Positions 1-64,000 of a DNA stretch of 64,000 nucleotides are shown in pieces. Below the pieces are notes generated by a model that was not told the DNA's origin, searched no databases, and worked only from the letters and a program-made list of their open reading frames with translations. Positions within the stretch are counted from its first letter, which is position 1, and the number at the start of each line of letters is the position of its first letter. A program made the position numbers and the translations under genes. Where the stretch lies: assembly GCA_963754345.1 (NCBI GenBank), contig CAVWFZ010000002.1:13392-77391 (forward strand), written 5' to 3'. The stretch is from Thermoanaerobaculaceae bacterium (GTDB lineage: Bacteria; Acidobacteriota; Thermoanaerobaculia; Thermoanaerobaculales; Thermoanaerobaculaceae).

Positions 1-2
1 CG

Positions 3-770
3 ATGGAGATCGCCAAGGGCGAAACCGGCAAGGTTGGGCCCCTGGCGATCACCTTCGACGGCTTCGACATGTCCGGCTCTCACGGCGATGCACAGCAGGT
101 CTCGATCGGCGCCAAGCTCACCGTTCACAACGGGGCCAGCGAGCAGCAGATCACGCCGCGGCTGACCTCCGGCGAGAAGGGCTTCGTCGGGGAGCCGGTG
201 CCGGTCTCCGGCGTCGCAGGCGTGACGGTTGCCATCACCGGCGTCAACGCGAGCGCCGGGCGGGTCCGACTCGCCCTGACCGGTCTGGGCGGCGGCGTCG
301 CCAAGCGCGCCGTGCTTCACAAGGGCGAGACATTGACCTACCGAGATGCGAAGCTCACGTTCGACGACTTCGACCTCTCCAACTTCGATCCCGAGACAGG
401 GAAGATCAACATCGGCGTCGTGTTCAAGGTGACCGACCCAGCCGGCAAGAGCGGCGAGATCACCTCGGTCTACCACGGCGGTGAGGGCGGCGAAACGCAC
501 GAGGACGCCGCCGTGCCCGGCCTCGCTGGCGTGCGGCTGCGCGTGGGCCGCATGAGCCCCAACGAGAAGACTGTCGAGGTCCAGGTACTCGATCCGAGCG
601 CCCCTGGGGACCCGGGCGAGCCGATGAGCTTCTCGGCGGACGTCACGGTGAAACCGATGATCGGGCTGCTCTGGACCGGGCTCGTCGTGCTCCTGGCGGG
701 AGGCCTGCTGGCCGTTGTCCGGCGGGGCGAGGAGTTCTCGGCGGCCAGCCAACCAGCCTCGGCCTCGTAA
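3..770 (+). CDS. C-terminal fragment of an envelope protein (5' end outside the window), possibly a CcmF-like cytochrome c biogenesis C-terminal domain ending in a transmembrane helix
   Basis: The ORF runs from the window edge. It has a Gly/Val-rich beta-type periplasmic region and then a final hydrophobic helix (IGLLWTGLVVLLAGGLLAV) followed by RRGEE, resembling the CcmF C-terminus. The assignment is by resemblance only. Confidence 0.3.
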   Translation: MEIAKGETGKVGPLAITFDGFDMSGSHGDAQQVSIGAKLTVHNGASEQQITPRLTSGEKGFVGEPVPVSGVAGVTVAITGVNASAGRVRLALTGLGGGVAKRAVLHKGETLTYRDAKLTFDDFDLSNFDPETGKINIGVVFKVTDPAGKSGEITSVYHGGEGGETHEDAAVPGLAGVRLRVGRMSPNEKTVEVQVLDPSAPGDPGEPMSFSADVTVKPMIGLLWTGLVVLLAGGLLAVVRRGEEFSAASQPASAS

Positions 771-837
771 GAACGAGGCTTCAGGCGACGACCGCCACGA
801 CACCCGGGTGTTGAGGGTTGGCCGCTGCAGTTGTACT

Positions 838-1452
838 ATGCGGGAAGTGCGAGGCGTCTTCACGCTCCCCCTCTATCCGCTCCAAGGAGCCGTCCTGCTC
901 CCCGGCGAGCGCGTCAGCGTGCCCTGGGGCCGCGAGGCGATGCGGGCCATTCTCGAGCGCGCCCGCGGCTTCGGCGGTGTGGTCGTGGCCTCGCTCGCGG
1001 ACGGGGAATCCGTGCACGAGGTCGGGGTCACCGCTATGGTTTCTGACGAAGGGGAGGGCGACGCGGCCCTGCACGGCATCAGCCGCTGCCGCCTCCTCTC
1101 GCTGGCCAGCGAGGATGTGACCCTCGTGCGGGCCGAGTCGTACCCCGAGGGGTCGCCGGCCGGGAAGCGGGGCACTCCTGTCGCCAGGCTCCTGCTGTCG
1201 CGCTACTCGCGCCTGTGCCAGCGCCTCGGCAAGGCCCTCGTGACCCCGGCCCGGCGGCAAGATCTGAGCGCGGTCACGTGGCGGATCACCGCAGACCTCG
1301 GCCTCTCGGCGGAAGAGCAACAGGGATTCCTCAACGTCCCGGACCCTTTGACGCGCGGCAAGCTGCTCCTCCTGGCGCTGCGGGAGCTTGAGCGCCGGGA
1401 ACGCTTCCTGCGGCGCTGGACCCATTTGAGGACGACGACAAGCTGGAACTGA
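838..1452 (+). CDS. Lon N-terminal (LON substrate-binding) domain-only protein
   Basis: ATG at 838 (MREVRGVFTLPLYPLQGAVLLPGERVSVPW) matches the Lon-N motif (hPlhPLxxxVlfPg). There is no AAA or protease part. The first ATG of the longer ORF lies in an upstream Arg-rich extension. Confidence 0.55.
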   Translation: MREVRGVFTLPLYPLQGAVLLPGERVSVPWGREAMRAILERARGFGGVVVASLADGESVHEVGVTAMVSDEGEGDAALHGISRCRLLSLASEDVTLVRAESYPEGSPAGKRGTPVARLLLSRYSRLCQRLGKALVTPARRQDLSAVTWRITADLGLSAEEQQGFLNVPDPLTRGKLLLLALRELERRERFLRRWTHLRTTTSWN

Positions 1453-1455
1453 TGG

Positions 1456-2481
1456 GTGGCTATGGCCAAACTTGACACCAATCTCGACGCGTGCCGTCTC
1501 TCGAGCGAAATCCTGCTGCGCCTCCGCAAGATCCTGCGCGAGGCCCTGAATTCCCTGTACGGCAAGAACTGGGAGGAGGCCGGGATTCCGGTCGAGATCC
1601 GGGACTTTCTCGTCCAGCGCCAGGCGAGAGAGGCCAGCATCAACTGGAACCTCAGCGACACCATCGACGTGCTTGACTTTGCCGGCTTCCTCAACCTCTA
1701 CGAAGTCATCGCCGCCAACGAGTTTCTCGTGCAGCGTTTCCTCCCGCTCGCCCCCGATCCGAGCGTGCTGCGGATCCGCTTCCTCGAGCTCGACACGATC
1801 CTCAACCGCATCGCCTACGCCAGGCCGATCTCGGAGGGCGACCTCGGCTTCCTCGTGAGCTTCGACGAACGGCTCAGGAAGACTTCCACCGCCGCAGCGA
1901 CGCCCGAGGAAGTTGCCGCCGCGAAAGCGAGACCTCCGAAGGCCGTGGTTGCGCCCCCACTGCCGGCCGAAGTGTTTACCGCCCCGCCGCCAAAGCCCGC
2001 GGCTCCCGAGCCGAAACCGGCTGCCCCGGAAGCCAGGCAGGCTCCGCCCCCTCCACCGCCACCACGCCCCGAGCCCGAGCCGGCGCCTGCGCCGGCCGTT
2101 GAGGCGCTCCCACCGGCGCCCGGCGCACCAGAGTTCGGGCCCAAGGAGCTCGAAGCGGCGCTCAAGCGCGCCAACGACAAGACGATCCTCGCGGCCCTGT
2201 ACCAGGAGGTCACGGCGCTCGCCGACGGTCTGTGGAACGGCTCGATCCAGGCCCAGCAGGCCAAGACCTGGGAGAAGGTGCGCGAGTCGCAGTGGTACCA
2301 CGACCGTTTCGCCAAGCTGGGCCTGAAGCCGATCTCGGACTTCTTCGGCCTCTTCGAGACCGCCAAGGAGAAGATGCTCTCCGGGACCTCCAAGAACGAC
2401 CTCCAGGAGTTCCTCAAGGAGCACAACTTCGTGCAGGTGCTGCTGGCGCTCAAGTCCCTTTTCAAAGCTCAGAAGGGTTAG
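1456..2481 (+). CDS. Hypothetical protein with a helical N-domain, a Pro/Ala-rich linker ([18 protein letters not shown]) and a conserved C-domain
   Basis: Clean 341-aa ORF with coding-like composition. It sits 3 nt after the previous stop, so it is probably co-transcribed with the Lon-N protein. No confident family assignment. Confidence 0.5.
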   Translation: MAMAKLDTNLDACRLSSEILLRLRKILREALNSLYGKNWEEAGIPVEIRDFLVQRQAREASINWNLSDTIDVLDFAGFLNLYEVIAANEFLVQRFLPLAPDPSVLRIRFLELDTILNRIAYARPISEGDLGFLVSFDERLRKTSTAAATPEEVAAAKARPPKAVVAPPLPAEVFTAPPPKPAAPEPKPAAPEARQAPPPPPPPRPEPEPAPAPAVEALPPAPGAPEFGPKELEAALKRANDKTILAALYQEVTALADGLWNGSIQAQQAKTWEKVRESQWYHDRFAKLGLKPISDFFGLFETAKEKMLSGTSKNDLQEFLKEHNFVQVLLALKSLFKAQKG

Positions 2482-2575
2482 CTTCCGGCACCCTTTCGCG
2501 CCGCCGCATCGCCCGGAGCTACGGCTTGACCCCGTCCAACAGTCTTCCTTCCGAAAACTTTCTTTCATTTCCTTC

Positions 2576-3120
2576 TTTTTGCCCCGCGGGCTGGGAGCAG
2601 TCGCTCGGGCTGCGCATCGAGCGCAGCCCTCCGACCCGCCTCCGCGTGCGACCGAGCAGCGGTGCTCACCGTGGGGCCCCTCGGCGTTCGGGCTGCGCCC
2701 GCCGCCGACACCCCACGGCGATTCGCCGCGCTCGGTTCCCGCGCGCTTCGGCGTGATGGCTCCTGTCGCCCGCGGTGCGGATTTCACCCCCACCCCCCTA
2801 CAGCGCGGGGCGCAACGGGCGGGGGGCGTTCAATCCGCCGGTGCCGCGGGTGGCCAATCCCTCCGAAGCCTGCGGGTACCGGACGCGCGAGCCGCGTTGG
2901 GGAGACGGCGGTGCCGCCTCACGCGAACGCCGAGGGGCCCCGACGCGGATCACGCATTCCGGTCGCAGGCGGAGGAATGTGCGGCCGCAGCGGCTGGGGA
3001 GACGCAAGGCCGCACCCAGCCACCCGCGGGACCGGCACAAACAAGAAGCCGTCACGCAGTGACAAGACAAAGCCGGCCGCGCACCCACGGGGCAACAGAA
3101 ACCCCACGGCAGTGGAAAGG
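2576..3120. repeat. Copy A of a dispersed GC-rich intergenic repeat family (about 545 nt)
   Basis: It starts at TTTTGCCCCGCGGGCTGGGAGCAGTCGCTCGGGCTGCGCATCGAGCGCAGCCC; 83 nt are identical to 27172-27255. The core GGGGGCGTTCAATCCGCCGGTGCCGCGGGTGGCCAATCCCTCCGAAGCC recurs at 27497-27545 and inverted at 63064-63112. The 3' module GCCACCCGCGGGACCGGCACAAACAAGAAGCCGTCACGCAGTGACAAG is shared with 27700-27755, 30446-30490 and 63340-63390. Confidence 0.65.
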
Positions 3121-3126
3121 TGAGCT

Positions 3127-4929
3127 TTAAGGTTTGCGGGCGAGAACCACGAAGTCGCGCGGACCCGAGAGCCAGGCGTCAAGCCGGCCCGCCAGCTCGC
3201 GCACCGCCTCCGGCTGGGAAGGCTTGGCGAGCGCCTGCTCAGGGGGGAACGGCCGCAGCAGCTCCTTCTCGACGACCTTGAGGCCGAGCGCCTTCATCAC
3301 GAACTCAAGCGCCTGCGGATGAACCGGCACCCGGTGAGTGGGGTCCATCCAGAAGAGCCCCGCCCCGACACGCAGCGAATCCGGGTTCGGACACTCGACC
3401 AGCAACAGCCCGCCGGATCGCAACGCCGCCGCGGCGGCCTCGACCACCGACATCCAGGTGGCCGCTTGGAGGTGCTCGAAGACGTGGATGCAGGTGACCG
3501 CGCCAAGGCTTCCTGGTGTGCGATCGCGCAGCGTGGCGAGGGCATCACCCACGTCCGCGGAAAGGCCCAGCCGCCGGCACGCGGCGACCATCGCCGGGTC
3601 GCTGTCCACACCCTGCGCCTCGACCCCGGCGTCGCGGAGCGCCTCCAGGAGCTCCCCGCGGCCGCAGCCGAGGTCCAGCACCGGGCCGGCGCCCGCCAGC
3701 CACGGCACGTAGTCGGCGACGCGCCCGAGGATCTCGGCGCGCTGCCCGCGGAAACTGTCCACGAAACGTCTGGATGCGGCGGCGATCGCGCGCGGGACCT
3801 CGGCCTCGACCGCGGGCTCGACCGAGACCTTCAACGGCTCGTCCTGGGCGATGCGCTCGACGAGCCCGCCGAGCGCGGTGAGGTCCTCGTGGAGAGCATC
3901 CACCAGTGCGTCGGTACGCGCCGCCAGGGCAGGCAGCCGCGCGTCCCGCAGCTCTTCGCCGAGCGCCTGAATCGCGCCCATGACCTTCTGGAGGGCCTCC
4001 ACGGCCCCCTGCAGGCTCAGCAGGTCCTTCTCCACGCGAGGCACGTGTTCGTCGCGCAGCGACTCCAGCTCCCTCTGCTGCGCCTCGGAAGCATTCTGCA
4101 GGCGCAGCAGGTCCTTCTCGACGTGTGGCACGTGCCCGTCTCGCAGCGACTCCAGCTCCTTCTGGATCACCTCGGAGGACCCCTGGAGACGGGCGAGCGC
4201 CTGTTCGGACTGGGGCAGCCGCCGGTCCCGCACCGCTTCCACCTCGCGCTGGATGGTCCCCGCCGTCTCGCTCATGCGATCGACGCGGGCGGAAAGCTCC
4301 GGGAGGGCCCGGTCCCGCACCGCCTCCACCTCGCGCTGGATGGTCCCCGCCGTCTCGCTCATGCGGTCGAGGCGAGCCGACAGCTCTGGGAGGGCGCGGT
4401 CCCGCACCGCCTCCACCTCGCGCTGGATGGTCCCTGCCGTCTCGCTCATGCGGTCGAGGCGAGCCGACAGCTCGGGGATGGTCTGGTCGCGCGCCTGTTC
4501 GAACTCGCCGCGTGTGGCGAGGTAGGCGCTCCGGACGTCCTCGATCACTCCCAGCGTCTGGTCGAGCCTTGTCTCCAGGTGCCGCTGCAGATCCTGGAGG
4601 GCGGCCGACTCGCGCTGCACGTCGGCGGCCAGGGCTGCACCAGCCGCCTCCGTCTCGCTAAACCTCTGTTCGAGCGTTTCCCGCTCCTGCTGGCGTCTGG
4701 CGAGGTCGTGCGCGAGCGTGGCCATGCCCTGATCAAGCCTCGCCATCCCCTGATCGAGCCTGGCCGTGCCCTGATCGAGCCTGCCAAGGTCCTGCCCCAG
4801 GGAGTCCAGCTCGGGGCCGATTGTGCTGAGCACGATGCGCCGCGCCAGGCGCATCAGCCACCCCCGCGGCCTGCCTGCCGGCCGCTCGCTGGGGGACTGT
4901 GCCCCACCCGCGGGGGGATGGCCGCTCAC
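3127..4929 (-). CDS. Coiled-coil protein fused to a class I SAM-dependent methyltransferase domain
   Basis: The C-terminal half has VLDLGCGRGELLEAL (motif I) and a methyltransferase fold. The N-terminal half is heptad-like coiled coil with three perfect 29-aa repeats. It starts 7 nt after the rplI stop, so the true start may be an internal Met (MRLARRIV). Confidence 0.6.
   Translation of the reverse strand: MSGHPPAGGAQSPSERPAGRPRGWLMRLARRIVLSTIGPELDSLGQDLGRLDQGTARLDQGMARLDQGMATLAHDLARRQQERETLEQRFSETEAAGAALAADVQRESAALQDLQRHLETRLDQTLGVIEDVRSAYLATRGEFEQARDQTIPELSARLDRMSETAGTIQREVEAVRDRALPELSARLDRMSETAGTIQREVEAVRDRALPELSARVDRMSETAGTIQREVEAVRDRRLPQSEQALARLQGSSEVIQKELESLRDGHVPHVEKDLLRLQNASEAQQRELESLRDEHVPRVEKDLLSLQGAVEALQKVMGAIQALGEELRDARLPALAARTDALVDALHEDLTALGGLVERIAQDEPLKVSVEPAVEAEVPRAIAAASRRFVDSFRGQRAEILGRVADYVPWLAGAGPVLDLGCGRGELLEALRDAGVEAQGVDSDPAMVAACRRLGLSADVGDALATLRDRTPGSLGAVTCIHVFEHLQAATWMSVVEAAAAALRSGGLLLVECPNPDSLRVGAGLFWMDPTHRVPVHPQALEFVMKALGLKVVEKELLRPFPPEQALAKPSQPEAVRELAGRLDAWLSGPRDFVVLARKP
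4222..4485. repeat. Three tandem 87-bp coding repeats (29 aa each, LPELSARLDRMSETAGTIQREVEAVRDRA) inside the methyltransferase gene
   Basis: Period-87 near-identity is visible directly at 4222, 4309 and 4396. Confidence 0.85.
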
Positions 4930-4935
4930 CGCGAC

Positions 4936-5397
4936 CTATGCCTCGCTCTCGGGGGCCTCGGGCTGTATGTGCAGGGTCACCGGCACACGCACGTCGCGGT
5001 GGAGGTGGATCTCGGCAGTGAAGGTGCCCAGGCGCTTGATGTGCTGGGCCAGGGCGATCCGCCGGCGCTCCACTGTGATCCCGCGCTCGGCCAGCGCGTC
5101 GGCAATGTCCGACGCGGTGACCGAGCCGTAGAGGATGTCCTCGTCACCGGCTCGCCGCTTAAAGGTCAGCTCGATGCCGGCGAGGTTCGCGGCCATCGCC
5201 TCGGCCTCGGTCTTTTCCTTGGTCTGCTTGACCACCCAGCGCTTCGTCTCCTGCTTGAAGCGGGTCAGGTTGGCGGCCGTGGCCTCATAGGCGAGTCCCT
5301 TGGGAAACAGGTAGTTCCTGGCGAAGCCGGGTTTGACTTCGACGGTTGCGCCGCGGTCGCCGAGATGCTCCACGTGGTCGTTCAAAATAACCTTCAT
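4936..5397 (-). CDS. rplI: 50S ribosomal protein L9
   Basis: MKVILNDHVEHLGDRGATVEVKPGFARNYLFPKGLA is the L9 signature. The ATG at 5397 overlaps the upstream gene's stop as ATGA. The longer ORF's N-terminal extension is an artefact. Confidence 0.85.
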   Translation of the reverse strand: MKVILNDHVEHLGDRGATVEVKPGFARNYLFPKGLAYEATAANLTRFKQETKRWVVKQTKEKTEAEAMAANLAGIELTFKRRAGDEDILYGSVTASDIADALAERGITVERRRIALAQHIKRLGTFTAEIHLHRDVRVPVTLHIQPEAPESEA

Positions 5398-6353
5398 GCT
5401 TCGGTTCCTCCGTCGTCTGCTCCACCGCGGCGCAGGCGGAAAAAAGCGTCGACCAGACCGAGGGCGGAGAACACCAGCGCCACCGGAATCTGGAGGGCGA
5501 ACACCACGACGCCCAGCCGCACCCACCGGTTTCCACCGAACCGGCGCCCGAGGTAGAAAAGGATGATAGCGAGACCGTGCACGAAATACAACCCGAGCAC
5601 GGTCACCAACAAGTTTGCAGCCAGCCACTTGGCTGGTTCCGTTGCGAACACCCAGCCGAGCCCGCCGACGACAAAGCCGACCGGCAGCCACTCCTCGGAG
5701 GTGTAGAGGGGGAAGGGCTCAGAGCCCCGTGGGAGACCCAGCATGGGTAGCCGGGGCCGCAGCCAGAGCGCGCTCGTCAGCACGTAGAGAGCCGCGAAGG
5801 CGGGCGTGAGGTAGGCAGCCACGTGCATGGCGCGGGCCACGAGATCCTCTCCCTCGACTCCCTCGCCCAGCAGCCGGACCAGCTCGCCGGCCCCGGCCGT
5901 CATGCGCGCGAACAGCTGCACCAGCGCTTCCCCGGGCATCGTCGGCCAGAACACCGCGGTCACCACACCGGCCGAGATGGCAAGCGCGACGAGCGCGACG
6001 ATCGCGGCCCAGCGGCCCGTGTTCCAACTGTGGCGGAGCCAGGTCTCCACCGAGACCGCAGGCCAGACGGCGACCAGCAGGTAGCCGACAAACGCCGCCA
6101 CCAGCCAGGGCGCCTGGTACAGGAACACCGCGGACGCCAGGCCGATGGCCACCCAGCCCCAGGCCACGAACGACGTGCGGCCGGTCGCCACCACGTGCAC
6201 CAGCGGCAGGGGAGCCAGAAGGGCAAGGAAAACCCCGGCGATGGGCAGCAACGGCAGGCTCGCGAAGACCAAAAGCGAGAATAAACCCGCCATCCCCGGG
6301 CCGAACACACGCAGGGATGGCGGTTTGGGGGCAGCCGGCGAGGACGCCATCAA
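5394..6353 (-). CDS. DUF2232 (YybS-like) polytopic membrane protein
   Basis: 319 aa with at least 8 hydrophobic helices. It lies between rpsR and rplI, as yybS does in many bacteria. Confidence 0.7.
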   Translation of the reverse strand: MMASSPAAPKPPSLRVFGPGMAGLFSLLVFASLPLLPIAGVFLALLAPLPLVHVVATGRTSFVAWGWVAIGLASAVFLYQAPWLVAAFVGYLLVAVWPAVSVETWLRHSWNTGRWAAIVALVALAISAGVVTAVFWPTMPGEALVQLFARMTAGAGELVRLLGEGVEGEDLVARAMHVAAYLTPAFAALYVLTSALWLRPRLPMLGLPRGSEPFPLYTSEEWLPVGFVVGGLGWVFATEPAKWLAANLLVTVLGLYFVHGLAIILFYLGRRFGGNRWVRLGVVVFALQIPVALVFSALGLVDAFFRLRRGGADDGGTEA

Positions 6354-6363
6354 CGGCGCTCTC

Positions 6364-6594
6364 TCAGTCCCCCAGGAATGGCAGCAGCGCCATCAAGCGT
6401 GCCCGCTTGATCGCCCGGGTCAACTTGCGCTGGTAGATCGGGTTGGTGCCGGACACCCGCCGGGGGAGGATCTTGCCGGACACGGGTACGTACTGCCTGA
6501 TGAGCTCGATGTCCTTGTAGTCGATGTACTCGATCCCCTCAGCCGTGAACTTGCAGGTCTTCTTCCGCTTGACGAAGTACTTCTTCTTCGACAT
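6364..6594 (-). CDS. rpsR: 30S ribosomal protein S18
   Basis: [36 protein letters not shown]...[18 protein letters not shown] is the canonical S18 sequence. Confidence 0.9.
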
Positions 6595-6595
6595 C

Positions 6596-7000
6596 TCAGG
6601 CCTCCTCGGCAGGGGCTGCCGCCGCCGCCGCCCCGGCGCGCCGTTCCCTCTTCTCGCGCTTGGCGGCCTTATGCTCCGCCCGCACCTTCTCCATCTTGCG
6701 GGCGCGCTGCATCTCGCGGTCGAGGTTCAGGTTGAGGAACCGCAGCACCTGGTCGGAGAGCTTGAGCCTGTACTCCAGCGGCTTCACCGCAGTGCCGGGG
6801 CCTTCGTACTGCCAGAAAACGTAGAAGCCCTCACGGACGTGCTTGATGGTGTAGGCAAGCGTGCGCTTGCCCCAGACGTCCTCTTTGACGATGGAGGCGC
6901 CCTCCTTGGCAAGGAGGTCCTTCAGCTCGCCCAGGTAGGCGATGCGCTCTTCGTCCGACAGGTTGGGGCTCAAAATGACACCAAGTTCGTACAGCGGCAT
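6596..7000 (-). CDS. rpsF: 30S ribosomal protein S6
   Basis: An internal ATG at 7000 preceded by AAGGAG gives [30 protein letters not shown] (S6) with an Ala/Lys-rich tail. The upstream 132 codons of the ORF are non-coding. Confidence 0.9.
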
Positions 7001-7302
7001 GTCGTCTCCTTTCGGCCTTCGGCCCCCGCTTCGAGGCGGGAGCAAGGGGTCCGCCATGCCCGGCGGAGGGTGTATTTTACTGGAAGCCCTGAAAAAGGCA
7101 AGCCCACGCGGTGAAACGTGCGCGAAGTGACTCCCCATTGCCCTGAGCGGTGGAACTGAACACGAGGGACGGCAGGCCCACGTCCGGCAGCGACCGGCCA
7201 CTGGGCGCCTTCGTTCGTAGTGACCGCCCGCCGGGCGGCTGCTCGCGGTCAAGCCGCGGATGAGATGTGGGGCGCGACCGCCGGGCGCGCGGAGGCCTCG
7301 TA

Positions 7303-7569
7303 TTAGCGCTCGGCGACCTTGAGGACCCAGCAGTACGAGCCGTCGGACCAGGTGATCCTGGATTCGCTGCCGATCCGCACCGTGGCGTTCTCGCACTTCG
7401 CCTCGTGGCTACAATGCTCGGTCCACACCACGGTCTTGTTTTTGGCGCGGTACATGTTCTCGCCGATCTTGTCGACGCAGGTGAGGCTCAGGGTGCGGTC
7501 CTCGCCCAACCCCGCTGGCGAGACCGCGATGAACGCAACGACGGCCGCGATAAGCAAGCCTCGTCTCAT
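7303..7569 (-). CDS. Small secreted cysteine-containing protein (88 aa, hypothetical)
   Basis: ATG at 7569 after GGGAGG. Signal peptide MRRGLLIAAVVAFIAVSPAG, then a mature part with four Cys (CVDK...CSHEAKC...CWVLK). Local GC is lower than the flanks. Confidence 0.45.
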   Translation of the reverse strand: MRRGLLIAAVVAFIAVSPAGLGEDRTLSLTCVDKIGENMYRAKNKTVVWTEHCSHEAKCENATVRIGSESRITWSDGSYCWVLKVAER

Positions 7570-7627
7570 GTGGTTGCCTCCCGTTGCGCGGAGTATCGCA
7601 CAGGGAATGTTCGCGGGGGTGGTTCGG

Positions 7628-8212
7628 TCAGGGGTCCGGGGTCGTGGCGGCTGCCTGGTTGAACTGGGTGGCGGCGCGCGGGATGCCCAGGCGCAGGACG
7701 GCCTCGACGCAGTCGGCGGCACGCCTGACCATCGCGGCCACCGCCTCCCGTTCGTCCTTCTCGAAAGGCGCGAGGACGTACTCGGCGAGATCGTCCCACG
7801 GGCACTCTCCGCGGACCCCCAGGCGCAGACGCGGGAACCCTTCGCCGACGGCGTCCACGATCGAGCGCAGCCCGTTGTGGGTGCCGGGGCCGCCGCGCTG
7901 GCGCAGCCGGAGATGCCCGAGCGGCAGGTCGACATCGTCCACCATCACCAGACACTGCCGGGGGTCGAGCTCCGCACCTTCGCAGAAGAGGGCCAGGGCC
8001 TCGCCCGAGAGATTCATGAAGGTCTGCGGCTTGACGAGCCAGGTCGGCCGGCCGCCGCTGCGTCGAGCCACCTTGGCGCGGTAGCGGTTTCGCCACGTGT
8101 CCATGCGCCAGCGGCGGGCCATCTCGTCCACCGCCGCAAAGCCCACGTTGTGGCGCGTTGCCGCGTACTCCGCGCCGGGGTTGCCCAGCCCCACGACCGC
8201 CGCGATGTCCAT
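7628..8212 (-). CDS. pth: Peptidyl-tRNA hydrolase
   Basis: MDIAAVVGLGNPGAEYAATRHNVGF...GTHNGLRS carries the Pth catalytic motifs. Confidence 0.85.
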   Translation of the reverse strand: MDIAAVVGLGNPGAEYAATRHNVGFAAVDEMARRWRMDTWRNRYRAKVARRSGGRPTWLVKPQTFMNLSGEALALFCEGAELDPRQCLVMVDDVDLPLGHLRLRQRGGPGTHNGLRSIVDAVGEGFPRLRLGVRGECPWDDLAEYVLAPFEKDEREAVAAMVRRAADCVEAVLRLGIPRAATQFNQAAATTPDP

Positions 8213-8230
8213 CTGTGCGAGGCGCGCGTA

Positions 8231-8923
8231 CTACCCGGCCTCCTCGCCCTCCTCGGCCTCGGCGGCCTTGCCGCGCTTGATGACCTCGGGCTCGGCGGCC
8301 TCCTCCGTCGCGGCGGCGGCTGCAGCAGCCTCCTCGGCGGCCTTCTCCTCCTCCTCGGCCTTCACGTGGTGCGTGGCGACGGTGACGATCACCTTGTGGG
8401 GGTCGTCCGCCAGCTTTGCGCCCTCGGGCAGAGGGATGTCGGCCGCGGTAAGGTGCTGGGAGAGCTGCAGGTGGCTGATGCCCACGTGGAACGCCTGCGG
8501 GATCTCCTCGGCCGGGCACTCCACGTGCAACGTGCGGCCCACCCAGTCGAGGAAGCCGCCGACCTTGACGCCTTCGGCCTCGCCCTCGAGCACGATCGGG
8601 ACCTCGACCTTGAGGCGCTGGCCCTTGATCACGCGGATGAAGTCCAGATGCATGTACTGCCGGGTGATCGGGTCGATCTGGGCGTCGCGCACCATCGCGT
8701 GACGCTCCTGCTTCGTCCCCTTCATCTTGAGCAGGAATATGGTGTTGCGGCCCTTCTCCTGGCGCAGCAGCTCGGTGACGGCGTGCCGGTCGATCACCAC
8801 CGGCACCGACTCCTTGCCGCCCCCATAGACGACCGCAGGGATCAGCCCTTGCTGGCGCAGCTTTCTGTTCGCGCCCTTGCCAGCGGAGCTGCGGCGCTCC
8901 ACCTCGATGACGAGCTCAGCCAT
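8231..8923 (-). CDS. rplY: 50S ribosomal protein L25 / general stress protein Ctc
   Basis: ATG at 8923 after GGAGGT. The N-terminal L25 fold (RKLRQQGLIPAVVYG) is followed by an acidic Ala/Glu-rich tail. Confidence 0.85.
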   Translation of the reverse strand: MAELVIEVERRSSAGKGANRKLRQQGLIPAVVYGGGKESVPVVIDRHAVTELLRQEKGRNTIFLLKMKGTKQERHAMVRDAQIDPITRQYMHLDFIRVIKGQRLKVEVPIVLEGEAEGVKVGGFLDWVGRTLHVECPAEEIPQAFHVGISHLQLSQHLTAADIPLPEGAKLADDPHKVIVTVATHHVKAEEEEKAAEEAAAAAAATEEAAEPEVIKRGKAAEAEEGEEAG

Positions 8924-9056
8924 AAAACCTACCTCCGCCCTCACGGCCGCGCCGCGAGGGGGATGTACTTTACCACAAGGCCCCGCGAGAGTCGACCTCT
9001 GCACGCACGCAAGCCACCTTCCCTGCGCCCTACGCCCTGTGCCCTGGACCCTGTTG

Positions 9057-10004
9057 CTAGACAAACAGGCTCGAGACCGACTTGCCCTCGTGGATGCGCC
9101 GGATGGCCTCGCCGAGCAGTTCGGCCACCGAGAGCTGGCGGATCTTGGGACAGGCGGCCGCTGCCGCGCCGAGGGGGATGGTGTCGGTCACGATGACCTG
9201 CTCCACGGAAGAGGACTGGATGCGCCCCACGGCTGGCCCCGAAAGCACAGGGTGGACGCCCGCCGCGAGCACCCGCGAGGCCCCGCGCGACGTCAACACC
9301 TCGGCTGTCTTCACCAGCGTCCCCGCGGTGTCGATGATGTCGTCCACGATGACGCAGGGACGCCCCTGCACGTCGCCGATGACGTTCAGCACCTCGGCGT
9401 GGTTGGGGCTGGTGCGGCGCTTGTCCATGATCGCGAGGCCCGCTTCCAGCCGCTTGGCGAAGGCGCGGGCGCGCTCGACGCCGCCGGCGTCGGGTGAGAC
9501 GATGACCATGTCCGGGAGCTCCAGGCGGCGAATCTCATCGATCAGGACCGGGGCCGCGAAGAGATGGTCCACCGGGATGTTGAAGAACCCCTGGATCTGG
9601 GCCGCGTGCAGGTCCATGGCGAGGATGCGCGTCGCCCCCGCTGAGGTGATGAGGTCGCAGATCAGCTTGGCCGTGATCGGCACCCTCGGGCGGTCCTTGC
9701 GGTCCTGGCGCGCGTAGCCGAAGTACGGGATCACCGCGGTGAGGCCGCTCGCCGACGAGCGCCGGCAGGCGTCCAGCAGGATCAGCAGCTCCATCAGGTT
9801 GTCGTTGGTCGGCGGGCAGGTGGGCTGGACGACGTAGACGTCGCCGCCGCGCACGTTCTCCTCGATCTGGGCGCCGTTCTCGCCGTCCGAGAAGTTGTAC
9901 AGGCGGACCTGGCCGCCCGGGATCTGCAGGTAGTCGCAGATGCGTTCGGTCAGGTGCGGGTGGGCCCGGCCCGAGAAGACGACTAAAGGGTTCTGTTCGT
10001 GCAT
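9057..10004 (-). CDS. prs: Ribose-phosphate pyrophosphokinase
   Basis: ATG at 10004. PRPP synthetase motifs VVSPDAGGVERAR and DDIIDTAGTL are present. Confidence 0.9.
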   Translation of the reverse strand: MHEQNPLVVFSGRAHPHLTERICDYLQIPGGQVRLYNFSDGENGAQIEENVRGGDVYVVQPTCPPTNDNLMELLILLDACRRSSASGLTAVIPYFGYARQDRKDRPRVPITAKLICDLITSAGATRILAMDLHAAQIQGFFNIPVDHLFAAPVLIDEIRRLELPDMVIVSPDAGGVERARAFAKRLEAGLAIMDKRRTSPNHAEVLNVIGDVQGRPCVIVDDIIDTAGTLVKTAEVLTSRGASRVLAAGVHPVLSGPAVGRIQSSSVEQVIVTDTIPLGAAAAACPKIRQLSVAELLGEAIRRIHEGKSVSSLFV

Positions 10005-10026
10005 GCCAACCTCGCAACCGGCAGTC

Positions 10027-10101
10027 TGGCTGGGGCGGCAGGACTCGAACCTGCACATGCGGGATCCAAAGTCCCGTGGCTTACCATTTGCCGACGCCCC
10101 A
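10027..10101 (-). tRNA. tRNA-Gln (anticodon UUG), 75 nt including an encoded CCA
   Basis: The reverse complement reads TGGGGCG...CGGGA-CTTTGGA-TCCCG...GGTTCGAGTCC...CGCCCCAG-CCA. It has a 7-bp acceptor stem, anticodon loop CUUUGGA and discriminator G. Confidence 0.85.
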
Positions 10102-10171
10102 GTCGGGGCAGAGTCTAGTTCCCCGACCGTCACCTGTCCACAAAGTTCAGAGGCCTTTCCGGACGGCGTTC

Positions 10172-10543
10172 CTACCGCTCCTCTTCCTCACCCTCTTCGT
10201 TGGTCCAGTACTTTTCGCCGAGAAGGCGATTGGCGATCTGCTGCGAGCGGGTGGCCGCCGCCCCCGCTTCCCCGGTCGCCCCGCGCTCGGTGGCGACCCG
10301 CTCGTACTCGGAGAGGATCGCCTCGTCCAGACGCTTCCTTGTGTCCGTGTTGAGCGGGTGGGCGATGTCGCGGAACGACCCGTTGCGCAGGCGACGCGAG
10401 GGCATCGAGACGTACACCGTGCCCTCCTTCCCTTCCAGCACCCGGATGTCGCCCACCAGGAAGCACCCGTCGAAGATCACCTGGGCGAAGGCCTTGACCT
10501 TGCCGCCCTTGTTCAGGTTGATGCGGACCTCGCTTATCTCCAT
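10172..10543 (-). CDS. spoVG: SpoVG family protein
   Basis: MEISEVRINLNKGGKVKAFAQVIFDGCFLVGDIRVLEGKEGTVYVSMPSRR is the canonical SpoVG sequence. Confidence 0.85.
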   Translation of the reverse strand: MEISEVRINLNKGGKVKAFAQVIFDGCFLVGDIRVLEGKEGTVYVSMPSRRLRNGSFRDIAHPLNTDTRKRLDEAILSEYERVATERGATGEAGAAATRSQQIANRLLGEKYWTNEEGEEEER

Positions 10544-10546
10544 GAC

Positions 10547-11446
10547 TCACTCCTCTCCAGCCGACGGCCGGAGGAGCGACGCCTCCCGGGTGAGCAGCGG
10601 GACGACCAGGAGGTCGAGGCCCGCCAGTTTCGCGGCGGCCCTCCTTGCCCCTTCCTCGTCCCCGTAGAGACCGAACACCGTTCCACCGCTTCCCGAGAGC
10701 AGCGCAAGCATCGGCTGCGTGGCGCGCACACCCGCCAGGCGCCGTCCGACCTCCGGCCAGCGCCCGGCCACCGTCGGCTGCAGGTCGTTTCGGCAGCTCC
10801 CGAGAGGCAGCTCACCGCCTGCAGTCACCCACTGGTATATCTCAGAATCCCGGCTCGCGTCCAGAGCGGCGGCGGAAAGCGCAGGCGCGCCCATCCTCCG
10901 GTAGACCTCCGCGGTCGAGATCGGCTCGGGGTCCGGCAACAAGACCAGCCACCAGGCCGGAAGGTCGGGCAACGGCGTCACCTCCGACCCACGCCCCACC
11001 CCCCAGGCGACCCCTCCGAGCAGGAAGAACGGCACATCCGCCCCAAGCGTTTCGCCGAGGGGCACCAGATTGTGAATTTCTTCACACGAACCCCACAGGC
11101 GGGCGAGAGCGACGAGCGCTGCGGCCGCATTCGCCGAACCGCCACCCAGCCCGGCGCCCACCGGGACGCGCTTGCGCAGCGCAATCCGAGCGCCGTGGCC
11201 CCCGCCCGTGCGGGCGTCGAGCGCCCTGGCCGCCCTCATCACCAGGTTGTCATCCCCGGCCGCGACGGCTCCCGCGGGCTCTACGGCCAGCTCGAAGACC
11301 CCCGGCGGCGCGGCCTCGAAGGCCAGCTCGTCCCACACCCCCACCGCTGCGAAGACCGTGCGCAACTCGTGGTAGCCGTCCGGCCGCCTGCCCAGCACCT
11401 CCAGGTGGAGGTTGACCTTGGCGGGGCAACGCACCCGCACCTTCAT
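10547..11446 (-). CDS. ispE: 4-diphosphocytidyl-2-C-methyl-D-erythritol kinase
   Basis: ATG at 11446 (MKVRVRCPAKVNLHLEVLGRRPDGYHEL). GHMP kinase motif PVGAGLGGGSANAAA. Confidence 0.85.
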   Translation of the reverse strand: MKVRVRCPAKVNLHLEVLGRRPDGYHELRTVFAAVGVWDELAFEAAPPGVFELAVEPAGAVAAGDDNLVMRAARALDARTGGGHGARIALRKRVPVGAGLGGGSANAAAALVALARLWGSCEEIHNLVPLGETLGADVPFFLLGGVAWGVGRGSEVTPLPDLPAWWLVLLPDPEPISTAEVYRRMGAPALSAAALDASRDSEIYQWVTAGGELPLGSCRNDLQPTVAGRWPEVGRRLAGVRATQPMLALLSGSGGTVFGLYGDEEGARRAAAKLAGLDLLVVPLLTREASLLRPSAGEE

Positions 11447-12141
11447 CTCACGCCCCCGCAGATGGGCGCCAAAAGCCAGGACGGCGGCGAAGGCGGGTCG
11501 CTGACACGCCACGCCCGGATGGTCAGATCGGCTTCCTGAGAGCCCGCCGTGATGGACACTTTCGCGGGTACGCGACCGTTGGAGTCCTTAACGTCCGCAG
11601 CCAACACGGGGGTCTCCTCGCCGGGCCGCGCGACCACCAGCCGCGTGAGGTGGGGCTCCGGCCCCTCGATCCGGGCCTGCCACCGGAGGCCCGCCGTCGT
11701 GGCCTCGACCCAGCCCGGCGCCTGCGGCAACTCGTGGGTGCCGGCAGGGAGCAGCCCCGAAAGCAGCAGTGTCGCGAGTTGCGGGTCGATCGGCAGCGAG
11801 GACTTCGTGGAAATCGGCAGCACCCCCTTGGGCAGCGGCTCGCGGCAGCTCTCCTTGATCCGGTGCACCCATCCCCCGTCCGGCCCCACCCATGCAGCCA
11901 GCGCCGCCCCCCCGGGCGGCACGGCAACGGTCAGGGAGAGCCTCTCGCCGTCGGCGCGCACAGCCAGGACGAGGTCGCGGTACCCGCAGCAGGAGAGCCG
12001 GTAGAGCCCGGAGAAGGGGCGCGGCTCTGCGATCAGCGACTGCCACTCGGCCGGCAGCGGCGCAGGTGATGCCACGTGGCGGCAGCCGGCAGTCGCCGCC
12101 AGGATCAGGAGCAGGAGGGCCGCGCTACGGCGCAGGTGCAC
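11443..12141 (-). CDS. Lipoprotein, LolB-like by position
   Basis: The lipobox LAATAGC sits in the signal peptide. The position lolB-ispE-prs matches the proteobacterial arrangement. Sequence similarity to LolB was not verified. Confidence 0.4.
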   Translation of the reverse strand: MHLRRSAALLLLILAATAGCRHVASPAPLPAEWQSLIAEPRPFSGLYRLSCCGYRDLVLAVRADGERLSLTVAVPPGGAALAAWVGPDGGWVHRIKESCREPLPKGVLPISTKSSLPIDPQLATLLLSGLLPAGTHELPQAPGWVEATTAGLRWQARIEGPEPHLTRLVVARPGEETPVLAADVKDSNGRVPAKVSITAGSQEADLTIRAWRVSDPPSPPSWLLAPICGGVR

Positions 12142-14071
12142 CCGTGACCTCGGCCAGCTTCTTCTCGATCCGCTCCTTCTGGCCCGCCTCCTCCGGGTCG
12201 AGGGTCAACGCCTTCGTGTACGCCTCGGCGGCCCTGGCCTTCTCGCCGCGGGCCCGGAAGAGATCGCCCACGTGCTCGTGGACGGTGGCGTCGAAGGGAT
12301 CGAGGCGCAGGCCCTCGATAAGGTGCTTCTCGGCGCGGTCGAGCTCCCCGAGGCGGAAGTACACCCAGCCCAGCGAGTCCTGGAAGGCACCCGAGGTTGG
12401 GTCCAGCTCGACGGCCTTGACGAGCATCGTGCGGGCCTCGTCGAGTTGGACTCCCTTGTCCGCGAACATGTAGCCGAGATAGTTGAGGGCAGCGGGGTTG
12501 TCGGGCTGCTTGGCGAGCAGCTTGCGGAACTGCACCACCGCCTCGTCCCACTTGCCGGAGCGTTCGAGCGCCGCGGCGTAGGCGAACAAGACCGCCGGCG
12601 GGTCGGCCAGGCGCGCCGTCGCTTCCTTCCCGCGCGAGGCTGCCTCCGCGTAGAGCTTCCGGCGGTCGAGGGCGCCCATGGCAGCCACCACGTCCTCCGG
12701 ATCCCCGGCGAACAAGCGGTCGACAGTTTGCTTGACCGCGGCCTCGTCGCCGGCGGCGATTCCGAACTCCACGAGCAACGAGTCGCGCAGGCGGACCGTC
12801 TCCTTCTCGTCCTCGATCTTGGTGTCGCGGACGAAAGCGAACCCTTCGCGGTACGACTCTCGCAGCCGGTAGTACTCACCCCAGAGGGCGAGCTGGCGCC
12901 GGTCCAGGGGCCCGTTTGAGAACTTCCGCAGCCACGTCAGCGCCGCGTCGGTCCTGTGGTCAAGAAGCTCAAGGGTCGCCCGCTCCTGGGCGATCTCGGC
13001 GGCGGCCTCCTCGCTGTCCAGCTTCTTCTCCTGAACCTGCTTCCAGAGACCGTCGAGGAGGGCCCGTGCCTCCGGGAGGCGCCGGGCGTCGATGAGCAGC
13101 CGCCCGAGGCCGAGTTCGGCATCGGGGTCACCGGGGTTGGCCGCGATGGCGCGCCGGTAGAGTTGCTCGGCCGCGTCCACATGACCGTTGCCGGCCTCGA
13201 GCATCGCTTTCAGGAGCAGCGCATCGTGCTGGTTCGGGTCGCTGGAGAGCACTTGGTCAAGGACCTCGGTGGCCCTGTCACGCTCGCCCGCACGCGCCAG
13301 CAGCGTGGCCCAGCGGGTGAGGCCGTTGAGCGTCACCCCCTCCTTCTTGAGGAACTCCCCGAGGACGTCCGCCGCTTCCTTGAACTTGCGGGCGGCGGCC
13401 AGCGTCTCCACCAGCTCGAGCGTGGCCCGCTGCCGCAGCTCGGGCACCGCCGCGGCGCGTTTGAGGTAGGTCACGGCCTCCTCGTACTTGCCCGTCTGGC
13501 GGAGCGCCTCGCCTGCGAGCACCCACAGCCTCGGGTCGTTGGGCCGCTCGTCCAGAAGGTATTGCACCTGCCCCCACGCCTGCTGTCCCCTCCCCATGCG
13601 CAACAGCGACTGTGCCAGCACCATTCGTGCCTGGCTTCCCTGCGGGAAAGCGTCCACGCCTTTCGTCAGGTGGGCGATCGCCACCTCCAGCTGGGCCGGG
13701 GTCTGGGCCGCCTGGGTCAGCAGGATGCCCAACGTGGCCTCCCCACCCATGGTCAGGTTCGGGACCTTCTGCAGTTGCTTGACCGCTTCGTCGCTCATGC
13801 CGCCGTCGGCCAGCGCCAGGCCGAACTCTTCCGCCAGCTCCAGGTTGTCGGGATCCAGCTCGCTTGCGCGGCGGAAGAGCTTCAGGCCCTCGGCGATCTC
13901 GCCGGAGGCCAGGCGGAGCTGCGCCTCCGCCACAATCGTCAGGGCTTCGACCGCGTGGTCGGACGGCACTGCCGACCGTTCCTTGGCGAGACTGGCCACG
14001 GCACCAGACAACGCCACCGCGGCCACAATAATCATTCCCAGACTTCGCCTCACCCTCACCTCCGCTGCCAT
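12125..14071 (-). CDS. Tetratricopeptide-repeat protein, secreted or membrane-anchored
   Basis: ATG at 14071 (MAAEVRVRRSLGMIIVAAVALSGAVA), then about 16 TPR-like units. The 285 codons upstream in the ORF are Arg/Gly-rich noise. Confidence 0.7.
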   Translation of the reverse strand: MAAEVRVRRSLGMIIVAAVALSGAVASLAKERSAVPSDHAVEALTIVAEAQLRLASGEIAEGLKLFRRASELDPDNLELAEEFGLALADGGMSDEAVKQLQKVPNLTMGGEATLGILLTQAAQTPAQLEVAIAHLTKGVDAFPQGSQARMVLAQSLLRMGRGQQAWGQVQYLLDERPNDPRLWVLAGEALRQTGKYEEAVTYLKRAAAVPELRQRATLELVETLAAARKFKEAADVLGEFLKKEGVTLNGLTRWATLLARAGERDRATEVLDQVLSSDPNQHDALLLKAMLEAGNGHVDAAEQLYRRAIAANPGDPDAELGLGRLLIDARRLPEARALLDGLWKQVQEKKLDSEEAAAEIAQERATLELLDHRTDAALTWLRKFSNGPLDRRQLALWGEYYRLRESYREGFAFVRDTKIEDEKETVRLRDSLLVEFGIAAGDEAAVKQTVDRLFAGDPEDVVAAMGALDRRKLYAEAASRGKEATARLADPPAVLFAYAAALERSGKWDEAVVQFRKLLAKQPDNPAALNYLGYMFADKGVQLDEARTMLVKAVELDPTSGAFQDSLGWVYFRLGELDRAEKHLIEGLRLDPFDATVHEHVGDLFRARGEKARAAEAYTKALTLDPEEAGQKERIEKKLAEVTGAPAP

Positions 14072-14205
14072 TGTAGTCTTCTCTTGCGGGGGGCTCTGCG
14101 GCACTCCGCCCACCCACCCGCCGCAGAAGTGCCCCCCGAACCCCCCGCGCTCGCGGGGAGTGAATCCCCGCTCGCTTGTCTCATCCGGCTTTTCATTCCG
14201 GGGGT

Positions 14206-15138
14206 TCAGGGGTGGTCGCTCCAGGCGGGCACGGTCGTCTTGGCCTCGGCCGGCAGCACAGCGAGGTCGCGGGCACCCGGGACGGGGACCTGCCCGCGCA
14301 GGTGCCTCCCTCCCTTCGCCAGCACGAGCAGGGCCTCGCCGGCGATGACCGCCACCTCTTCGCCTGCCGCGGCGAGCGCGGACACAGGGGCCGGCAGCGG
14401 GGTGCGAAACCTCTCCCGCAGCGGCTGCTTCGCAGAGGGATCCACCTTGAGGGCGAGTACCTCGCCCGAGGCACCGCTCGCGAGCCCCACGAGTACGTCC
14501 TTCCCGTTGGGCGCCAGACACAGGCAGCGCACCTCGCCGGCCACAGGCAGCTCGCCGCGGGCGCGCCCCTCGCCGAGCACAACTACTGCAGGGGTTGCGC
14601 CTCCCGTGGCCACCACGACGAACGCACCGTCGTTGGCCATCACGACCTGGGTGGCATCCCCCGGGAGGGCGACGGCCTGCGGCGTCCCTCCCTCCAGCAC
14701 CGCGATGAGGATCAGGGCGTGCGCCCCCACCTCGAACGGGATCGCTCCGACCAGGTGGCCGTCCTGCGAGGACGCGGCGCGCCGCACCCCCGACACTCCG
14801 GTCAGCGGAATGCGCTGCAACGGCAGCCGCTCGGGGTACGAGAGGGTCGCCAACAACCCGGGCATCACCACGTGCATGCGGTCGTAGTCGGCGAAGAACA
14901 TCGGGAAGACACGTCCGGGCCAACGCTCGGTCTTGCCGGTCGCGGCAATCACTGCAGTCGCGTCCTCTCCCTTGAGAGGGACAATGAGGCGAGCGTCGGG
15001 TGCCGCGAAGACCGCCAGGCCCTCCGAAGGCAACGGGATGCGTCGGATGACGGCCGGGCCCGCGACGTCCACGAAGACCACCTCATGCGGACAGAGAACC
15101 GCAGCTACGGTCGCGGCGAGCAGAGCAGCGGCAGGCAT
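14206..15138 (-). CDS. Hypothetical secreted protein
   Basis: Signal peptide MPAAALLAATVAAVLC. Gly/Val-rich beta-type sequence. The frame is consistent between the TPR gene and queG. Confidence 0.4.
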   Translation of the reverse strand: MPAAALLAATVAAVLCPHEVVFVDVAGPAVIRRIPLPSEGLAVFAAPDARLIVPLKGEDATAVIAATGKTERWPGRVFPMFFADYDRMHVVMPGLLATLSYPERLPLQRIPLTGVSGVRRAASSQDGHLVGAIPFEVGAHALILIAVLEGGTPQAVALPGDATQVVMANDGAFVVVATGGATPAVVVLGEGRARGELPVAGEVRCLCLAPNGKDVLVGLASGASGEVLALKVDPSAKQPLRERFRTPLPAPVSALAAAGEEVAVIAGEALLVLAKGGRHLRGQVPVPGARDLAVLPAEAKTTVPAWSDHP

Positions 15139-15172
15139 CGAGAGAGTGTACAGCCTTGTGTAGACTTGCGGG

Positions 15173-16141
15173 GTGTCCGGGCAGCTGGCCCGTGAGATCA
15201 AGAGCTATGCGAGGGAAACCCTGGGTTTCGACCTGGTGGGCATTGCCACGGCCGGGCCACTTCCGGGGGCCGAGCACCTGGCGCGCTGGGTGGCCGACGG
15301 GGCCCACGGTGACATGGGCTACATGGCCCGGACCGCGCATCTGCGGGGCGACCCGGGCCTCCTGCTCCCCGGCGCCCGGAGCGTGGTCTGCGTGGCGATG
15401 AGCTATCACACCGCGCCAGAGCCCCCAGAGCTGGGCGCACGGCGCGAGCGCGCGGTCGTCGCCCGCTATGCGCGGCGCAAGGACTACCACAAGGTCATCA
15501 AAACCCGCCTCGTACGCCTGGGACGCTTCGTTGCCGAGCGCGCCCCAGGGGCGCAGTGGCGTGCCGCCTGCGACACCGCCCCAGTTCTGGAGAAGGAGCT
15601 GGCACAGCGTGCCGGCCTCGGGTGGATCGGCAAGAACACCTGCCTCATCAACCGCACGTTGGGAAGCGAGCTGCTGCTCGGGGAGCTGCTGACGACGGTG
15701 GAGCTGCCCGCGGACGCGCCCGAGGGGGACCACTGTGGGACGTGCAACGCCTGCCTGGTCGCCTGCCCCACTCGAGCCTTCGTGGGGCCGCAAAGGCTCG
15801 ACGCGAGGCGCTGCATCTCCTACCTGACCATCGAGCACCGCGGCCCGATGTCTCGGCCGCTCCTCCCCGCGCTCGGCGGCCACCTCTTCGGCTGCGACGT
15901 CTGCCAGGCGGTCTGCCCCTGGAACCTCCACGCGCCGCCTTCGTGTGCGGGGGCCCTTGCGACCCGGGCGCGGCTAGCCGAGCTGTCGCTCGAGTCGCTT
16001 GAGGCGCTGGACCAGGCGGGCTGGGCGGACCTGTGTGCGGGTACGCCCGTGCGCCGTCTCGATTTCGACCGCTTCCGCCGCAACCTGGCCGCGATCGCCC
16101 CCGCCATGCGCCCGGGTCCGGCCGAGGAGGCGGAGGAATGA
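15173..16141 (+). CDS. queG: Epoxyqueuosine reductase
   Basis: Two 4Fe-4S ferredoxin motifs (CGTCNACLVACP and CDVCQAVCP) and the QueG N-terminal fold. Confidence 0.85.
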   Translation: MSGQLAREIKSYARETLGFDLVGIATAGPLPGAEHLARWVADGAHGDMGYMARTAHLRGDPGLLLPGARSVVCVAMSYHTAPEPPELGARRERAVVARYARRKDYHKVIKTRLVRLGRFVAERAPGAQWRAACDTAPVLEKELAQRAGLGWIGKNTCLINRTLGSELLLGELLTTVELPADAPEGDHCGTCNACLVACPTRAFVGPQRLDARRCISYLTIEHRGPMSRPLLPALGGHLFGCDVCQAVCPWNLHAPPSCAGALATRARLAELSLESLEALDQAGWADLCAGTPVRRLDFDRFRRNLAAIAPAMRPGPAEEAEE

Positions 16142-16455
16142 GCGAGGAGATGCGCTGGCAGCTCCTGATCGCGGAGGGCGAGATTCCGGACGGCGGCTTC
16201 CAGTTCACCTTCCAGGTGGGTCCCTTCACCGAGACGGGCATCCTCGTCCGCACGCCGGACGGGGTGCGCGCGTGGCGGAACCTCTGCCGGCACCTCTCGG
16301 TCCCGTTCGACCACGGCGACCCGGGGCGGTTTTTCACCTGTGACCGCCGCCATCTGGTGTGCGCCCATCACGGTGCGCTCTACCGCCCCCAGGATGGCCT
16401 GTGCGTCGCCGGGCCGCGCCGGGGGCCAGCCTGCGTCCGCTCCAGATCGCGGTGA
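16138..16455 (+). CDS. Rieske [2Fe-2S] domain protein
   Basis: CRHLSVPFDHG and CAHHGALYRPQDG give the CxH...CxxH Rieske ligands. The ATG overlaps the queG stop as ATGA. Confidence 0.6.
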   Translation: MSEEMRWQLLIAEGEIPDGGFQFTFQVGPFTETGILVRTPDGVRAWRNLCRHLSVPFDHGDPGRFFTCDRRHLVCAHHGALYRPQDGLCVAGPRRGPACVRSRSR

Positions 16456-16522
16456 GGCAGGGTTTGGTGTGTCTCGACACCGCGTCGCTTCCGGATCCCC
16501 TGGCCGGTTTTCGGCCGGCTCC

Positions 16523-16551
16523 TTGACATTTTGCCCCGGTGGGTCTATAAA
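16523..16551 (+). promoter_or_regulatory. Near-consensus sigma70 promoter (TTGACA, 17 nt, TATAAA) about 215 nt upstream of the lipoprotein gene
   Basis: Read directly as ccTTGACAttttgccccggtgggtcTATAAAccg. The long GC-rich leader that follows may be structured. Confidence 0.35.
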
Positions 16552-16765
16552 CCGCGCCTCAGAGGGCCTAAAAGGGTTCCTCGCGGAGGTGGTGGCCCGC
16601 CGGAATCAAGAAAGAGGAGCGACTAACGTGGGCTCCCACCGCGCTCGGGCAGCCGGTGATCTCCCGTTTGTGCCAAGTTGCACATCGAACAGCAAGAGAG
16701 TAGGATGCGAACCGGCATCGCGAGATGCCAACCTCAAGGCAGGAGGAGAGGAAAGGAGAGCTGAG

Positions 16766-17386
16766 ATGCGCAAGAGTCACGTTTTCGTTGGTGTGTTGCT
16801 GTTGGTTTCGGCCGTCCTGGCCGTCGGCTGCGCGAAGCCCCCGCAGCTGGAGATCGATGCTACAAAGGCCGCGCTGACCGCCGCCGAGCAGGCTGAGGCG
16901 CCCAAGTACGCCGCCGAGGCGTGGGACAAGGCCCAGCAGGGCATGAACGCGGTCAATGCCGAGCTCGAGGCCCAGAACGCCAAGTTCGCCCTGTTCCGCT
17001 CGTACACCAAGGCCAAGCAGCTCATCGCCGACGCCACCAACGCCGCCAACGCCGCCAAGGACGCCGGTATTGCGGGCAAGGAGAAGGCGAAGAACGAGGC
17101 CAAGGCCGCCATCGACGCAGCCAAGGCAGCTCTGGACGGCGCCAACGCGCTGTTCGCGGCGATCGAGAAGTGCCCCAAGGCCAAGCGGGCCAAGGAAGTG
17201 AAGAAAGACCTCGAAACCGTCAAGGGCAACCTGGACGGCTACAAGAACCAGGTCGCCGAGCTCGACGGCAAGTTCTCCAAGGAGGACTTCTTCGGCGCCA
17301 AGGCGCAGGCCGACACCCTGAAGGGTCAGATCGCGCCCGTTGCCAAGGACCTCGAGGGCATCAAGACCAAGTTCAAGTGCAAGTAA
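16766..17386 (+). CDS. Lipoprotein with Ala/Lys-rich helical repeats (DUF4398-like)
   Basis: ATG at 16766 after AGGAGAGG. Signal peptide with lipobox LAVGC. Confidence 0.55.
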   Translation: MRKSHVFVGVLLLVSAVLAVGCAKPPQLEIDATKAALTAAEQAEAPKYAAEAWDKAQQGMNAVNAELEAQNAKFALFRSYTKAKQLIADATNAANAAKDAGIAGKEKAKNEAKAAIDAAKAALDGANALFAAIEKCPKAKRAKEVKKDLETVKGNLDGYKNQVAELDGKFSKEDFFGAKAQADTLKGQIAPVAKDLEGIKTKFKCK

Positions 17387-17442
17387 GGCTGTTGCGTCTC
17401 GAGCGTACACGGACGGCGGCGGGAAACCGCCGCCGTTCTGCT

Positions 17443-18498
17443 ATGCGCGCCGCCCTGGCGCTGGCGATGGCCGCAGCCGCCTCTGGCTGCTCTTACCACC
17501 CCACGCCGGAGGTGGAGGGGGCCCGCCGCGCTGCAAAGTGCGCCGTCGCCGTCGTTCGCCCCACGGCCCCGAAACAGGCCCGGCTCATCGAACAGCTGGT
17601 GGCCCTGGCCGAGGTCGCCACGGCCGCGGAGGCAAACGCTCCGTGGTGGGAGGGCTCCGTGGGGAGGACCCAGGCGGCGTGGCTGCGGGTAGCCCGCGCA
17701 TCGCACGAGGCCACGGCCTCCGTCCGGTCGGTGCTGCAGCAGGCCCGGGGGAGCTACAGTACGCTTCACCCGGACATTCGCAACGAGGTGGTCCGCGCGC
17801 AAGCTGAGATCAGCGAGGCGGGCATGGCGCGCCGGGAAGCGGCCGCCATGGAGAGCGCCATCATGGACCTGAAGCTGGCCGAGAAGCTGGCCGCGGCCGG
17901 CCGCCACGGGCAAGCGCTCGAGGAGCTCCGGGACGCACGCGAGAACGCGGCCCTCATTCACCACACCTGGGCATCGCTGCACGCGCGCTTAGGGGACCCC
18001 GCCAACCTGCGCCTGTGGCGGCAATGGGCGGATGCCACGATCGAGGAGAGCCGCCTGAGGGGCGACATGGCTATCCTGGTGGACAAGCTGCGCCGGAGGG
18101 TCACGCTCTACCGCTCCGGCCAGCCGGTCCTGCGCTTCCCGGCAGAGCTCGGGGCCAACGGCCTGCGCCGCAAGGAGCACGCGGGCGACCGCGCGACTCC
18201 CGAGGGGATATACCGCGTCGTGCAGATCAAACAGGCGCCGACCACCAAGTTCTACAAGGCGCTCCTGCTCAACTACCCGAACGATGAGGATCGCATGCGC
18301 TTCGCGCTCGGCCAACGCCGGGGCACGATCCCTACCCGGGCCGGGATCGGGAGCCTGATCGAGATCCACGGCGCCGGCGGCGAGGGTCGGGACTGGACCG
18401 ATGGCTGCATTGCGTTGACCAACGAGGATATGGACCGCCTATTCGTGGACGTGCGCCTCGGAACTGCGGTTACCATTGTCGGGACCTATGAGCACTGA
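17443..18498 (+). CDS. L,D-transpeptidase (YkuD domain) lipoprotein
   Basis: ATG at 17443. Lipobox AASGC. Catalytic motif HGAGG...DWTDGCIALTNEDM. Confidence 0.7.
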   Translation: MRAALALAMAAAASGCSYHPTPEVEGARRAAKCAVAVVRPTAPKQARLIEQLVALAEVATAAEANAPWWEGSVGRTQAAWLRVARASHEATASVRSVLQQARGSYSTLHPDIRNEVVRAQAEISEAGMARREAAAMESAIMDLKLAEKLAAAGRHGQALEELRDARENAALIHHTWASLHARLGDPANLRLWRQWADATIEESRLRGDMAILVDKLRRRVTLYRSGQPVLRFPAELGANGLRRKEHAGDRATPEGIYRVVQIKQAPTTKFYKALLLNYPNDEDRMRFALGQRRGTIPTRAGIGSLIEIHGAGGEGRDWTDGCIALTNEDMDRLFVDVRLGTAVTIVGTYEH

Positions 18499-19186
18499 AC
18501 CCGGGGACCTCACCCCTCTTGAGCAGCCGCAGCAGCGCAGGCGCTGGCTGCCTGCGGCGGGGCTGCTCTTCGCGGCAGCCGTGGTGCTGTGCTGCGGGAG
18601 CGCCGCCGTGCTCGCGCGCCTCGGCCGGCCCTTCGTTGCCACTCCCTTCAACGCCACACCGTCCACCGCCGCCACCGACACGGATGCCGCTCTGCTGCGA
18701 AGGCACGCCGTGCTGGCCGAGAAAGAGATCGAGAAGGTCCAGCCCAAGGGGATGTACATCGTGGTGGACACCTTTCGGAACCGCCTCCACCTGGTGGAGA
18801 AGGGCAAGGTGATCCGGACCGCGGTCTGCTCCACCGGGACTGGAATCGTGCTCAAGGATCCGCGAAACGGGAAGACCTGGGTTTTCGACACACCGCTGGG
18901 CGAGCGCACGGTGGAGAGAAAGGTTAAGCACCCGGTCTGGGCCAAGCCGGACTGGGCGTTCGTCGAGGAGGGCGTGATCCCGCCCAAGGATCCCAATGAG
19001 CGCTTCGACGACGCCTCGCTTGGGGACTACGCCCTTTACATCGGGGACGGTTACATCATCCACGGAACACTTTTCAAGAGTCTCCTCGGGCGCCGCGTGA
19101 CCCACGGGTGCATCAGGCTCGGTGACGAGGACCTGGAGTTCGTGTACAAGCATGCGCCGATCGGCACTCGCGTGTATCTCTATTAG
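18476..19186 (+). CDS. L,D-transpeptidase (YkuD domain), second paralog
   Basis: HGTLFKSLLGRRVTHGCIRLGDEDL. N-terminal transmembrane or signal segment. Confidence 0.7.
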   Translation: MSGPMSTEPGDLTPLEQPQQRRRWLPAAGLLFAAAVVLCCGSAAVLARLGRPFVATPFNATPSTAATDTDAALLRRHAVLAEKEIEKVQPKGMYIVVDTFRNRLHLVEKGKVIRTAVCSTGTGIVLKDPRNGKTWVFDTPLGERTVERKVKHPVWAKPDWAFVEEGVIPPKDPNERFDDASLGDYALYIGDGYIIHGTLFKSLLGRRVTHGCIRLGDEDLEFVYKHAPIGTRVYLY

Positions 19187-19829
19187 CCTGGTGGCTGCAG
19201 GCGCCCGGGCGGGTGACGTTCCACCCGACCCCGCCCGCGTGGCCACACTGGAATTGGAGGCCGGGCTCGCCAAACGGCCGTCCGTCTACCTCGTCCTCGA
19301 TCCACAGCGCAGGGTGCTGGAGATCAAGGCGCGCGGCGCCGTACTGGACACCATCCAACTCACCGGCATCGAGATCCTCAGCCAGCAGCCTCTGCTGCGC
19401 GCCGACCATCCCAGCCGCCCGGCGATCCCGGCGGTGTGGATCGTGAAGCAGGGTCCCGGGGACACCGACCGGGAAGTCATTGCTCCAAGAGAGCTGCGCC
19501 CCGCCCCCAAGGAGGACGAGGAGGCGGAGCCGACGCCGGCCGCGACCGGGGTAGCGCCGACGCCCACTCCTACACCGGTCCCGCTGCCGCCCCAGTCATA
19601 CCGCAGCCGGCTCACCAACGGGTGGGACCTCTGGATCACCGACCGCCTGCCGCCGCAGAGTTTCCTGGGCACGTTCGTGGCAGCGGTGCGCGACGGGTGG
19701 CGCCGGCTGCGAGGGCTCAGTCAAGATCACCCCCCGGCCGTCACCCTGGCGATGACGGACGAGGACGCGCGTCGCATCCACCACCTCATGCGCGGTGGCA
19801 TGCCCATCCTCATCACGGGCGAGATGTAG
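19152..19829 (+). CDS. Hypothetical secreted protein with a Pro/Thr-rich linker
   Basis: Signal peptide MRRSALACISISLVAAGARAG. The start is uncertain and overlaps the upstream gene by about 35 nt. Confidence 0.4.
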   Translation: MRRSALACISISLVAAGARAGDVPPDPARVATLELEAGLAKRPSVYLVLDPQRRVLEIKARGAVLDTIQLTGIEILSQQPLLRADHPSRPAIPAVWIVKQGPGDTDREVIAPRELRPAPKEDEEAEPTPAATGVAPTPTPTPVPLPPQSYRSRLTNGWDLWITDRLPPQSFLGTFVAAVRDGWRRLRGLSQDHPPAVTLAMTDEDARRIHHLMRGGMPILITGEM

Positions 19830-19984
19830 TCCCCCACCCACCCACCCAGGCCTCAGGCTTCAGGCAAGACAAGGTCCGTTCGTTTCTCCTGTAGCCTGAA
19901 GCCTGTCTTTCCTGAGGTCCGAGGCCTGCGTTTGCTGCAGCGCGGCTGACGCCGCGGGACCCTTCGGCCTCACTTCATTCGGCC

Positions 19985-22786
19985 TCAGTTGCTGCGAAGC
20001 TTTGAGATGCGGTTCGCGACGTCCCGGTACGTGGGGTCCTTCGCCGCCAAGCCGGAGAACGTCGCCAGCGCGGAGGTCGTGTTTCCGGCCGCTTCCTGCG
20101 CCCTGCCCAGCTCGTACTGGAGGCCCTGCTCGACCTCGAACGGCAGTCCCTCGGCGGTGAGAGCCCGCGCGTACCACTCGGCCGCCTGCTCGGCGAGCCC
20201 CTTGTCTATGTAGCAGGCACCGATCATGCTGGCGCTCTCGACCAGGTAGTCGGGGGACTTGGCCGAGAGCTGGAACTCGCCGATCGCCTCCTCAAGGAGG
20301 CCCATCTCGCGGTAGGCGAGGCCGAGGTTGAAGTGGGTGTCGTAGTCCTCCTCGTGGACCTGCTCGGCGACCCCGCGCTGAAACTCCTTGAAGAGTTCCT
20401 CGATCGAGACTTCGCCGCTCATGCCGGCGCCGGTCGCCTGGGCAACCATCTCCTCCTCGGCGAGCTCCTTCTCCAGCTCCGCCGCCAGGTCGAAGAACTG
20501 CTCTTCCTCGCTGAAGAGCTCCGCGGCCGAGACCCCCGGCGCAACCTCCCGGCGCTCCTCGTCCCACCCGCGCGCCTTCAGGAGGGCCTGGCGTGCGACG
20601 ATGTCGGGATGCTCCGGGAACGCAGCGCGGATCTTGTCCAGCAGCTTGCCGGCGTCGTCCAGCAGACCCTGCTGGATCAGGAAGTCCAGCTCGCGGAGTT
20701 GGTCCTCACCGGGGCCCGTCAGTACGCCCGACACCTCGACCAGTTCGACTGCATCGTCGAGCGCGTCGACAGGTTCCGGTCCTGGGCGCTGTGCGGCGGG
20801 CGCCGTTGGCGGGGGCGGCGGTGCGCCGGCCGGGGCGTGAGCCGCGGGGACGTGGGCCGCGGGGACGGGGGCACGGGGCTCACGCAGCCCGAGCATGGCC
20901 TCCAGGTTGTCCAACCGGACCGCGCCGGTCGGAGCCCGGCGCGCCTCCGAGGGCCGCTCCGGTTTTGCGAGTCCCGGAACCGCGGCGAAGCCGCCGAATG
21001 GGGGCGTCTCGGCCTCGATCTCGGGGGCGGCCATCTGCCCGGCAAGCTCGTCGAGGCTGATCTCGGGCACCGGCAGGGAGAGCTCGATGGGGGGCTCCGA
21101 TGGTGCCGCGGCCCGCGCCGGTGCGGCGTCAGCGAACGCAGCCAGAGCGTCCCGCGCACCCTTGGTTTCCCTCGCACTCAAGGACGAGGGCATCTCGGCC
21201 GGCGGCATCTCCATCCGAGGCATCTCCACCGGGGCCAGTGGAGGAGGAGGCACCGGGTGCGCGCCACGAGCTTGGGCCACGGCACGGCCCAGCTCCACGC
21301 CCATCGCGTCGACGCCGCCCAGGGAATCGAGCAATTCACGGCCACGTCCATGTGAGGGGTCGACTGCAAGCAGCCGATCGAGGTGCGCCACCGCCTTGTC
21401 GGTCAGCCCGTACTTGGCGAAGACCACGGCCTCGGTGTACAGCTCCTCAAGGTTCTCCTCACCGGCGAGAGGCTCGGCCTCGAACAGCTCGGCGGGCGGC
21501 GGCGGCGGGGAAACGGCCTCGGCGGGGGCGGCCACACCGGAGTCGAAATCCACCTCCACGTACTCCAGCTCGTGGCCCGGATGCGCCGCGGTCGGCACGG
21601 GGGGCGGCAGGGGTGGCGACACACCCAGTTCCTTGAGGCGCTTGGCGAACAGCACGTTCGCGGGGTCCTGCTGGGCCAGCCCCTTGTACAGCTCCGCCGC
21701 CTCAGACTTCCGCCCCTCGCGGAAGTAGACGTCCGCGAGAGCAGTCTCGATGTTCACGACCATGTCGGCGTCGTTCTGCTTGCTGAAAACCTTGAGCGCC
21801 CGCTCCAGGATCTCCGCGTTGCCGGCGTTGCTCCTCAGCAGCCGCTCGACAAGGGTGGCCGCCCGGCCCAGGTCGTTGGCCTCCAGCAGGCGGTCGACGG
21901 TCGAGAGAACGGCATCGCTGGCCTCGAGGGCCCCGCCTCCGCGCGCAATGATCTCACTGTAGAGCTGAACGATATCGGCACGCCCGCCTGCCTGCGGCAG
22001 CAGCTCTTCCACGAGCTTGCGTGCGGCCTGGATGTCGCCGGACTCCAGGAAAGCCCGTGCGGCGGCACGCTTCAGCTCGAGGCCACCCTTGGTGGTGCCG
22101 AGCGCCTTTCTGGCGAGCTCGACCGCCTGGGTCGCTCGCCCGGCGGCCAGCAGTGCGTCCACACACGGGGCGATGAAGTCGCCGTGCTCCGTCTTGAGGT
22201 CGAGGGCGCGGTGGTAGAGCTTGACAGCTTCGTCCAGCATCCCACGCCCGAGGAGCGCGCGGCCCAGAGCGTCGATCTCGGTGCCCACGGACCCGACGTC
22301 CCCGATCTGCACCGAGAGGTCGATGAGCTTGGCGCGCGCCTGGAAGTTGCTTGGCTCCAGCTCGACCAGGCGGCGGTAAACGCGCACCGCTTCCTTGGGC
22401 TGCTTGGAGCGCAGGAACCAGTCGGCGAGCGTGACCATCTGCTGCCGCCCCTCGACGACGAGGCCCTGCTTGAAGTAGAGATCGGCAAGCAACTCGTAGG
22501 TCTCTGTGCGGCTCGGGTCGAGACGGTTGACCTTCTTGTAGATCGCCACGGCCTTGAGAAAGAAGCCGTCCTCGGCGAAGTGCGTGGCGATGCGCTGGTA
22601 GACGTCGATGGCTTCCGCGATGCGCGACGCCCGCACCAGGAGGTCGCCCAGGCGGTTGAGTGCGTTAGTGTCGCGGGGGGCCTGGTCGAGGGCACGCTTG
22701 TACTCCCTGATGGCGGCATCCAGCTTGCCCTTTGCGGCGAGCTTCTCCGCCTCCTGGATGATCAGATCCCGCTTCGACGTCGACAT
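19985..22786 (-). CDS. Large TPR-repeat protein with a central Pro/Ala-rich low-complexity region
   Basis: 933 aa. N- and C-terminal TPR blocks. The central part is PPLPPPVPTAAHP...APAGAPPPPPTAPAAQRPGP. Confidence 0.7.
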   Translation of the reverse strand: MSTSKRDLIIQEAEKLAAKGKLDAAIREYKRALDQAPRDTNALNRLGDLLVRASRIAEAIDVYQRIATHFAEDGFFLKAVAIYKKVNRLDPSRTETYELLADLYFKQGLVVEGRQQMVTLADWFLRSKQPKEAVRVYRRLVELEPSNFQARAKLIDLSVQIGDVGSVGTEIDALGRALLGRGMLDEAVKLYHRALDLKTEHGDFIAPCVDALLAAGRATQAVELARKALGTTKGGLELKRAAARAFLESGDIQAARKLVEELLPQAGGRADIVQLYSEIIARGGGALEASDAVLSTVDRLLEANDLGRAATLVERLLRSNAGNAEILERALKVFSKQNDADMVVNIETALADVYFREGRKSEAAELYKGLAQQDPANVLFAKRLKELGVSPPLPPPVPTAAHPGHELEYVEVDFDSGVAAPAEAVSPPPPPAELFEAEPLAGEENLEELYTEAVVFAKYGLTDKAVAHLDRLLAVDPSHGRGRELLDSLGGVDAMGVELGRAVAQARGAHPVPPPPLAPVEMPRMEMPPAEMPSSLSARETKGARDALAAFADAAPARAAAPSEPPIELSLPVPEISLDELAGQMAAPEIEAETPPFGGFAAVPGLAKPERPSEARRAPTGAVRLDNLEAMLGLREPRAPVPAAHVPAAHAPAGAPPPPPTAPAAQRPGPEPVDALDDAVELVEVSGVLTGPGEDQLRELDFLIQQGLLDDAGKLLDKIRAAFPEHPDIVARQALLKARGWDEERREVAPGVSAAELFSEEEQFFDLAAELEKELAEEEMVAQATGAGMSGEVSIEELFKEFQRGVAEQVHEEDYDTHFNLGLAYREMGLLEEAIGEFQLSAKSPDYLVESASMIGACYIDKGLAEQAAEWYARALTAEGLPFEVEQGLQYELGRAQEAAGNTTSALATFSGLAAKDPTYRDVANRISKLRSN

Positions 22787-22808
22787 GAGGGTGCCATGTA
22801 CCCCGCGC

Positions 22809-23420
22809 TTATCCTAGCACACGCAACGGTTTGAAGCTGAGCCGGTGGTGCTCCGACGCCCCCAGCCTGCGGAGCGCCGCGAGGTGGGCCGGCGAGGGGT
22901 AACCCTTGTTGGTGTCCCACCCATAGCCGGGGATCTCGTGCGAGAGCAGCACCATCGTCTCATCGCGCACCACCTTGGCCACGATCGAGGCGGCGGCCAC
23001 GCAAAGGTAGCGGGCGTCGGCCCGCACCTCCGCCCGGTGCTCGACGGCCAAGCCCGGCAGCGCCACCGCGTCGGTGACCACGAGGCCGGGGGTCCTGGGG
23101 AGGGAGAGCACAGCCTCCAGCATCGCCGCCCGAGTCGCTTCCAGGATGTTCAGGCGGTCAATGTCGGCCGGGCCACGGTGCGCCACCGCGCAGCACACTG
23201 CCTTCTCGAGGATCTCGGCGGCGAGGCGGCAGCGCTTCTTGGGGGAGAGGCGCTTGGAGTCGTCGAGGCCAACCACCGGCCTGCCGGGATCGAGAATGAC
23301 GGCAGCAACCGTGACGGGACCGGCGAGTGCTCCGCGTCCCACCTCGTCCACGCCGGCGATCAGGCCGTACGCTGCCTCGAGTTCTTGGTCAAGCGCACCG
23401 TCGGGCGGCGCGGCTCTCAC
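22809..23420 (-). CDS. rnhB: Ribonuclease HII
   Basis: [19 protein letters not shown] and [11 protein letters not shown] are RNase HII motifs. Confidence 0.85.
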
Positions 23421-23764
23421 TGCCGGTCGTAGTCCTCCTCGAGGCGCGCGGCCTTCCCCTTGAGCGCCCGCAGGTAGTAGAGCTTGGCCCTGCGAACGCG
23501 GCCGTGGCGCACGACCTCGATGCGGGCGATGCTCGGCGAATGCACCGGGAAGATCCTCTCCACGCCGATGCTATAGGAGACCTTGCGCACCGTGAAGCTC
23601 TCGCGAACCCCACCCCCACGACGCCCGATCACCACGCCCTCGAAGACCTGGATACGTTCCTTCTCGCCCTCGCGGATCTTGACGTGCACGCGTACCGTGT
23701 CACCCGGCCCGAAGTCCGGGATGTTCTCGCGCATCTGCTCTTTTTCGAGCTCGCGAATATCCAT
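23417..23764 (-). CDS. rplS: 50S ribosomal protein L19
   Basis: [35 protein letters not shown] is the L19 signature. Confidence 0.9.
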
Positions 23765-23829
23765 GACAGACCTCCAACCCTGACCGCGCTCGAGGAGGAC
23801 GTGGCGCGGAAGGGGGATTATACACGCCT

Positions 23830-24641
23830 TCAGCGGCTACGGGAAGGGTCCGAGCCCTCTCCGGGCGGGTCCGGGGGGAGGCTGATCCCCTCCTCGGCTG
23901 CCACGGCCCTCGCCACGCCCCGGGTCTCGGGGGCCAGGACGGCCCAGGCGGCGCGGACCAGGTCCGGCCTGCGCCTGAGCGTCAGCCGCACCGCCGCCTC
24001 GAGGCGCCACCGGCGCACCGCCTCATGGTCGCCCGACGACAGCACCTCGGGCACCTCCCGGCCCTCGAACTCGCGTGGCCGGGTGTAGACCGGGTGGTCC
24101 AGCAGGCCCGACGTGAAGGAATCGGCCGCCACGGAGCCGGGGTCCCCGACCACGCCCGGCAGGTGGCGGGCGGCCGCGTCGAGCATCGCGAGCGCGGCCA
24201 ACTCCCCCCCGAGAGCACGAAGTCCCCGAGAGAGATCTCGTCCGCGCGCAGGATCTCGTGGACGCGCTCGTCGAACCCCTCGTAGCGGCCGCAGACGAAG
24301 AGCAGGCGGGGGTAGCCGGCCAGTTCCCGGGCGACCGTGTCGTCGAAACGCCGCCCGCGCGGGTCAGGGAGCACCACGTGAGGCTCTCCGGCCATTGCGA
24401 CCACGTCGCGCACCGCCGGCACCACGGCGGGAGCCAGCAGCACCATCCCCGGCCCGCCCCCGTACGGTTCGTCGTCCACCTGCCCGTGGCGGTTTACCGC
24501 CCACCTGCGCAGGTCGTGCACGCGCACGTCGAGCAGGCCCGCGGCGCCCGCCCGCCCGAGCACGCCGACGGCCAGGTACGGCTCGACGGCGGCCGGGAAG
24601 AGGGTCAGGATGTCACAGCGCATCGTCGTCGAAGAGCCCAC
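23830..24641 (-). pseudogene. trmD: tRNA (guanine37-N1)-methyltransferase, interrupted by a -1 frameshift in a G7 run
   Basis: ORF 23982-24641 carries N-terminal TrmD through [14 protein letters not shown] 23830-24201 continues as [22 protein letters not shown]...DSFT in another frame. The junction is the run of 7 C at 24203-24209 (plus strand); 8 would restore the frame. Confidence 0.75.
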
Positions 24642-25146
24642 GGGGAGGGTCGAGCACCACGGCGCGTCCCGTCAAGTCGACCTTTACCACGATCGGGGCC
24701 GCGAACGGCACCAGCACCTCGCCCCCCTCCGTCGCCACCGCCAGCAGGGGCGCGCCGGGGCCGGTCTGCAGATCCGTCACGTCACCCAGAACGGTGCCGT
24801 CCGCGAGCACGCACCGGCAGCCCACCAGCTCGTGCTCGTAGTAGTAGTTTGCCGGCAGCGTGGAGCGCTCCTGGGCTGGGAGGAAGACCCAGAGGCCGCG
24901 CCAGCCCTCGATGTCGTCGCGGCTGAGGATCCCGACGAAGCTGAGCAGCCAGTCTCCCTTGTGGAAACGGACGCGGTGGACGACCTTCTGGAACTCGGGG
25001 GCGTCATGGCCGAGGCCGACCTCCACCCCGGCAACCAGGCGCTCGGGGAAGTCGGTCAGCGTCTCGACCGCGACCTCGCCGTGCACCCCATGGGGACGAC
25101 GCACTCGCCCCACGGCCAGCCAGCTGGCTTCGGGGCCCTCGGCCAT
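24613..25146 (-). CDS. rimM: Ribosome maturation factor RimM
   Basis: [25 protein letters not shown] is the RimM N-terminal; a PRC barrel lies at the C-terminus. Confidence 0.85.
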
Positions 25147-25377
25147 CTACTCGAGGATCTCGAGCACGAAGCGCTTGCGGATCTTCATGCCGGCGGCCGC
25201 CAACAAGGTGCGCATCGCCCGTGCCGTCTTGCCCTGCTTGCCGATGACCTTGCCGAGGTCCTCCGTCGCAACGCGCAGCTCGAGCACGGTGGTCTGTTCG
25301 CCCTGGACCTCGTTCACCTGCACCTTGTCGGGTTGGTCAACGAGCGCCTTCGCGATGTGTTCGATGAGCTCTTTCAT
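25147..25377 (-). CDS. KH-domain RNA-binding protein (UPF0109/YlqC-like)
   Basis: ATG at 25377 ([21 protein letters not shown]...[18 protein letters not shown]). Conserved position between rpsP and rimM. Confidence 0.75.
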
Positions 25378-25409
25378 GCGCGCCTCCCAGTCAGCCGTGT
25401 GTGGCGGTC

Positions 25410-25646
25410 CTAGGTCGTGGTCTTTTCGAGCAAGCTTTTCACCGTCGGCGAAAGCTGCGCCCCGCGTGCCACCCAGTACTCCACGCGCTCGCGGTTGATC
25501 GTCACCTCCACCGGCTTGCTGCGGGGATTGTAGAAACCCACCTCTTCCAGCACCGCCGCCGTCGGCGTCTTCCGGCGATCGGAGACAACCACGCGATACA
25601 CCGGGCGCTTGTTGGAGCCCATTCGCCGCAGTCGAATCATCAGCAT
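25410..25646 (-). CDS. rpsP: 30S ribosomal protein S16
   Basis: [23 protein letters not shown] is the S16 sequence. Confidence 0.9.
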
Positions 25647-25717
25647 CGAGATCTCTCCTTACCTTGCTTCGCGGAGGAACCGCGAACGAGAATTGTACCA
25701 AAACGCGCTTCCAGCCT

Positions 25718-27037
25718 CTACAACCCCATCGAGCGCAGCACCCGGCGGGGGTCGCCGCTGCCCAGCCGCTTGACCAGACGCTTCATCTCGGCGTACTGCC
25801 GCAGCAGGCGGTTGACCTCCTCCACCGTGGTCCCCGCGCCACGGGCGATCCGCTTCCGGCGCGACCCATTGAGGATGTCGGGGCGGCGGCGCTCCTGCGC
25901 GGTCATCGAGCAGATGATGGCCTCGAAACGCACGAGCTTCCTGTCGTCCACCTGGGGGCCCTTGAGCGCCTTGACGCCCGGCAACAGGTCCACGAGTTGG
26001 TTCAGCAGGCCGCCGCCGCGCATTTGCTTGAGCTGGTCGCGCAGGTCGTCGAGGTCGAACCCCTCGTTCTTGAGCTTGCGCTCCAGCTCCGCGGCCTTCT
26101 TCTCGTCCACCGTCGCCTGGGCCTTCTCGAAGAAGGTCGCCATGTCGCCGAGCCCCAGGATGCGCGCCGCCATCCGGTCGGGGTGGAAGAGCTCGAGGTC
26201 CTCCAGGCGCTCGCCCACCCCCGCCAGGCGGATCGGCTTGCCGGCCACGGAGACCACCGAAAGTGCCGCTCCGCCGCGGGCGTCGCCGTCCAGCTTGGTG
26301 AGGATCACGCCCGAGAGCGGCAACCGCGCCGAGAACGCCTCCGCCTGCTTTACCGCGTCCTGGCCGGTCATGGCGTCCGCCACGAACAGCACCTCGCTGG
26401 GTGCAAGGATGCCGTACAGCTCTGTGAGCTCGGACATCAGCTCGTCGTCCACGTGGAGCCGGCCCGCGGTGTCGAACACGATCACCTCGAACCCCTTGCG
26501 GCGGGCCTCCACGAGGGCGGCGCGGGCGATCTCCGGCGGCGACGGCCAGGCGCGCGTGTCGAGCACCGCCAGCCCGGCCTGCGCGCCGAGCTGTTCGAGC
26601 TGCTCGCGCGCCGCCGGCCGCTGGGTGTCCGCTGGCACGAGCAGGACGTGCTTGCCCAGCTTCGCCTTGATGAACACGCCCAGCTTGGCGGCCGTGGTGG
26701 TCTTCCCGGTCCCCTGCAGCCCGACCAGCATCAGCGGTGCCGGGAACCCCTTGAACTTGAGCGGGCGCTCCTGGCCGCCCAGGAGGCGCGTGAGCTCCTC
26801 GTGGACGATCTTGAGCACCTGCTGCGCCGGGGTCAGGGAGGTCAGGACCTCCTTGCCCAGGGAGCGCTCCCGCACCCTGCTTGTGAATTCCTTCACAACT
26901 GGCAGCGCCACGTCAGCGGCCAGCAACGCGCGCCGGATCTCGGCAAGGGCGTCGTCCACGTGCTTCTCGGTGAGATGCCCCTCGCCGCGCAGCGTCTTGA
27001 AGACCTTTTGCAGCCGGTCGGAGAGCGCTTCGAGCAT
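25718..27037 (-). CDS. ffh: Signal recognition particle protein Ffh
   Basis: ATG at 27037 after GGGAGG. GTPase motifs [20 protein letters not shown] and [10 protein letters not shown], plus a Met-rich M domain. Confidence 0.9.
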
Positions 27038-27114
27038 GCCCCTCCCAGGGAGGTGGAGTCTACCTCCCAATGGCCCACCCCTCAAGCCAGCCTGTTCTTA
27101 CTGCACTCCGTGCA

Positions 27115-27760
27115 CGTTTCTTGCCCCGCGGGCTCGGATCGGCACTTTGTTCCTTCAACAGCGTTGCACTCTTTTTGCCCCGCGGGCTGGGAGCAGTCGC
27201 TCGGGCTGCGCATCGAGCGCAGCCCTCCGACCCGCCTTCGCGTGCGACCGAGCTGGCACAGACCGGCGTGCGGACCCTCGCTGTTCCTCGCCCTCGCGCT
27301 GCGCGCTCGTGTTCGGCCAGCGTTTCCACCCGCCGGTCTGGCCGCTCGGTGCCCGCACGCTCCGCCGGAATGGCTCCTATCGCCCGCGGGGCGGATTTCA
27401 CCTCCACCCCCCCGGTTCCCTGTGCACCTGCACGCACCTGATGCTCTTGCCAGGACTCTCGCCCCATTGGCACAGCCACCGCGTTACGGGAGGGGGACTT
27501 TCAATCCGCCGGTGCCGCGGGCGGCCTATCTCTCCGGAGCCCGTGGGCACCACGCGGTGGGATCCGGCGTGAGGTATCGGTGGCGCGAGGAGCCCAGGTT
27601 TGTGGCGACGAGCGAACACCGAGGAGCCTCGCGACGGGCCCGCCAGGCGTGGTCGCGGGCGGAGGAGTGTGCGGCCGCAGGCCGCGGGGGCGGCCAAGGC
27701 CGCAGGTTTAGCCACCCGTGGGACCGGCAACACAAAGCCACGCAGTGAAAGGGAGAGGCC
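27115..27760. repeat. Copy B of the dispersed repeat family (about 645 nt), in the divergent ffh / secreted-protein intergenic region
   Basis: The 5' motif TTGCCCCGCGGGCT occurs twice (27121, 27176). 83 nt match copy A. The core GGGGGACTTTCAATCCGCCGGTGCCGCGGGCGGCCTATCTCTCCGGAGCC and the 3' module GCCACCCGTGGGACCGGCAACACAAAGCCACGCAGTGAAAGGG are present. Confidence 0.65.
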
Positions 27761-27874
27761 GGCCGCGAATTCCGTCGTCTCTGGCGCCACTGGCATGGCC
27801 TGCCCCCCTTGACGCCCACCCCTCGCGCCTTAGATTGGACCCAAGAGATCGAATTTGGTCCCTTGGAGGCGAAG

Positions 27875-28789
27875 ATGTGGCTTCTCCCCCGCCTTGTCGC
27901 GGCAGTCGCCGTAGGCGCCCTGGCGACCAACGCCTCTGCGGCCGGAGCAGCCGTTGCCGGCCGCCGGTTGTCAGATATCGAGATCCCACCGGGAACCTCG
28001 GTCGGTGCCAACGGGAAGGGTGAGATCGGGTTCCTCCTCGCCGAGGAACACCGTCTTTGTTGGTGGGCCCCCGATGGCGGGTTTCGCCGCTGTCTCGAGA
28101 TCCCCGGAGTCCGGCCGGCTCATGTGCCTCTTGCGCTTTGCGGACGGGCGAACAGGTTCTTGGCGTGTTTCGGGGACCGCTCTGGACCGCCCAAGCGATG
28201 CACCGTGGTGGACACGACGCGAGCAAGAATCGTTGGCGCCTTCGCTGTCGAGGATTGGCCCGGGCCCACCTTTGCAGGGGCCAACGGCTGGGTTGTAGCT
28301 CTGATCGCGCACGAGAAGGGGCCAGTGGGTTTTCGGGAACTCAGCGACGCTGGCCGGACCATCCGCGAGTTCCCCTTGCCCGCTACTTGGGAAGCGGCTG
28401 TACACGCCGCAGGGCCGGCATTCCCGTTGTGGTTCCCGCGCGTGTTCTCCATTGAGGGGGAACTCTGGGGCATACCTGCAGGGCACTATGGCTTTTGGAA
28501 GCTGAACGAACGGAGAGCAGGTGAGGTGAAGGTCCCACCGGGGCTGGCCGTGACCGACCATAACCTCGATGTCACTTCGTCTTCCCCTCTGGTGCAGGAA
28601 CGTCTGGCGGACATGCCGGCCGCAATGCGTGAGCGCACGCTTGGTGGCGGCAACACAGCTCCACGGCGGGGTTCAGCAGCCGTCCACATCAGTGCTATTC
28701 GCGACGTCGCTGCCTTTGGGAAAAGAGTAGGCGTACTCGCGGTGGTGGATCCAGAAGCTATGGACGGTGGCTGCAGACTAGATGTCTGA
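27875..28789 (+). CDS. Secreted hypothetical protein, paralog 1
   Basis: ATG at 27875 after GGAGGCGAAG, with a putative promoter TTGACG...TAGATT upstream. Signal peptide MWLLPRLVAAVAVGALATNASAAGA. Shares the motif ELWGIPAGHYGFWKL with the 29004 gene (EVWFIPNAKYELWRL). Confidence 0.5.
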   Translation: MWLLPRLVAAVAVGALATNASAAGAAVAGRRLSDIEIPPGTSVGANGKGEIGFLLAEEHRLCWWAPDGGFRRCLEIPGVRPAHVPLALCGRANRFLACFGDRSGPPKRCTVVDTTRARIVGAFAVEDWPGPTFAGANGWVVALIAHEKGPVGFRELSDAGRTIREFPLPATWEAAVHAAGPAFPLWFPRVFSIEGELWGIPAGHYGFWKLNERRAGEVKVPPGLAVTDHNLDVTSSSPLVQERLADMPAAMRERTLGGGNTAPRRGSAAVHISAIRDVAAFGKRVGVLAVVDPEAMDGGCRLDV

Positions 28790-29003
28790 CTACTACTACA
28801 CGCAGGACAGCGGGTACTGCATGATTCGCTCATGGACCTGCATCGGCGACGGCAGCGGAAGCAACGAGTACTGCTATTGAGACGTCTGGTCTGCGCCCGG
28901 CGGCGGTAATGGCCTGTGCGCCGACCGCCGCCGGGACCTGAATCCGCGGCCGCGCCATGGCAAGCCGTTGGATAATGACAGTACGGGCTGATTCTGACTG
29001 GAG

Positions 29004-30245
29004 TTGAACATGCGTTGGCTTCGGAGTGCCCAGTTGCTCATCTTCAGCGGCTTGGCCGTCATCATGATCTCTGGGCCAGCCACTGCCGAGGAAGACACCG
29101 CTCCCCTCGAGCGCGCCCACACTTCTAGCGCGTGGCTCGTGGCCCGGGACGGGCTCGGTAGGGTAGGAGTCTGGGACAAGGACACCGGGTGGGTGCGGGT
29201 TTGGAAGGCGGACGGGAGCCTCGCAGCGCAGTGCAGGGTGACCGACCTGCGCGTGGGGAACTTTCCGTCCCAACTCGCCATCCGTGGTGACAGGGCGTTG
29301 TTGAAGTCGAACGACCCGCCGCCCGGAGACCGCAAGAAGCAGCGTGCCCTCGTGGTAGACCTTGACTCGTGTGAGGTGCTCCACGATTTCACGCTGGGCG
29401 GTGTTGCGCTGTCCCTTGAACCCTCGGACTCGGCATGGCTGCTCGTCCTCAACGAGACGCTGCTGGTGTCCGACACGTACAAGCTGGTGGAGATCGATGA
29501 TGAGGGCGGCACGGTTCGGACCTTCGAGTATGACCAACCGGCCCGCCAGCTCGTGCGAGAGATGAAGCTGGATGACCTCAGCGGCCCGATGAACGGGCGA
29601 CTGGTGGCAGTCCGCCAGGAAGTCTGGTTCATTCCGAATGCAAAGTACGAGCTGTGGCGATTGCCCCAAAGGGGGCTTCCCCTGCGGCGAGTCGAGGTGC
29701 CGGAGTGCCTGGCGGCGAAGGGCCGGCGCATCACCGGAGACGAGAACGTCCGCCTCTATCAGGAGATGCTCAAGGACGAATCCGAAGCCAGTCGCAAGTT
29801 CTGGATGAAGGGAAAGATGCGCGATTCGTTCTGGCCCGCAGCCACGTCCGCGGCGGCGTATGAGCGTCTCCTCGCGGTGGCGGTCAGGGACGGCAAGCTC
29901 GGTGGTGAAGAGCGTTTGGACATCTGGGACATGACGACCGAGTCCCTGGTGGCAATCGCGAAGGTGCCGACAGGGACGTGGCTCGTTTCGCTCGGCCCCG
30001 ACCATGCCTGGCTGCTCCGCGGCGCGAAAACCTTCGAGAGGCTGGCGCTGCCAGACCTCACGGTGCCGCTGGACGATCCGTGCAAGACCTACGCGGCATT
30101 GGTCGAGAGCGCGAGCGACAAACCCAACTCCAAGACACCAATCGCGGTGGTCAAGGAGAACGGGACGGGAGCCTCAACCCAGCCGACACCGACGCCAGGA
30201 CCGCAAGCCCCATCCCATAATCTCGGCTTTCACATCTCACCATAA
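29004..30245 (+). CDS. Secreted hypothetical protein, paralog 2
   Basis: Signal peptide MRWLRSAQLLIFSGLAVIMISGPATA. Lower GC than the flanks. Similar motifs and order to the 27875 gene. The overlapping minus-strand ORF 28830-30005 is Arg/His/Pro-rich noise. Confidence 0.5.
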   Translation: MNMRWLRSAQLLIFSGLAVIMISGPATAEEDTAPLERAHTSSAWLVARDGLGRVGVWDKDTGWVRVWKADGSLAAQCRVTDLRVGNFPSQLAIRGDRALLKSNDPPPGDRKKQRALVVDLDSCEVLHDFTLGGVALSLEPSDSAWLLVLNETLLVSDTYKLVEIDDEGGTVRTFEYDQPARQLVREMKLDDLSGPMNGRLVAVRQEVWFIPNAKYELWRLPQRGLPLRRVEVPECLAAKGRRITGDENVRLYQEMLKDESEASRKFWMKGKMRDSFWPAATSAAAYERLLAVAVRDGKLGGEERLDIWDMTTESLVAIAKVPTGTWLVSLGPDHAWLLRGAKTFERLALPDLTVPLDDPCKTYAALVESASDKPNSKTPIAVVKENGTGASTQPTPTPGPQAPSHNLGFHISP

Positions 30246-30329
30246 ATATCGCGAGTGATTGCCGCCAGGTCACCAACTGGTAGTACGTCCCAGCATCGGG
30301 GACGCACCACGGAGGGAAACCATCGCAGC

Positions 30330-30495
30330 CCAAACCCCGCAACCCGCAGGCGGGCGATGCCGAGGGGTCCGCACGGTGAGCACGGCTGTTCCGCCGTACA
30401 CAGGGTCTCTCGCGCAGGCGTCGCGAGCGAAGCGAGCGCGCGAAGCCACCCCCGGGCAAACAAAAGAGGTGCCACGCAGCTGAAAAAAGATACCG
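30330..30495. repeat. Partial or degenerate copy of the dispersed repeat family (3' module)
   Basis: TCGCGCAGGCGTCGCGAGCGAAGCGAGCGCGCGAAGCCACCCCCGGGCAAACAAAAGAGGTGCCACGCAGCTGAAAAAAG aligns with 63290-63390 and with the 3' modules of copies A and B. Confidence 0.45.
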
Positions 30496-30644
30496 CTCCC
30501 AGCGCGCTGGGCAAAAGCGAGCCACGGAGTGGCAAAGTAAGCAAAATCCGGATCCAGAGGCGAAGAGCAAGCACCCAAAGACGTTGCGGATGGGGGACCG
30601 GAAACAGCTCTGGTGAACAAACCGGCTCCGGGAGAAGGCGTAGA

Positions 30645-31190
30645 ATGAAACGGGCGTTTCCGGCGAAAGGTGCAACCATGATCGTTTTCCTTACGCTCGC
30701 AGGCATCGGGCTCTTCTTGCTCCTCGTGTCCGCCTTCAGCGGGCACCACATGGACTTCCACTCCGACATCGACCACGGCGGCTTCGGCTTCCTCTCCGTG
30801 CGCGCCTTCGCGGCGTTCTTCACCGCCTTCGGAACGGTGGGCGCCATCGGGCGGCACTACGGGCTGACCACCGGCTGGAGCTCGGTGTGGGGGTTGGCCT
30901 CGGGGGTGGGCCTCGTCGGCCTGTACGTCGTTTCGATGGAGCTCGTCAAGTCGCAGCAGGCCAGCTCCCTGATCGCCGAGAACGAGCTGGTCGGCCTCAC
31001 CGCCCGGGTCACGGTGGCAATACCCGCCGACGGCATCGGCGAGGTGAGCTGCATCGTCAAGGCACAGACCGCGCGCCGCATGGCGCACAGCAGATCCGGG
31101 CAACCGATCGGCGAGGGCCATATGGTTCGCGTGATCGAGCTGCAAGGGGACGTCTGTCTGGTCGAGCCGTTAACGCAGTCGCAGGCGTAG
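30645..31190 (+). CDS. NfeD-family membrane protein (flotillin partner)
   Basis: Two N-terminal TM helices and a C-terminal OB-fold-like domain (GEVSCIVKAQTARRMAHSRSGQPIGEGHMVRVIELQGDVCLVEP). Located immediately upstream of flotillin. An alternative ATG lies at 30678. Confidence 0.7.
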   Translation: MKRAFPAKGATMIVFLTLAGIGLFLLLVSAFSGHHMDFHSDIDHGGFGFLSVRAFAAFFTAFGTVGAIGRHYGLTTGWSSVWGLASGVGLVGLYVVSMELVKSQQASSLIAENELVGLTARVTVAIPADGIGEVSCIVKAQTARRMAHSRSGQPIGEGHMVRVIELQGDVCLVEPLTQSQA

Positions 31191-31214
31191 TTTCTCAACC
31201 TTTCGGAGGTTGCC

Positions 31215-32786
31215 ATGCTCCCGTTCAGTCTTTCCCTCGTTCCGGTCCTTCTGGTCCTGGCCGCGCTGGTGGTCCTGGTCGTCTTCATGACCGCGGTGCG
31301 CAACTACATCAAGGTGCCGCCCAACAAGGTAGCGGTGTTCTTCGGGCGAAAGCACAGGACACCCGACGGGGCGACGGTCGGCTTCCGCCTGATCACCGGG
31401 GGCGCCTCGCTCAGGTGGCCGATCTTCGAGAGCGTCTCCTACCTCGACCTCAACATCTTCTCGATCGACCTGGACGTACGGGACGTGCCCAACAAGGACG
31501 GCGTGCTCGTTTCCGTTCAGGCTGTCGCCAACGTCAAGATCCGCAGCGACGAGGTGTCCCTGACCGCGGCGGCCGAGCGCTTCCTCAGCCGCAGCACCGA
31601 CGATATCAAGCAGATGGCCTACAAGAACCTCGAGGGCCACCTGCGCTCGATCGTCGGCCGCCTCACGGTCGAGGAGATCGTTCGCGACCGCGCCAAGTTC
31701 AACCAGGAGGTGCTCACCGAGGCGGCCGCCGACCTCGCCAAGATCGGGCTCGGCGTGGACGTGCTGACCATCCAGAAGGTCTCCGACGCCGAGGGCTATA
31801 TCGAGGCGCTGGGCAAGAAGCGCACCGCCGAGGTCAAGCGCGACGCCCAGATCGGTGAGGCCCTCGCCGCCCGCGAGGCCACGATTCAGTCCACCACCGC
31901 GCTGCGCGAGGGAAAGGAGACGGAGAACCAGAACCTCGCACTCGTGGCCCAGGCCGAGAAGGAGCGCGACGTTCGCAAGGCCCAGTACCAGGCCGAGGTG
32001 CAGGCGCAGCAGGCGCGCTCGCAGCAGGCCGGGCCGCTCTCCGAGGCCAAGGCCAGGCAGGAGGTGGTTGCCCAGGAGGTCCAGGTCGAGGTGATCCACA
32101 CGCTCAAGCAGACCGAGGTCGCCGAGGCCGCGGCCCTGCAGCGCGAGAAGGCCCTCCTCGCCGAGGTCGTCAAGCCCGCCGAGGCCCAGAAGGTCCAGAC
32201 CATCCTGCAGGCCGAGGCCGCCAAGCAACGCGAGATCCTCGAGGCCGAGGGCCACAGGACCGCGGTCGTCACCGTCGCCGACGCCGAGAAGCAGCGCCTT
32301 GCCCTCGAAGGCACGGGCGCCGCCGACGCCCTGCGGGCGAAGCTGCTCGCCGAGGCCGAGGGCAACAAAGCCAAGCTGCTCGCCGAGGCGGAAGGCAACA
32401 AGGCCAAGTTGCTCGCCGAGGCGGAAGGCATCAAGGCCAAGCTGCTCGCCGAGGCCGAGGGCGCCCTCAAGAAGGCGCAGGCGTTCGCGAAGATCGACGA
32501 GGGCGCCCGCACCATGCTCGTGCTCGAGCGCCTGCCCGACATGATCAAGGCGTTCGCGCCGGTGGCGGGGGCGGTGGCGGCGCCGATGGGCAACATCGAC
32601 AAGGTGATCATGATCGACGGCGGCGGCGAGGGCTCCTCGACCCTCAAGCGCTACGCCGACACCGTTCCCTCCACGATGTTCAGCGTGCTGCAGACCGCCC
32701 AGGCCCTCGGGCTCGACATCTCCGGCCTGCTGAAGAAGCTCGGGGTACAGGAGGTCAAAGAGGGCGGCGGCAAGGTGTCGGAGTAG
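31215..32786 (+). CDS. Flotillin-like SPFH/Band-7 protein
   Basis: N-terminal TM, an SPFH domain, then long Ala/Glu/Gln-rich coiled coil with KLLAEAEGNKA repeats. Typical FloT/YuaG architecture. Confidence 0.85.
   Translation: MLPFSLSLVPVLLVLAALVVLVVFMTAVRNYIKVPPNKVAVFFGRKHRTPDGATVGFRLITGGASLRWPIFESVSYLDLNIFSIDLDVRDVPNKDGVLVSVQAVANVKIRSDEVSLTAAAERFLSRSTDDIKQMAYKNLEGHLRSIVGRLTVEEIVRDRAKFNQEVLTEAAADLAKIGLGVDVLTIQKVSDAEGYIEALGKKRTAEVKRDAQIGEALAAREATIQSTTALREGKETENQNLALVAQAEKERDVRKAQYQAEVQAQQARSQQAGPLSEAKARQEVVAQEVQVEVIHTLKQTEVAEAAALQREKALLAEVVKPAEAQKVQTILQAEAAKQREILEAEGHRTAVVTVADAEKQRLALEGTGAADALRAKLLAEAEGNKAKLLAEAEGNKAKLLAEAEGIKAKLLAEAEGALKKAQAFAKIDEGARTMLVLERLPDMIKAFAPVAGAVAAPMGNIDKVIMIDGGGEGSSTLKRYADTVPSTMFSVLQTAQALGLDISGLLKKLGVQEVKEGGGKVSE
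32340..32465. repeat. About 3.8 tandem 33-bp coding repeats (KLLAEAEGNKA) inside flotillin
   Basis: Period-33 repetition of AAGCTGCTCGCCGAGGCCGAGGGCAACAAAGCC is visible directly. Confidence 0.8.
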
Positions 32787-32795
32787 GGGCCGCCC

Positions 32796-33287
32796 ATGTC
32801 CCAGCTCGCCTACACAAGCCAGAAGCCGTTCGAGGACAAGAGCAGCAACGTCCTCGTGGTCGCCTGCTCCGGCTACGCTTTTCTCCCTTTCGTGCGGGAG
32901 TTCCTCGACGCGCACCTCAAGCTGCCCGAGGGCTCCTACAACCTGATCGCGGTGCCCGGGGGCCCGCAGTTCCTGGCGCTCTCGGAGTACCTGCCGAAGT
33001 TCGCCTGGGTGGGGCAGAAGTGGATGACGTTCGCGATCGAGAAGCTGCAGGTCCGCAGGATCATCCTCGTCTGGCACCAGGAGTGCGTGTGGTACGGCGA
33101 CGAGCGCTTCGTCCCGGCGCTCCTGCACGCGCTCGGTCACGGCGAGCGGACGATGAAGGACCGCCAGCTCGAGGACCTGAGGCACGTCGTGGCCACGATG
33201 CGCGCCTCCGTGCCGGTGGCCTCCGTGGAGGCGTACTACATCGACAAGGGCGTCGACGGTCACCTGACCGTCAGCCGCGAGGCGTGA
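32796..33287 (+). CDS. Hypothetical protein (163 aa), co-oriented with flotillin
   Basis: Coding-like composition. Starts 10 nt after the flotillin stop. No family recognised. Confidence 0.45.
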   Translation: MSQLAYTSQKPFEDKSSNVLVVACSGYAFLPFVREFLDAHLKLPEGSYNLIAVPGGPQFLALSEYLPKFAWVGQKWMTFAIEKLQVRRIILVWHQECVWYGDERFVPALLHALGHGERTMKDRQLEDLRHVVATMRASVPVASVEAYYIDKGVDGHLTVSREA

Positions 33288-33398
33288 ACCCAGGTTTCGG
33301 GCTAAAACCAAGGCGCGTTCAGAAATGTGGGAAGTGCCCGCCGTGCGCGCGTTTCCGGAAGCGCTCCGGGACACACCCGGACGCGACGGAGGTGATCC

Positions 33399-34103
33399 GT
33401 GGAGGTAAACGGCAAGGCGCTATGGACGATCTCCTACGGTATGTACGTGGTCACCGCCCGCTCCGGCGGCAGGGCGAACGGACAGATCGCGAACGCCGTC
33501 TTCCAGGTCACCGCCGAACCCCCGAGGGTGGCCGTGGCGATCAACAAAGACAACTTCACCCACGGCCTGATCCGCGAAGGGGGCTGGTTCGCCTTCTCGG
33601 TGCTCGCCGAGAGCGTACCGGCGGAGATGATCGGCCTGTTCGGCTTCAAGTCGGGGCGGGACGTGGACAAGCTCGCCGAGGTCGGCTTCCGTGAGGGGCG
33701 ACACTGCCCGCTGGTGACCGATAACGCCCTCTCCGTGACCGAGGCCAGGGTCATCCAGGAGCTGGATGTGGGTTCGCACACCATGTTCGTCGGCGAAGTG
33801 GCGAGCGCGGAGTTCCTAAAAGACGGCACGCCCCTGACGTACGCGACCTACCACGCCCACAAGGGCCGTGCACCCAAGAACGCGCCCACCTACCAGCCCG
33901 AGCCTGCCCCGGCTCCGGCTGCCACGCCGGCGCCCGCCGTGGCCGCGTCCACGTGGACCTGCGGTGTGTGCGGCTACACCTACGACCCCGCGGTCGGGGA
34001 CCCGGCCAACGGCATCGCCCCGGGCACGCGGTTCGAGGACCTCCCCGACGACTGGGCCTGCCCCGCTTGCGGCGCCCCAAAGGACGCGTTCCTGGCCGAC
34101 TAA
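33399..34103 (+). CDS. Flavin reductase-like (FMN-binding split-barrel) domain fused to a C-terminal rubredoxin
   Basis: GTG start after GGAGGTG. N-terminal flavin reductase-like fold. C-terminal [12 protein letters not shown]...[15 protein letters not shown] gives the rubredoxin CxxCG...CPxCG ligands. Confidence 0.7.
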
Positions 34104-34147
34104 CTGTCGGCGCCGTTACCGAATTCGTCCGCGAAACAAGCTCCAGT

Positions 34148-34564
34148 CTACCGGCGCGCCGCTTGCTTCTGCTCGCCGGGCTTGTAGGGGCGCAGGCAAA
34201 AGGCGGACCAGGTGTCGTTCACCGAGATCAGGTTGACCCACTTCAGGTCTGCGCCGGCGAGCCCGTCCCACCCCTTGTCGCGCGTCAGGTCGGTCTGAAT
34301 CCCTGAGGTCCCCTTCGGGAACGAGATCCAGAGCAGCCCCTCGGCGCCGAGAGCCTTGACCACCCTCGGTGCGACGCTCTTCAGCTCCGCGCTCGTGCGC
34401 ACGAACGCCTGGACCCAGTCGAACGTCCCCTGCAGCTTCTCGGAGATCTCAACCCCGGCCGGCAGCGGCGCAAGCTCTTTGAGGTACCCGCCCGGCGCGC
34501 CTATCACCGCCGCGCGACTCCCCGCCTTCAGCTTCATCTTCCTCGCGAGTGCGCTTTCAGTCAT
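34148..34564 (-). CDS. DUF3052 domain protein
   Basis: MTESALARKMKLKAGSRAAVIGAPGGYLKEL matches the DUF3052 N-terminal consensus. Confidence 0.55.
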   Translation of the reverse strand: MTESALARKMKLKAGSRAAVIGAPGGYLKELAPLPAGVEISEKLQGTFDWVQAFVRTSAELKSVAPRVVKALGAEGLLWISFPKGTSGIQTDLTRDKGWDGLAGADLKWVNLISVNDTWSAFCLRPYKPGEQKQAARR

Positions 34565-34597
34565 CCCATCCCCCGTGCGTGAACGCCTGCTGCTGCG

Positions 34598-34804
34598 TCA
34601 CCTGGGCTTCTCCCCGGCGCACAGCAGCCAGATCGCCCAGGCGCAGTACGCCCCCGAAACCGGCAGTCCCACATACGACAACACGAATGGGATCGTCGTC
34701 GTTCCGACCACGATCGGCCAGTGGAAGATGAGCCTGAAGAGGTGAAGTACCGCAACGAGAAGAAAAACGGCTCCCGAAAGGATCAGGTACAGCTTCTTGG
34801 CCAT
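34598..34804 (-). CDS. Small two-TM membrane protein (hypothetical)
   Basis: 68 aa with two hydrophobic helices. Confidence 0.35.
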   Translation of the reverse strand: MAKKLYLILSGAVFLLVAVLHLFRLIFHWPIVVGTTTIPFVLSYVGLPVSGAYCAWAIWLLCAGEKPR

Positions 34805-34860
34805 ACGAACGCTCCCTTCAAACCGCCGAACGACGCGCCGGCGCCGCCCAGGGGCGAGTA

Positions 34861-34897
34861 GATCAGACGTCGCGGTAGCGGCGGAGCTGCTCGGCCA
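34861..34897. repeat. Orphan duplicate of the Lon-like gene's last 11 codons; the left member of a direct-repeat pair with 39121-39157
   Basis: ATCAGACGTCGCGGTAGCGGCGGAGCTGCTCGGCCA here versus ATCAAACCTCGCGGTAGCGGCGCAGCTGCTCGGCCA at 39121. The reverse complement encodes AEQLRRYRDV* versus AEQLRRYREV*. Similarity extends about 15 nt further upstream. Confidence 0.65.
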
Positions 34898-34943
34898 CCA
34901 CTTTCAGGCGACTTGGCCTGCCCAGGCACAGGTGGTCCCGTGA

Positions 34944-35804
34944 TCAACGCCTGAAGACGGTGTAGCCCGTCGAGGCCTGCCATTCCGAAACCGCTGAGTA
35001 GAGCCGCGTCTGGCGGAAGTACGCAAACTCGAACGCTAGACGCAGCGATTGTTCTACTCTCTCGGGCGTAACCGTTGCGGCCGAGTTAGTCCCGAGGGTC
35101 CGCCGAAGTCCAATAGCGAGAACGTTGGCGATGTCGTGGCCGCAGCAAATCTGCCACGGATCGTGATTCCATCCGACTTCCGCGCCCAACGCAGTGAGCA
35201 GGTCTCTGGTCTTCAGATCATGCCTCTGCGAGTGGTCCTTAACTTCAGCGACGAGGCGGCCTGTTTCGCAGCGGAGATACGGCCTGTCGAGGATGAACCG
35301 CGACAAGTGCAGTCCTTCAAATCTAAGCCGAAGATCGCCGCGGCGTGAGATATGCCTCAAGTGGCCTAGGGGGAGGGCGGCGAAGATGATCGCCTCGCGA
35401 TGGCTCTTTTGTGCCAGAACGGCGTGCACCTTGAGTTTCTCGACCGATCCCAACTCAGCGAGGACGCGGTCCAGCGCAGGCGACGCAACGATCATCGTTT
35501 CCAGGTCATGCGTGTCTGTGTGAAAGAGTGACGGGAGCGCGGGAATATCGTTGTCGACTACGGAAAAGTCTGCGTCGATGATGCCAAGGACACCTTCGAC
35601 ATTGGCGCGCGTGAGGATCGATAGAGCTCTGGTTAATACCTCCCGGTTGTGAGAAGGGAGCAGTACGCACTCACCCTCGACAGTGAAGGCACCCAAGCAC
35701 TTTGCGTCCGCAGGTCCCTCGACAAGGAGGATTGATCCAGCGTGAACATCGCGCAGCAAGCGCACCGTCGCCACGAGAGCGTCTGGCGAGACGCATTCGA
35801 TCAT
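34944..35804 (-). CDS. DUF4435 / OLD-family Toprim-like protein (AriB-like)
   Basis: Toprim-like Glu (LLVEGPAD) and DxD (GIIDADFS). The ATG overlaps the upstream ATPase stop as ATGA. Lower GC. Confidence 0.55.
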   Translation of the reverse strand: MIECVSPDALVATVRLLRDVHAGSILLVEGPADAKCLGAFTVEGECVLLPSHNREVLTRALSILTRANVEGVLGIIDADFSVVDNDIPALPSLFHTDTHDLETMIVASPALDRVLAELGSVEKLKVHAVLAQKSHREAIIFAALPLGHLRHISRRGDLRLRFEGLHLSRFILDRPYLRCETGRLVAEVKDHSQRHDLKTRDLLTALGAEVGWNHDPWQICCGHDIANVLAIGLRRTLGTNSAATVTPERVEQSLRLAFEFAYFRQTRLYSAVSEWQASTGYTVFRR

Positions 35805-37132
35805 GGGAGCTTTGGAGCCTCGAGCTTCGTAGTCAGATCCCAGCGGTCATTGATGATTTGCGGTGAGTGGGTGGCGATTAGAGCGTCGAACGGCGCCAAC
35901 TGGATAATGGCCGCCAGATCCTTGAGGAAACGCAACTGCCAGGCAACGTGCAGCGAGAGCTCGGGTTCGTCGATCAAGACAAGTGCGTCCCTTTGGAGCT
36001 TGAATAGCAGCTCGTATACAAGAATCAGCTCATGTTGCTCGCCGGAGGACAACGACGAGACGGGAATCGCCTCGTTCCTAGGGGTGCGAAACACGAAACC
36101 CTGCTCGCGGTCAATGCCCATCTCCTTGAAGAGAAAGTGCTGGTTGATGAGGTCCTTGAAGAGATCAATTTTTTGTGCAAGGTCCGAGTAGATCTCCAGC
36201 TTCTTCTCGACATCAGTAACCCAAAGGGATAGAACACTGGTTTCGTGATCACTAAGGTCCCCGTGGCGGACTTGGAATGCCGGTTCGGTCTGTGGATCCA
36301 GTAGGCCCGCGCCAATGAGGTGGGTCCGAGTAGTTTCGATTGATTCCATTCGAGACAGGAGTTCATCCTCGGTGAACAGCTGGCGACCGGTGACTTGGAC
36401 CAACCGCTGGGGGAAGGTGCGGTCCAACGCCTGAGATAGGGCCGCAGATTCAGCCAGCTTGCTCTTGATCGCGGACGCGAGATCTTGCGCGTATGCCTCA
36501 ACGGTGGCTGACCAAGTGGTGCGAGGTTGCTTGCGAGTGAAGGACTGCTCATCGGAAAAACGGAGTAAGCGTTGAGCTTCAATCAGACGCACGGATACCG
36601 ACTCTGTGTAGTGTGTAAGCCATTCTGGGGGCGACGATGCTTCTCGAAGAGATCTCGGCAGGGAGAGCTCGTCCGCATAGGTTCTGACCACGTCCGCCAA
36701 CTCGACGACCCGGCCTGTGCGCAAGTCTCTCCATAGCCGAGCTCCTACCCTCTCAAGATAAGGGATCTCATGCTCAATCAGGGACATCGGAAAGTGGCGC
36801 ACGAAGTCAGGGTCGAGTGGGGCATCCCTAAAGGTCTTGGGCCTGTCGCGAGGAGAGGTGAGCGTGTACTCGAGGAGGGTTATGTCTTCCTGCGGCAGTC
36901 GCTTGACCAAGAGCGATGATCGGTCAGCTAAGCCAATCTCGAGCGCTGAGAAAGGTGTTTTGCGGAGAATCTCGCGATTACGGTTGAATACGGCATCGAT
37001 TAGCCGCAGAACAGTTGTTTTGCCATAGCCATTGGGGCTGTGGATTATCGTCAGGCGCCGATCAGGATCTAGCTGTATGTCGTGGTCGAAGAGGTCAAAG
37101 AGACCCGTGACTGAGAAACGCGTGACTCTCAT
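35801..37132 (-). CDS. ABC-type ATPase of the AAA_15/AAA_21 family (AriA-like)
   Basis: Walker A SPNGYGKTT, ABC signature LSSGEQHELIL, Walker B LVLIDEPELSLH, H-loop IATHSPQI. ATG at 37132 after AGGAG. Confidence 0.65.
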   Translation of the reverse strand: MRVTRFSVTGLFDLFDHDIQLDPDRRLTIIHSPNGYGKTTVLRLIDAVFNRNREILRKTPFSALEIGLADRSSLLVKRLPQEDITLLEYTLTSPRDRPKTFRDAPLDPDFVRHFPMSLIEHEIPYLERVGARLWRDLRTGRVVELADVVRTYADELSLPRSLREASSPPEWLTHYTESVSVRLIEAQRLLRFSDEQSFTRKQPRTTWSATVEAYAQDLASAIKSKLAESAALSQALDRTFPQRLVQVTGRQLFTEDELLSRMESIETTRTHLIGAGLLDPQTEPAFQVRHGDLSDHETSVLSLWVTDVEKKLEIYSDLAQKIDLFKDLINQHFLFKEMGIDREQGFVFRTPRNEAIPVSSLSSGEQHELILVYELLFKLQRDALVLIDEPELSLHVAWQLRFLKDLAAIIQLAPFDALIATHSPQIINDRWDLTTKLEAPKLP

Positions 37133-37304
37133 GAGAGGCTCCTGTTCTGTGGCGCGGCTCTGGCAAACAGCCTAAGTCAATGCAATCGTATCCTCTTTAT
37201 AGCTGGTGCGAAAGCGCTGTCGCGCAGGGGACGCTTGGCGAACGACCGATCGGCGGTCTGCCGCTCATCTGGCTGTCCGAGCCAAAGCCAAGCTCACGGC
37301 GCCG

Positions 37305-37655
37305 CTACTCGGGCGCGAGCAGGGCCCGTGCTCTGGCCAGGATCTCCTCGACCGTCGGAGGCGGGAGCACGCAGGCGAGCGTCGCCTTGCGCGCCCGCCA
37401 GTCCAGACTCTTGATCTGGTCAGCGAGGATCACACCGCTGACGGCGAGGTCGTCAGGAATTGGCACCTCGAACGGGTACCCCTTCACCTGCGACGTCACC
37501 GGGCACGCCAGGCAGAGACCCACCTTGCGGTTATACGCCTTGGGCGTCAGCACCACGGCCGGTCGGCGACCTGCCTGCTCTCGTCCGGCCTGGGGAGTGA
37601 ACGTGAGCCAGACAACGTGGCCGCGGTCGGGCACGTAGGGCATAAGAGCTACCAA
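37305..37655 (-). CDS. mazF: MazF/PemK-family endoribonuclease toxin
   Basis: VVWLTFTPQAGREQAGRRPAVVL...ADQIKSLDW is the PemK/MazF fold signature. It overlaps the upstream antitoxin by 7 nt. Confidence 0.8.
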   Translation of the reverse strand: MVALMPYVPDRGHVVWLTFTPQAGREQAGRRPAVVLTPKAYNRKVGLCLACPVTSQVKGYPFEVPIPDDLAVSGVILADQIKSLDWRARKATLACVLPPPTVEEILARARALLAPE

Positions 37656-37891
37656 GCCTCACGGCCCTGTGGAGCGCCTGTCGAAACCTCGCCGTGCAGG
37701 TTTGTCTTGCGGACCCTCGCGAGGAGTTCCGACAGGCGAACCACTCGCCGGGAGGCCGGCGCAATGACGAGCTTCCCCTCGTGCACCGTCAGTTCCACCT
37801 GGGCATTCGGCTGCAGGCCCACCTCCGAGGCGAAAGGCTTCGGAATGCGCACCGCGAGACTGTTTCCCCATTTCTGGACCCGGGCAACCAT
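37649..37891 (-). CDS. mazE: MazE/AbrB-type (SpoVT/AbrB) antitoxin
   Basis: ATG at 37891 after GGGGAGG (MVARVQKWGNSLAVRIPKPFASEVGL). A putative promoter TTGACG-17-TATCTT lies at 37916-37944. Confidence 0.7.
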   Translation of the reverse strand: MVARVQKWGNSLAVRIPKPFASEVGLQPNAQVELTVHEGKLVIAPASRRVVRLSELLARVRKTNLHGEVSTGAPQGREAW

Positions 37892-38102
37892 GGCGCCTCC
37901 CCTGGATCGACAATGAAGATACATCGCACACCACGGCTCGTCAAGTGCGATGGCAGGGCGGGGGGTGGCACGAGCAATGGACACCCCCTCCCGGATCCCT
38001 CGCTTCGCTCGGGATGACAAACAGGAAGCGCCTTGCGGGGAGACGGACGGAACACCCGGAGGCGGGACAAGTGCGCACCGCCACCCGCTGGGCAAACCAG
38101 CG

Positions 38103-38459
38103 CTAGCTCGCCTTGGCCAGGATGACGACCTCCTTGGCGAGACGGTCGCCGAGGCGATCCTTCTCGACCTCGAGGTCGTAGCGCGCCTGGAGGTTGAGCC
38201 AGAACCGCTCCGACGTGCCGAAGTACCGCGCGAGACGCAGAGCAGTGTCGGCCGTGATCGCGCGCTTACCGTGCACCACCTCGTTGATCCGCCGGGGCGG
38301 GACGCTGGTGTCCTTGGCCACGCGGTACTGCGAGATCTCGAGCGGCTTGAGGAACTCCTCGAACAGGATCTCGCCGGGATGCACCGGCGCGAGCTTCCGC
38401 TTCCGGATCGGGGGCCCGCTCCTAGTGGTAGTCAACGATCTCGACCTCATGGGCATCAC
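38103..38459 (-). CDS. higA: HigA-family XRE helix-turn-helix antitoxin
   Basis: VHPGEILFEEFLKPLEISQYRVAKDTSVPPRRINEVVHGKRAITADTALRLARYFGTS is the HigA signature. Start uncertain (MMPMRS or MRS). Confidence 0.75.
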   Translation of the reverse strand: MMPMRSRSLTTTRSGPPIRKRKLAPVHPGEILFEEFLKPLEISQYRVAKDTSVPPRRINEVVHGKRAITADTALRLARYFGTSERFWLNLQARYDLEVEKDRLGDRLAKEVVILAKAS

Positions 38460-38709
38460 CCTCCTTCCACACGAAACAGATTCTCCACCGGTCGTTGATC
38501 CGAATGCTGTGCTGGCCCTCCCGATCGCCCGACAGCTTCTCGAGCCGGTTGCCCGGAGGAACCCTGAGGTCCTGCAGCGTCTCCGCCGCGTCGAGCATCA
38601 CCAGCCTGCGTAAGGCAACCCTCTGCAGGTCCTGAGGCAACCGCCGCGATCCGCGCCGCTGAAACACCCTTTCAGTCTCGGGGTCGCGGAAGTTCCGGAT
38701 CATCGACAA
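38422..38709 (-). CDS. higB: HigB/RelE-family toxin (plasmid-maintenance killer)
   Basis: MIRNFRDPETERVF...INDRWRICFVW...VEIVDYH. Toxin upstream of antitoxin is the HigBA order. The likely ATG is at 38703. Confidence 0.7.
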   Translation of the reverse strand: MSMIRNFRDPETERVFQRRGSRRLPQDLQRVALRRLVMLDAAETLQDLRVPPGNRLEKLSGDREGQHSIRINDRWRICFVWKEGDAHEVEIVDYH

Positions 38710-38750
38710 CCACGATAACGCGACACGTTATTATTGTCAACCGTTATGCC
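38710..38750 (-). promoter_or_regulatory. higBA promoter with a palindromic operator (ATAACG-TGTCG-CGTTAT), probably giving a leaderless transcript
   Basis: The reverse complement reads ggcataacggTTGACAataataacgtgtcgcgtTATCGTggttgtcgATG: -35 TTGACA, a 17-nt spacer, -10 TATCGT, and an inverted repeat that overlaps the spacer and -10. Confidence 0.4.
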
Positions 38751-38869
38751 TCACCCCGCGACAGACACAGCAACAAAGGGCAACCACGCGCGCACGGCGT
38801 GCGCGCCCCACGTCCGAGGAAGAGGGCACCGCATTGGTCAGGAAAGAGTTCCGTCCCGCATGTGGGGCG

Positions 38870-39115
38870 GTCATTCCCCCGAAGGCGGCGGGGACACATC
38901 GCGTGGGTGGGGAAAACACGCCCCTCGGGTGAAGCGGCGATCTCTCCGGAGGCCGCGGGGACCCAGCGCACGGATCGGCGCCGGGAGACGCGGGCGGCCG
39001 CAGGCCGAACCGCGAGGGTCACGGCGGCGAGGCGCGCCGCTGGGTCGCGGCCGAAGGAGTCTCGGGCCGCGGCGCGTCGGGACGCGCAAGGCCCAAGGCC
39101 CCGCTTCACCCGAGG
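38870..39115. repeat. Degenerate copy of the dispersed repeat family abutting the 3' end of the Lon-like gene
   Basis: GGTCATTCCCCCGAAGGCGGCGGGG matches copy C GGTGATTCCGCCCGAAGGGTGGCG. GGCGATCTCTCCGGAGGCCGCGGGG matches the core CCTATCTCTCCGGAGCC. The tail GCGCAAGGCCCAAGGCCCC...GGGGCAAATCAAAC matches the 3' modules. Confidence 0.35.
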
Positions 39116-39121
39116 GGCAAA

Positions 39122-41506
39122 TCAAACCTCGCGGTAGCGGCGCAGCTGCTCGGCCATCTCTGCCAGGCGCGCGGCGCAGCGCCCGAAGATGCTGCCCTCC
39201 GGGTAGTTCCCGTCGGCATCACGCACGCCGGCCGGCATGCCCATCAGCAGCTCGACCCCCTCCTCGATGCGCGAAACCGGGTAGATGTGGAAGCCGCCCC
39301 ACTCCACCGCCGCCGCCACCTCGGGGTCGAGCTGCAGGTCGGCGACGTTGGACTCCGGGATCAGCACCCCGTGCGTGCCCGAGAGGCCGCGCTGCGAGCA
39401 GAGGGAAAAGAACCCCTCGATCTTCTCGTTGACGCCGCCGATCGCCTGGATGCGCCCGGTCTGGTCGACCGAACCGGTCACCGCCAGGTCCTGCCGGATC
39501 GGGATCCCCGAGAGCGCCGAGAGGATCGCATACACCTCCGTGGAGGAGGCGCTGTCACCCTCGACGCCGCCGTACGACTGTTCCAGGGCGATCGACGCGG
39601 TCATCGAGAGTGGAACCTCGGACGCGAACGTGCCGCGCAGGAAGCCGGACAGGATCAGCACGCCCTTGGTGTGGATGTTGCCGGAGAGGCTCGCCTCGCG
39701 CTCGATGTTGACCACGCCCTCGCGGCCGAGTGAGACCCGTGCCGTCACGCGGCCCGGCAGGCCGAAGGCGTGGTAGCCGAGGTCGTAGACGGTGAGGCCG
39801 TTCACCTGCCCGACCACCACGCCCTCGGTCGGGATCACGAGCACGTCGTCCAGCATAAATGACGCGAGTTTCTCCTCGGGCAGGGAGTGGCGGTCGCGCC
39901 GCGCCCGCACCGCGGCGTGGATGTGCTCGGTGCCGACGATCTTCTTCCGCGTGCCGCCCGCCAGGAACGCGGCTTCGCGCAGGATGTCGGCGACGTCCGA
40001 GAACCGGGCCGAGATGCGCCTGCGGTTGCGCGCCAGCCTCACCGCCTCCTCTACCAACGCCGCCATGCCGCCGCGGTCGAGGTGGGGCAGCTTCTCGTCG
40101 CGGATGATCTTGGCCATGAGGGCGAGGAAGTCGGCCACCTGCTCGCGCCCGTTCGGCATCTCGCTGTCGAAGTCCGAGAGCACCTTGAAGATCTTGCAGA
40201 ACTCCTCGTCGGCCTCGTGCAGAAGGTCGTAGAGGGCGCGGTCCCCGATCATCATCATCTTGACGTCGAGGTCCACGGGCTCCGGCTGCAGCGCATGGCC
40301 GGACATCGCGAAGAGGATGTCGCGCGAGCGGATGACGACCCGCCGGTAGCGCAGCGCGCGCTTGAGCGCGGGCCACACGCCGGCCTCCGAGACCGCATCG
40401 AAGGCGTTGACGACCAGGAAGCCACCGTTTGCCCGCAGCAGCGACCCGGCGCGGATGCGCATGTGGTCGGAGGTGGAGTGGAAGTTTTGCGCCAGCCGGG
40501 CCTCGATGGTACCGAAGAGGTTGCCGTAGGAAGGCTCCGTCTCGATGATGATCGGGCGCCCCTTGGTGCCGCCGTTGTCCACCACGACGTTGACCCGGTA
40601 GCGTAGCAGCGGGTCGCCGTCCTCGCCGCCGTCCTGCGCGCCGAAGAGCTCCACGTGGTCCAGCATGTCCTGGCGCAGCTCGTCGAGGTAGCGGGTGACG
40701 CGGGGATCCTTGACCGCCCGCGTCACCTGGCCGAGGGACTGCTTCAGGAACGGCTCCAGCGTGTCGCGCCGAAGCTTCTCCGCGCGCGTGACCATCTCCT
40801 CCCGGATCGTCGTAACCTCGTGGAAGACCCGCTGCAGCTCCTCCGAGAGCTTGCCGTGGGCCTGCTCGATGGTGCCGGCCTTCTCGCGGTCGAACTTCCC
40901 CTCTTCGGCGAGGCTCTGGACCTTGTCGAGGGTCACCGGCCGTTCCTCGACCACCGGCAGGATCTCCGGCCGCGTGACCGAACCCACCTGCACCTGCACG
41001 AGCGTGAAACCGGCCTCCCGCACCTTGTGCTCGAAGCTCTTGATCAGCTCCTGCTGCTTTGATTTGAGGTCCTCGAGGGTCAGCTCCAGCCGCTGCTGGA
41101 ACTCCTCACCCTCGAACATGGTGGGCAGCCCCTTGGCCATGTCGCGCAGCAGCTTGTCGAGGCGTTCGCGGAGGACTGCGCCGCGCCCTGCGGCGAGGCG
41201 CAGCAGACGCGGCTGCTCGGGGCGCGCGAAGTTGTACACGAACAGCAGGTCGTCGGGAGCTTCACCCTTGTCTGCCAACGGCCGCATGTGCAGCTCGATG
41301 GCGGTCATCCGTCCGGTGCCGGTGAGACCGGTCACGAACACGTTGAAGCCGAGCGACTGCACCGAGAGGCCGAATTCGAGGGCACGCACCGCGCGCGCCT
41401 GCCCGATGATTCCCTGTGAGGGCTCGATCTTCGAGGTCGAGTCGGCCGGGAGCCATTCCTCCGGGCAATGCCACCGCAGCTCGTTTGCAGCCAGCTCTCG
41501 AGCCAC
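39122..41506 (-). CDS. Lon-like ATP-dependent protease (AAA+ ATPase plus Lon C-terminal S16 protease domain; COG1067-type)
   Basis: AAA+ Walker A VFVTGLTGTGR and a C-terminal Lon proteolytic domain (GPSAG-like Ser, Lys dyad region). The likely GTG start at 41506 after GGAGGTG avoids overlap with the MMPL gene. Confidence 0.8.
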   Translation of the reverse strand: MARELAANELRWHCPEEWLPADSTSKIEPSQGIIGQARAVRALEFGLSVQSLGFNVFVTGLTGTGRMTAIELHMRPLADKGEAPDDLLFVYNFARPEQPRLLRLAAGRGAVLRERLDKLLRDMAKGLPTMFEGEEFQQRLELTLEDLKSKQQELIKSFEHKVREAGFTLVQVQVGSVTRPEILPVVEERPVTLDKVQSLAEEGKFDREKAGTIEQAHGKLSEELQRVFHEVTTIREEMVTRAEKLRRDTLEPFLKQSLGQVTRAVKDPRVTRYLDELRQDMLDHVELFGAQDGGEDGDPLLRYRVNVVVDNGGTKGRPIIIETEPSYGNLFGTIEARLAQNFHSTSDHMRIRAGSLLRANGGFLVVNAFDAVSEAGVWPALKRALRYRRVVIRSRDILFAMSGHALQPEPVDLDVKMMMIGDRALYDLLHEADEEFCKIFKVLSDFDSEMPNGREQVADFLALMAKIIRDEKLPHLDRGGMAALVEEAVRLARNRRRISARFSDVADILREAAFLAGGTRKKIVGTEHIHAAVRARRDRHSLPEEKLASFMLDDVLVIPTEGVVVGQVNGLTVYDLGYHAFGLPGRVTARVSLGREGVVNIEREASLSGNIHTKGVLILSGFLRGTFASEVPLSMTASIALEQSYGGVEGDSASSTEVYAILSALSGIPIRQDLAVTGSVDQTGRIQAIGGVNEKIEGFFSLCSQRGLSGTHGVLIPESNVADLQLDPEVAAAVEWGGFHIYPVSRIEEGVELLMGMPAGVRDADGNYPEGSIFGRCAARLAEMAEQLRRYREV

Positions 41507-41555
41507 TCGCCACCTCCGACGTTCCGGCGCGCACCGCGGACCGCTCCACGCGATC

Positions 41556-44069
41556 TTACTCGAGCTTGCCGCTCCGGCGCACGACCAGCGGCACCAAAAC
41601 AACGGCCGTGAAACACGCAAAGGACACGCCTAGCAACGCCATCCAACCCATGCTCTGGAGGCCGGGGTAGTGGGTGGTGATCAGGGTGCCGAAGCCGATG
41701 ATCGTGGAGAGCGCGGCGAGCGTCACCGCACGCGCTGTCTGGGCGAGCGTCTCCAGGCTGGCGCCTTCGCGCACACGGTACAGGATGTAGATCGCGTAGT
41801 CGCTGCCCACCCCGATCACCATCGTGATCACGAAGACGTTGAGCAGGTTCAAGGGGTAGCCCACGACCGCCATCACCCCGAGGGCCCACAGCACGCCGGT
41901 CGCCACGGGCAGCAGGCAGACGAGGGCCGCCTTGAGGCTCTGCGAGTCCCACAGGAGGAGGCCGATCACGAGCACGAGCCCCAGCAACCCGGCGACAACG
42001 GCATCCTGCCAGACGGTGTGGCGCAGCCGCTGGGAGACGAGGTTGACGCCCGTAAGGGTCGCCTGCGGCACGCCCCGCACGAGCTCGATCAGCTGCGGCG
42101 GCGCCTCACGCCGCCACTTGCCGGGCGGCGAGAAGACGTTGACGACGGTGGTCACCCCGCCCTCGTCGTGGCGCAGCGAGCGCTGCACGACCTGCTCCAC
42201 TGGTGTCCCGCGCCAGACCTCGAGAGTGACCGGGTCCACCGGGCGGAGCGCCTCGTCGAGCGTGGCGCTCCCAGCCGCGAATGCGCCTGGCACCAGGCCG
42301 GCCGCCTGCAGCGCCGAATCGAGCTCCTTCTTCACGCGCGCCGGGTCGGTGAGCTCGCGGTGGGCCGCGAGCCAGGCGAGCGACCGCTCCTGCGAAGCAG
42401 CGGCCGGGATCAGGTTGGCGAGCGACTCGTAGGAGGAGACGACGCCCTCCTCGACCAGCTTGTCGAGGCCGACGCCGAGCTGCTGGGCCCGGGCGAGCGC
42501 GGTGGCCTCGTCAGGCGCGTTCACCAGGATCATCATGGCGTTGAACGAAAGACCGAACGCCCTGGCCACCCGCTCCTGCACGGCCACGCCCTGGTTGGAG
42601 GGGGAGCGCAGGTTGCGCACGTCATCGTCGAACCGCAGCCACGCAAGCGCGACGGCCGCCAGGACCGTCACGACCGCGGCTCCCGCCAGCACCCAGCCCG
42701 AATGGCGGTTCGCCCAGCGCAGCACCGGCCCCAGGTTCAGCCACTTCGAAGGTGGCGGGGGCGCGGCCGTGCGGTCGAAAAGCGTGACGAGCGCCGGCAG
42801 GATCAGGAACGCCGCCAGCATCATGAAGACGATGCCGGTGCCGGTGAGCAAGCCGAACTCCTGCAGGCCGACGAAGCGGGTCGCGAGAAAGGCGTAGAAC
42901 GTTCCCACCGTGGTGATCGTGCCCAGAACGACCGCCGGACCGGTGTGGACGGCCATCGCCTCCAATGCCTCGGCCTTCGCCATCCCGGCGAAGCGCCCTT
43001 CGAGGTAGCGCCCGTAGGTCACGATCGTGAAGTCGATACCGAGCCCCACCAGGAGCGCCGAGAACCCGGAGGTGGCCGAGTTGAGCGAGCCCAGGGTCAC
43101 GGCCGCAAAGATGAAGGTCAGGGCGAGGCCGGTTGCGAGGGGCAGGAAGGCGTAGTGGGCGGTCGCAAAACGGCGGTAGGCGAGGAAAAAGAGGATCAGC
43201 ACCCCGACCACGGAGGTCGCCGAGTTCCATGCGATGTCCTTCTTAATCAGCGTGGCGTCCTCGAGGGCGATACGGTGCCCACCCCCGATCTCAACACTCG
43301 GCACCTCGTCAGGCTCGATGGCCTCCTGCGCGGCAAACTGCTGCCGCACCTTGACGATGCGGGTACCAAGGTCGGACAGGAGCGCGTGGTCGAAATCGAT
43401 GTCCTGCGCAGGTCCTTTCGGCTTGGCCAGGATCAGCACCATGCTGTGGTCGGCCGAGAGGTAGTAGCCGCTCGCGAAGTCCACCTTGAGCGAGGACGGG
43501 GTGCGGCTGATCCGCGAGAGCAGCAGCGGAAGGAAGCCGAGCGGGTCCCGGATCGCGAGCTCCTTGGCGATCATGCCCTGAGGCGTGTCGAGACCGGAGC
43601 GAATGTCCGAGGCCCGCGCCGCCAGACCGGCCGGCGTGAGGCGCTCCTGGAGCGCTTCGAGCCCCTGCTGGTCGAGGAAGAGCACCGCGTGCCGCAGCAC
43701 CGTGTCGGCAAGCCGTACCGGGTCCTCGAGGTGCGCTTCCACCCGCGAGAGGTACGGGCTTCGCTGCATCTCGGCGGCGAGGGCGTCCACGAGCGCCAGC
43801 GAGGTCTCCAGGCGCTCCTCACCGTCCACCGGCACCGCGATAAGCAGGGTCTCCAGCGACCCGAAGTCCTGGAGAACGCGCCTGAATTCGCTCACGACCG
43901 GGTCGCGGCGCGGCATCAGGTTGAGGACGTCGGTCTCGAACTTGAGCCGGGTGCCGAGCACCACGCCGGAGACGATCACCACCGCGGTGCATGCGAGCAC
44001 CGCCTTGGGATAGCGGCGCCCCAGGCGGACCAGGGCCCGCGGGAGGCTGGAGGCCGCCCCGAGGCTCAC
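41556..44069 (-). CDS. MMPL/RND-superfamily transporter
   Basis: Two six-TM bundles, each followed by a large periplasmic loop (about 835 aa). The GTG start overlaps the pgsA stop as GTGA. Confidence 0.8.
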   Translation of the reverse strand: MSLGAASSLPRALVRLGRRYPKAVLACTAVVIVSGVVLGTRLKFETDVLNLMPRRDPVVSEFRRVLQDFGSLETLLIAVPVDGEERLETSLALVDALAAEMQRSPYLSRVEAHLEDPVRLADTVLRHAVLFLDQQGLEALQERLTPAGLAARASDIRSGLDTPQGMIAKELAIRDPLGFLPLLLSRISRTPSSLKVDFASGYYLSADHSMVLILAKPKGPAQDIDFDHALLSDLGTRIVKVRQQFAAQEAIEPDEVPSVEIGGGHRIALEDATLIKKDIAWNSATSVVGVLILFFLAYRRFATAHYAFLPLATGLALTFIFAAVTLGSLNSATSGFSALLVGLGIDFTIVTYGRYLEGRFAGMAKAEALEAMAVHTGPAVVLGTITTVGTFYAFLATRFVGLQEFGLLTGTGIVFMMLAAFLILPALVTLFDRTAAPPPPSKWLNLGPVLRWANRHSGWVLAGAAVVTVLAAVALAWLRFDDDVRNLRSPSNQGVAVQERVARAFGLSFNAMMILVNAPDEATALARAQQLGVGLDKLVEEGVVSSYESLANLIPAAASQERSLAWLAAHRELTDPARVKKELDSALQAAGLVPGAFAAGSATLDEALRPVDPVTLEVWRGTPVEQVVQRSLRHDEGGVTTVVNVFSPPGKWRREAPPQLIELVRGVPQATLTGVNLVSQRLRHTVWQDAVVAGLLGLVLVIGLLLWDSQSLKAALVCLLPVATGVLWALGVMAVVGYPLNLLNVFVITMVIGVGSDYAIYILYRVREGASLETLAQTARAVTLAALSTIIGFGTLITTHYPGLQSMGWMALLGVSFACFTAVVLVPLVVRRSGKLE

Positions 44070-44617
44070 CGCGCCGCCCCGACCACGCGTTTCCAGAAGC
44101 CACCGAAGTAGCTGAACAGGGAGCCGACCGTCATGACCAGCGCGACCCACAGAGCCACCTTGGCGAGCAGCGCCCAGCGCCCGAGCTGGTAGCTGACGAT
44201 GAGCAGCGAGACCGCGACAATCTGGGAAAACGTCTTGAGCTTGCCCCACCAGTTGGCGGCGATCACCACGCCCTGCTGGTGGGCGACCTGCCGGAGGCCC
44301 GAGACGGCGAAGTCACGTCCGATGATCACGACGACCATCCAGGCCGGTGCGAGCCCGAGCTCGACCAGGGAGATGAACGCCGCCGACATCAGGAGCTTGT
44401 CGGCAATCGGGTCGAGCAGCGTCCCGGTCACGGTCACGGCCTTTGTGCGGCGTGCAATGATGCCGTCGGCAAGGTCCGTGAGCGCGGCAAGCAGGAAGAT
44501 GCCGAGCCCCCAGAACTCGCTGCCCGAGAAGCGCGTGAGCAGCACGACGACCAGCAGCGGAACCATGAGGATCCGCAGGAGCGTCAGCGAGTTCGGGAGG
44601 TTCCACACGGGCGTCAC
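44066..44617 (-). CDS. pgsA: CDP-diacylglycerol--glycerol-3-phosphate 3-phosphatidyltransferase
   Basis: CDP-alcohol phosphatidyltransferase motif DLADGIIARR...G...DPIADK. Confidence 0.85.
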   Translation of the reverse strand: MTPVWNLPNSLTLLRILMVPLLVVVLLTRFSGSEFWGLGIFLLAALTDLADGIIARRTKAVTVTGTLLDPIADKLLMSAAFISLVELGLAPAWMVVVIIGRDFAVSGLRQVAHQQGVVIAANWWGKLKTFSQIVAVSLLIVSYQLGRWALLAKVALWVALVMTVGSLFSYFGGFWKRVVGAAR

Positions 44618-44813
44618 CGTTCCGCCGGGATTGTAGCGTACCGGTGCCGGCCACGGCGGTTTGCTGGCGGTTCTTCAAAGCACGGACGGTCGGCTCCGCT
44701 GGCAGCGTCGTCCAGGGCATGCCCATCGCACCAAACCGCAATGCCCGGCACCGTGGCCGCTAGACTTGCAAGCTCCATCACAAACGGTCGGCCACCTCGC
44801 GTAGAATAGTTCG

Positions 44814-45605
44814 GTGTTCCTTCTCGTGCCGGCCCTTGCCTTTGTGATCCTGGCTTCCGGGCCCGTCGCGATCCCGCCGGCGAACATCTCTCAGGTCTCG
44901 GGTGTCGGGCCGTATTTCGCGCTGACGTTCGACGCCCACGTCGAGGCTCAGGGTGCCGAGGAGCTGCTCGCCCTGTTGCGGGAACGGCACGTGCGGGCGA
45001 CCATCTTCGTCACCGGGCGTTTCGCCCAGACGTTCCCCGAGATCCTCCGGAAGGCTGCGGACGACGGCCACGAGATCGGCAACCACACCTTCAACCACCC
45101 CCACCTCACCACCTGGGACACCCGCCGGCGCCACGACACCCGGCCGGAAATCACGCGCGACCGGCTACAGGACGAGCTCTTGCGCACGGCGGCCGCGATC
45201 ATGGCCGCGATCGGCAGGCGTCCTTCAACGTTCTGGCGCGCGCCGTACGGCGAGCACAACGCGACGATTCGTGCTTGGGCCGCGGAACTCGGCCTCGTGC
45301 ACGTGGACTGGACGCACGCTACCCGGGACTCCCTGGACGCCCTGGACTGGGTAGAGGACCCGAGCACCCCCTCTTTCTTGAGCCCCCAGAGCATGGCCCG
45401 CCGTATTCTGCAGTTCGAGGCCCGCAACGGCGTCCCCCTGGCCGGCAGCATCCTGCTCATGCACCTTGGAAGCGCGCGCGCGGACCAGCCTCTCCTCGAG
45501 GCCCTCCCGATTGTCCTGGACGAGACCGACCACCGTGGCCTGCACCCGCTGCCGGTCGGCGAACTGGTCGCCCGGGGCTCGGCCTCTAGGAACCTGTCCG
45601 AGTAG
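44814..45605 (+). CDS. Polysaccharide deacetylase (NodB homology domain, CE4)
   Basis: TFDAHVEAQG...HEIGNHTFNHPHLT carries the NodB motifs. Confidence 0.75.
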   Translation: MFLLVPALAFVILASGPVAIPPANISQVSGVGPYFALTFDAHVEAQGAEELLALLRERHVRATIFVTGRFAQTFPEILRKAADDGHEIGNHTFNHPHLTTWDTRRRHDTRPEITRDRLQDELLRTAAAIMAAIGRRPSTFWRAPYGEHNATIRAWAAELGLVHVDWTHATRDSLDALDWVEDPSTPSFLSPQSMARRILQFEARNGVPLAGSILLMHLGSARADQPLLEALPIVLDETDHRGLHPLPVGELVARGSASRNLSE

Positions 45606-45764
45606 ACGACGAAAGCGAGAATTCCGAGGGCGCCGGATGGCAAGGAAGCAGAGCGGAAAGCCCGGAGGCGTAGCCAGAGCTACGTCGAGGACTTTTCGCG
45701 ACGGCTGACACAGCCAGCCGGATGCCATCGGGATTCGCAGCCGGAGTAGTACTCGGACAGGCTC

Positions 45765-46805
45765 CTAACCAGCCAGTGCCCAGCGTTCGACTCGGCGTGC
45801 GCTGATCCGCCGGGCCCGTCCCCGCCGTTCGAGCTCCATCAGGTGGCCAAGCACCTCGGAGAAGGCCAGGAAAATCCCCAGGAAGCTCACCGTGGGGAAG
45901 AGGCGCGCGATCAGCTCAGCCACCGTGACCGGGCCCGCGGCCAACGCCGCCTGCACCTCTGAGGTCCGCCGCGCCTGGCGCTCGCGCAGCAAGGCCGTCT
46001 GGCCGGTCACGTCCGAGATGCAGGGGCCGTGAGCCGGCAGGAGCCACTTCGGGCCCAGGCGCTCGAGACGTTCGAGCGTCGCAGCGTAGGCAGCAAGCGC
46101 GAGAAACGGCCGCTCCGGGTGGTCAGGATCGGCGTCCACCACCGCATTGGGGGTCAAACCATCCAGGATCGTGTCGCCGGTGATCAGGACTCCCTCGCCT
46201 CCCAGCTCGAACCCGACGTGGCCCGGGGTGTGGCCAGGCAGGTGGTGCACCCGCAACGGCCCCCGCTCGTGTTCCACCTCCTGCCCGTCCGAGAGCCACT
46301 CGACCTCGGTGACCGGGCGGGCGGTCCGATCCAGCATCCGTAAACCGGCGACCAGAGGCAGTCGCCTTGTCACCGGCAGGCCGGCGCTTGCGAGCTGGCG
46401 CCAGAGCACGGGGTAGTTGCGGGCGAGCGCCAGGTTGCGCCGCTCGTGGGCGTGGGCCGCCAGAGTGGCACCCTCCTTCAGGAAGTGGCGCGCGAGGCCG
46501 AAATGGTCGTGGTGGCCGTGGGTGACCAGCACGCGCCGGACATCGCTCGGCAACAGGGAGTGCGCTACCAGGGCCCGGCGCAGCGCGCTCCAGGCCGCCG
46601 CGGTGCCTGGCCCCGTGTCCACCAGGGTCAGCGGCTCGCCGAGCAGCAGGTAGACCGTCACCGGTCCGATCGGGTACGGGGTGGGCAGCGAGATCGGGAG
46701 CACCCAGGAGGGCACCCCTGGGCCTGCGCACGGCTGCCGGGCACGCTGGCGCGCCTTCACGACGTCAGGGGAACCGTTCGGGCTCGGCGGTTGCTCCCTG
46801 GGCAA
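45765..46805 (-). CDS. MBL-fold metallo-hydrolase
   Basis: VTHGHHDHFG is the HxHxDH motif. Confidence 0.75.
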   Translation of the reverse strand: MPREQPPSPNGSPDVVKARQRARQPCAGPGVPSWVLPISLPTPYPIGPVTVYLLLGEPLTLVDTGPGTAAAWSALRRALVAHSLLPSDVRRVLVTHGHHDHFGLARHFLKEGATLAAHAHERRNLALARNYPVLWRQLASAGLPVTRRLPLVAGLRMLDRTARPVTEVEWLSDGQEVEHERGPLRVHHLPGHTPGHVGFELGGEGVLITGDTILDGLTPNAVVDADPDHPERPFLALAAYAATLERLERLGPKWLLPAHGPCISDVTGQTALLRERQARRTSEVQAALAAGPVTVAELIARLFPTVSFLGIFLAFSEVLGHLMELERRGRARRISARRVERWALAG

Positions 46806-46837
46806 GGGGTGTTCCCGTCCTTCACCTTGCCTCGCCG

Positions 46838-48613
46838 CTATGACAAGGCCTCGGCAGCTTTCTCCTCGTACATGCTCGTCAGGAGCCCGCCGAAGCGCTT
46901 CTCGACCACCCGCCGCTTCACCTTGAGGGTGGGTGTCAGCTCCCCGCCGGCGATCGTGAAGGGTTCGGCCACCAGGCGGAATTTCTTGACGGATTCGAAA
47001 CGCGCCAGGTTGTGGTTCACCCCGTCAACGACTTCCTGGTAGGCCGCCTCCACCTCCGGCCGCGCGATCAGCCCCGCCGGGGTCTCGGCGGACAGCCCAC
47101 GCTCCGCGGCCCAGTGATTCAGCGCTTCGAAGTTGGGGGCGATGAGCGCGACGATAAAAGGCTTTCGGTCGCCGAAGAGCACCGCGTTCTCCACCAGAGG
47201 TGAGGCCTTGAGATGATTCTCGATCGGCTGTGGCGCGACGTTCTTGCCGCCAGCCGTGACCAGGATGTCCTTTTTGCGGTCGGTGATGCGCAGGAAGCCG
47301 TCCGGGTCCAGCTCGCCGATGTCCCCGGTCGCCAGCCACCCCTGAGGATCGAGCACTGCGGCGGTGTCTTGCGGCTTGTTCCAATAGCCCTTCATCACGT
47401 GACGGCCGCGCGTGAGCACCTCGCCGTCCGAGGCGATGCGAACCTCCACGCCGGGAATGAGGGGTCCGACGGTGCCGAGCCTCCAGCGGTGGAACTGGTT
47501 CACGCTGATCACCGGGGAGGTCTCGGTCAGCCCGTACCCCTCGAGCACCTTCACGCCCATGGCATGGAAGAACTCCCCGATGAAGACAGCGAGCGGCGCC
47601 CCGCCCGAGATGGTGAAACGGAGGCGGCCTCCGAGGGCGGTGCGTATCTTCTTGTAGACCACCGGATCGAAGAGGCGGCACCGGAAACCCTTGCGCCCCG
47701 TCCGCACGCTCTCGATCCCGACGCGAACGGCGGTTCGGAACAGCGTCTGCTTGAGCCTGGGACCGTGCGAGACCTCCTGGAAGACGCGGTCGTAGACCTT
47801 CTCGTAGAAGCGCGGCACGGCGGTGAAGAGGTGGGGGCGCACCCGCTGCATCGCGTCGGCAGTCTCAAGGATGCCGCAGTACGCAACCGTGATCCCTTTG
47901 AGGAAGTAGATGTAATCCACCAGGCGCTCGAGGACGTGCGAAAGGGGCAGGAACGCCAGGGCAACCTCGCCGCCCACCGGCCACGGCTGGACGCCGCTCG
48001 ACGAGCAGGCGTCGAAGACGAAGTTGTCGTGGGTCAGTATGACCCCTTTTGGCTCGCCGGTCGTCCCCGAGGTGTAGATGAGCGTGGCAACGTCCTCCGC
48101 CCGCACACTCGAGCGGCAGCCCTCGAGGACACCGTCCGCCTCGCTCTGGCTCAACTCCTCGATGCATGACGCGAGCGTGCGCACGCCCTCCGGGGCCACC
48201 CCGTCCATGAGGAGCACGTCCTTGAGGTCGGGGCACGTTGCCCGCACTTCAAGCACCTTTGCCAGCTGCTCGGCGTTCTCGGCGATCACGACGCGGGAAC
48301 CGGAGTCAACGATGATGGCGCGGATCTGGGCCGCCAGCAAGGTCGGGTAGAGCGGGACGTCGACTGCGCCCAGGTGCAGCACGGCGAAGTCCACCATGTG
48401 CCACTCAGGACGGTTTCCGCACAGCAGGCCGACCCGGTCTCCCCTGCCCACCCCGAGCGCGGACAGGCCGCGGACGAGCCCCGCGACCCGCCGAGCGACC
48501 TCCGGCGCCGGCGTGCGCGTCTCGCCGCCGCCGCGAGCGTCAACCAGCGCGGGGGTGAGGTCCGCACCCCGCCACAGGGCAAAGAAGTCCACCAGGGTCC
48601 GTGGTTCGCTCAT
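46838..48613 (-). CDS. AMP-dependent synthetase/ligase (long-chain fatty acyl-CoA ligase-like)
   Basis: ATG at 48613 after GGGGGGAGA. AMP-binding motifs LIYTSGTTGEPKGV and YGLTE. Upstream ORF sequence is noise. Confidence 0.8.
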   Translation of the reverse strand: MSEPRTLVDFFALWRGADLTPALVDARGGGETRTPAPEVARRVAGLVRGLSALGVGRGDRVGLLCGNRPEWHMVDFAVLHLGAVDVPLYPTLLAAQIRAIIVDSGSRVVIAENAEQLAKVLEVRATCPDLKDVLLMDGVAPEGVRTLASCIEELSQSEADGVLEGCRSSVRAEDVATLIYTSGTTGEPKGVILTHDNFVFDACSSSGVQPWPVGGEVALAFLPLSHVLERLVDYIYFLKGITVAYCGILETADAMQRVRPHLFTAVPRFYEKVYDRVFQEVSHGPRLKQTLFRTAVRVGIESVRTGRKGFRCRLFDPVVYKKIRTALGGRLRFTISGGAPLAVFIGEFFHAMGVKVLEGYGLTETSPVISVNQFHRWRLGTVGPLIPGVEVRIASDGEVLTRGRHVMKGYWNKPQDTAAVLDPQGWLATGDIGELDPDGFLRITDRKKDILVTAGGKNVAPQPIENHLKASPLVENAVLFGDRKPFIVALIAPNFEALNHWAAERGLSAETPAGLIARPEVEAAYQEVVDGVNHNLARFESVKKFRLVAEPFTIAGGELTPTLKVKRRVVEKRFGGLLTSMYEEKAAEALS

Positions 48614-49230
48614 GATCTCCCCCCAACTCTGCGGGCCGCGAGGCCCTCGAGGAGCAGGCAAAGCAGCGGGCCTGCCTGCTCGGTCAACGGCCGAGGGCGC
48701 GCTGCAAGCACCCACGCCGTGATCAGTTCGTCCACGGCGCCGAACACCGCGCGCGCGGCGACATCTGGAGGCACGTCCGGGCGAAAATGCCCGCTCGTCA
48801 CGCCCTCGTCGATGATTCCCTGCAAAAGGTGCAGGTACGCGGCAACCTGCCCGCGGGCCACTCTCCGGAGAAACCTCCTCGAATGGCGCAGCTCGATCTG
48901 GAACACGCGTGCCAGGGCACGATCGCTTTCGAGGCTTGACAGATGTCGCTCGACGACGCACCGCAGCTTCTCGCCCGGGTCGTCCACCTCGGCAGCGTCC
49001 CGCCGCGCACGCACGAGAAAGGCATGGGTGTGCTCCTCGAGGAGCGAGACCAGCAGGTCCTCCTTGCCCTCGAAGTAAAGGTAGACCGTGCCGTCGGCAA
49101 CACCCGCTCGGTCTGCCACCTCTCGCATCCGGGCGCCGAAGTAGCCGCGCTCGGCAAAGACCTCGACGGCCGCGCGGAGAATCGCACCGCGTTTGCGCTC
49201 CCGCGACTTCTGGTTAAGCGCTCCCGGCAC
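48610..49230 (-). CDS. TetR/AcrR-family transcriptional regulator
   Basis: The HTH region is RKRGAILRAAVEVFAERGYFGARMREVADRAGVADGTVYLYF. A GTG at 49230 after GGGGGA is preferred over the ATG at 49311. Its stop overlaps the ligase start as ATGA. Confidence 0.7.
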   Translation of the reverse strand: MPGALNQKSRERKRGAILRAAVEVFAERGYFGARMREVADRAGVADGTVYLYFEGKEDLLVSLLEEHTHAFLVRARRDAAEVDDPGEKLRCVVERHLSSLESDRALARVFQIELRHSRRFLRRVARGQVAAYLHLLQGIIDEGVTSGHFRPDVPPDVAARAVFGAVDELITAWVLAARPRPLTEQAGPLLCLLLEGLAARRVGGRS

Positions 49231-49309
49231 AAGAATCCCCCATTGCTGGTGGAACCCATTGCAAGTCTCACTGAGGGCCACCGGGTTGTCAAGCAACGGC
49301 AGTGCTAGC

Positions 49310-50017
49310 ATGGAAAAGATGAAGGACGGCGGCGCGACTGCCCTGGAAAAGCTCGTCAACCAGATCGCCCACGACGTCCGCAACCACGCGTTCACGATGG
49401 GGCTCCAGGCCGAGATGGGGGCTCGGCGGACCGCCGAGGCCCCCGAGATCAAGACTCACTTCGACGCCATCCTCCGCCAGGTGGATGCCCTCAAGCACTA
49501 CATCGAGCAGCTGCTTCTCTACGGCAGGCCCGTCACGCTCACCCCGTTATCGGTGGACCTCGCCTCGCTCATTCGCGAGCAGGTCCAGCGCCTGCAGTTC
49601 AGCGCGGACCCCGGCGCCGCACCCCTCGACATCCGGGTCGAGGTGGAGGGACAGCTCCGGCGCGGCAACTGGGACCCGCATGCACTCGCCCACGCGCTCA
49701 TGGCGGTCCTCGACAACGCGATCCGCAGCGCCCGCCCGTCGCCGCCGGTAGTTGCAACCGTGCGTGGCGACAACCACTGCGCGGTGGTCGAGATCCGGGA
49801 CGCCGGCTCCGGCATCTCCCCTGAAGCAATGGCCAAGCTCGCCGTGCCGATGGCCGTGCGGCGTACCGGAGGCGCCGGCCTCGGTCTGGCCATCGCGCGC
49901 AAGATGGTCGAAGCGCACGGCGGACGCCTGGAGCTGGAGAGCGGCCCCGGGGGCACCACGGTGCGTCTCACGCTGCCGTGGGAAACCCTGGCCGACGAGC
50001 CACCCTCGGGCGCCTGA
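49310..50017 (+). CDS. Small cytoplasmic histidine kinase (HisKA + HATPase_c, no sensor domain)
   Basis: H-box IAHDVRNHAF. N, G1 and G2 boxes are present (DNAIRSA, IRDAGSGI, GGAGLGLAI). Confidence 0.7.
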   Translation: MEKMKDGGATALEKLVNQIAHDVRNHAFTMGLQAEMGARRTAEAPEIKTHFDAILRQVDALKHYIEQLLLYGRPVTLTPLSVDLASLIREQVQRLQFSADPGAAPLDIRVEVEGQLRRGNWDPHALAHALMAVLDNAIRSARPSPPVVATVRGDNHCAVVEIRDAGSGISPEAMAKLAVPMAVRRTGGAGLGLAIARKMVEAHGGRLELESGPGGTTVRLTLPWETLADEPPSGA

Positions 50018-50047
50018 GCCCGCCATGCCGCACGCGAGACCCCGCAC

Positions 50048-50998
50048 GTGAGCCCAGACGCACACCAACCCCGGCCCGGGGTGGTGCGCTACCTCGTGCT
50101 GCCGGAGGCGGCCGGCAAGCGCCTCGATCAAGCTCTCGCCTCGGCGAGCGGCCTCTCCCGTCACGCCGCCAGGACCCTCATTGAGGCTGGCGGGCTGTGG
50201 GTCAACGCCCGCCCGGTCCGGGTGCAGTCCCGCCTGGTCCACGTCGGGGACGTGCTCGATGTCCTCGCCGAGGGGCAGGCGCTTTCCCCTCCTCCAACGC
50301 TTCCCGGCCCGCTCCTGGTCCTCCACGAAGACCGTTGGCTCGTCGCCGTGGACAAGCCGCCCGGAGTGGCTTCGCAGTCGCCCCAGCGCAGGGCGCCCGG
50401 GGAACTGACCGCGCACGAACGCGCGCTGCTCCAGCTCTCGGCCCGGGACGGGTTGCGAGTCGACCTGCTGCTCTTCCATCGCCTCGACCGCCTCACCACG
50501 GGCGTGCTGGTTTTCGCGCGCCAGCACGAGGCGGCCCGGGAGCTGACCAAGGCCTGGTCCTCCGGAAGCGCACAGAAGCGCTACCTGGCCGTGGTGCGCG
50601 GGGACATCGGGGAGGGCACGAGGACGCTCGAAGGGGCGATTGCCCCCGACCCGCTCGTGCCGGGCCGGTTCCGGGTCTCACGCCGCGGCAAGCCGGCCCG
50701 CACCGAGGTCCGCCGCCTGGCGAGCTCGGGCGAGTTCTGCCTCCTCGAGGTCAGACCGCTCACGGGTCGGACGCACCAGGTGCGCGTCCACCTTGCCCAG
50801 GCCGGCTGCCCGGTGGCGGGGGACGCACTCTACGGCGGCGGCGGTGGGGTTCTCCGCCCCTTCCTGCATGCCTGGCGGCTCGCCCTGCCGCACCCGTGCA
50901 CCGGCAAGCCGTTGCGGCTCGAGGCTCCGATCCCCGCGGACATGCAGGCGTTCCTGGCGGAACTCGGGGGCGGGGCTCAGGTCCTGCCCGCCCGCTGA
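50048..50998 (+). CDS. RluA-family pseudouridine synthase
   Basis: HRLDRLTTGVLVFAR is the catalytic Asp motif; an S4-like N-terminal region is present. Confidence 0.8.
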   Translation: MSPDAHQPRPGVVRYLVLPEAAGKRLDQALASASGLSRHAARTLIEAGGLWVNARPVRVQSRLVHVGDVLDVLAEGQALSPPPTLPGPLLVLHEDRWLVAVDKPPGVASQSPQRRAPGELTAHERALLQLSARDGLRVDLLLFHRLDRLTTGVLVFARQHEAARELTKAWSSGSAQKRYLAVVRGDIGEGTRTLEGAIAPDPLVPGRFRVSRRGKPARTEVRRLASSGEFCLLEVRPLTGRTHQVRVHLAQAGCPVAGDALYGGGGGVLRPFLHAWRLALPHPCTGKPLRLEAPIPADMQAFLAELGGGAQVLPAR

Positions 50999-51077
50999 CC
51001 CCGCCGCGGCGCTAAAATATGGGAAGGTAGCGAGGTGTGCGCATCCTGAGACAGCCGCAGCGGAACGGAGGCACGCA

Positions 51078-52379
51078 GTGCTCAACCGGCGCGAGTTCAT
51101 GGCCATGGCAAGCCAGCCGGTGGGGGCCGTGGCAACCCTCGCCTTCCTGAACCCCCGGAAGGCGACGGCGATCGCCGAGGCCGCCGGCCAGCACCCGGGG
51201 ACCCCCGAGGAGGTCGCCGCGGACGAGTCGTTCTGGACGGAGGTCCAGCGCGCCTTCGTGGTGGACCGAAGCATCATCAACCTCAACAACGGCGGCGTCA
51301 GCCCCTCGCCCGGGGCGGTGCAGGAAGTGCAGCGCAGGTACCAGGAGTACTCCAACGCGGCGCCGGCGTATACGATGTGGCAGGTGCTCGAGCCGCAGAG
51401 GGAGACGGTGCGGGAGAAGGTCGCGCGCTTCTTCGGATGCGACCCGGCGGAGATCGCGCTCACCCGCAACACCTCCGAGGGGTTGGAGGCCTGCCAGTTC
51501 GGGTTCGACCTGAAGCCAGGCGACGAGGTACTCACCAGCAACCAGGACTATCCGCGCATGATCACCACCTTCAAGCAACGCGAGCGCCGGGAGGGAATCG
51601 TTCTGAAGCAGATCTCGCTGCCGACACCGGCCGAGGATCCTGCCCAGGTCGTACGGCTCTTTGCGGCCGCGATCACCGAGAAGACCCGCCTGATCCTCGC
51701 GAGTCACATGATCTTCCTCACCGGCCAGGTGCTTCCTGTGCGCGAGCTCGTCGCGATGGGCCGCCGCAGGAACCTCCCGGTCCTAGTGGATGGCGCGCAC
51801 TCGTTCGCCCACCTGGCCTTCACGCAACCCGACCTCGACTGCGATTACTTCGCCACCAGCCTGCACAAGTGGCTCTTCGCCCCCCACGGGACCGGCATGT
51901 TGTTCGTGCGGCGGGACAAAATCCGCGGCCTCTGGCCGCTCATGGCCGCCCCTCCGGAGATGGACGAAGACATCCGCAAGTTCGAGGAGATTGGCACCCA
52001 CCCCGCGGCGCCCTACCTCGCGACCGCCGAGGCGCTCTCCTTCACGGTCGGCATCGGCCCGCAGCGCAAGGAAGCCCGGCTGCGCTACCTGCGCGACCGC
52101 TGGGCCACCAGGGTGGTCCGGACCAAGGGCGTCCGGCTGCACACCAGCCTCAAGCCGGGCCTGTCGTGCGGCCTGGCCCTCGTCGAGGTCGAGGGGGTGG
52201 ACTCCGGCGCTCTGGCCGACTACCTCTGGAACAGGCACAGGATCATCGTGGCTGCCATCAAGCACAACGAGTTCCAGGGTATCCGCGTGGCCCCCAGCGT
52301 CTACACCGCCCCGGGTGACATCGACCGGTTCAGCGAGGTCCTCGAAGCGGTTGCGACGAAAGGGCTGCCGAAGGCGTAG
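51078..52379 (+). CDS. Class V (PLP-dependent) aminotransferase / cysteine desulfurase-like enzyme with a Tat signal peptide
   Basis: GTG at 51078 after GGAGG. LNRREFMAMASQPVGAVATLAFL is a twin-arginine signal. SLHKWLFAPHGTGMLFV gives the PLP-binding Lys. Confidence 0.7.
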   Translation: MLNRREFMAMASQPVGAVATLAFLNPRKATAIAEAAGQHPGTPEEVAADESFWTEVQRAFVVDRSIINLNNGGVSPSPGAVQEVQRRYQEYSNAAPAYTMWQVLEPQRETVREKVARFFGCDPAEIALTRNTSEGLEACQFGFDLKPGDEVLTSNQDYPRMITTFKQRERREGIVLKQISLPTPAEDPAQVVRLFAAAITEKTRLILASHMIFLTGQVLPVRELVAMGRRRNLPVLVDGAHSFAHLAFTQPDLDCDYFATSLHKWLFAPHGTGMLFVRRDKIRGLWPLMAAPPEMDEDIRKFEEIGTHPAAPYLATAEALSFTVGIGPQRKEARLRYLRDRWATRVVRTKGVRLHTSLKPGLSCGLALVEVEGVDSGALADYLWNRHRIIVAAIKHNEFQGIRVAPSVYTAPGDIDRFSEVLEAVATKGLPKA

Positions 52380-52446
52380 AGACAGGGGTCAGGGCACAGG
52401 GCACTGGGCACAGGAAAAGAAGAACAGCGAGGGCGGAAGCCGCGGG

Positions 52447-53826
52447 CTACTTTGCGGCAAAGCGGGTCCACGGCCGCGACGGCAGGTCCCTGAGCAGGTC
52501 CTTCTCCCAGGCGTACTTCGGGTAGCGCTTGAGGTGCTCCGCGGCGACAAAGCCCTGCCCGCAGGGGTGGCCCATGGCGGCCCACATCTCCATCGCCTTC
52601 ACCATCGCCGCATCCGCAGCCTTGGCCTGAACCGCACCTGCCGGGCCGAACTCGTCCTGCCACGGCTTCATCCCGCGCGGCGAGAGGTCCACGTGCCCGC
52701 AGAGGGTGCGCTCGCTCGGAGCGTCGGGCTTCTTCTCATAGGCATCCACGTGGTCCGCCAGGAAGGCCTTGCTCAGCTCGACGTCAATCTTCCCCTTCGA
52801 CTCCGCCATCACCTGCTCCCAGCGAGCGCGCCGCGCATTGGCGGAAATCCCCGGGTCGTTGACGGCGAAGTCCGTCTCCTCGGCGATCAGCTTCGCGTTG
52901 ATCGGATAGTTGGCCCCCACGAAGTAACCGTCGGACGAGCGCTCCAGGGTGACGTTCTTCAGGCCTAGCTCCAGCCGAGCGATCTCGTTGCGCCCGACGT
53001 CCGCCAAAAGCCACGTGTTGGCGTACCCGCCGTTGTTGCCTTCCTCCATGATGCGGGCGAAGTCGCCGATGTTCGCGGCGTACTGCATCGCCGTGCGGGC
53101 GCGCACGAACTCGGGCACCCCGTCGGTCTTGAAGCCGTGGAAGCTCCCGATCGTGGTCTCGGTGATCACGATGCCCGCCGAGTTCATGCCGAAGTCATCG
53201 GCGCTGTGGATGAGCCCCGGCATGCCGTCCATGAGGATCCGGTACCCCTTCTCGGGGCGGATGTCGAAGATGACGTTCCAGCGCGACCCTTCGAGGTACC
53301 CAGACCAGTTGTTGTGCGCGATCACGACCTTGCCGTCGCGCGTCCAGCTGCCGGTGGCCACGAACGCGCTGCAGCGCTCCGCCTTTCCCGGCGTCTTTGT
53401 GCGGTCGAGCCAGCGCGCGTAGTCGCCCAGCTCCAGGTTGGCGTTGAGCACCACGAGGTCGGTGACGTCCGCCTTGACGCCGCGCGCGGCCAGGCCCTTC
53501 ACGATGCCCTGCAGCTCCTGCCGGTACTCCTCGGCGACGCGTGGCCAGAACATGGTCTGAGCAGCCGTGCGGAAGAAACCCCAGTCGCGCGGCGCGTTGT
53601 CATGCGTCAGGGACAGCGTGATGACCTTCAGCGCATCGCCGATCTCCGGCGCCAAAAGGTAGCCGTGCTGGAAGCCGATCTGCGCGGGGCTGCCCTGCAG
53701 CCGGACGGGGATCCAGCCGTTGGTCTCCGGACCCCGCCACGACCCGGCCAGGCGCGGGTCGGTCTTCGGCCCGCACGAGAAAAGCGCAGCGGCAAGCGCG
53801 GCAAAGAGAATCGCGCGTGGTTTCAC
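52447..53826 (-). CDS. Secreted lipoprotein, Ntn-hydrolase-like (possibly C45-family acyltransferase/peptidase)
   Basis: GTG at 53826 after GGGGG. Lipobox LFSCG. An internal candidate nucleophile is ...AERCSAFVATG...HNNW. The family call is tentative. Confidence 0.45.
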   Translation of the reverse strand: MKPRAILFAALAAALFSCGPKTDPRLAGSWRGPETNGWIPVRLQGSPAQIGFQHGYLLAPEIGDALKVITLSLTHDNAPRDWGFFRTAAQTMFWPRVAEEYRQELQGIVKGLAARGVKADVTDLVVLNANLELGDYARWLDRTKTPGKAERCSAFVATGSWTRDGKVVIAHNNWSGYLEGSRWNVIFDIRPEKGYRILMDGMPGLIHSADDFGMNSAGIVITETTIGSFHGFKTDGVPEFVRARTAMQYAANIGDFARIMEEGNNGGYANTWLLADVGRNEIARLELGLKNVTLERSSDGYFVGANYPINAKLIAEETDFAVNDPGISANARRARWEQVMAESKGKIDVELSKAFLADHVDAYEKKPDAPSERTLCGHVDLSPRGMKPWQDEFGPAGAVQAKAADAAMVKAMEMWAAMGHPCGQGFVAAEHLKRYPKYAWEKDLLRDLPSRPWTRFAAK

Positions 53827-53864
53827 GGTCGCCCCCAATCCGCGGTTCCTGCAGGCCCGCGAGG

Positions 53865-54863
53865 TCAAAGCGGCGCCTCTTCCTTGAGCGTCCGGGTCAT
53901 GAGAGCCGGAACCGCCTCGCGCGGGGTGATCTTTCCGGCGAGGATGGCCTCGATGGTGAATGTGATCGGCATCTCCACTCCGTGCCGGCGGGCGAGCTCG
54001 GACGCCGCCCGCGCCGTCGGCACGCCCTCGGCCACCTCGCGGCCGGCGAGGATCCGCTCGAGCGTCTCGCCGCACCCGAGGCGCTCCCCGACGCTGCGGT
54101 TGCGCGAGAGGGCCCCGGTGCAGGTGAGCACCAGGTCACCCATGCCCGCCAGGCCGCGAAACGTCTCCTCCCGCCCGCCGAGACGTACGCCGAGCCTGGC
54201 GATCTCGTGCAGGCCGCGCGTGAGCAGCGCCGCCAGGGCGTTGAGGCCGAGCTCGAGACCGGTGGCCATGCCGGCCGCGATCGCGATCACGTTCTTGAGC
54301 GCCCCGGCCAGCTCGACCCCCACCACGTCGCTGGCGGTGTAGAAGCGGAAGGAGCGGTTGGAGAACGCCTTCTGCAGGTCGCGCAGCGCGTCCGCGTCGC
54401 ACCCTGCCAGCACTGCCGCCGTGGGGAGACCGGCGGCCACCTCCTTGGCGAACGAGGGCCCTGAGAGCGCCACGAACGCACCCTCCTCCAAGCCGAGCTC
54501 CGCATGCACGATCTCGTCCATGCGCGCAAGGCTCGCGACCTCGATCCCCTTGCTGGCCGAGACCACCAGCGCGCCGGACGGCAGGTGCGGGCGCAGTCCG
54601 CGCAGCACCTCGCGGGCGAACTGCACCGGCACCACGAACACGACGGCCTCGGCTCCGGAGGCCGCCTCGTCCAGGCGGCCCGTGACCCGAACCGCTTCGG
54701 GGATCTCGAACTCCGAGAGGAACAGCGGGTTGCGCCGATCCTTCCGGACGCCCTCGACGATCTCCGGCTCCCGCGCCCACAGCGTCACGTCGCAGCCGGT
54801 GCGCGCCAGGTGCACCGCGAGCGCCGTGCCCCACGACCCTGCGCCGATGACCGCGGCCCTCAC
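53865..54863 (-). CDS. gpsA: NAD(P)H-dependent glycerol-3-phosphate dehydrogenase
   Basis: MRAAVIGAGSWGTALA is the Rossmann start. GpsA C-terminal domain present. Confidence 0.9.
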   Translation of the reverse strand: MRAAVIGAGSWGTALAVHLARTGCDVTLWAREPEIVEGVRKDRRNPLFLSEFEIPEAVRVTGRLDEAASGAEAVVFVVPVQFAREVLRGLRPHLPSGALVVSASKGIEVASLARMDEIVHAELGLEEGAFVALSGPSFAKEVAAGLPTAAVLAGCDADALRDLQKAFSNRSFRFYTASDVVGVELAGALKNVIAIAAGMATGLELGLNALAALLTRGLHEIARLGVRLGGREETFRGLAGMGDLVLTCTGALSRNRSVGERLGCGETLERILAGREVAEGVPTARAASELARRHGVEMPITFTIEAILAGKITPREAVPALMTRTLKEEAPL

Positions 54864-55459
54864 GGCTTCTTCTCCCCGAACCGCGGCTCCTCACCGCGCA
54901 CGAGGCGCGCCAGGTTGCCGCGGTGCCGGAAGATGATCACGATGGCGGCCAGCACCGCGCACAGCTCAACCGGCACCGACGGCTTCGCGATGAAGAAGAA
55001 CGCCACCGGGAAGGCGGCCGCGGCCGTGACGCTCGCGAGCGAGACGAACCGGAACAGAGCCAGCATCACGATCCACACGGCGGCCACGACGAGCATCGCC
55101 TGCCACGCGAGCGTGAAGAACACCCCCGCCGCGGTGGCGACACCCTTGCCGCCCTTGAACCTCAGCCAGACCGGGAAGCAGTGCCCGACCACAGCTGCCA
55201 ACCCGGCAGCTGCCACCCAGTCCGGGTTGGCCGTCACCTGCCGCATCAGTAGCACCGCCGCCACACCCTTGGCGATGTCGAGGAGAGCGATGGGAAGTGC
55301 GACCTCCCACCCCGCGGCGCGCATGGCGTTGGTGGCCCCCACGTTGCCCGACCCCACTCGGCGGACATCGCCGCGGCCGGCCGCCTTGACCAGGAGGAAG
55401 GCGAATGGGATCGAGCCCAGCAGGTACGCCACGACGACCGTCAGTTCCCGTTCCATCAC
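54860..55459 (-). CDS. plsY: Glycerol-3-phosphate acyltransferase PlsY
   Basis: Five-TM PlsY with GSGNVGATN. Overlaps the gpsA start. Confidence 0.85.
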   Translation of the reverse strand: MMERELTVVVAYLLGSIPFAFLLVKAAGRGDVRRVGSGNVGATNAMRAAGWEVALPIALLDIAKGVAAVLLMRQVTANPDWVAAAGLAAVVGHCFPVWLRFKGGKGVATAAGVFFTLAWQAMLVVAAVWIVMLALFRFVSLASVTAAAAFPVAFFFIAKPSVPVELCAVLAAIVIIFRHRGNLARLVRGEEPRFGEKKP

Positions 55460-55475
55460 CGCCCCCCTCGCCCGC

Positions 55476-56033
55476 TCACGCTCCGACCGGCCAGCGCCGT
55501 AGCGGGGTGTACACCGCGCCCGAAGGCTTCAGCTCGCTCTGGAAGAGGACTGCCTCTCGGGCAACGAACTCGGGGAAGCGCCACTTCCCCACCGCGACCC
55601 GGAAGTGCTCCACGGCCTGCGCACCCCAGGGGCGCTCCAGGCGCGCCAGCGTGAGGTGGAGCGAGAAGGGCCGTGCCTCGCGCGGCACGCCGAGGCCGGC
55701 CGCGACATCCTCCACCGCTGCCGCCCAGGCTCCAAGCGCACCAGCCTCCCCGCCAACCCAGGCCACACGGGGCCGGCGCTCGTGAGGGAAGAAGCCTCCC
55801 CCGCCGAGCCTGACGGTTGCGGGGGCGAACGCGGCCAGCGGACCGGGCAGGGCGCGGTCGAGGCCGTCCACCAGCTCGGGCGGCTGTTCCCCGAGGAACT
55901 TGAGCGTAATGTGCATCCCCTCCGGCCGTACCCACCGTGCAGGGGGCTGATCGCGCTTGAGCAGACCGAGGCCCAGCGTCAGCACTTGACGGACGGCCTC
56001 AGGGAGTTCTACCGCGACGAAAACCCTCATCAC
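55476..56033 (-). CDS. thpR: RNA 2',3'-cyclic phosphodiesterase (2H family, ThpR/LigT)
   Basis: Two HxT/S motifs: HITLKFLG and HLTLARL. Confidence 0.75.
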   Translation of the reverse strand: MMRVFVAVELPEAVRQVLTLGLGLLKRDQPPARWVRPEGMHITLKFLGEQPPELVDGLDRALPGPLAAFAPATVRLGGGGFFPHERRPRVAWVGGEAGALGAWAAAVEDVAAGLGVPREARPFSLHLTLARLERPWGAQAVEHFRVAVGKWRFPEFVAREAVLFQSELKPSGAVYTPLRRWPVGA

Positions 56034-57259
56034 ACCTCCTGCAAGGCGCGGCGCAGCAGATCGAGGGCGAAGTTGCCCGAGAACTCCCGTACCATCTCGC
56101 GGTTGCCGCTGAATCGGTGGTGCGCGTGCAGGAGGCCGACCGGCGTGGCCGCGGCCAGGTGGACGGTTCCGACCGGTTTCTCCTCGCTACCGCCGGCGGG
56201 TCCCGCGATCCCAGTGATCGCCAGACCGCACTCCGCCCCCAGCCCGCATGCGCCACGCGCCATCGCCTCCGCGACCTCGCGGCTGACCGCCCCGTGCGCT
56301 TCCAGAAGCGTCCGCGGCACGCCCAGCAGCCTCTCCTTGAGATCGTTCGAGTAGGCCACGGCGCCCCCGACGAACGATTCACTCGAGCCCGGGACGGCGG
56401 TCAGAAGAAACCCCACCAGGCCCCCGGTGCACGACTCCGCCGTGGCCAGGCGCCAGCCTCGCCGCCCCAGCAGCGCGAGCACGGCCGAGGCCAGCGTCTC
56501 GTCGTCCCTGCCGAAAAGGTCGGCGCCGGCGGCGGCCGCGAAGGCCTCCTCCATCAAGGCAAGCTCCGCGCGCGCCCGCGCGCCGGAGGCGGAAAGCACG
56601 AGGTTCACCTGGCCGCGCGCCGCCAGGATCGTGACCCGATCCCGCCCGAAGCGCTCGTACAGCGGGCTCACCCGTTGCTCCACCTGCGACTCGTAAACGC
56701 CGGAAAGGCGCAGCGTGCGCGTCAGCACGCCTGCCGCCCCCGCCCAGCGCGGGAGGAGGTGCGCTGTGAGGATCTGCTCGAGCTCCGACGGCACACCGGG
56801 GAGGAGCACGAGCGTGCGGCCATCCACCTGCAAGACCTGACCCGGGGCGGTCCCGAGGGGGTTCTCCAGCACCTCGGCACCCTCAAGGACGTCCGCCATA
56901 CGAAGGGCGATTGCAGGGAGCTTGCGCCCCCGCTGCCGGTAGCGCGAGCGCAGCGCGTCCTCCAGGCGGCGGTCGCGGGCGACCTTGAGGCCGAGAGCCT
57001 GGGCCACGGCCTCGCGGGTGAGGTCATCCGCGGTCGGGCCGAGCCCACCGCTCACGATCACCAGCTCAACGCGATCCAGCAGCTCGCCGACCGCCGTGGC
57101 GATCGCACCCGCGTCGTCCTCCACGCACCGTTTCTCGACGAACGCGAAGCCGCACGTGGCGAGCAGACGCCTGGCGAGCAGCGAGTTGGTGTCGAGCCGG
57201 TCGGTGCGCAGCAGCTCGGAGCCGACGGCGACGAAGGCGGCTGCCCGACGCGAGGTCAT
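56030..57259 (-). CDS. cinA: Competence/damage-inducible protein CinA (MoCF-binding plus nicotinamide-nucleotide amidohydrolase domains)
   Basis: ATG at 57259 (MTSRRAAAFVAVGSELL); C-terminal CinA domain ESCTGGLVG. Confidence 0.8.
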   Translation of the reverse strand: MTSRRAAAFVAVGSELLRTDRLDTNSLLARRLLATCGFAFVEKRCVEDDAGAIATAVGELLDRVELVIVSGGLGPTADDLTREAVAQALGLKVARDRRLEDALRSRYRQRGRKLPAIALRMADVLEGAEVLENPLGTAPGQVLQVDGRTLVLLPGVPSELEQILTAHLLPRWAGAAGVLTRTLRLSGVYESQVEQRVSPLYERFGRDRVTILAARGQVNLVLSASGARARAELALMEEAFAAAAGADLFGRDDETLASAVLALLGRRGWRLATAESCTGGLVGFLLTAVPGSSESFVGGAVAYSNDLKERLLGVPRTLLEAHGAVSREVAEAMARGACGLGAECGLAITGIAGPAGGSEEKPVGTVHLAAATPVGLLHAHHRFSGNREMVREFSGNFALDLLRRALQEV

Positions 57260-57410
57260 GGCGCGATTGTAGCCTCCCCCTACGTACCAGGGCACAGAGC
57301 GCCTGAGGCTCGCGAGTTGTGTGCCGCCGTGCCGGGCGGCGCAGCCCGGCCGACGAACCCCCGGGCTCTGCGGGCTTGCGCCACGACGAGACCTGGGTTC
57401 CAATGGCCGC

Positions 57411-58169
57411 ATGGACCGTGACCATCTTGTCGCCTACCTGGACGACCTGCTGGAGGTGGATACCCTGCAGGACGTCGGCGTCAACGGCCTCCAGGTGGCG
57501 GGCAGGCAGGAGGTGGAGAGGCTCGCCACCGCCGTCTCGGCCTCTGCCGAGCTCTTCTCGCAAGCAGCGGACTGGGAGGCGGATGCGGTGCTGGTCCACC
57601 ACGGCCTGCTCTGGCGGGAGGACGACCCGCCGCGGGTGACGGGCTCGTTCCGCCAGCGCCTGCGTCTCCTGTTGGAGCACGACCTCAACCTCATCGCCTA
57701 TCACTTGCCGCTCGACCGCCACCCCGCCCACGGCAACGCGGCCGTGCTGGCCCGGGAGCTGGGCCTCGAGCAGCTCGAGCCGTTCGGGAGCTTCGGCGGG
57801 GTGGCGCTCGGGGTCGCGGGCGTGTTCCCCGATCCTCTGCCCGCCGAGGACCTCTTCGTCCTGCTCCGCCAGGTGTGCGGCCAGGAGCCGCAGATCTTCC
57901 CCGGCGGGCCGGAGCGGGTGGCCTCGGTGGGGATCGTGACCGGCGGTGCCCCCACCGCCTTCGAGGAGGCCGTGGCCTCCGGGCTCGACGCCTACATCAC
58001 CGGCGAGGCGCGCGAGTGGGTGCTGCACCGCGCCGCGGAAGACGGCGTGCACTTCATCGCCGCCGGGCACTACGCCACCGAACGCTTCGGCGTGCGCTCG
58101 TTGGGGGAGTTCCTGGCCAAACGGTTCGACCTCGAGGTTCGCTTCTTCGATCTCCCCAACCCGGTCTGA
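57411..58169 (+). CDS. Nif3-family dinuclear metal-centre protein
   Basis: MDRDHLVAYLDDLL...GVNGLQV...LVHHGLLW...AGHYATERFG carries the NIF3 motifs. Confidence 0.75.
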   Translation: MDRDHLVAYLDDLLEVDTLQDVGVNGLQVAGRQEVERLATAVSASAELFSQAADWEADAVLVHHGLLWREDDPPRVTGSFRQRLRLLLEHDLNLIAYHLPLDRHPAHGNAAVLARELGLEQLEPFGSFGGVALGVAGVFPDPLPAEDLFVLLRQVCGQEPQIFPGGPERVASVGIVTGGAPTAFEEAVASGLDAYITGEAREWVLHRAAEDGVHFIAAGHYATERFGVRSLGEFLAKRFDLEVRFFDLPNPV

Positions 58170-58386
58170 CGCCGTACTTGGGGTGCCGGCTGCATCCTCC
58201 GTGAGCGCCGAACGCCGCCTCGCGGCCGTGATGCCCCGGGCAAACGCAAGAGAAACTCGAACTGCATCCCATGACCTGGCCCTGGCGGGGTAGTTCTCAA
58301 CCGTCACGAGGTGCGGTACCCTTGGGCGCCGGCGCCGGGACCGGTGAGGATCCCCACCGGTGCGCCGTTACCGGAAAGGAGCAGGC

Positions 58387-59447
58387 ATGGACATTCAGGA
58401 CAGGTCGGTCGCCCGCGCCCCGAAAGCCCCGTTGGACCCCTCCAACCTCCCGTTCGGGCGCACCTTCGCTCCCAACATGTTCATGGTGGAGTGGGACGAG
58501 GGGAAGGGCTGGCACGACCCGCGGATGGTCCCCTACGGCCCCCTGGACCTTGCCCCCGCCGCGATGGTGTTTCATTACGGACAGGAGATCTTTGAGGGGC
58601 TGAAGGCGTTCAAGCACCCGGACGGGAGCGTCCACCTCTTCCGCCCCGACCGCAACGCCTCCCGCCTCAACACCTCTGCCGTTCGCCTGTCCATGCCGGA
58701 GATCCGGGTGGAGTTGCAGGTGGAGGCAATGCGCAAGCTCGTCAAGATCGACATCGGCTGGGTCCCCCCCCGCCCGCCACGCTCTACGTGCGCCCGACAA
58801 TGATCGCCACCCAGGAGGCGCTCGGCGTCCACAGCTCCAACAAGTTCCTCTACTTCATCATCACGGGGCCGACCGGCTCTTACTTCGGCACGAAGAGCAG
58901 CACGGTGCGGATCATGGTGGCGCGCGACTGGGCGCGCGCGGCCCCCGGGGGCACCGGCGCCGCGAAGACCGGCGGCAACTACGCCGCCTCGCTCGTGGCC
59001 GGCGCGGTCGCGCAGCAAAAGGGGTGCGAGCAGGTGATGTGGCTCGATGCCCTGGAGCGACGCCACGTGGAGGAGGTGGGCGCAATGAACCTGATGTTCG
59101 TGTTCGACGGCGTCGTGACCACCCCCCCGACCTCGGGCACGATCCTCGCCGGCATCACCCGCGAGAGCCTGGGCGTGCTTTGCCGTGAGCTGAAGCTGCA
59201 CTTCGTCGAGCGGACGATCCACATCGAGGAGGTCATCCAGGGTCTCGGCAGCGGTGACTGCACCGAGATCTTCGGGTGCGGAACGGCGGCGGTGGTCTCG
59301 CCCGTCGGCGAGCTGATGGACGGGGACAAGGTCTACCGCGTCGGCGACGGCAACGAGGGCCCGGTGGCACGCCAGCTGCGCGAGGCGCTCACGGCGATCC
59401 AGTTCGGCACCGCTCCCGACACCCGCAGCTGGATGGCCCGGGTCTGA
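58387..59447 (+). pseudogene. ilvE: Branched-chain amino acid aminotransferase, interrupted by a frameshift in a C8 run
   Basis: ORF 58360-58803 carries the N-terminal BCAT sequence to ...KIDIGWVPP. ORF 58788-59447 continues as LYVRPTMIATQEALGV...GTAAVVSPV. The junction is the run CCCCCCCC at about 58766-58773. Confidence 0.7.
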
Positions 59448-59500
59448 CTCCGGTGGTGTGCCGCGGCCGCAGGCGGGAATGAAGCGGCCCCCCTTCCGCT

Positions 59501-60163
59501 TTGGACCGTGAGGAGGCGCCCGTGCACGACGATATGCCAGTCATCCCGGTCTTTCCCCTCGGGGTGGTCGTCCTCCCGGGTGAGGCGTTGCCGCTGCACA
59601 TCTTCGAGGAACGCTGCAAGACCATGCTGGCCGATTGCCGCTCGGGAAACCCGACGGGGCAGACGCTGCCGTTCGGGGTCTCGCTGGCGCAGGAGAAGAG
59701 CCTCTTCGAGGTGGGGTGCACGGTCAGCCTGGAGAGCGTCGTCCAGGAGTACGACGACGGCCGGCTCGACATCCTCACGGTCGGGCGCCGGCGGTACCGC
59801 GTCGTGAGGATCAACGAGAATCGTCCCTACCTGCAGGCGGTCGTGGAGTTTTTCGACGATGACGAGGAGGAGCCTGACACCGCCCTGCGGGAACGCGCCC
59901 ACGCCCTCGCCGCCAGGTTGACCGAGATGGTGACCGGAGAGCCGGCGCTCTCCTTCAGCACCGACCCGCAGTCCTCCTTCCAGCTCGCCGGTCTCGCCGG
60001 CTTCGACCTCAAGGCCAAGCAGGAGCTGCTCGAAATGCGCAGCGAGAACGCCCGTCTCGCCGTGGTCGCCGCTCGGCTCGGGGCCCTCATCGCACGGCTT
60101 CAGGAGAACGCCGAGCCCGGGGAGTGGGCCCGCAGCAAGGGCAAACTGCATCTTGTGAACTGA
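59501..60163 (+). CDS. Lon N-terminal (LON substrate-binding) domain-only protein, second copy
   Basis: MPVIPVFPLGVVVLPGEALPLHIFEERCKTML parallels the E. coli Lon N-terminus ([24 protein letters not shown]). No ATPase or protease domain. Confidence 0.55.
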   Translation: MDREEAPVHDDMPVIPVFPLGVVVLPGEALPLHIFEERCKTMLADCRSGNPTGQTLPFGVSLAQEKSLFEVGCTVSLESVVQEYDDGRLDILTVGRRRYRVVRINENRPYLQAVVEFFDDDEEEPDTALRERAHALAARLTEMVTGEPALSFSTDPQSSFQLAGLAGFDLKAKQELLEMRSENARLAVVAARLGALIARLQENAEPGEWARSKGKLHLVN

Positions 60164-60164
60164 T

Positions 60165-60944
60165 TCACAAGCTCTCCCGGAAACCCTCGAGCAGCTCGCG
60201 CAGGCGCACGAAACCGGCGCGGCTGATCGGGACCTTGCTGCCGTCGGCAAGCACCGCGAGCCGGCTGTCCTTGGAGTAGCGTTCGATGCGCACGACGCGC
60301 CCCACGTTCACGATGAACGACCGGTGCACGCGCACGAAATGGTCCCGGTCGAGCTGAGCTTCCAGCTCTGCAAGGGTCTGCTGCTTCAGGAACTCACGCC
60401 CCCCCGAGCGCAGGCACACGTAATCGTCACGGGCCTCCGCGACGTCGAGCTCGCCGGCAGGGATCACGTGGACCCGCGAGCCCTCGCGCAGGAGCAGGCG
60501 CGCGAGGGGGACGCCGGACGGCCGAGCTTCGGCCGCCGCCCGTTCGAGCCCAGGATCCCTGGGCCGCCCGACCCGCTGCCTGGCGCGCGCGAGGGCCTCG
60601 GCCAGGCGCTCGGCCGAGAACGGCTTGAGCAGGTAGTCCACGGCGTGCACGTCGAATGCGCGCAGCGCGTGCCGATCGTAGGCGGTGACGAAGACGACCG
60701 CCACTTCCCGCCCGAGGAGCTCCAGCACGTCGAAACCGGAGAGGCCCGGCATCTGCACATCCAGCAACAGGAGGTCGGGGGTGAGCTCTTCGACGGCCTT
60801 GACCGCCTCGAACCCGTTGGCGCACTCGGCGACGACCTCCACGTCGGCGTGTGCGGCGAGGTACTGGCGGAGCAGCGCCCGTGCCGGCTCCTCGTCGTCA
60901 ACGATCGCCACCTTCAACGTCGCGCGCGCCGCTCTTCCAGTCAT
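60165..60944 (-). CDS. LytTR-family two-component response regulator
   Basis: ATG at 60944. Receiver domain (VAIVDDE...LLLLDVQMPGLSGFDV) plus a C-terminal LytTR DNA-binding domain. Confidence 0.8.
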   Translation of the reverse strand: MTGRAARATLKVAIVDDEEPARALLRQYLAAHADVEVVAECANGFEAVKAVEELTPDLLLLDVQMPGLSGFDVLELLGREVAVVFVTAYDRHALRAFDVHAVDYLLKPFSAERLAEALARARQRVGRPRDPGLERAAAEARPSGVPLARLLLREGSRVHVIPAGELDVAEARDDYVCLRSGGREFLKQQTLAELEAQLDRDHFVRVHRSFIVNVGRVVRIERYSKDSRLAVLADGSKVPISRAGFVRLRELLEGFRESL

Positions 60945-60954
60945 GTCGCTCACC

Positions 60955-62031
60955 TCAGGATGGTCCTGCAGCGCGGCGTGAGGTCGTGGCGGGCAGCACC
61001 AGCTCGACACGGAAAGCCCCGGCGCGCCGCCTAACGTCGATCTGGGCCTCCTGCGCATGCAGCGCGGCGAGGCGGCTGCGCACGTTGGCGAGCCCGAGCC
61101 CTTCCCCCGGGCTCGCCGGGACCGCAGGGTCCACAGGGTTTTCCACCGCCAGGTGCAGCAGTCCACCGCCGCACCGGGCCTCGATGCGGACCGCGCCCCC
61201 GTCCACGAGGCTCGCGATGCCGTGCTTCACGGCGTTTTCCACCAACGGCTGGAGCATGAGCGGCGGCACCTCACACGTGCCCGCCTCGGGGGTGATCTCG
61301 CGCTCGACGCGCAGGCGCGCACCGAAGCGTGCCCGCTCGACCGCCAGGTACTTCTCCGCCAGGGCGATCTCCGCGGAGAGAGGGATGCTACCGGCGCCAC
61401 CGAGGCGCAAGGTCTCCCGGAGGAAGTCCGCGAGCTCGAGGCACATCGCTCGGGCCGCCGCGGGATCGCTGCCGGTGAGCGAGCTGATGGAGTTGAGCGC
61501 GTTGAAGAGGAAGTGAGGGTCGATCTGGGCCCGCAGCGAGCGCAGCTCTGCCTCCCGGGCGAGCACCTCAAGCTCGAGGGCGCTCCGCTCCGACCGGCGG
61601 GCGTCCTGGAACGCGATCAGGAGGTAGTGCAGCGCCGCGGCAAGCGCGTAGAGGACCACGGCGACCGCCAAGATCACGGGCACCAGCCGCGGGAACCGCT
61701 GCACGGACCCTGCGAAGGCCGGGAACTCCTCCAGGAAGACGACCCAGGTATTGGCCAGGAAGAGCCAGAGGACGGCCGAAAGACCGGCCGCCGCGGCCTG
61801 CGTCACCAGGACCTTCGCGAGGGAGGAGCCCTGCAGCGAGGCGCTCCGGCACGGGTACCAGGCGGCCAGGCAGATGAACGCGTAGACGACCGCGAGCGGG
61901 AACGCCACCACCGCGGCCTCCAGCCATGGCGCCCCCGCAATGTAGAGCAGCCCTGCGAGCAGCGCCGCCAGCGGGACCCACGCAGCCAGGTAGGGGCCCA
62001 ACCGTCCCCGGTAGGCGAGGATCGGGTGCAT
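60955..62031 (-). CDS. LytS/YehU-type sensor histidine kinase (His_kinase PF06580 + HATPase_c)
   Basis: Five or six N-terminal TM helices, then QIDPHFLFNALNSISSL (H-box), then ENAVKHG and GLGLANVRSRL. Confidence 0.8.
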   Translation of the reverse strand: MHPILAYRGRLGPYLAAWVPLAALLAGLLYIAGAPWLEAAVVAFPLAVVYAFICLAAWYPCRSASLQGSSLAKVLVTQAAAAGLSAVLWLFLANTWVVFLEEFPAFAGSVQRFPRLVPVILAVAVVLYALAAALHYLLIAFQDARRSERSALELEVLAREAELRSLRAQIDPHFLFNALNSISSLTGSDPAAARAMCLELADFLRETLRLGGAGSIPLSAEIALAEKYLAVERARFGARLRVEREITPEAGTCEVPPLMLQPLVENAVKHGIASLVDGGAVRIEARCGGGLLHLAVENPVDPAVPASPGEGLGLANVRSRLAALHAQEAQIDVRRRAGAFRVELVLPATTSRRAAGPS

Positions 62032-62034
62032 GGG

Positions 62035-62805
62035 TCAGTTCTTGACCTCGACGCCGCCCATGACCGCGGCGCCCCTGATCACGAGGACCTTCTTGCCGGG
62101 CTCCCCCGCGTGCACCGTCGTGTCCTCGAAGGCGGCCAGGATCGGCGTGCCCTGCACGACCACGGTCCAGTCATCCGGGACCCTGATCTCGATCCCGCCC
62201 CAGAGCGCGAAGGTGTCGAGGACGGCCGGGCCGGTGGCGATCGAGGCCTGTCGCAGGTCCAGCTCACAGCCGCCCATGACCGCCGTGAGGTCGCCTCCGC
62301 GGAAATCCTGCGACACGCACCTCCGTTTGACACCGCCCAGGAGCGCCAGCGCGGAGACCGTGGCGCTGCTGTCGCCGCCGCCTGCGCCTGACCCGGCCAC
62401 CGGCACCGAGCCCTCCTCACCGGGGACTGCGGCACGAACGTGCCGCGGGATCCCGCGCCACGGCGCCCCGGCGATCGCACGCCAGATCATCATGGCCCCG
62501 AAAAGCACCAGCAGCACCGACCAGTAATCCCAGACGCGGTACTCGATCACGTCCAGGTTGGAGAGCAGGAACCATGCTCCCAGCACGATCAGGAAGACCC
62601 CGAAGCCCCGGCCGTGGGTGCCGCGCGGTTGGACGATCCGGCCGATCCCGACGGCGATCAGGATCACCGGCCAGTACTCCCAGAAGTCTCCGGCCCGAAC
62701 GTACCTCAGCTTGTCGAGCGTGAACAGCACGCCTATGGCGATGACCACCAGGCCCATGACGATCCTGGCGCTGTTGCGGTGCCTGTACTCGTCCACCATC
62801 CCCAC
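62035..62805 (-). CDS. LiaF-like / DUF2154-type membrane protein with a C-terminal putative beta (toastrack-like) domain
   Basis: Four N-terminal TM helices. The C-terminal domain has repeated DxxxGG(V/I)E(I/V) strands. Its position next to the LytS/LytTR pair is typical of such accessory sensors. Confidence 0.55.
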   Translation of the reverse strand: MGMVDEYRHRNSARIVMGLVVIAIGVLFTLDKLRYVRAGDFWEYWPVILIAVGIGRIVQPRGTHGRGFGVFLIVLGAWFLLSNLDVIEYRVWDYWSVLLVLFGAMMIWRAIAGAPWRGIPRHVRAAVPGEEGSVPVAGSGAGGGDSSATVSALALLGGVKRRCVSQDFRGGDLTAVMGGCELDLRQASIATGPAVLDTFALWGGIEIRVPDDWTVVVQGTPILAAFEDTTVHAGEPGKKVLVIRGAAVMGGVEVKN

Positions 62806-63046
62806 CTCCCGAGCTGGCCCCCTCCGGGCCGGCGCCGCTCACGCACACCATACGCCAGGCCGGAGCCGGAGTTCGCGGTTCTCCGGTCAACGGCGGTGCC
62901 TCACCGGTGAACAGCGGCAGATCGGTCCTTCCTGGGGCCGCTCCCCGAATCCCCCTTCTTCTTTTCTGGTGCACCGGCTCACAGCGCTTTGGTGTTTCTT
63001 GATCTGCGTGGCAGCGTTTTCATTTCCTCGGGGGTGACGACGCATT

Positions 63047-63400
63047 CTGTTTTGCCCCGCGGGCTTCGGAGAGATAGGCCACCCGCGGCACCGGCGGATC
63101 AAAAAGCCCCCTCCCGCAGCGCGAGACGAGGAGGGCAACCTCATCGCGCACCGGGTGGGTGGGGGTGATTCCGCCCGAAGGGTGGCGAAGCCATCGCGCT
63201 GGAGCGAGCGGGGTCCCCGACGCGCTGGCCGGCATGGGGAGACGGCGGCGGCGCTTCATGCGAACGCCGAGGGGCCCTGTGCCGGGCAGCGCTGTCGGGT
63301 CGCTCGCGCAGGCGTCACGAGTCCTGCCAACGGCAGGATGAGTGAGCGAAGCCACCCCCGGGCAAGAAAGCCCAACGCAGTTGAAAGAAGATTCCACTCC
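63047..63400. repeat. Copy C of the dispersed repeat family, with the core motif in inverted orientation, next to the ahcY 3' end
   Basis: TTTTGCCCCGCGGGCT is followed directly by TCGGAGAGATAGGCCACCCGCGGCACCGGCGGATCAAAAAGCCCCCTCCCG, the reverse complement of the core seen in A and B. The middle aligns with A (GGGGAGACGGCGG.G.CGC.TCA.GCGAACGCCGAGGGGCCC). The 3' module GCCACCCCCGGGCAAGAAAGCCCAACGCAGTTGAAAG is present. Confidence 0.6.
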
Positions 63401-63459
63401 GAACCCGTGGACCAACGGGCGGAGAGAAAGAAAGGTTGGGGGCGGCGCCCCAGAGAGCC

Positions 63460-64000
<541 letters not shown>

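Follow-up and report, generated by a model that had tools for sequence, protein, structure and literature searches.

Gene pair and expression signals

The question raised by this locus is whether two adjacent genes for an ABC ATPase and a Toprim-like protein, found in a window of 64,000 nucleotides (the whole stretch of DNA analysed) from an Acidobacteriota genome, constitute an anti-phage system of the PARIS kind, and how far such a system resembles the one known from E. coli B185. The AriA-like ABC ATPase gene (35801..37132, minus strand, 443 aa) and the AriB-like DUF4435/Toprim gene (34944..35804, minus strand, 286 aa, encoding a predicted nuclease) are open reading frames exactly where a preliminary description of this DNA had placed them. 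The ATGA by which the two genes had been said to be coupled is indeed found at 35801..35804, where the junction on the minus strand, read directly, is ...CTCCCATGATCGAATGC...; as a feature of the sequence, this stop/start overlap suggests translational coupling. An AGGAG ribosome-binding site is located at 37139-37143, 6 nt 5' of the ATPase ATG. A sigma-70 scan upstream of the ATPase gene on the cassette strand gave no consensus promoter, and we infer that a promoter lies within the leader (37133..37255, minus strand), which moves with the cassette according to the blastn edge and the GC profile.

The AriA-like ATPase

The translated ATPase contains all of the motifs previously ascribed to it, each of them intact, namely Walker A (SPNGYGKTT, K38), the ABC signature (LSSGEQ, 361-366; S363), Walker B (LVLIDEPE, D388/E389) and the H-loop (ATHSP, H422), as well as a Q-loop at Q187. 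The two halves of the head are predicted to be separated by a four-helix bundle (helices 205-246, 255-274, 295-313 and 316-332), which corresponds to the AriA fold, i.e. a Rad50/SMC-like head in which a short four-helix bundle takes the place of a long coiled coil. In the detection rule set by Rousset et al. 2022 (PMC9122126), PARIS is recognised by an ATPase with at least 32 bits for AAA_15 or at least 27 bits for AAA_21, next to a DUF4435 (PF14491) protein with at least 27 bits. The HMM search that had been suggested as a check gave 57.8 bits (1.9e-15) for AAA_15 and 48.4 bits for AAA_21, both above the thresholds of the rule. The PADLOC AriA model matched at 6.5e-25. Judged from sequence, the matches to AAA_15, to PADLOC AriA and to PADLOC AriB (see below) are far beyond chance.

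Many PADLOC PtuA models also match the ATPase (1e-19 to 1e-11), and PtuA is its top NCBIfam match, although far below the cut-off; neither protein of the pair scores above NCBIfam cut-offs. The true affiliation of the ATPase might therefore be with a different family of defence ABC ATPases (Septu PtuA, retron-associated, AbiL, split OLD/Gabija), its likeness to PARIS being superficial, but we consider this hardly credible. The PtuA matches are confined to the shared C-terminal motifs and score below AriA. Septu requires an HNH protein (PtuB) beside PtuA, and retron-associated PtuA a reverse transcriptase (RT) and an ncRNA; Pfam detected no HNH or RT domain in the pair, and Rfam gave no match in the island. 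The OLD family (classes 1 and 2; 6P74, 6NK8) and Gabija GajA (8U7I) likewise defend against phages through the joint action of an ABC ATPase and a two-metal Toprim nuclease, and as a group their structures rank second among the structural matches of each protein. In OLD and GajA, however, the ATPase and Toprim domains are on one polypeptide, accompanied in Gabija by the GajB helicase, whereas they are separate here. The earlier interpretation of separate polypeptides in the order ATPase, nuclease as PARIS is supported.

The AriB-like Toprim protein

The Toprim-like glutamate and DxD motif noted in the preliminary description are both present in the 286-residue protein, in VEGPAD (E29, D33) and IDADF (D77, D79). 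Together with E102 (and H99) these residues form the predicted two-metal site; the five acidic residues are invariant across 42 homologues, and they occur in the same order as the catalytic residues E26, D30, D88, E90 and E122 of E. coli AriB, in which the mutations E26A and E90A abolish defence (PMC11464382, PMC10802264). The predicted fold is that of AriB, with an N-terminal Toprim domain and a C-terminal DUF4435 helical domain, the latter carrying an invariant CGH motif (G222/H223).

The assignment to DUF4435 is borderline by Pfam (26.5 bits, E 6.7e-6, residues 54-138 only), i.e. 0.5 bit short of the cut-off of 27, but clear by the PADLOC AriB model (50.1 bits, E 9.4e-14, nearly full length), so that this part of the earlier expectation holds with one model and narrowly fails with the other. 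PADLOC AriB is the sole PADLOC match of the protein. PF14491 is present in nearly all of 120 listed relatives; for the closest relative, the precomputed match is labelled 'weak'. Comparisons with solved AriB gave no sequence link. A phmmer search of the protein against the PDB did not match it, nor did a profile of the 42 sequences, which had marginal Toprim matches only (1t6t, E 0.12; RNase M5, E 0.48), above the usual significance threshold. With an E. coli-type AriB sequence obtained via the IMG/VR loci L088/L089 and PDB alignment, hhalign of the two families gave a non-significant probability of 3.5%.

We do not hold this against membership, because a DUF4435 protein with 91 bits (compared with 26.5 bits here), from the P2-like E. 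coli phage vB_EcoM-813R9, does not match the PDB AriB either. The phage locus has the same layout, with an AAA_21/AAA_15 ATPase of 419 aa followed by an overlapping DUF4435 gene of 283 aa, and its DUF4435 protein has the VEGPxD, DADF and H-x-x-E motifs in common with the AriB-like protein; hhalign against the AriB-like family gave 68% probability over about 100 residues. The phage pair lies in a hotspot between tail genes, whereas the present cassette is chromosomal. A minimal Toprim core with E-G-x-x-D and D-x-D is also found in RNase M5 and small Toprim proteins (6TG6, 1T6T, 2FCJ), and a likeness between the active sites of AriB and RNase M5 has been noted (PMC12409363). Unlike the AriB-like protein, these are single-domain housekeeping proteins of about 115 aa (M5 acts in rRNA maturation) without an ATPase partner.

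Comparison with PARIS of E. coli B185

The E. coli B185 system, known from structures 8UX9 and 8V45-8V49, is encoded on a P4-like satellite, in contrast to the chromosomal location in Acidobacteriota. Both systems consist of two co-oriented genes, an ABC ATPase followed by a DUF4435/Toprim protein, of similar size (AriA 443 versus 464 aa; AriB 286 versus about 310 aa). [quoted passage not shown] Sequence identity is merely 18% for AriA and 12-13% for AriB. The comparison of predicted structures with AriA and AriB, also proposed beforehand, recovered the same folds, albeit with a Foldseek TM-score of only about 0.5 for AriB.

In E. coli, an AriA hexamer sequesters up to three AriB monomers, of which the first helices dock on the ATPase head dimer, and the system is triggered by the phage anti-restriction protein Ocr, possibly also by Arn or others (PMC11464382, PMC10802264, PMC12409363). 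AriA binds the acidic Ocr through arginines (PMC10802264). AriB nicks the tRNAs Lys-UUU, Thr-UGU and Asn-GUU, with K60/K64 holding the anticodon loop (PMC11464382, PMC10802264, PMC12409363). In an alignment that is unreliable outside the motifs, the AriA-docking residues R28 and R31 correspond to P31 and A34 in the AriB-like protein, the tRNA-holding residues K60, K64 and R236 to V56, A60 and C221, and the dimer residues F137 and E285 are not conserved. The segment bearing K60/K64 is shorter in the AriB-like protein. It follows from the replaced arginines that any interface with AriA would have to use different residues. K60, K64 and R236 reflect the specificity of the E. coli protein and not the PARIS family as such.

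OLD-family and Gabija nucleases cut DNA. A system of the same architecture with a different effector chemistry, PARIS-like in regulation only and with DNA or some RNA besides tRNA as the substrate of the Toprim protein, is conceivable, though we regard it as unlikely. Within a PARIS-family reading, the trigger phage protein and the RNA target of this variant may differ from those of E. coli. The helical domain of the ATPase (205-332) is net acidic (12 K/R versus 20 D/E); with such a composition, an acidic DNA mimic like Ocr is not the ligand one would expect, which hints, though no more than that, at a different trigger.

Relatives and distribution

The ATPase and Toprim genes are adjacent and on the same strand in all 65 related loci, with an estimated 4-base overlap in 42 of them. 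An annotated Acidobacteria locus (L001-L003) has an identical layout with the same 4-base overlap. At E<=1e-30 the clade comprises 1,709 representatives of clusters formed at 50% identity, and this divergent PARIS branch occurs commonly among Cyanobacteria and Acidobacteria. No confirmed locus of the cyanobacterial/acidobacterial clade emerged from a scan of viral contigs, and a search of phage records with E. coli B185 AriA retrieved nothing closer than relatives at about 35% identity. Among the neighbours of 21 long homologous loci, analysed with crude ORF calling, no recurrent partner or defence-island signature was found. TPR and Uma2, the families seen most often, accounted for 4 and 3 of 128 proteins, and PADLOC matched two generic kinases; with such low counts there is no recurrent third gene.

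The inserted block and its toxin-antitoxin genes

The cassette lies downstream of a LonB/LonC-like protease gene (39122-41620, minus strand, 832 aa; Pfam AAA_32, LonB_AAA-LID, Lon_C and LonC_helical). An imperfect direct repeat of 49 nt marks the inserted block. Its right copy (39121..39169), at the proximal border, is the functional 3' end of the Lon-like gene, encoding the C-terminus RLAEMAEQLRRYREV*, and its left copy (34862..34910), at the distal border, is a displaced duplicate of this end, of which the minus strand reads RLKVVAEQLRRYRDV*. The copies are 86% identical, with a local score of 63 compared to 21.9 +/- 2.6 (maximum 31) for shuffles. No integrase, tRNA target or RNA element was found in the block; the one tRNA present lies at 10027-10101, with no further Rfam matches.

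The 4.26-kb block contains, besides the pair, two toxin-antitoxin pairs on the minus strand: MazF (37305-37643; PemK_toxin 9.9e-25) with MazE (37649-37891, about 80 aa from ATG; MazE_antitoxin 9.5e-13), and a HigB toxin (38422-38709; HigB-like_toxin 3.5e-20) with an HTH antitoxin (38103-38459; HTH_3 2.4e-8). Promoter-like sites precede MazE/MazF (37944-37916) and HigB/HTH (38740-38712, matching 10 of 12 positions). The preliminary description had placed both pairs with the cassette in a low-GC insertion; they do adjoin it, but the low-GC tract (GC 0.57, GC3 0.65-0.68) spans the cassette only, at about 34950-37255, with GC climbing abruptly to 0.71 at about 37200. The toxin-antitoxin genes (GC 0.66, GC3 0.82-0.84) are much nearer to the window mean of 0.68.

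The vicinity of two classical type II toxin-antitoxin pairs within one block could also point to a mainly selfish addiction module stabilising the block, with the AriA-like protein as antitoxin and the AriB-like protein as toxin, rather than to a phage sensor system. This is very unlikely in our view. In E. coli, deletion of either gene is not toxic and defence is lost, an observation read as ruling out a classical toxin-antitoxin system (PMC9122126), and an ATP-hydrolysing sensor scaffold of 443 aa is far too elaborate for an antitoxin. Toxin-antitoxin genes do not recur beside the pair across the 21 long loci. In the nearest related cassette (L085/L086) the pair is at the same site with no toxin-antitoxin genes, neither MazE/MazF nor HigB/HTH, and its blastn similarity to the window begins at 37255 and covers 37255-34950 at 78% identity. 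MazE/MazF and HigB/HTH are therefore co-resident cargo of the block, outside the PARIS-like system. The nearest genome (L005) has a single repeat copy and lacks the block altogether. In L085 the duplicate of the Lon-like gene end was sought and is absent, so both loci are not explained by one simple integration history.

Proposed mechanism

We conclude that the locus is very likely an intact two-gene PARIS-family cassette (ariA-ariB) of a very divergent branch, acquired horizontally and situated in a variable spot just downstream of a Lon-like gene. Whereas its family, fold, catalytic residues and obligate pairing emerge from the data above, the mechanism proposed here is modelled on that of E. 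coli B185 (PMC11464382, PMC10802264, PMC12409363). The AriA-like protein would build a scaffold through its ATPase heads and short four-helix bundle, bind AriB-like monomers and hold them inactive. Binding of a phage-made protein to the AriA-like protein, in an ATP-dependent manner, would release the AriB-like protein, which would dimerise and nick host tRNA with its two-metal Toprim site (E29, D33, D77, D79, E102), so that translation stops and the infection is aborted. The tight ATGA coupling would help co-production of the nuclease and its keeper.

More tentatively, the branch may have kept the sequestration architecture and catalytic core while exchanging the docking, dimer and tRNA residues and acquiring an acidic domain, so that the phage proteins it senses may belong to a class other than acidic DNA mimics and the RNA it cuts may be another one; it would spread as a bare 2.3-kb chromosomal cassette and not on phage satellites. 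Another trigger class and RNA target are possible because the E. coli contact residues are replaced and the helical domain is acidic instead of basic.

Significance

The locus is an unremarkable representative of a system type that is widespread and already known, and brings no new principle, since PARIS has a published description and solved structures and is covered by defence-system finders. It does represent a large, very divergent AriB branch at the edge of detection: as this copy is 0.5 bit under the Pfam cut-off of the original PARIS rule, rule-based surveys can miss such copies. It also shows cleanly how a small hotspot in the chromosome, downstream of a Lon-like gene, takes three states among related Acidobacteriota. 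Finally, the family-wide features of AriB (five acidic residues, H-x-x-E, G-H and the two-domain fold) can be separated from its E. coli-specific residues for docking, dimerisation and tRNA holding, a distinction which could guide work on the evolution of trigger and target specificity.

Family assignment of the gene pair

The AriA-like ATPase gene (443 aa; 35801-37132, minus strand) and the AriB-like gene (286 aa; 34944-35804, minus strand) were identified as open reading frames at exactly the positions proposed in the preliminary description. The ATGA overlap claimed there is borne out by the junction (...CTCCCATGATCGAATGC...), where the stop of the ATPase gene and the start of the second gene share these four bases; the ATPase ATG is preceded, at a distance of 6 nt, by an AGGAG ribosome-binding site. 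All motifs quoted previously are present in the translations, i.e. SPNGYGKTT (K38), LSSGEQ (361-366), LVLIDEPE (D388/E389) and ATHSP (H422) in the 443-aa protein, and VEGPAD (E29, D33) and IDADF (D77, D79) in the 286-aa protein.

The ATPase matches both Pfam families suggested for it, AAA_15 (57.8 bits) and AAA_21 (48.4 bits). Its top PADLOC model is AriA (6.5e-25), the ATPase of the two-gene anti-phage system PARIS, and E. coli AriA ranks first for it among the sequences of the whole PDB (7e-14). The ATPase and E. coli AriA are close in length (443 and 464 aa) and in register at both ends (19-92 with 20-93, and 319-432 with 319-434). Many PtuA models of PADLOC also match, ranking below AriA and covering only the common C-terminal motifs; that the pair belongs to another ABC-ATPase defence family is extremely improbable.

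For the 286-aa protein, the proposed DUF4435/AriB assignment was recovered with PADLOC, in which AriB is the sole match (50.1 bits, E 9.4e-14, profile positions 3-222 of 236), and fell just short in Pfam, where DUF4435 scores 26.5 bits over residues 54-138 only, 0.5 bit under the 27-bit gathering score. The original PARIS detection rule demands at least 32 bits for AAA_15 or at least 27 bits for AAA_21, plus at least 27 bits for DUF4435 (PMC9122126), and the present copy is therefore narrowly missed by it with the Pfam release used. Neither protein exceeded the cut-offs in a search of NCBIfam. In the PDB, solved AriB was reached neither by a single-sequence search with the 286-aa protein nor by a 42-sequence profile of its family, which gave only marginal Toprim matches (1t6t, 0.12; RNase M5, 0.48). 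Since a 91-bit DUF4435 protein of a P2-like coliphage hotspot is likewise without a match to PDB AriB, this failure is a trait of DUF4435 and not of the 286-aa protein.

Predicted folds

AlphaFold2, supplied with the family alignment, modelled the 286-aa protein at very high confidence (pLDDT 94.9, pTM 0.89). A Foldseek search against the PDB returned two significant matches only, both of them AriB chains (8ux9_A, 5.2e-5; 8v46_D, 8.2e-5; probability 1.00, full-length, TM about 0.5, 13% identity), followed by small Toprim proteins at E of about 0.2. In the ATPase model (pLDDT 82), four long predicted helices (205-246, 255-274, 295-313 and 316-332) separate the two halves of the head, which fits the 'short four-helix bundle' that sets AriA apart from Rad50 and SMC (PMC10802264). 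The suggested structural comparison thus leads to AriB for one protein and to an AriA-like bundle for the other; of the two results that would have refuted the PARIS reading, a failure of the 286-aa protein to match DUF4435/Toprim models and a grouping of the ATPase with SMC/RecF-type proteins, neither was obtained. The pair very probably belongs to the PARIS family.

Catalytic and specificity residues

For E. coli B185 AriB, residues 5-303 were taken from the alignment of an IMG/VR relative against the PDB, and the numbering was verified by E26, R28, D30 and R31 in LVEGRHDRS. Experiment and structure have identified E26, D30, D88, E90 and E122 as metal-binding residues (PMC11464382), and defence is abolished by E26A and E90A (PMC11464382; PMC10802264). 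Mapping by hhalign, which aligns the T-x-x-H-x-x-E motif only, and by an independent MAFFT alignment places these residues at E29, D33, D77, D79 and E102 in the 286-aa protein, with their order kept, and H119 at H99. All six, together with G222/H223 (the counterpart of the E. coli 'RGH'), are invariant in 42 family members, as are the ATPase motif residues in 36 homologues. The catalytic and ATPase motifs are thus intact.

At 13% identity the AriB alignment is unreliable away from the motifs, and with this limit several E. coli residues appear not to be conserved: those for AriA docking (E. coli R28, R31; here P31, A34), tRNA holding (K60, K64, R236; here V56, A60, C221) and dimerisation (F137, E285; here E117, L256). 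Relative to E. coli AriB, the stretch from the first acidic pair to the DxD motif is reduced by 14 residues. It is unlikely that the pair combines the same regulation with an effector that cuts DNA or other RNA.

Pairing and distribution

Tight pairing of the two genes is obligate in this family. Among 80 metagenomic loci collected with the family profile, 65 had enough upstream sequence, and in every one of these an AriA-like gene on the same strand ends a few bases from the DUF4435 start, with an estimated 4-base overlap in 42. The same layout occurs in an annotated Acidobacteria MAG, where an AAA_15/AAA_21 gene of 441 aa and a DUF4435 gene of 285 aa share a 4-base overlap, surrounded by unrelated lipid-metabolism genes. 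A crude census of neighbours (128 ORFs flanking the pair in 21 long loci) revealed no recurrent family; the commonest were TPR (4) and Uma2 (3), and PADLOC matched two generic kinases. With clustering at 50% identity, the family counts 1,709 representatives at E<=1e-30, a number that rises to 4,617 when the threshold is relaxed to E<=1e-3. Each of the top 150 is a stand-alone protein, with lengths of about 230-330 aa, and the named members are chiefly from Cyanobacteria and Acidobacteria. No member was confirmed in a scan of viral contigs.

An unannotated PARIS-type pair was found in the P2-like Escherichia phage vB_EcoM-813R9 (ON470620.1, 8786-10889), between baseplate gpV and tail gpS/gpR. 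It consists of a 419-aa AAA_21/AAA_15 ATPase and a 283-aa DUF4435 protein (91 bits), labelled 'putative enzyme with ATPase activity' and 'hypothetical protein' in the record.

The inserted block and its variable site

Two toxin-antitoxin pairs, MazE/MazF and HigB with an HTH antitoxin, lie upstream of the ATPase/DUF4435 genes (Pfam, 1e-13 to 1e-25 across both). The 'low-GC insertion' with two toxin-antitoxin pairs that had been described is therefore correct as to its neighbours and narrowed as to its composition: the ATPase/DUF4435 pair has GC 0.57 and GC3 0.65-0.68, versus GC3 0.82-0.84 for the toxin genes and 0.92 for the Lon-like gene, and is the only compositionally foreign part. The GC step coincides with the extent of nucleotide similarity (34950-37255) to L085, one of two metagenomic contigs (L085, L086) whose copies resemble the pair most closely (protein identity 86% and 71%, nucleotide identity 78%). 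The pair has been acquired horizontally; that it is mainly a selfish addiction module is quite improbable.

A 49-nt imperfect direct repeat (34862-34910 and 39121-39169; 86% identity; score 63 versus 21.9 +/- 2.6, maximum 31, for shuffles) brackets a 4.26-kb block in which about 400 nt of GC-rich non-coding DNA accompany the PARIS-like pair, MazEF and HigBA. Of the two copies, the right one is the genuine 3' end of the gene for the Lon-like protein (…RLAEMAEQLRRYREV-stop), and the left one, directly after the AriB-like stop, reads RLKVVAEQLRRYRDV-stop. Neither an integrase nor a tRNA target nor an Rfam element was found within the block. The sole tRNA gene and sole Rfam match of the 64-kb window, a tRNA-Gln (anticodon TTG; 10027-10101, minus strand), is distant from the island and not its insertion target.

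Comparison with related Acidobacteriota reveals three states of the site downstream of the Lon-like gene, an 832-aa LonB/LonC-type protease. The nearest genome, an Acidobacteriota MAG (80% protein identity in this gene; other matches at most 44%; region compared, 12374-13266), is collinear on both flanks and has one Lon-like gene end, 0.88 kb of other sequence with a small cupin-like ORF, and nothing of the block. In L085/L086 (L085 1-3700), the pair is the only cargo of the block; it comes almost immediately after the Lon-like 3' end and precedes the same 68-aa gene as in the window. A 107-aa ORF is also present; MazEF, HigBA and the duplicated gene end are all absent. The window (34560-39170) carries HigBA, MazEF and the pair.

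The GC-rich (0.72-0.79) non-coding DNA at 38710-39120, which borders the stop codon of the Lon-like gene on its downstream side, had no match in Rfam. Within it, two 18-nt arms (38920-38937 and 39101-39118, 163 nt apart) form a perfect inverted repeat. The mechanical 148-aa ORF containing MazE (37649-38095) is probably over-extended; an ATG at 37891 gives an 80-aa MazE, with a promoter-like site at 37944-37916, and 5 nt separate the MazE stop from the MazF start. A further contig (ENA ERZ25039515 contig_76555), 98.4% identical to 34090-38051, has indels that fuse MazE with MazF and break up the ATPase gene; it probably stems from the same organism and from an assembly of error-prone reads.

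Outside the block, an SPFH/flotillin gene (31215-32786, plus strand), just downstream of an NfeD-like gene (about 30675-31190), has four tandem copies of the 11-residue AKLLAEAEGNK in its coiled-coil part (32337-32468). A 234-aa protein (33399-34103, plus strand) joins a flavin reductase domain (Flavin_Reduct, 1.6e-33) to a C-terminal rubredoxin domain (2.8e-23).

Proposed mode of action

PARIS is an already known system, reported in 5.2% of prokaryotic genomes (PMC9122126), structurally solved and covered by PADLOC, and the locus is a divergent copy of it; the PARIS reading made from the sequence was right. By analogy with the E. coli model (PMC11464382, PMC10802264, PMC12409363), an AriA hexamer, formed through head-head and helical-bundle interfaces, would keep at most three AriB monomers inactive. 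ATP-dependent binding of a phage protein to AriA (Ocr in E. coli) would release AriB, which would dimerise into a two-metal Toprim ribonuclease that nicks particular tRNAs, so that translation is arrested and the infection aborted. Transfer of this mechanism as a whole appears likely, and overall confidence in the explanation is high. Because the helical domain of the ATPase is net acidic (12 K/R versus 20 D/E) and the residues that hold tRNA in E. coli AriB are missing here, it is plausible that the pair would respond to another class of trigger and act on another RNA target than E. coli PARIS.
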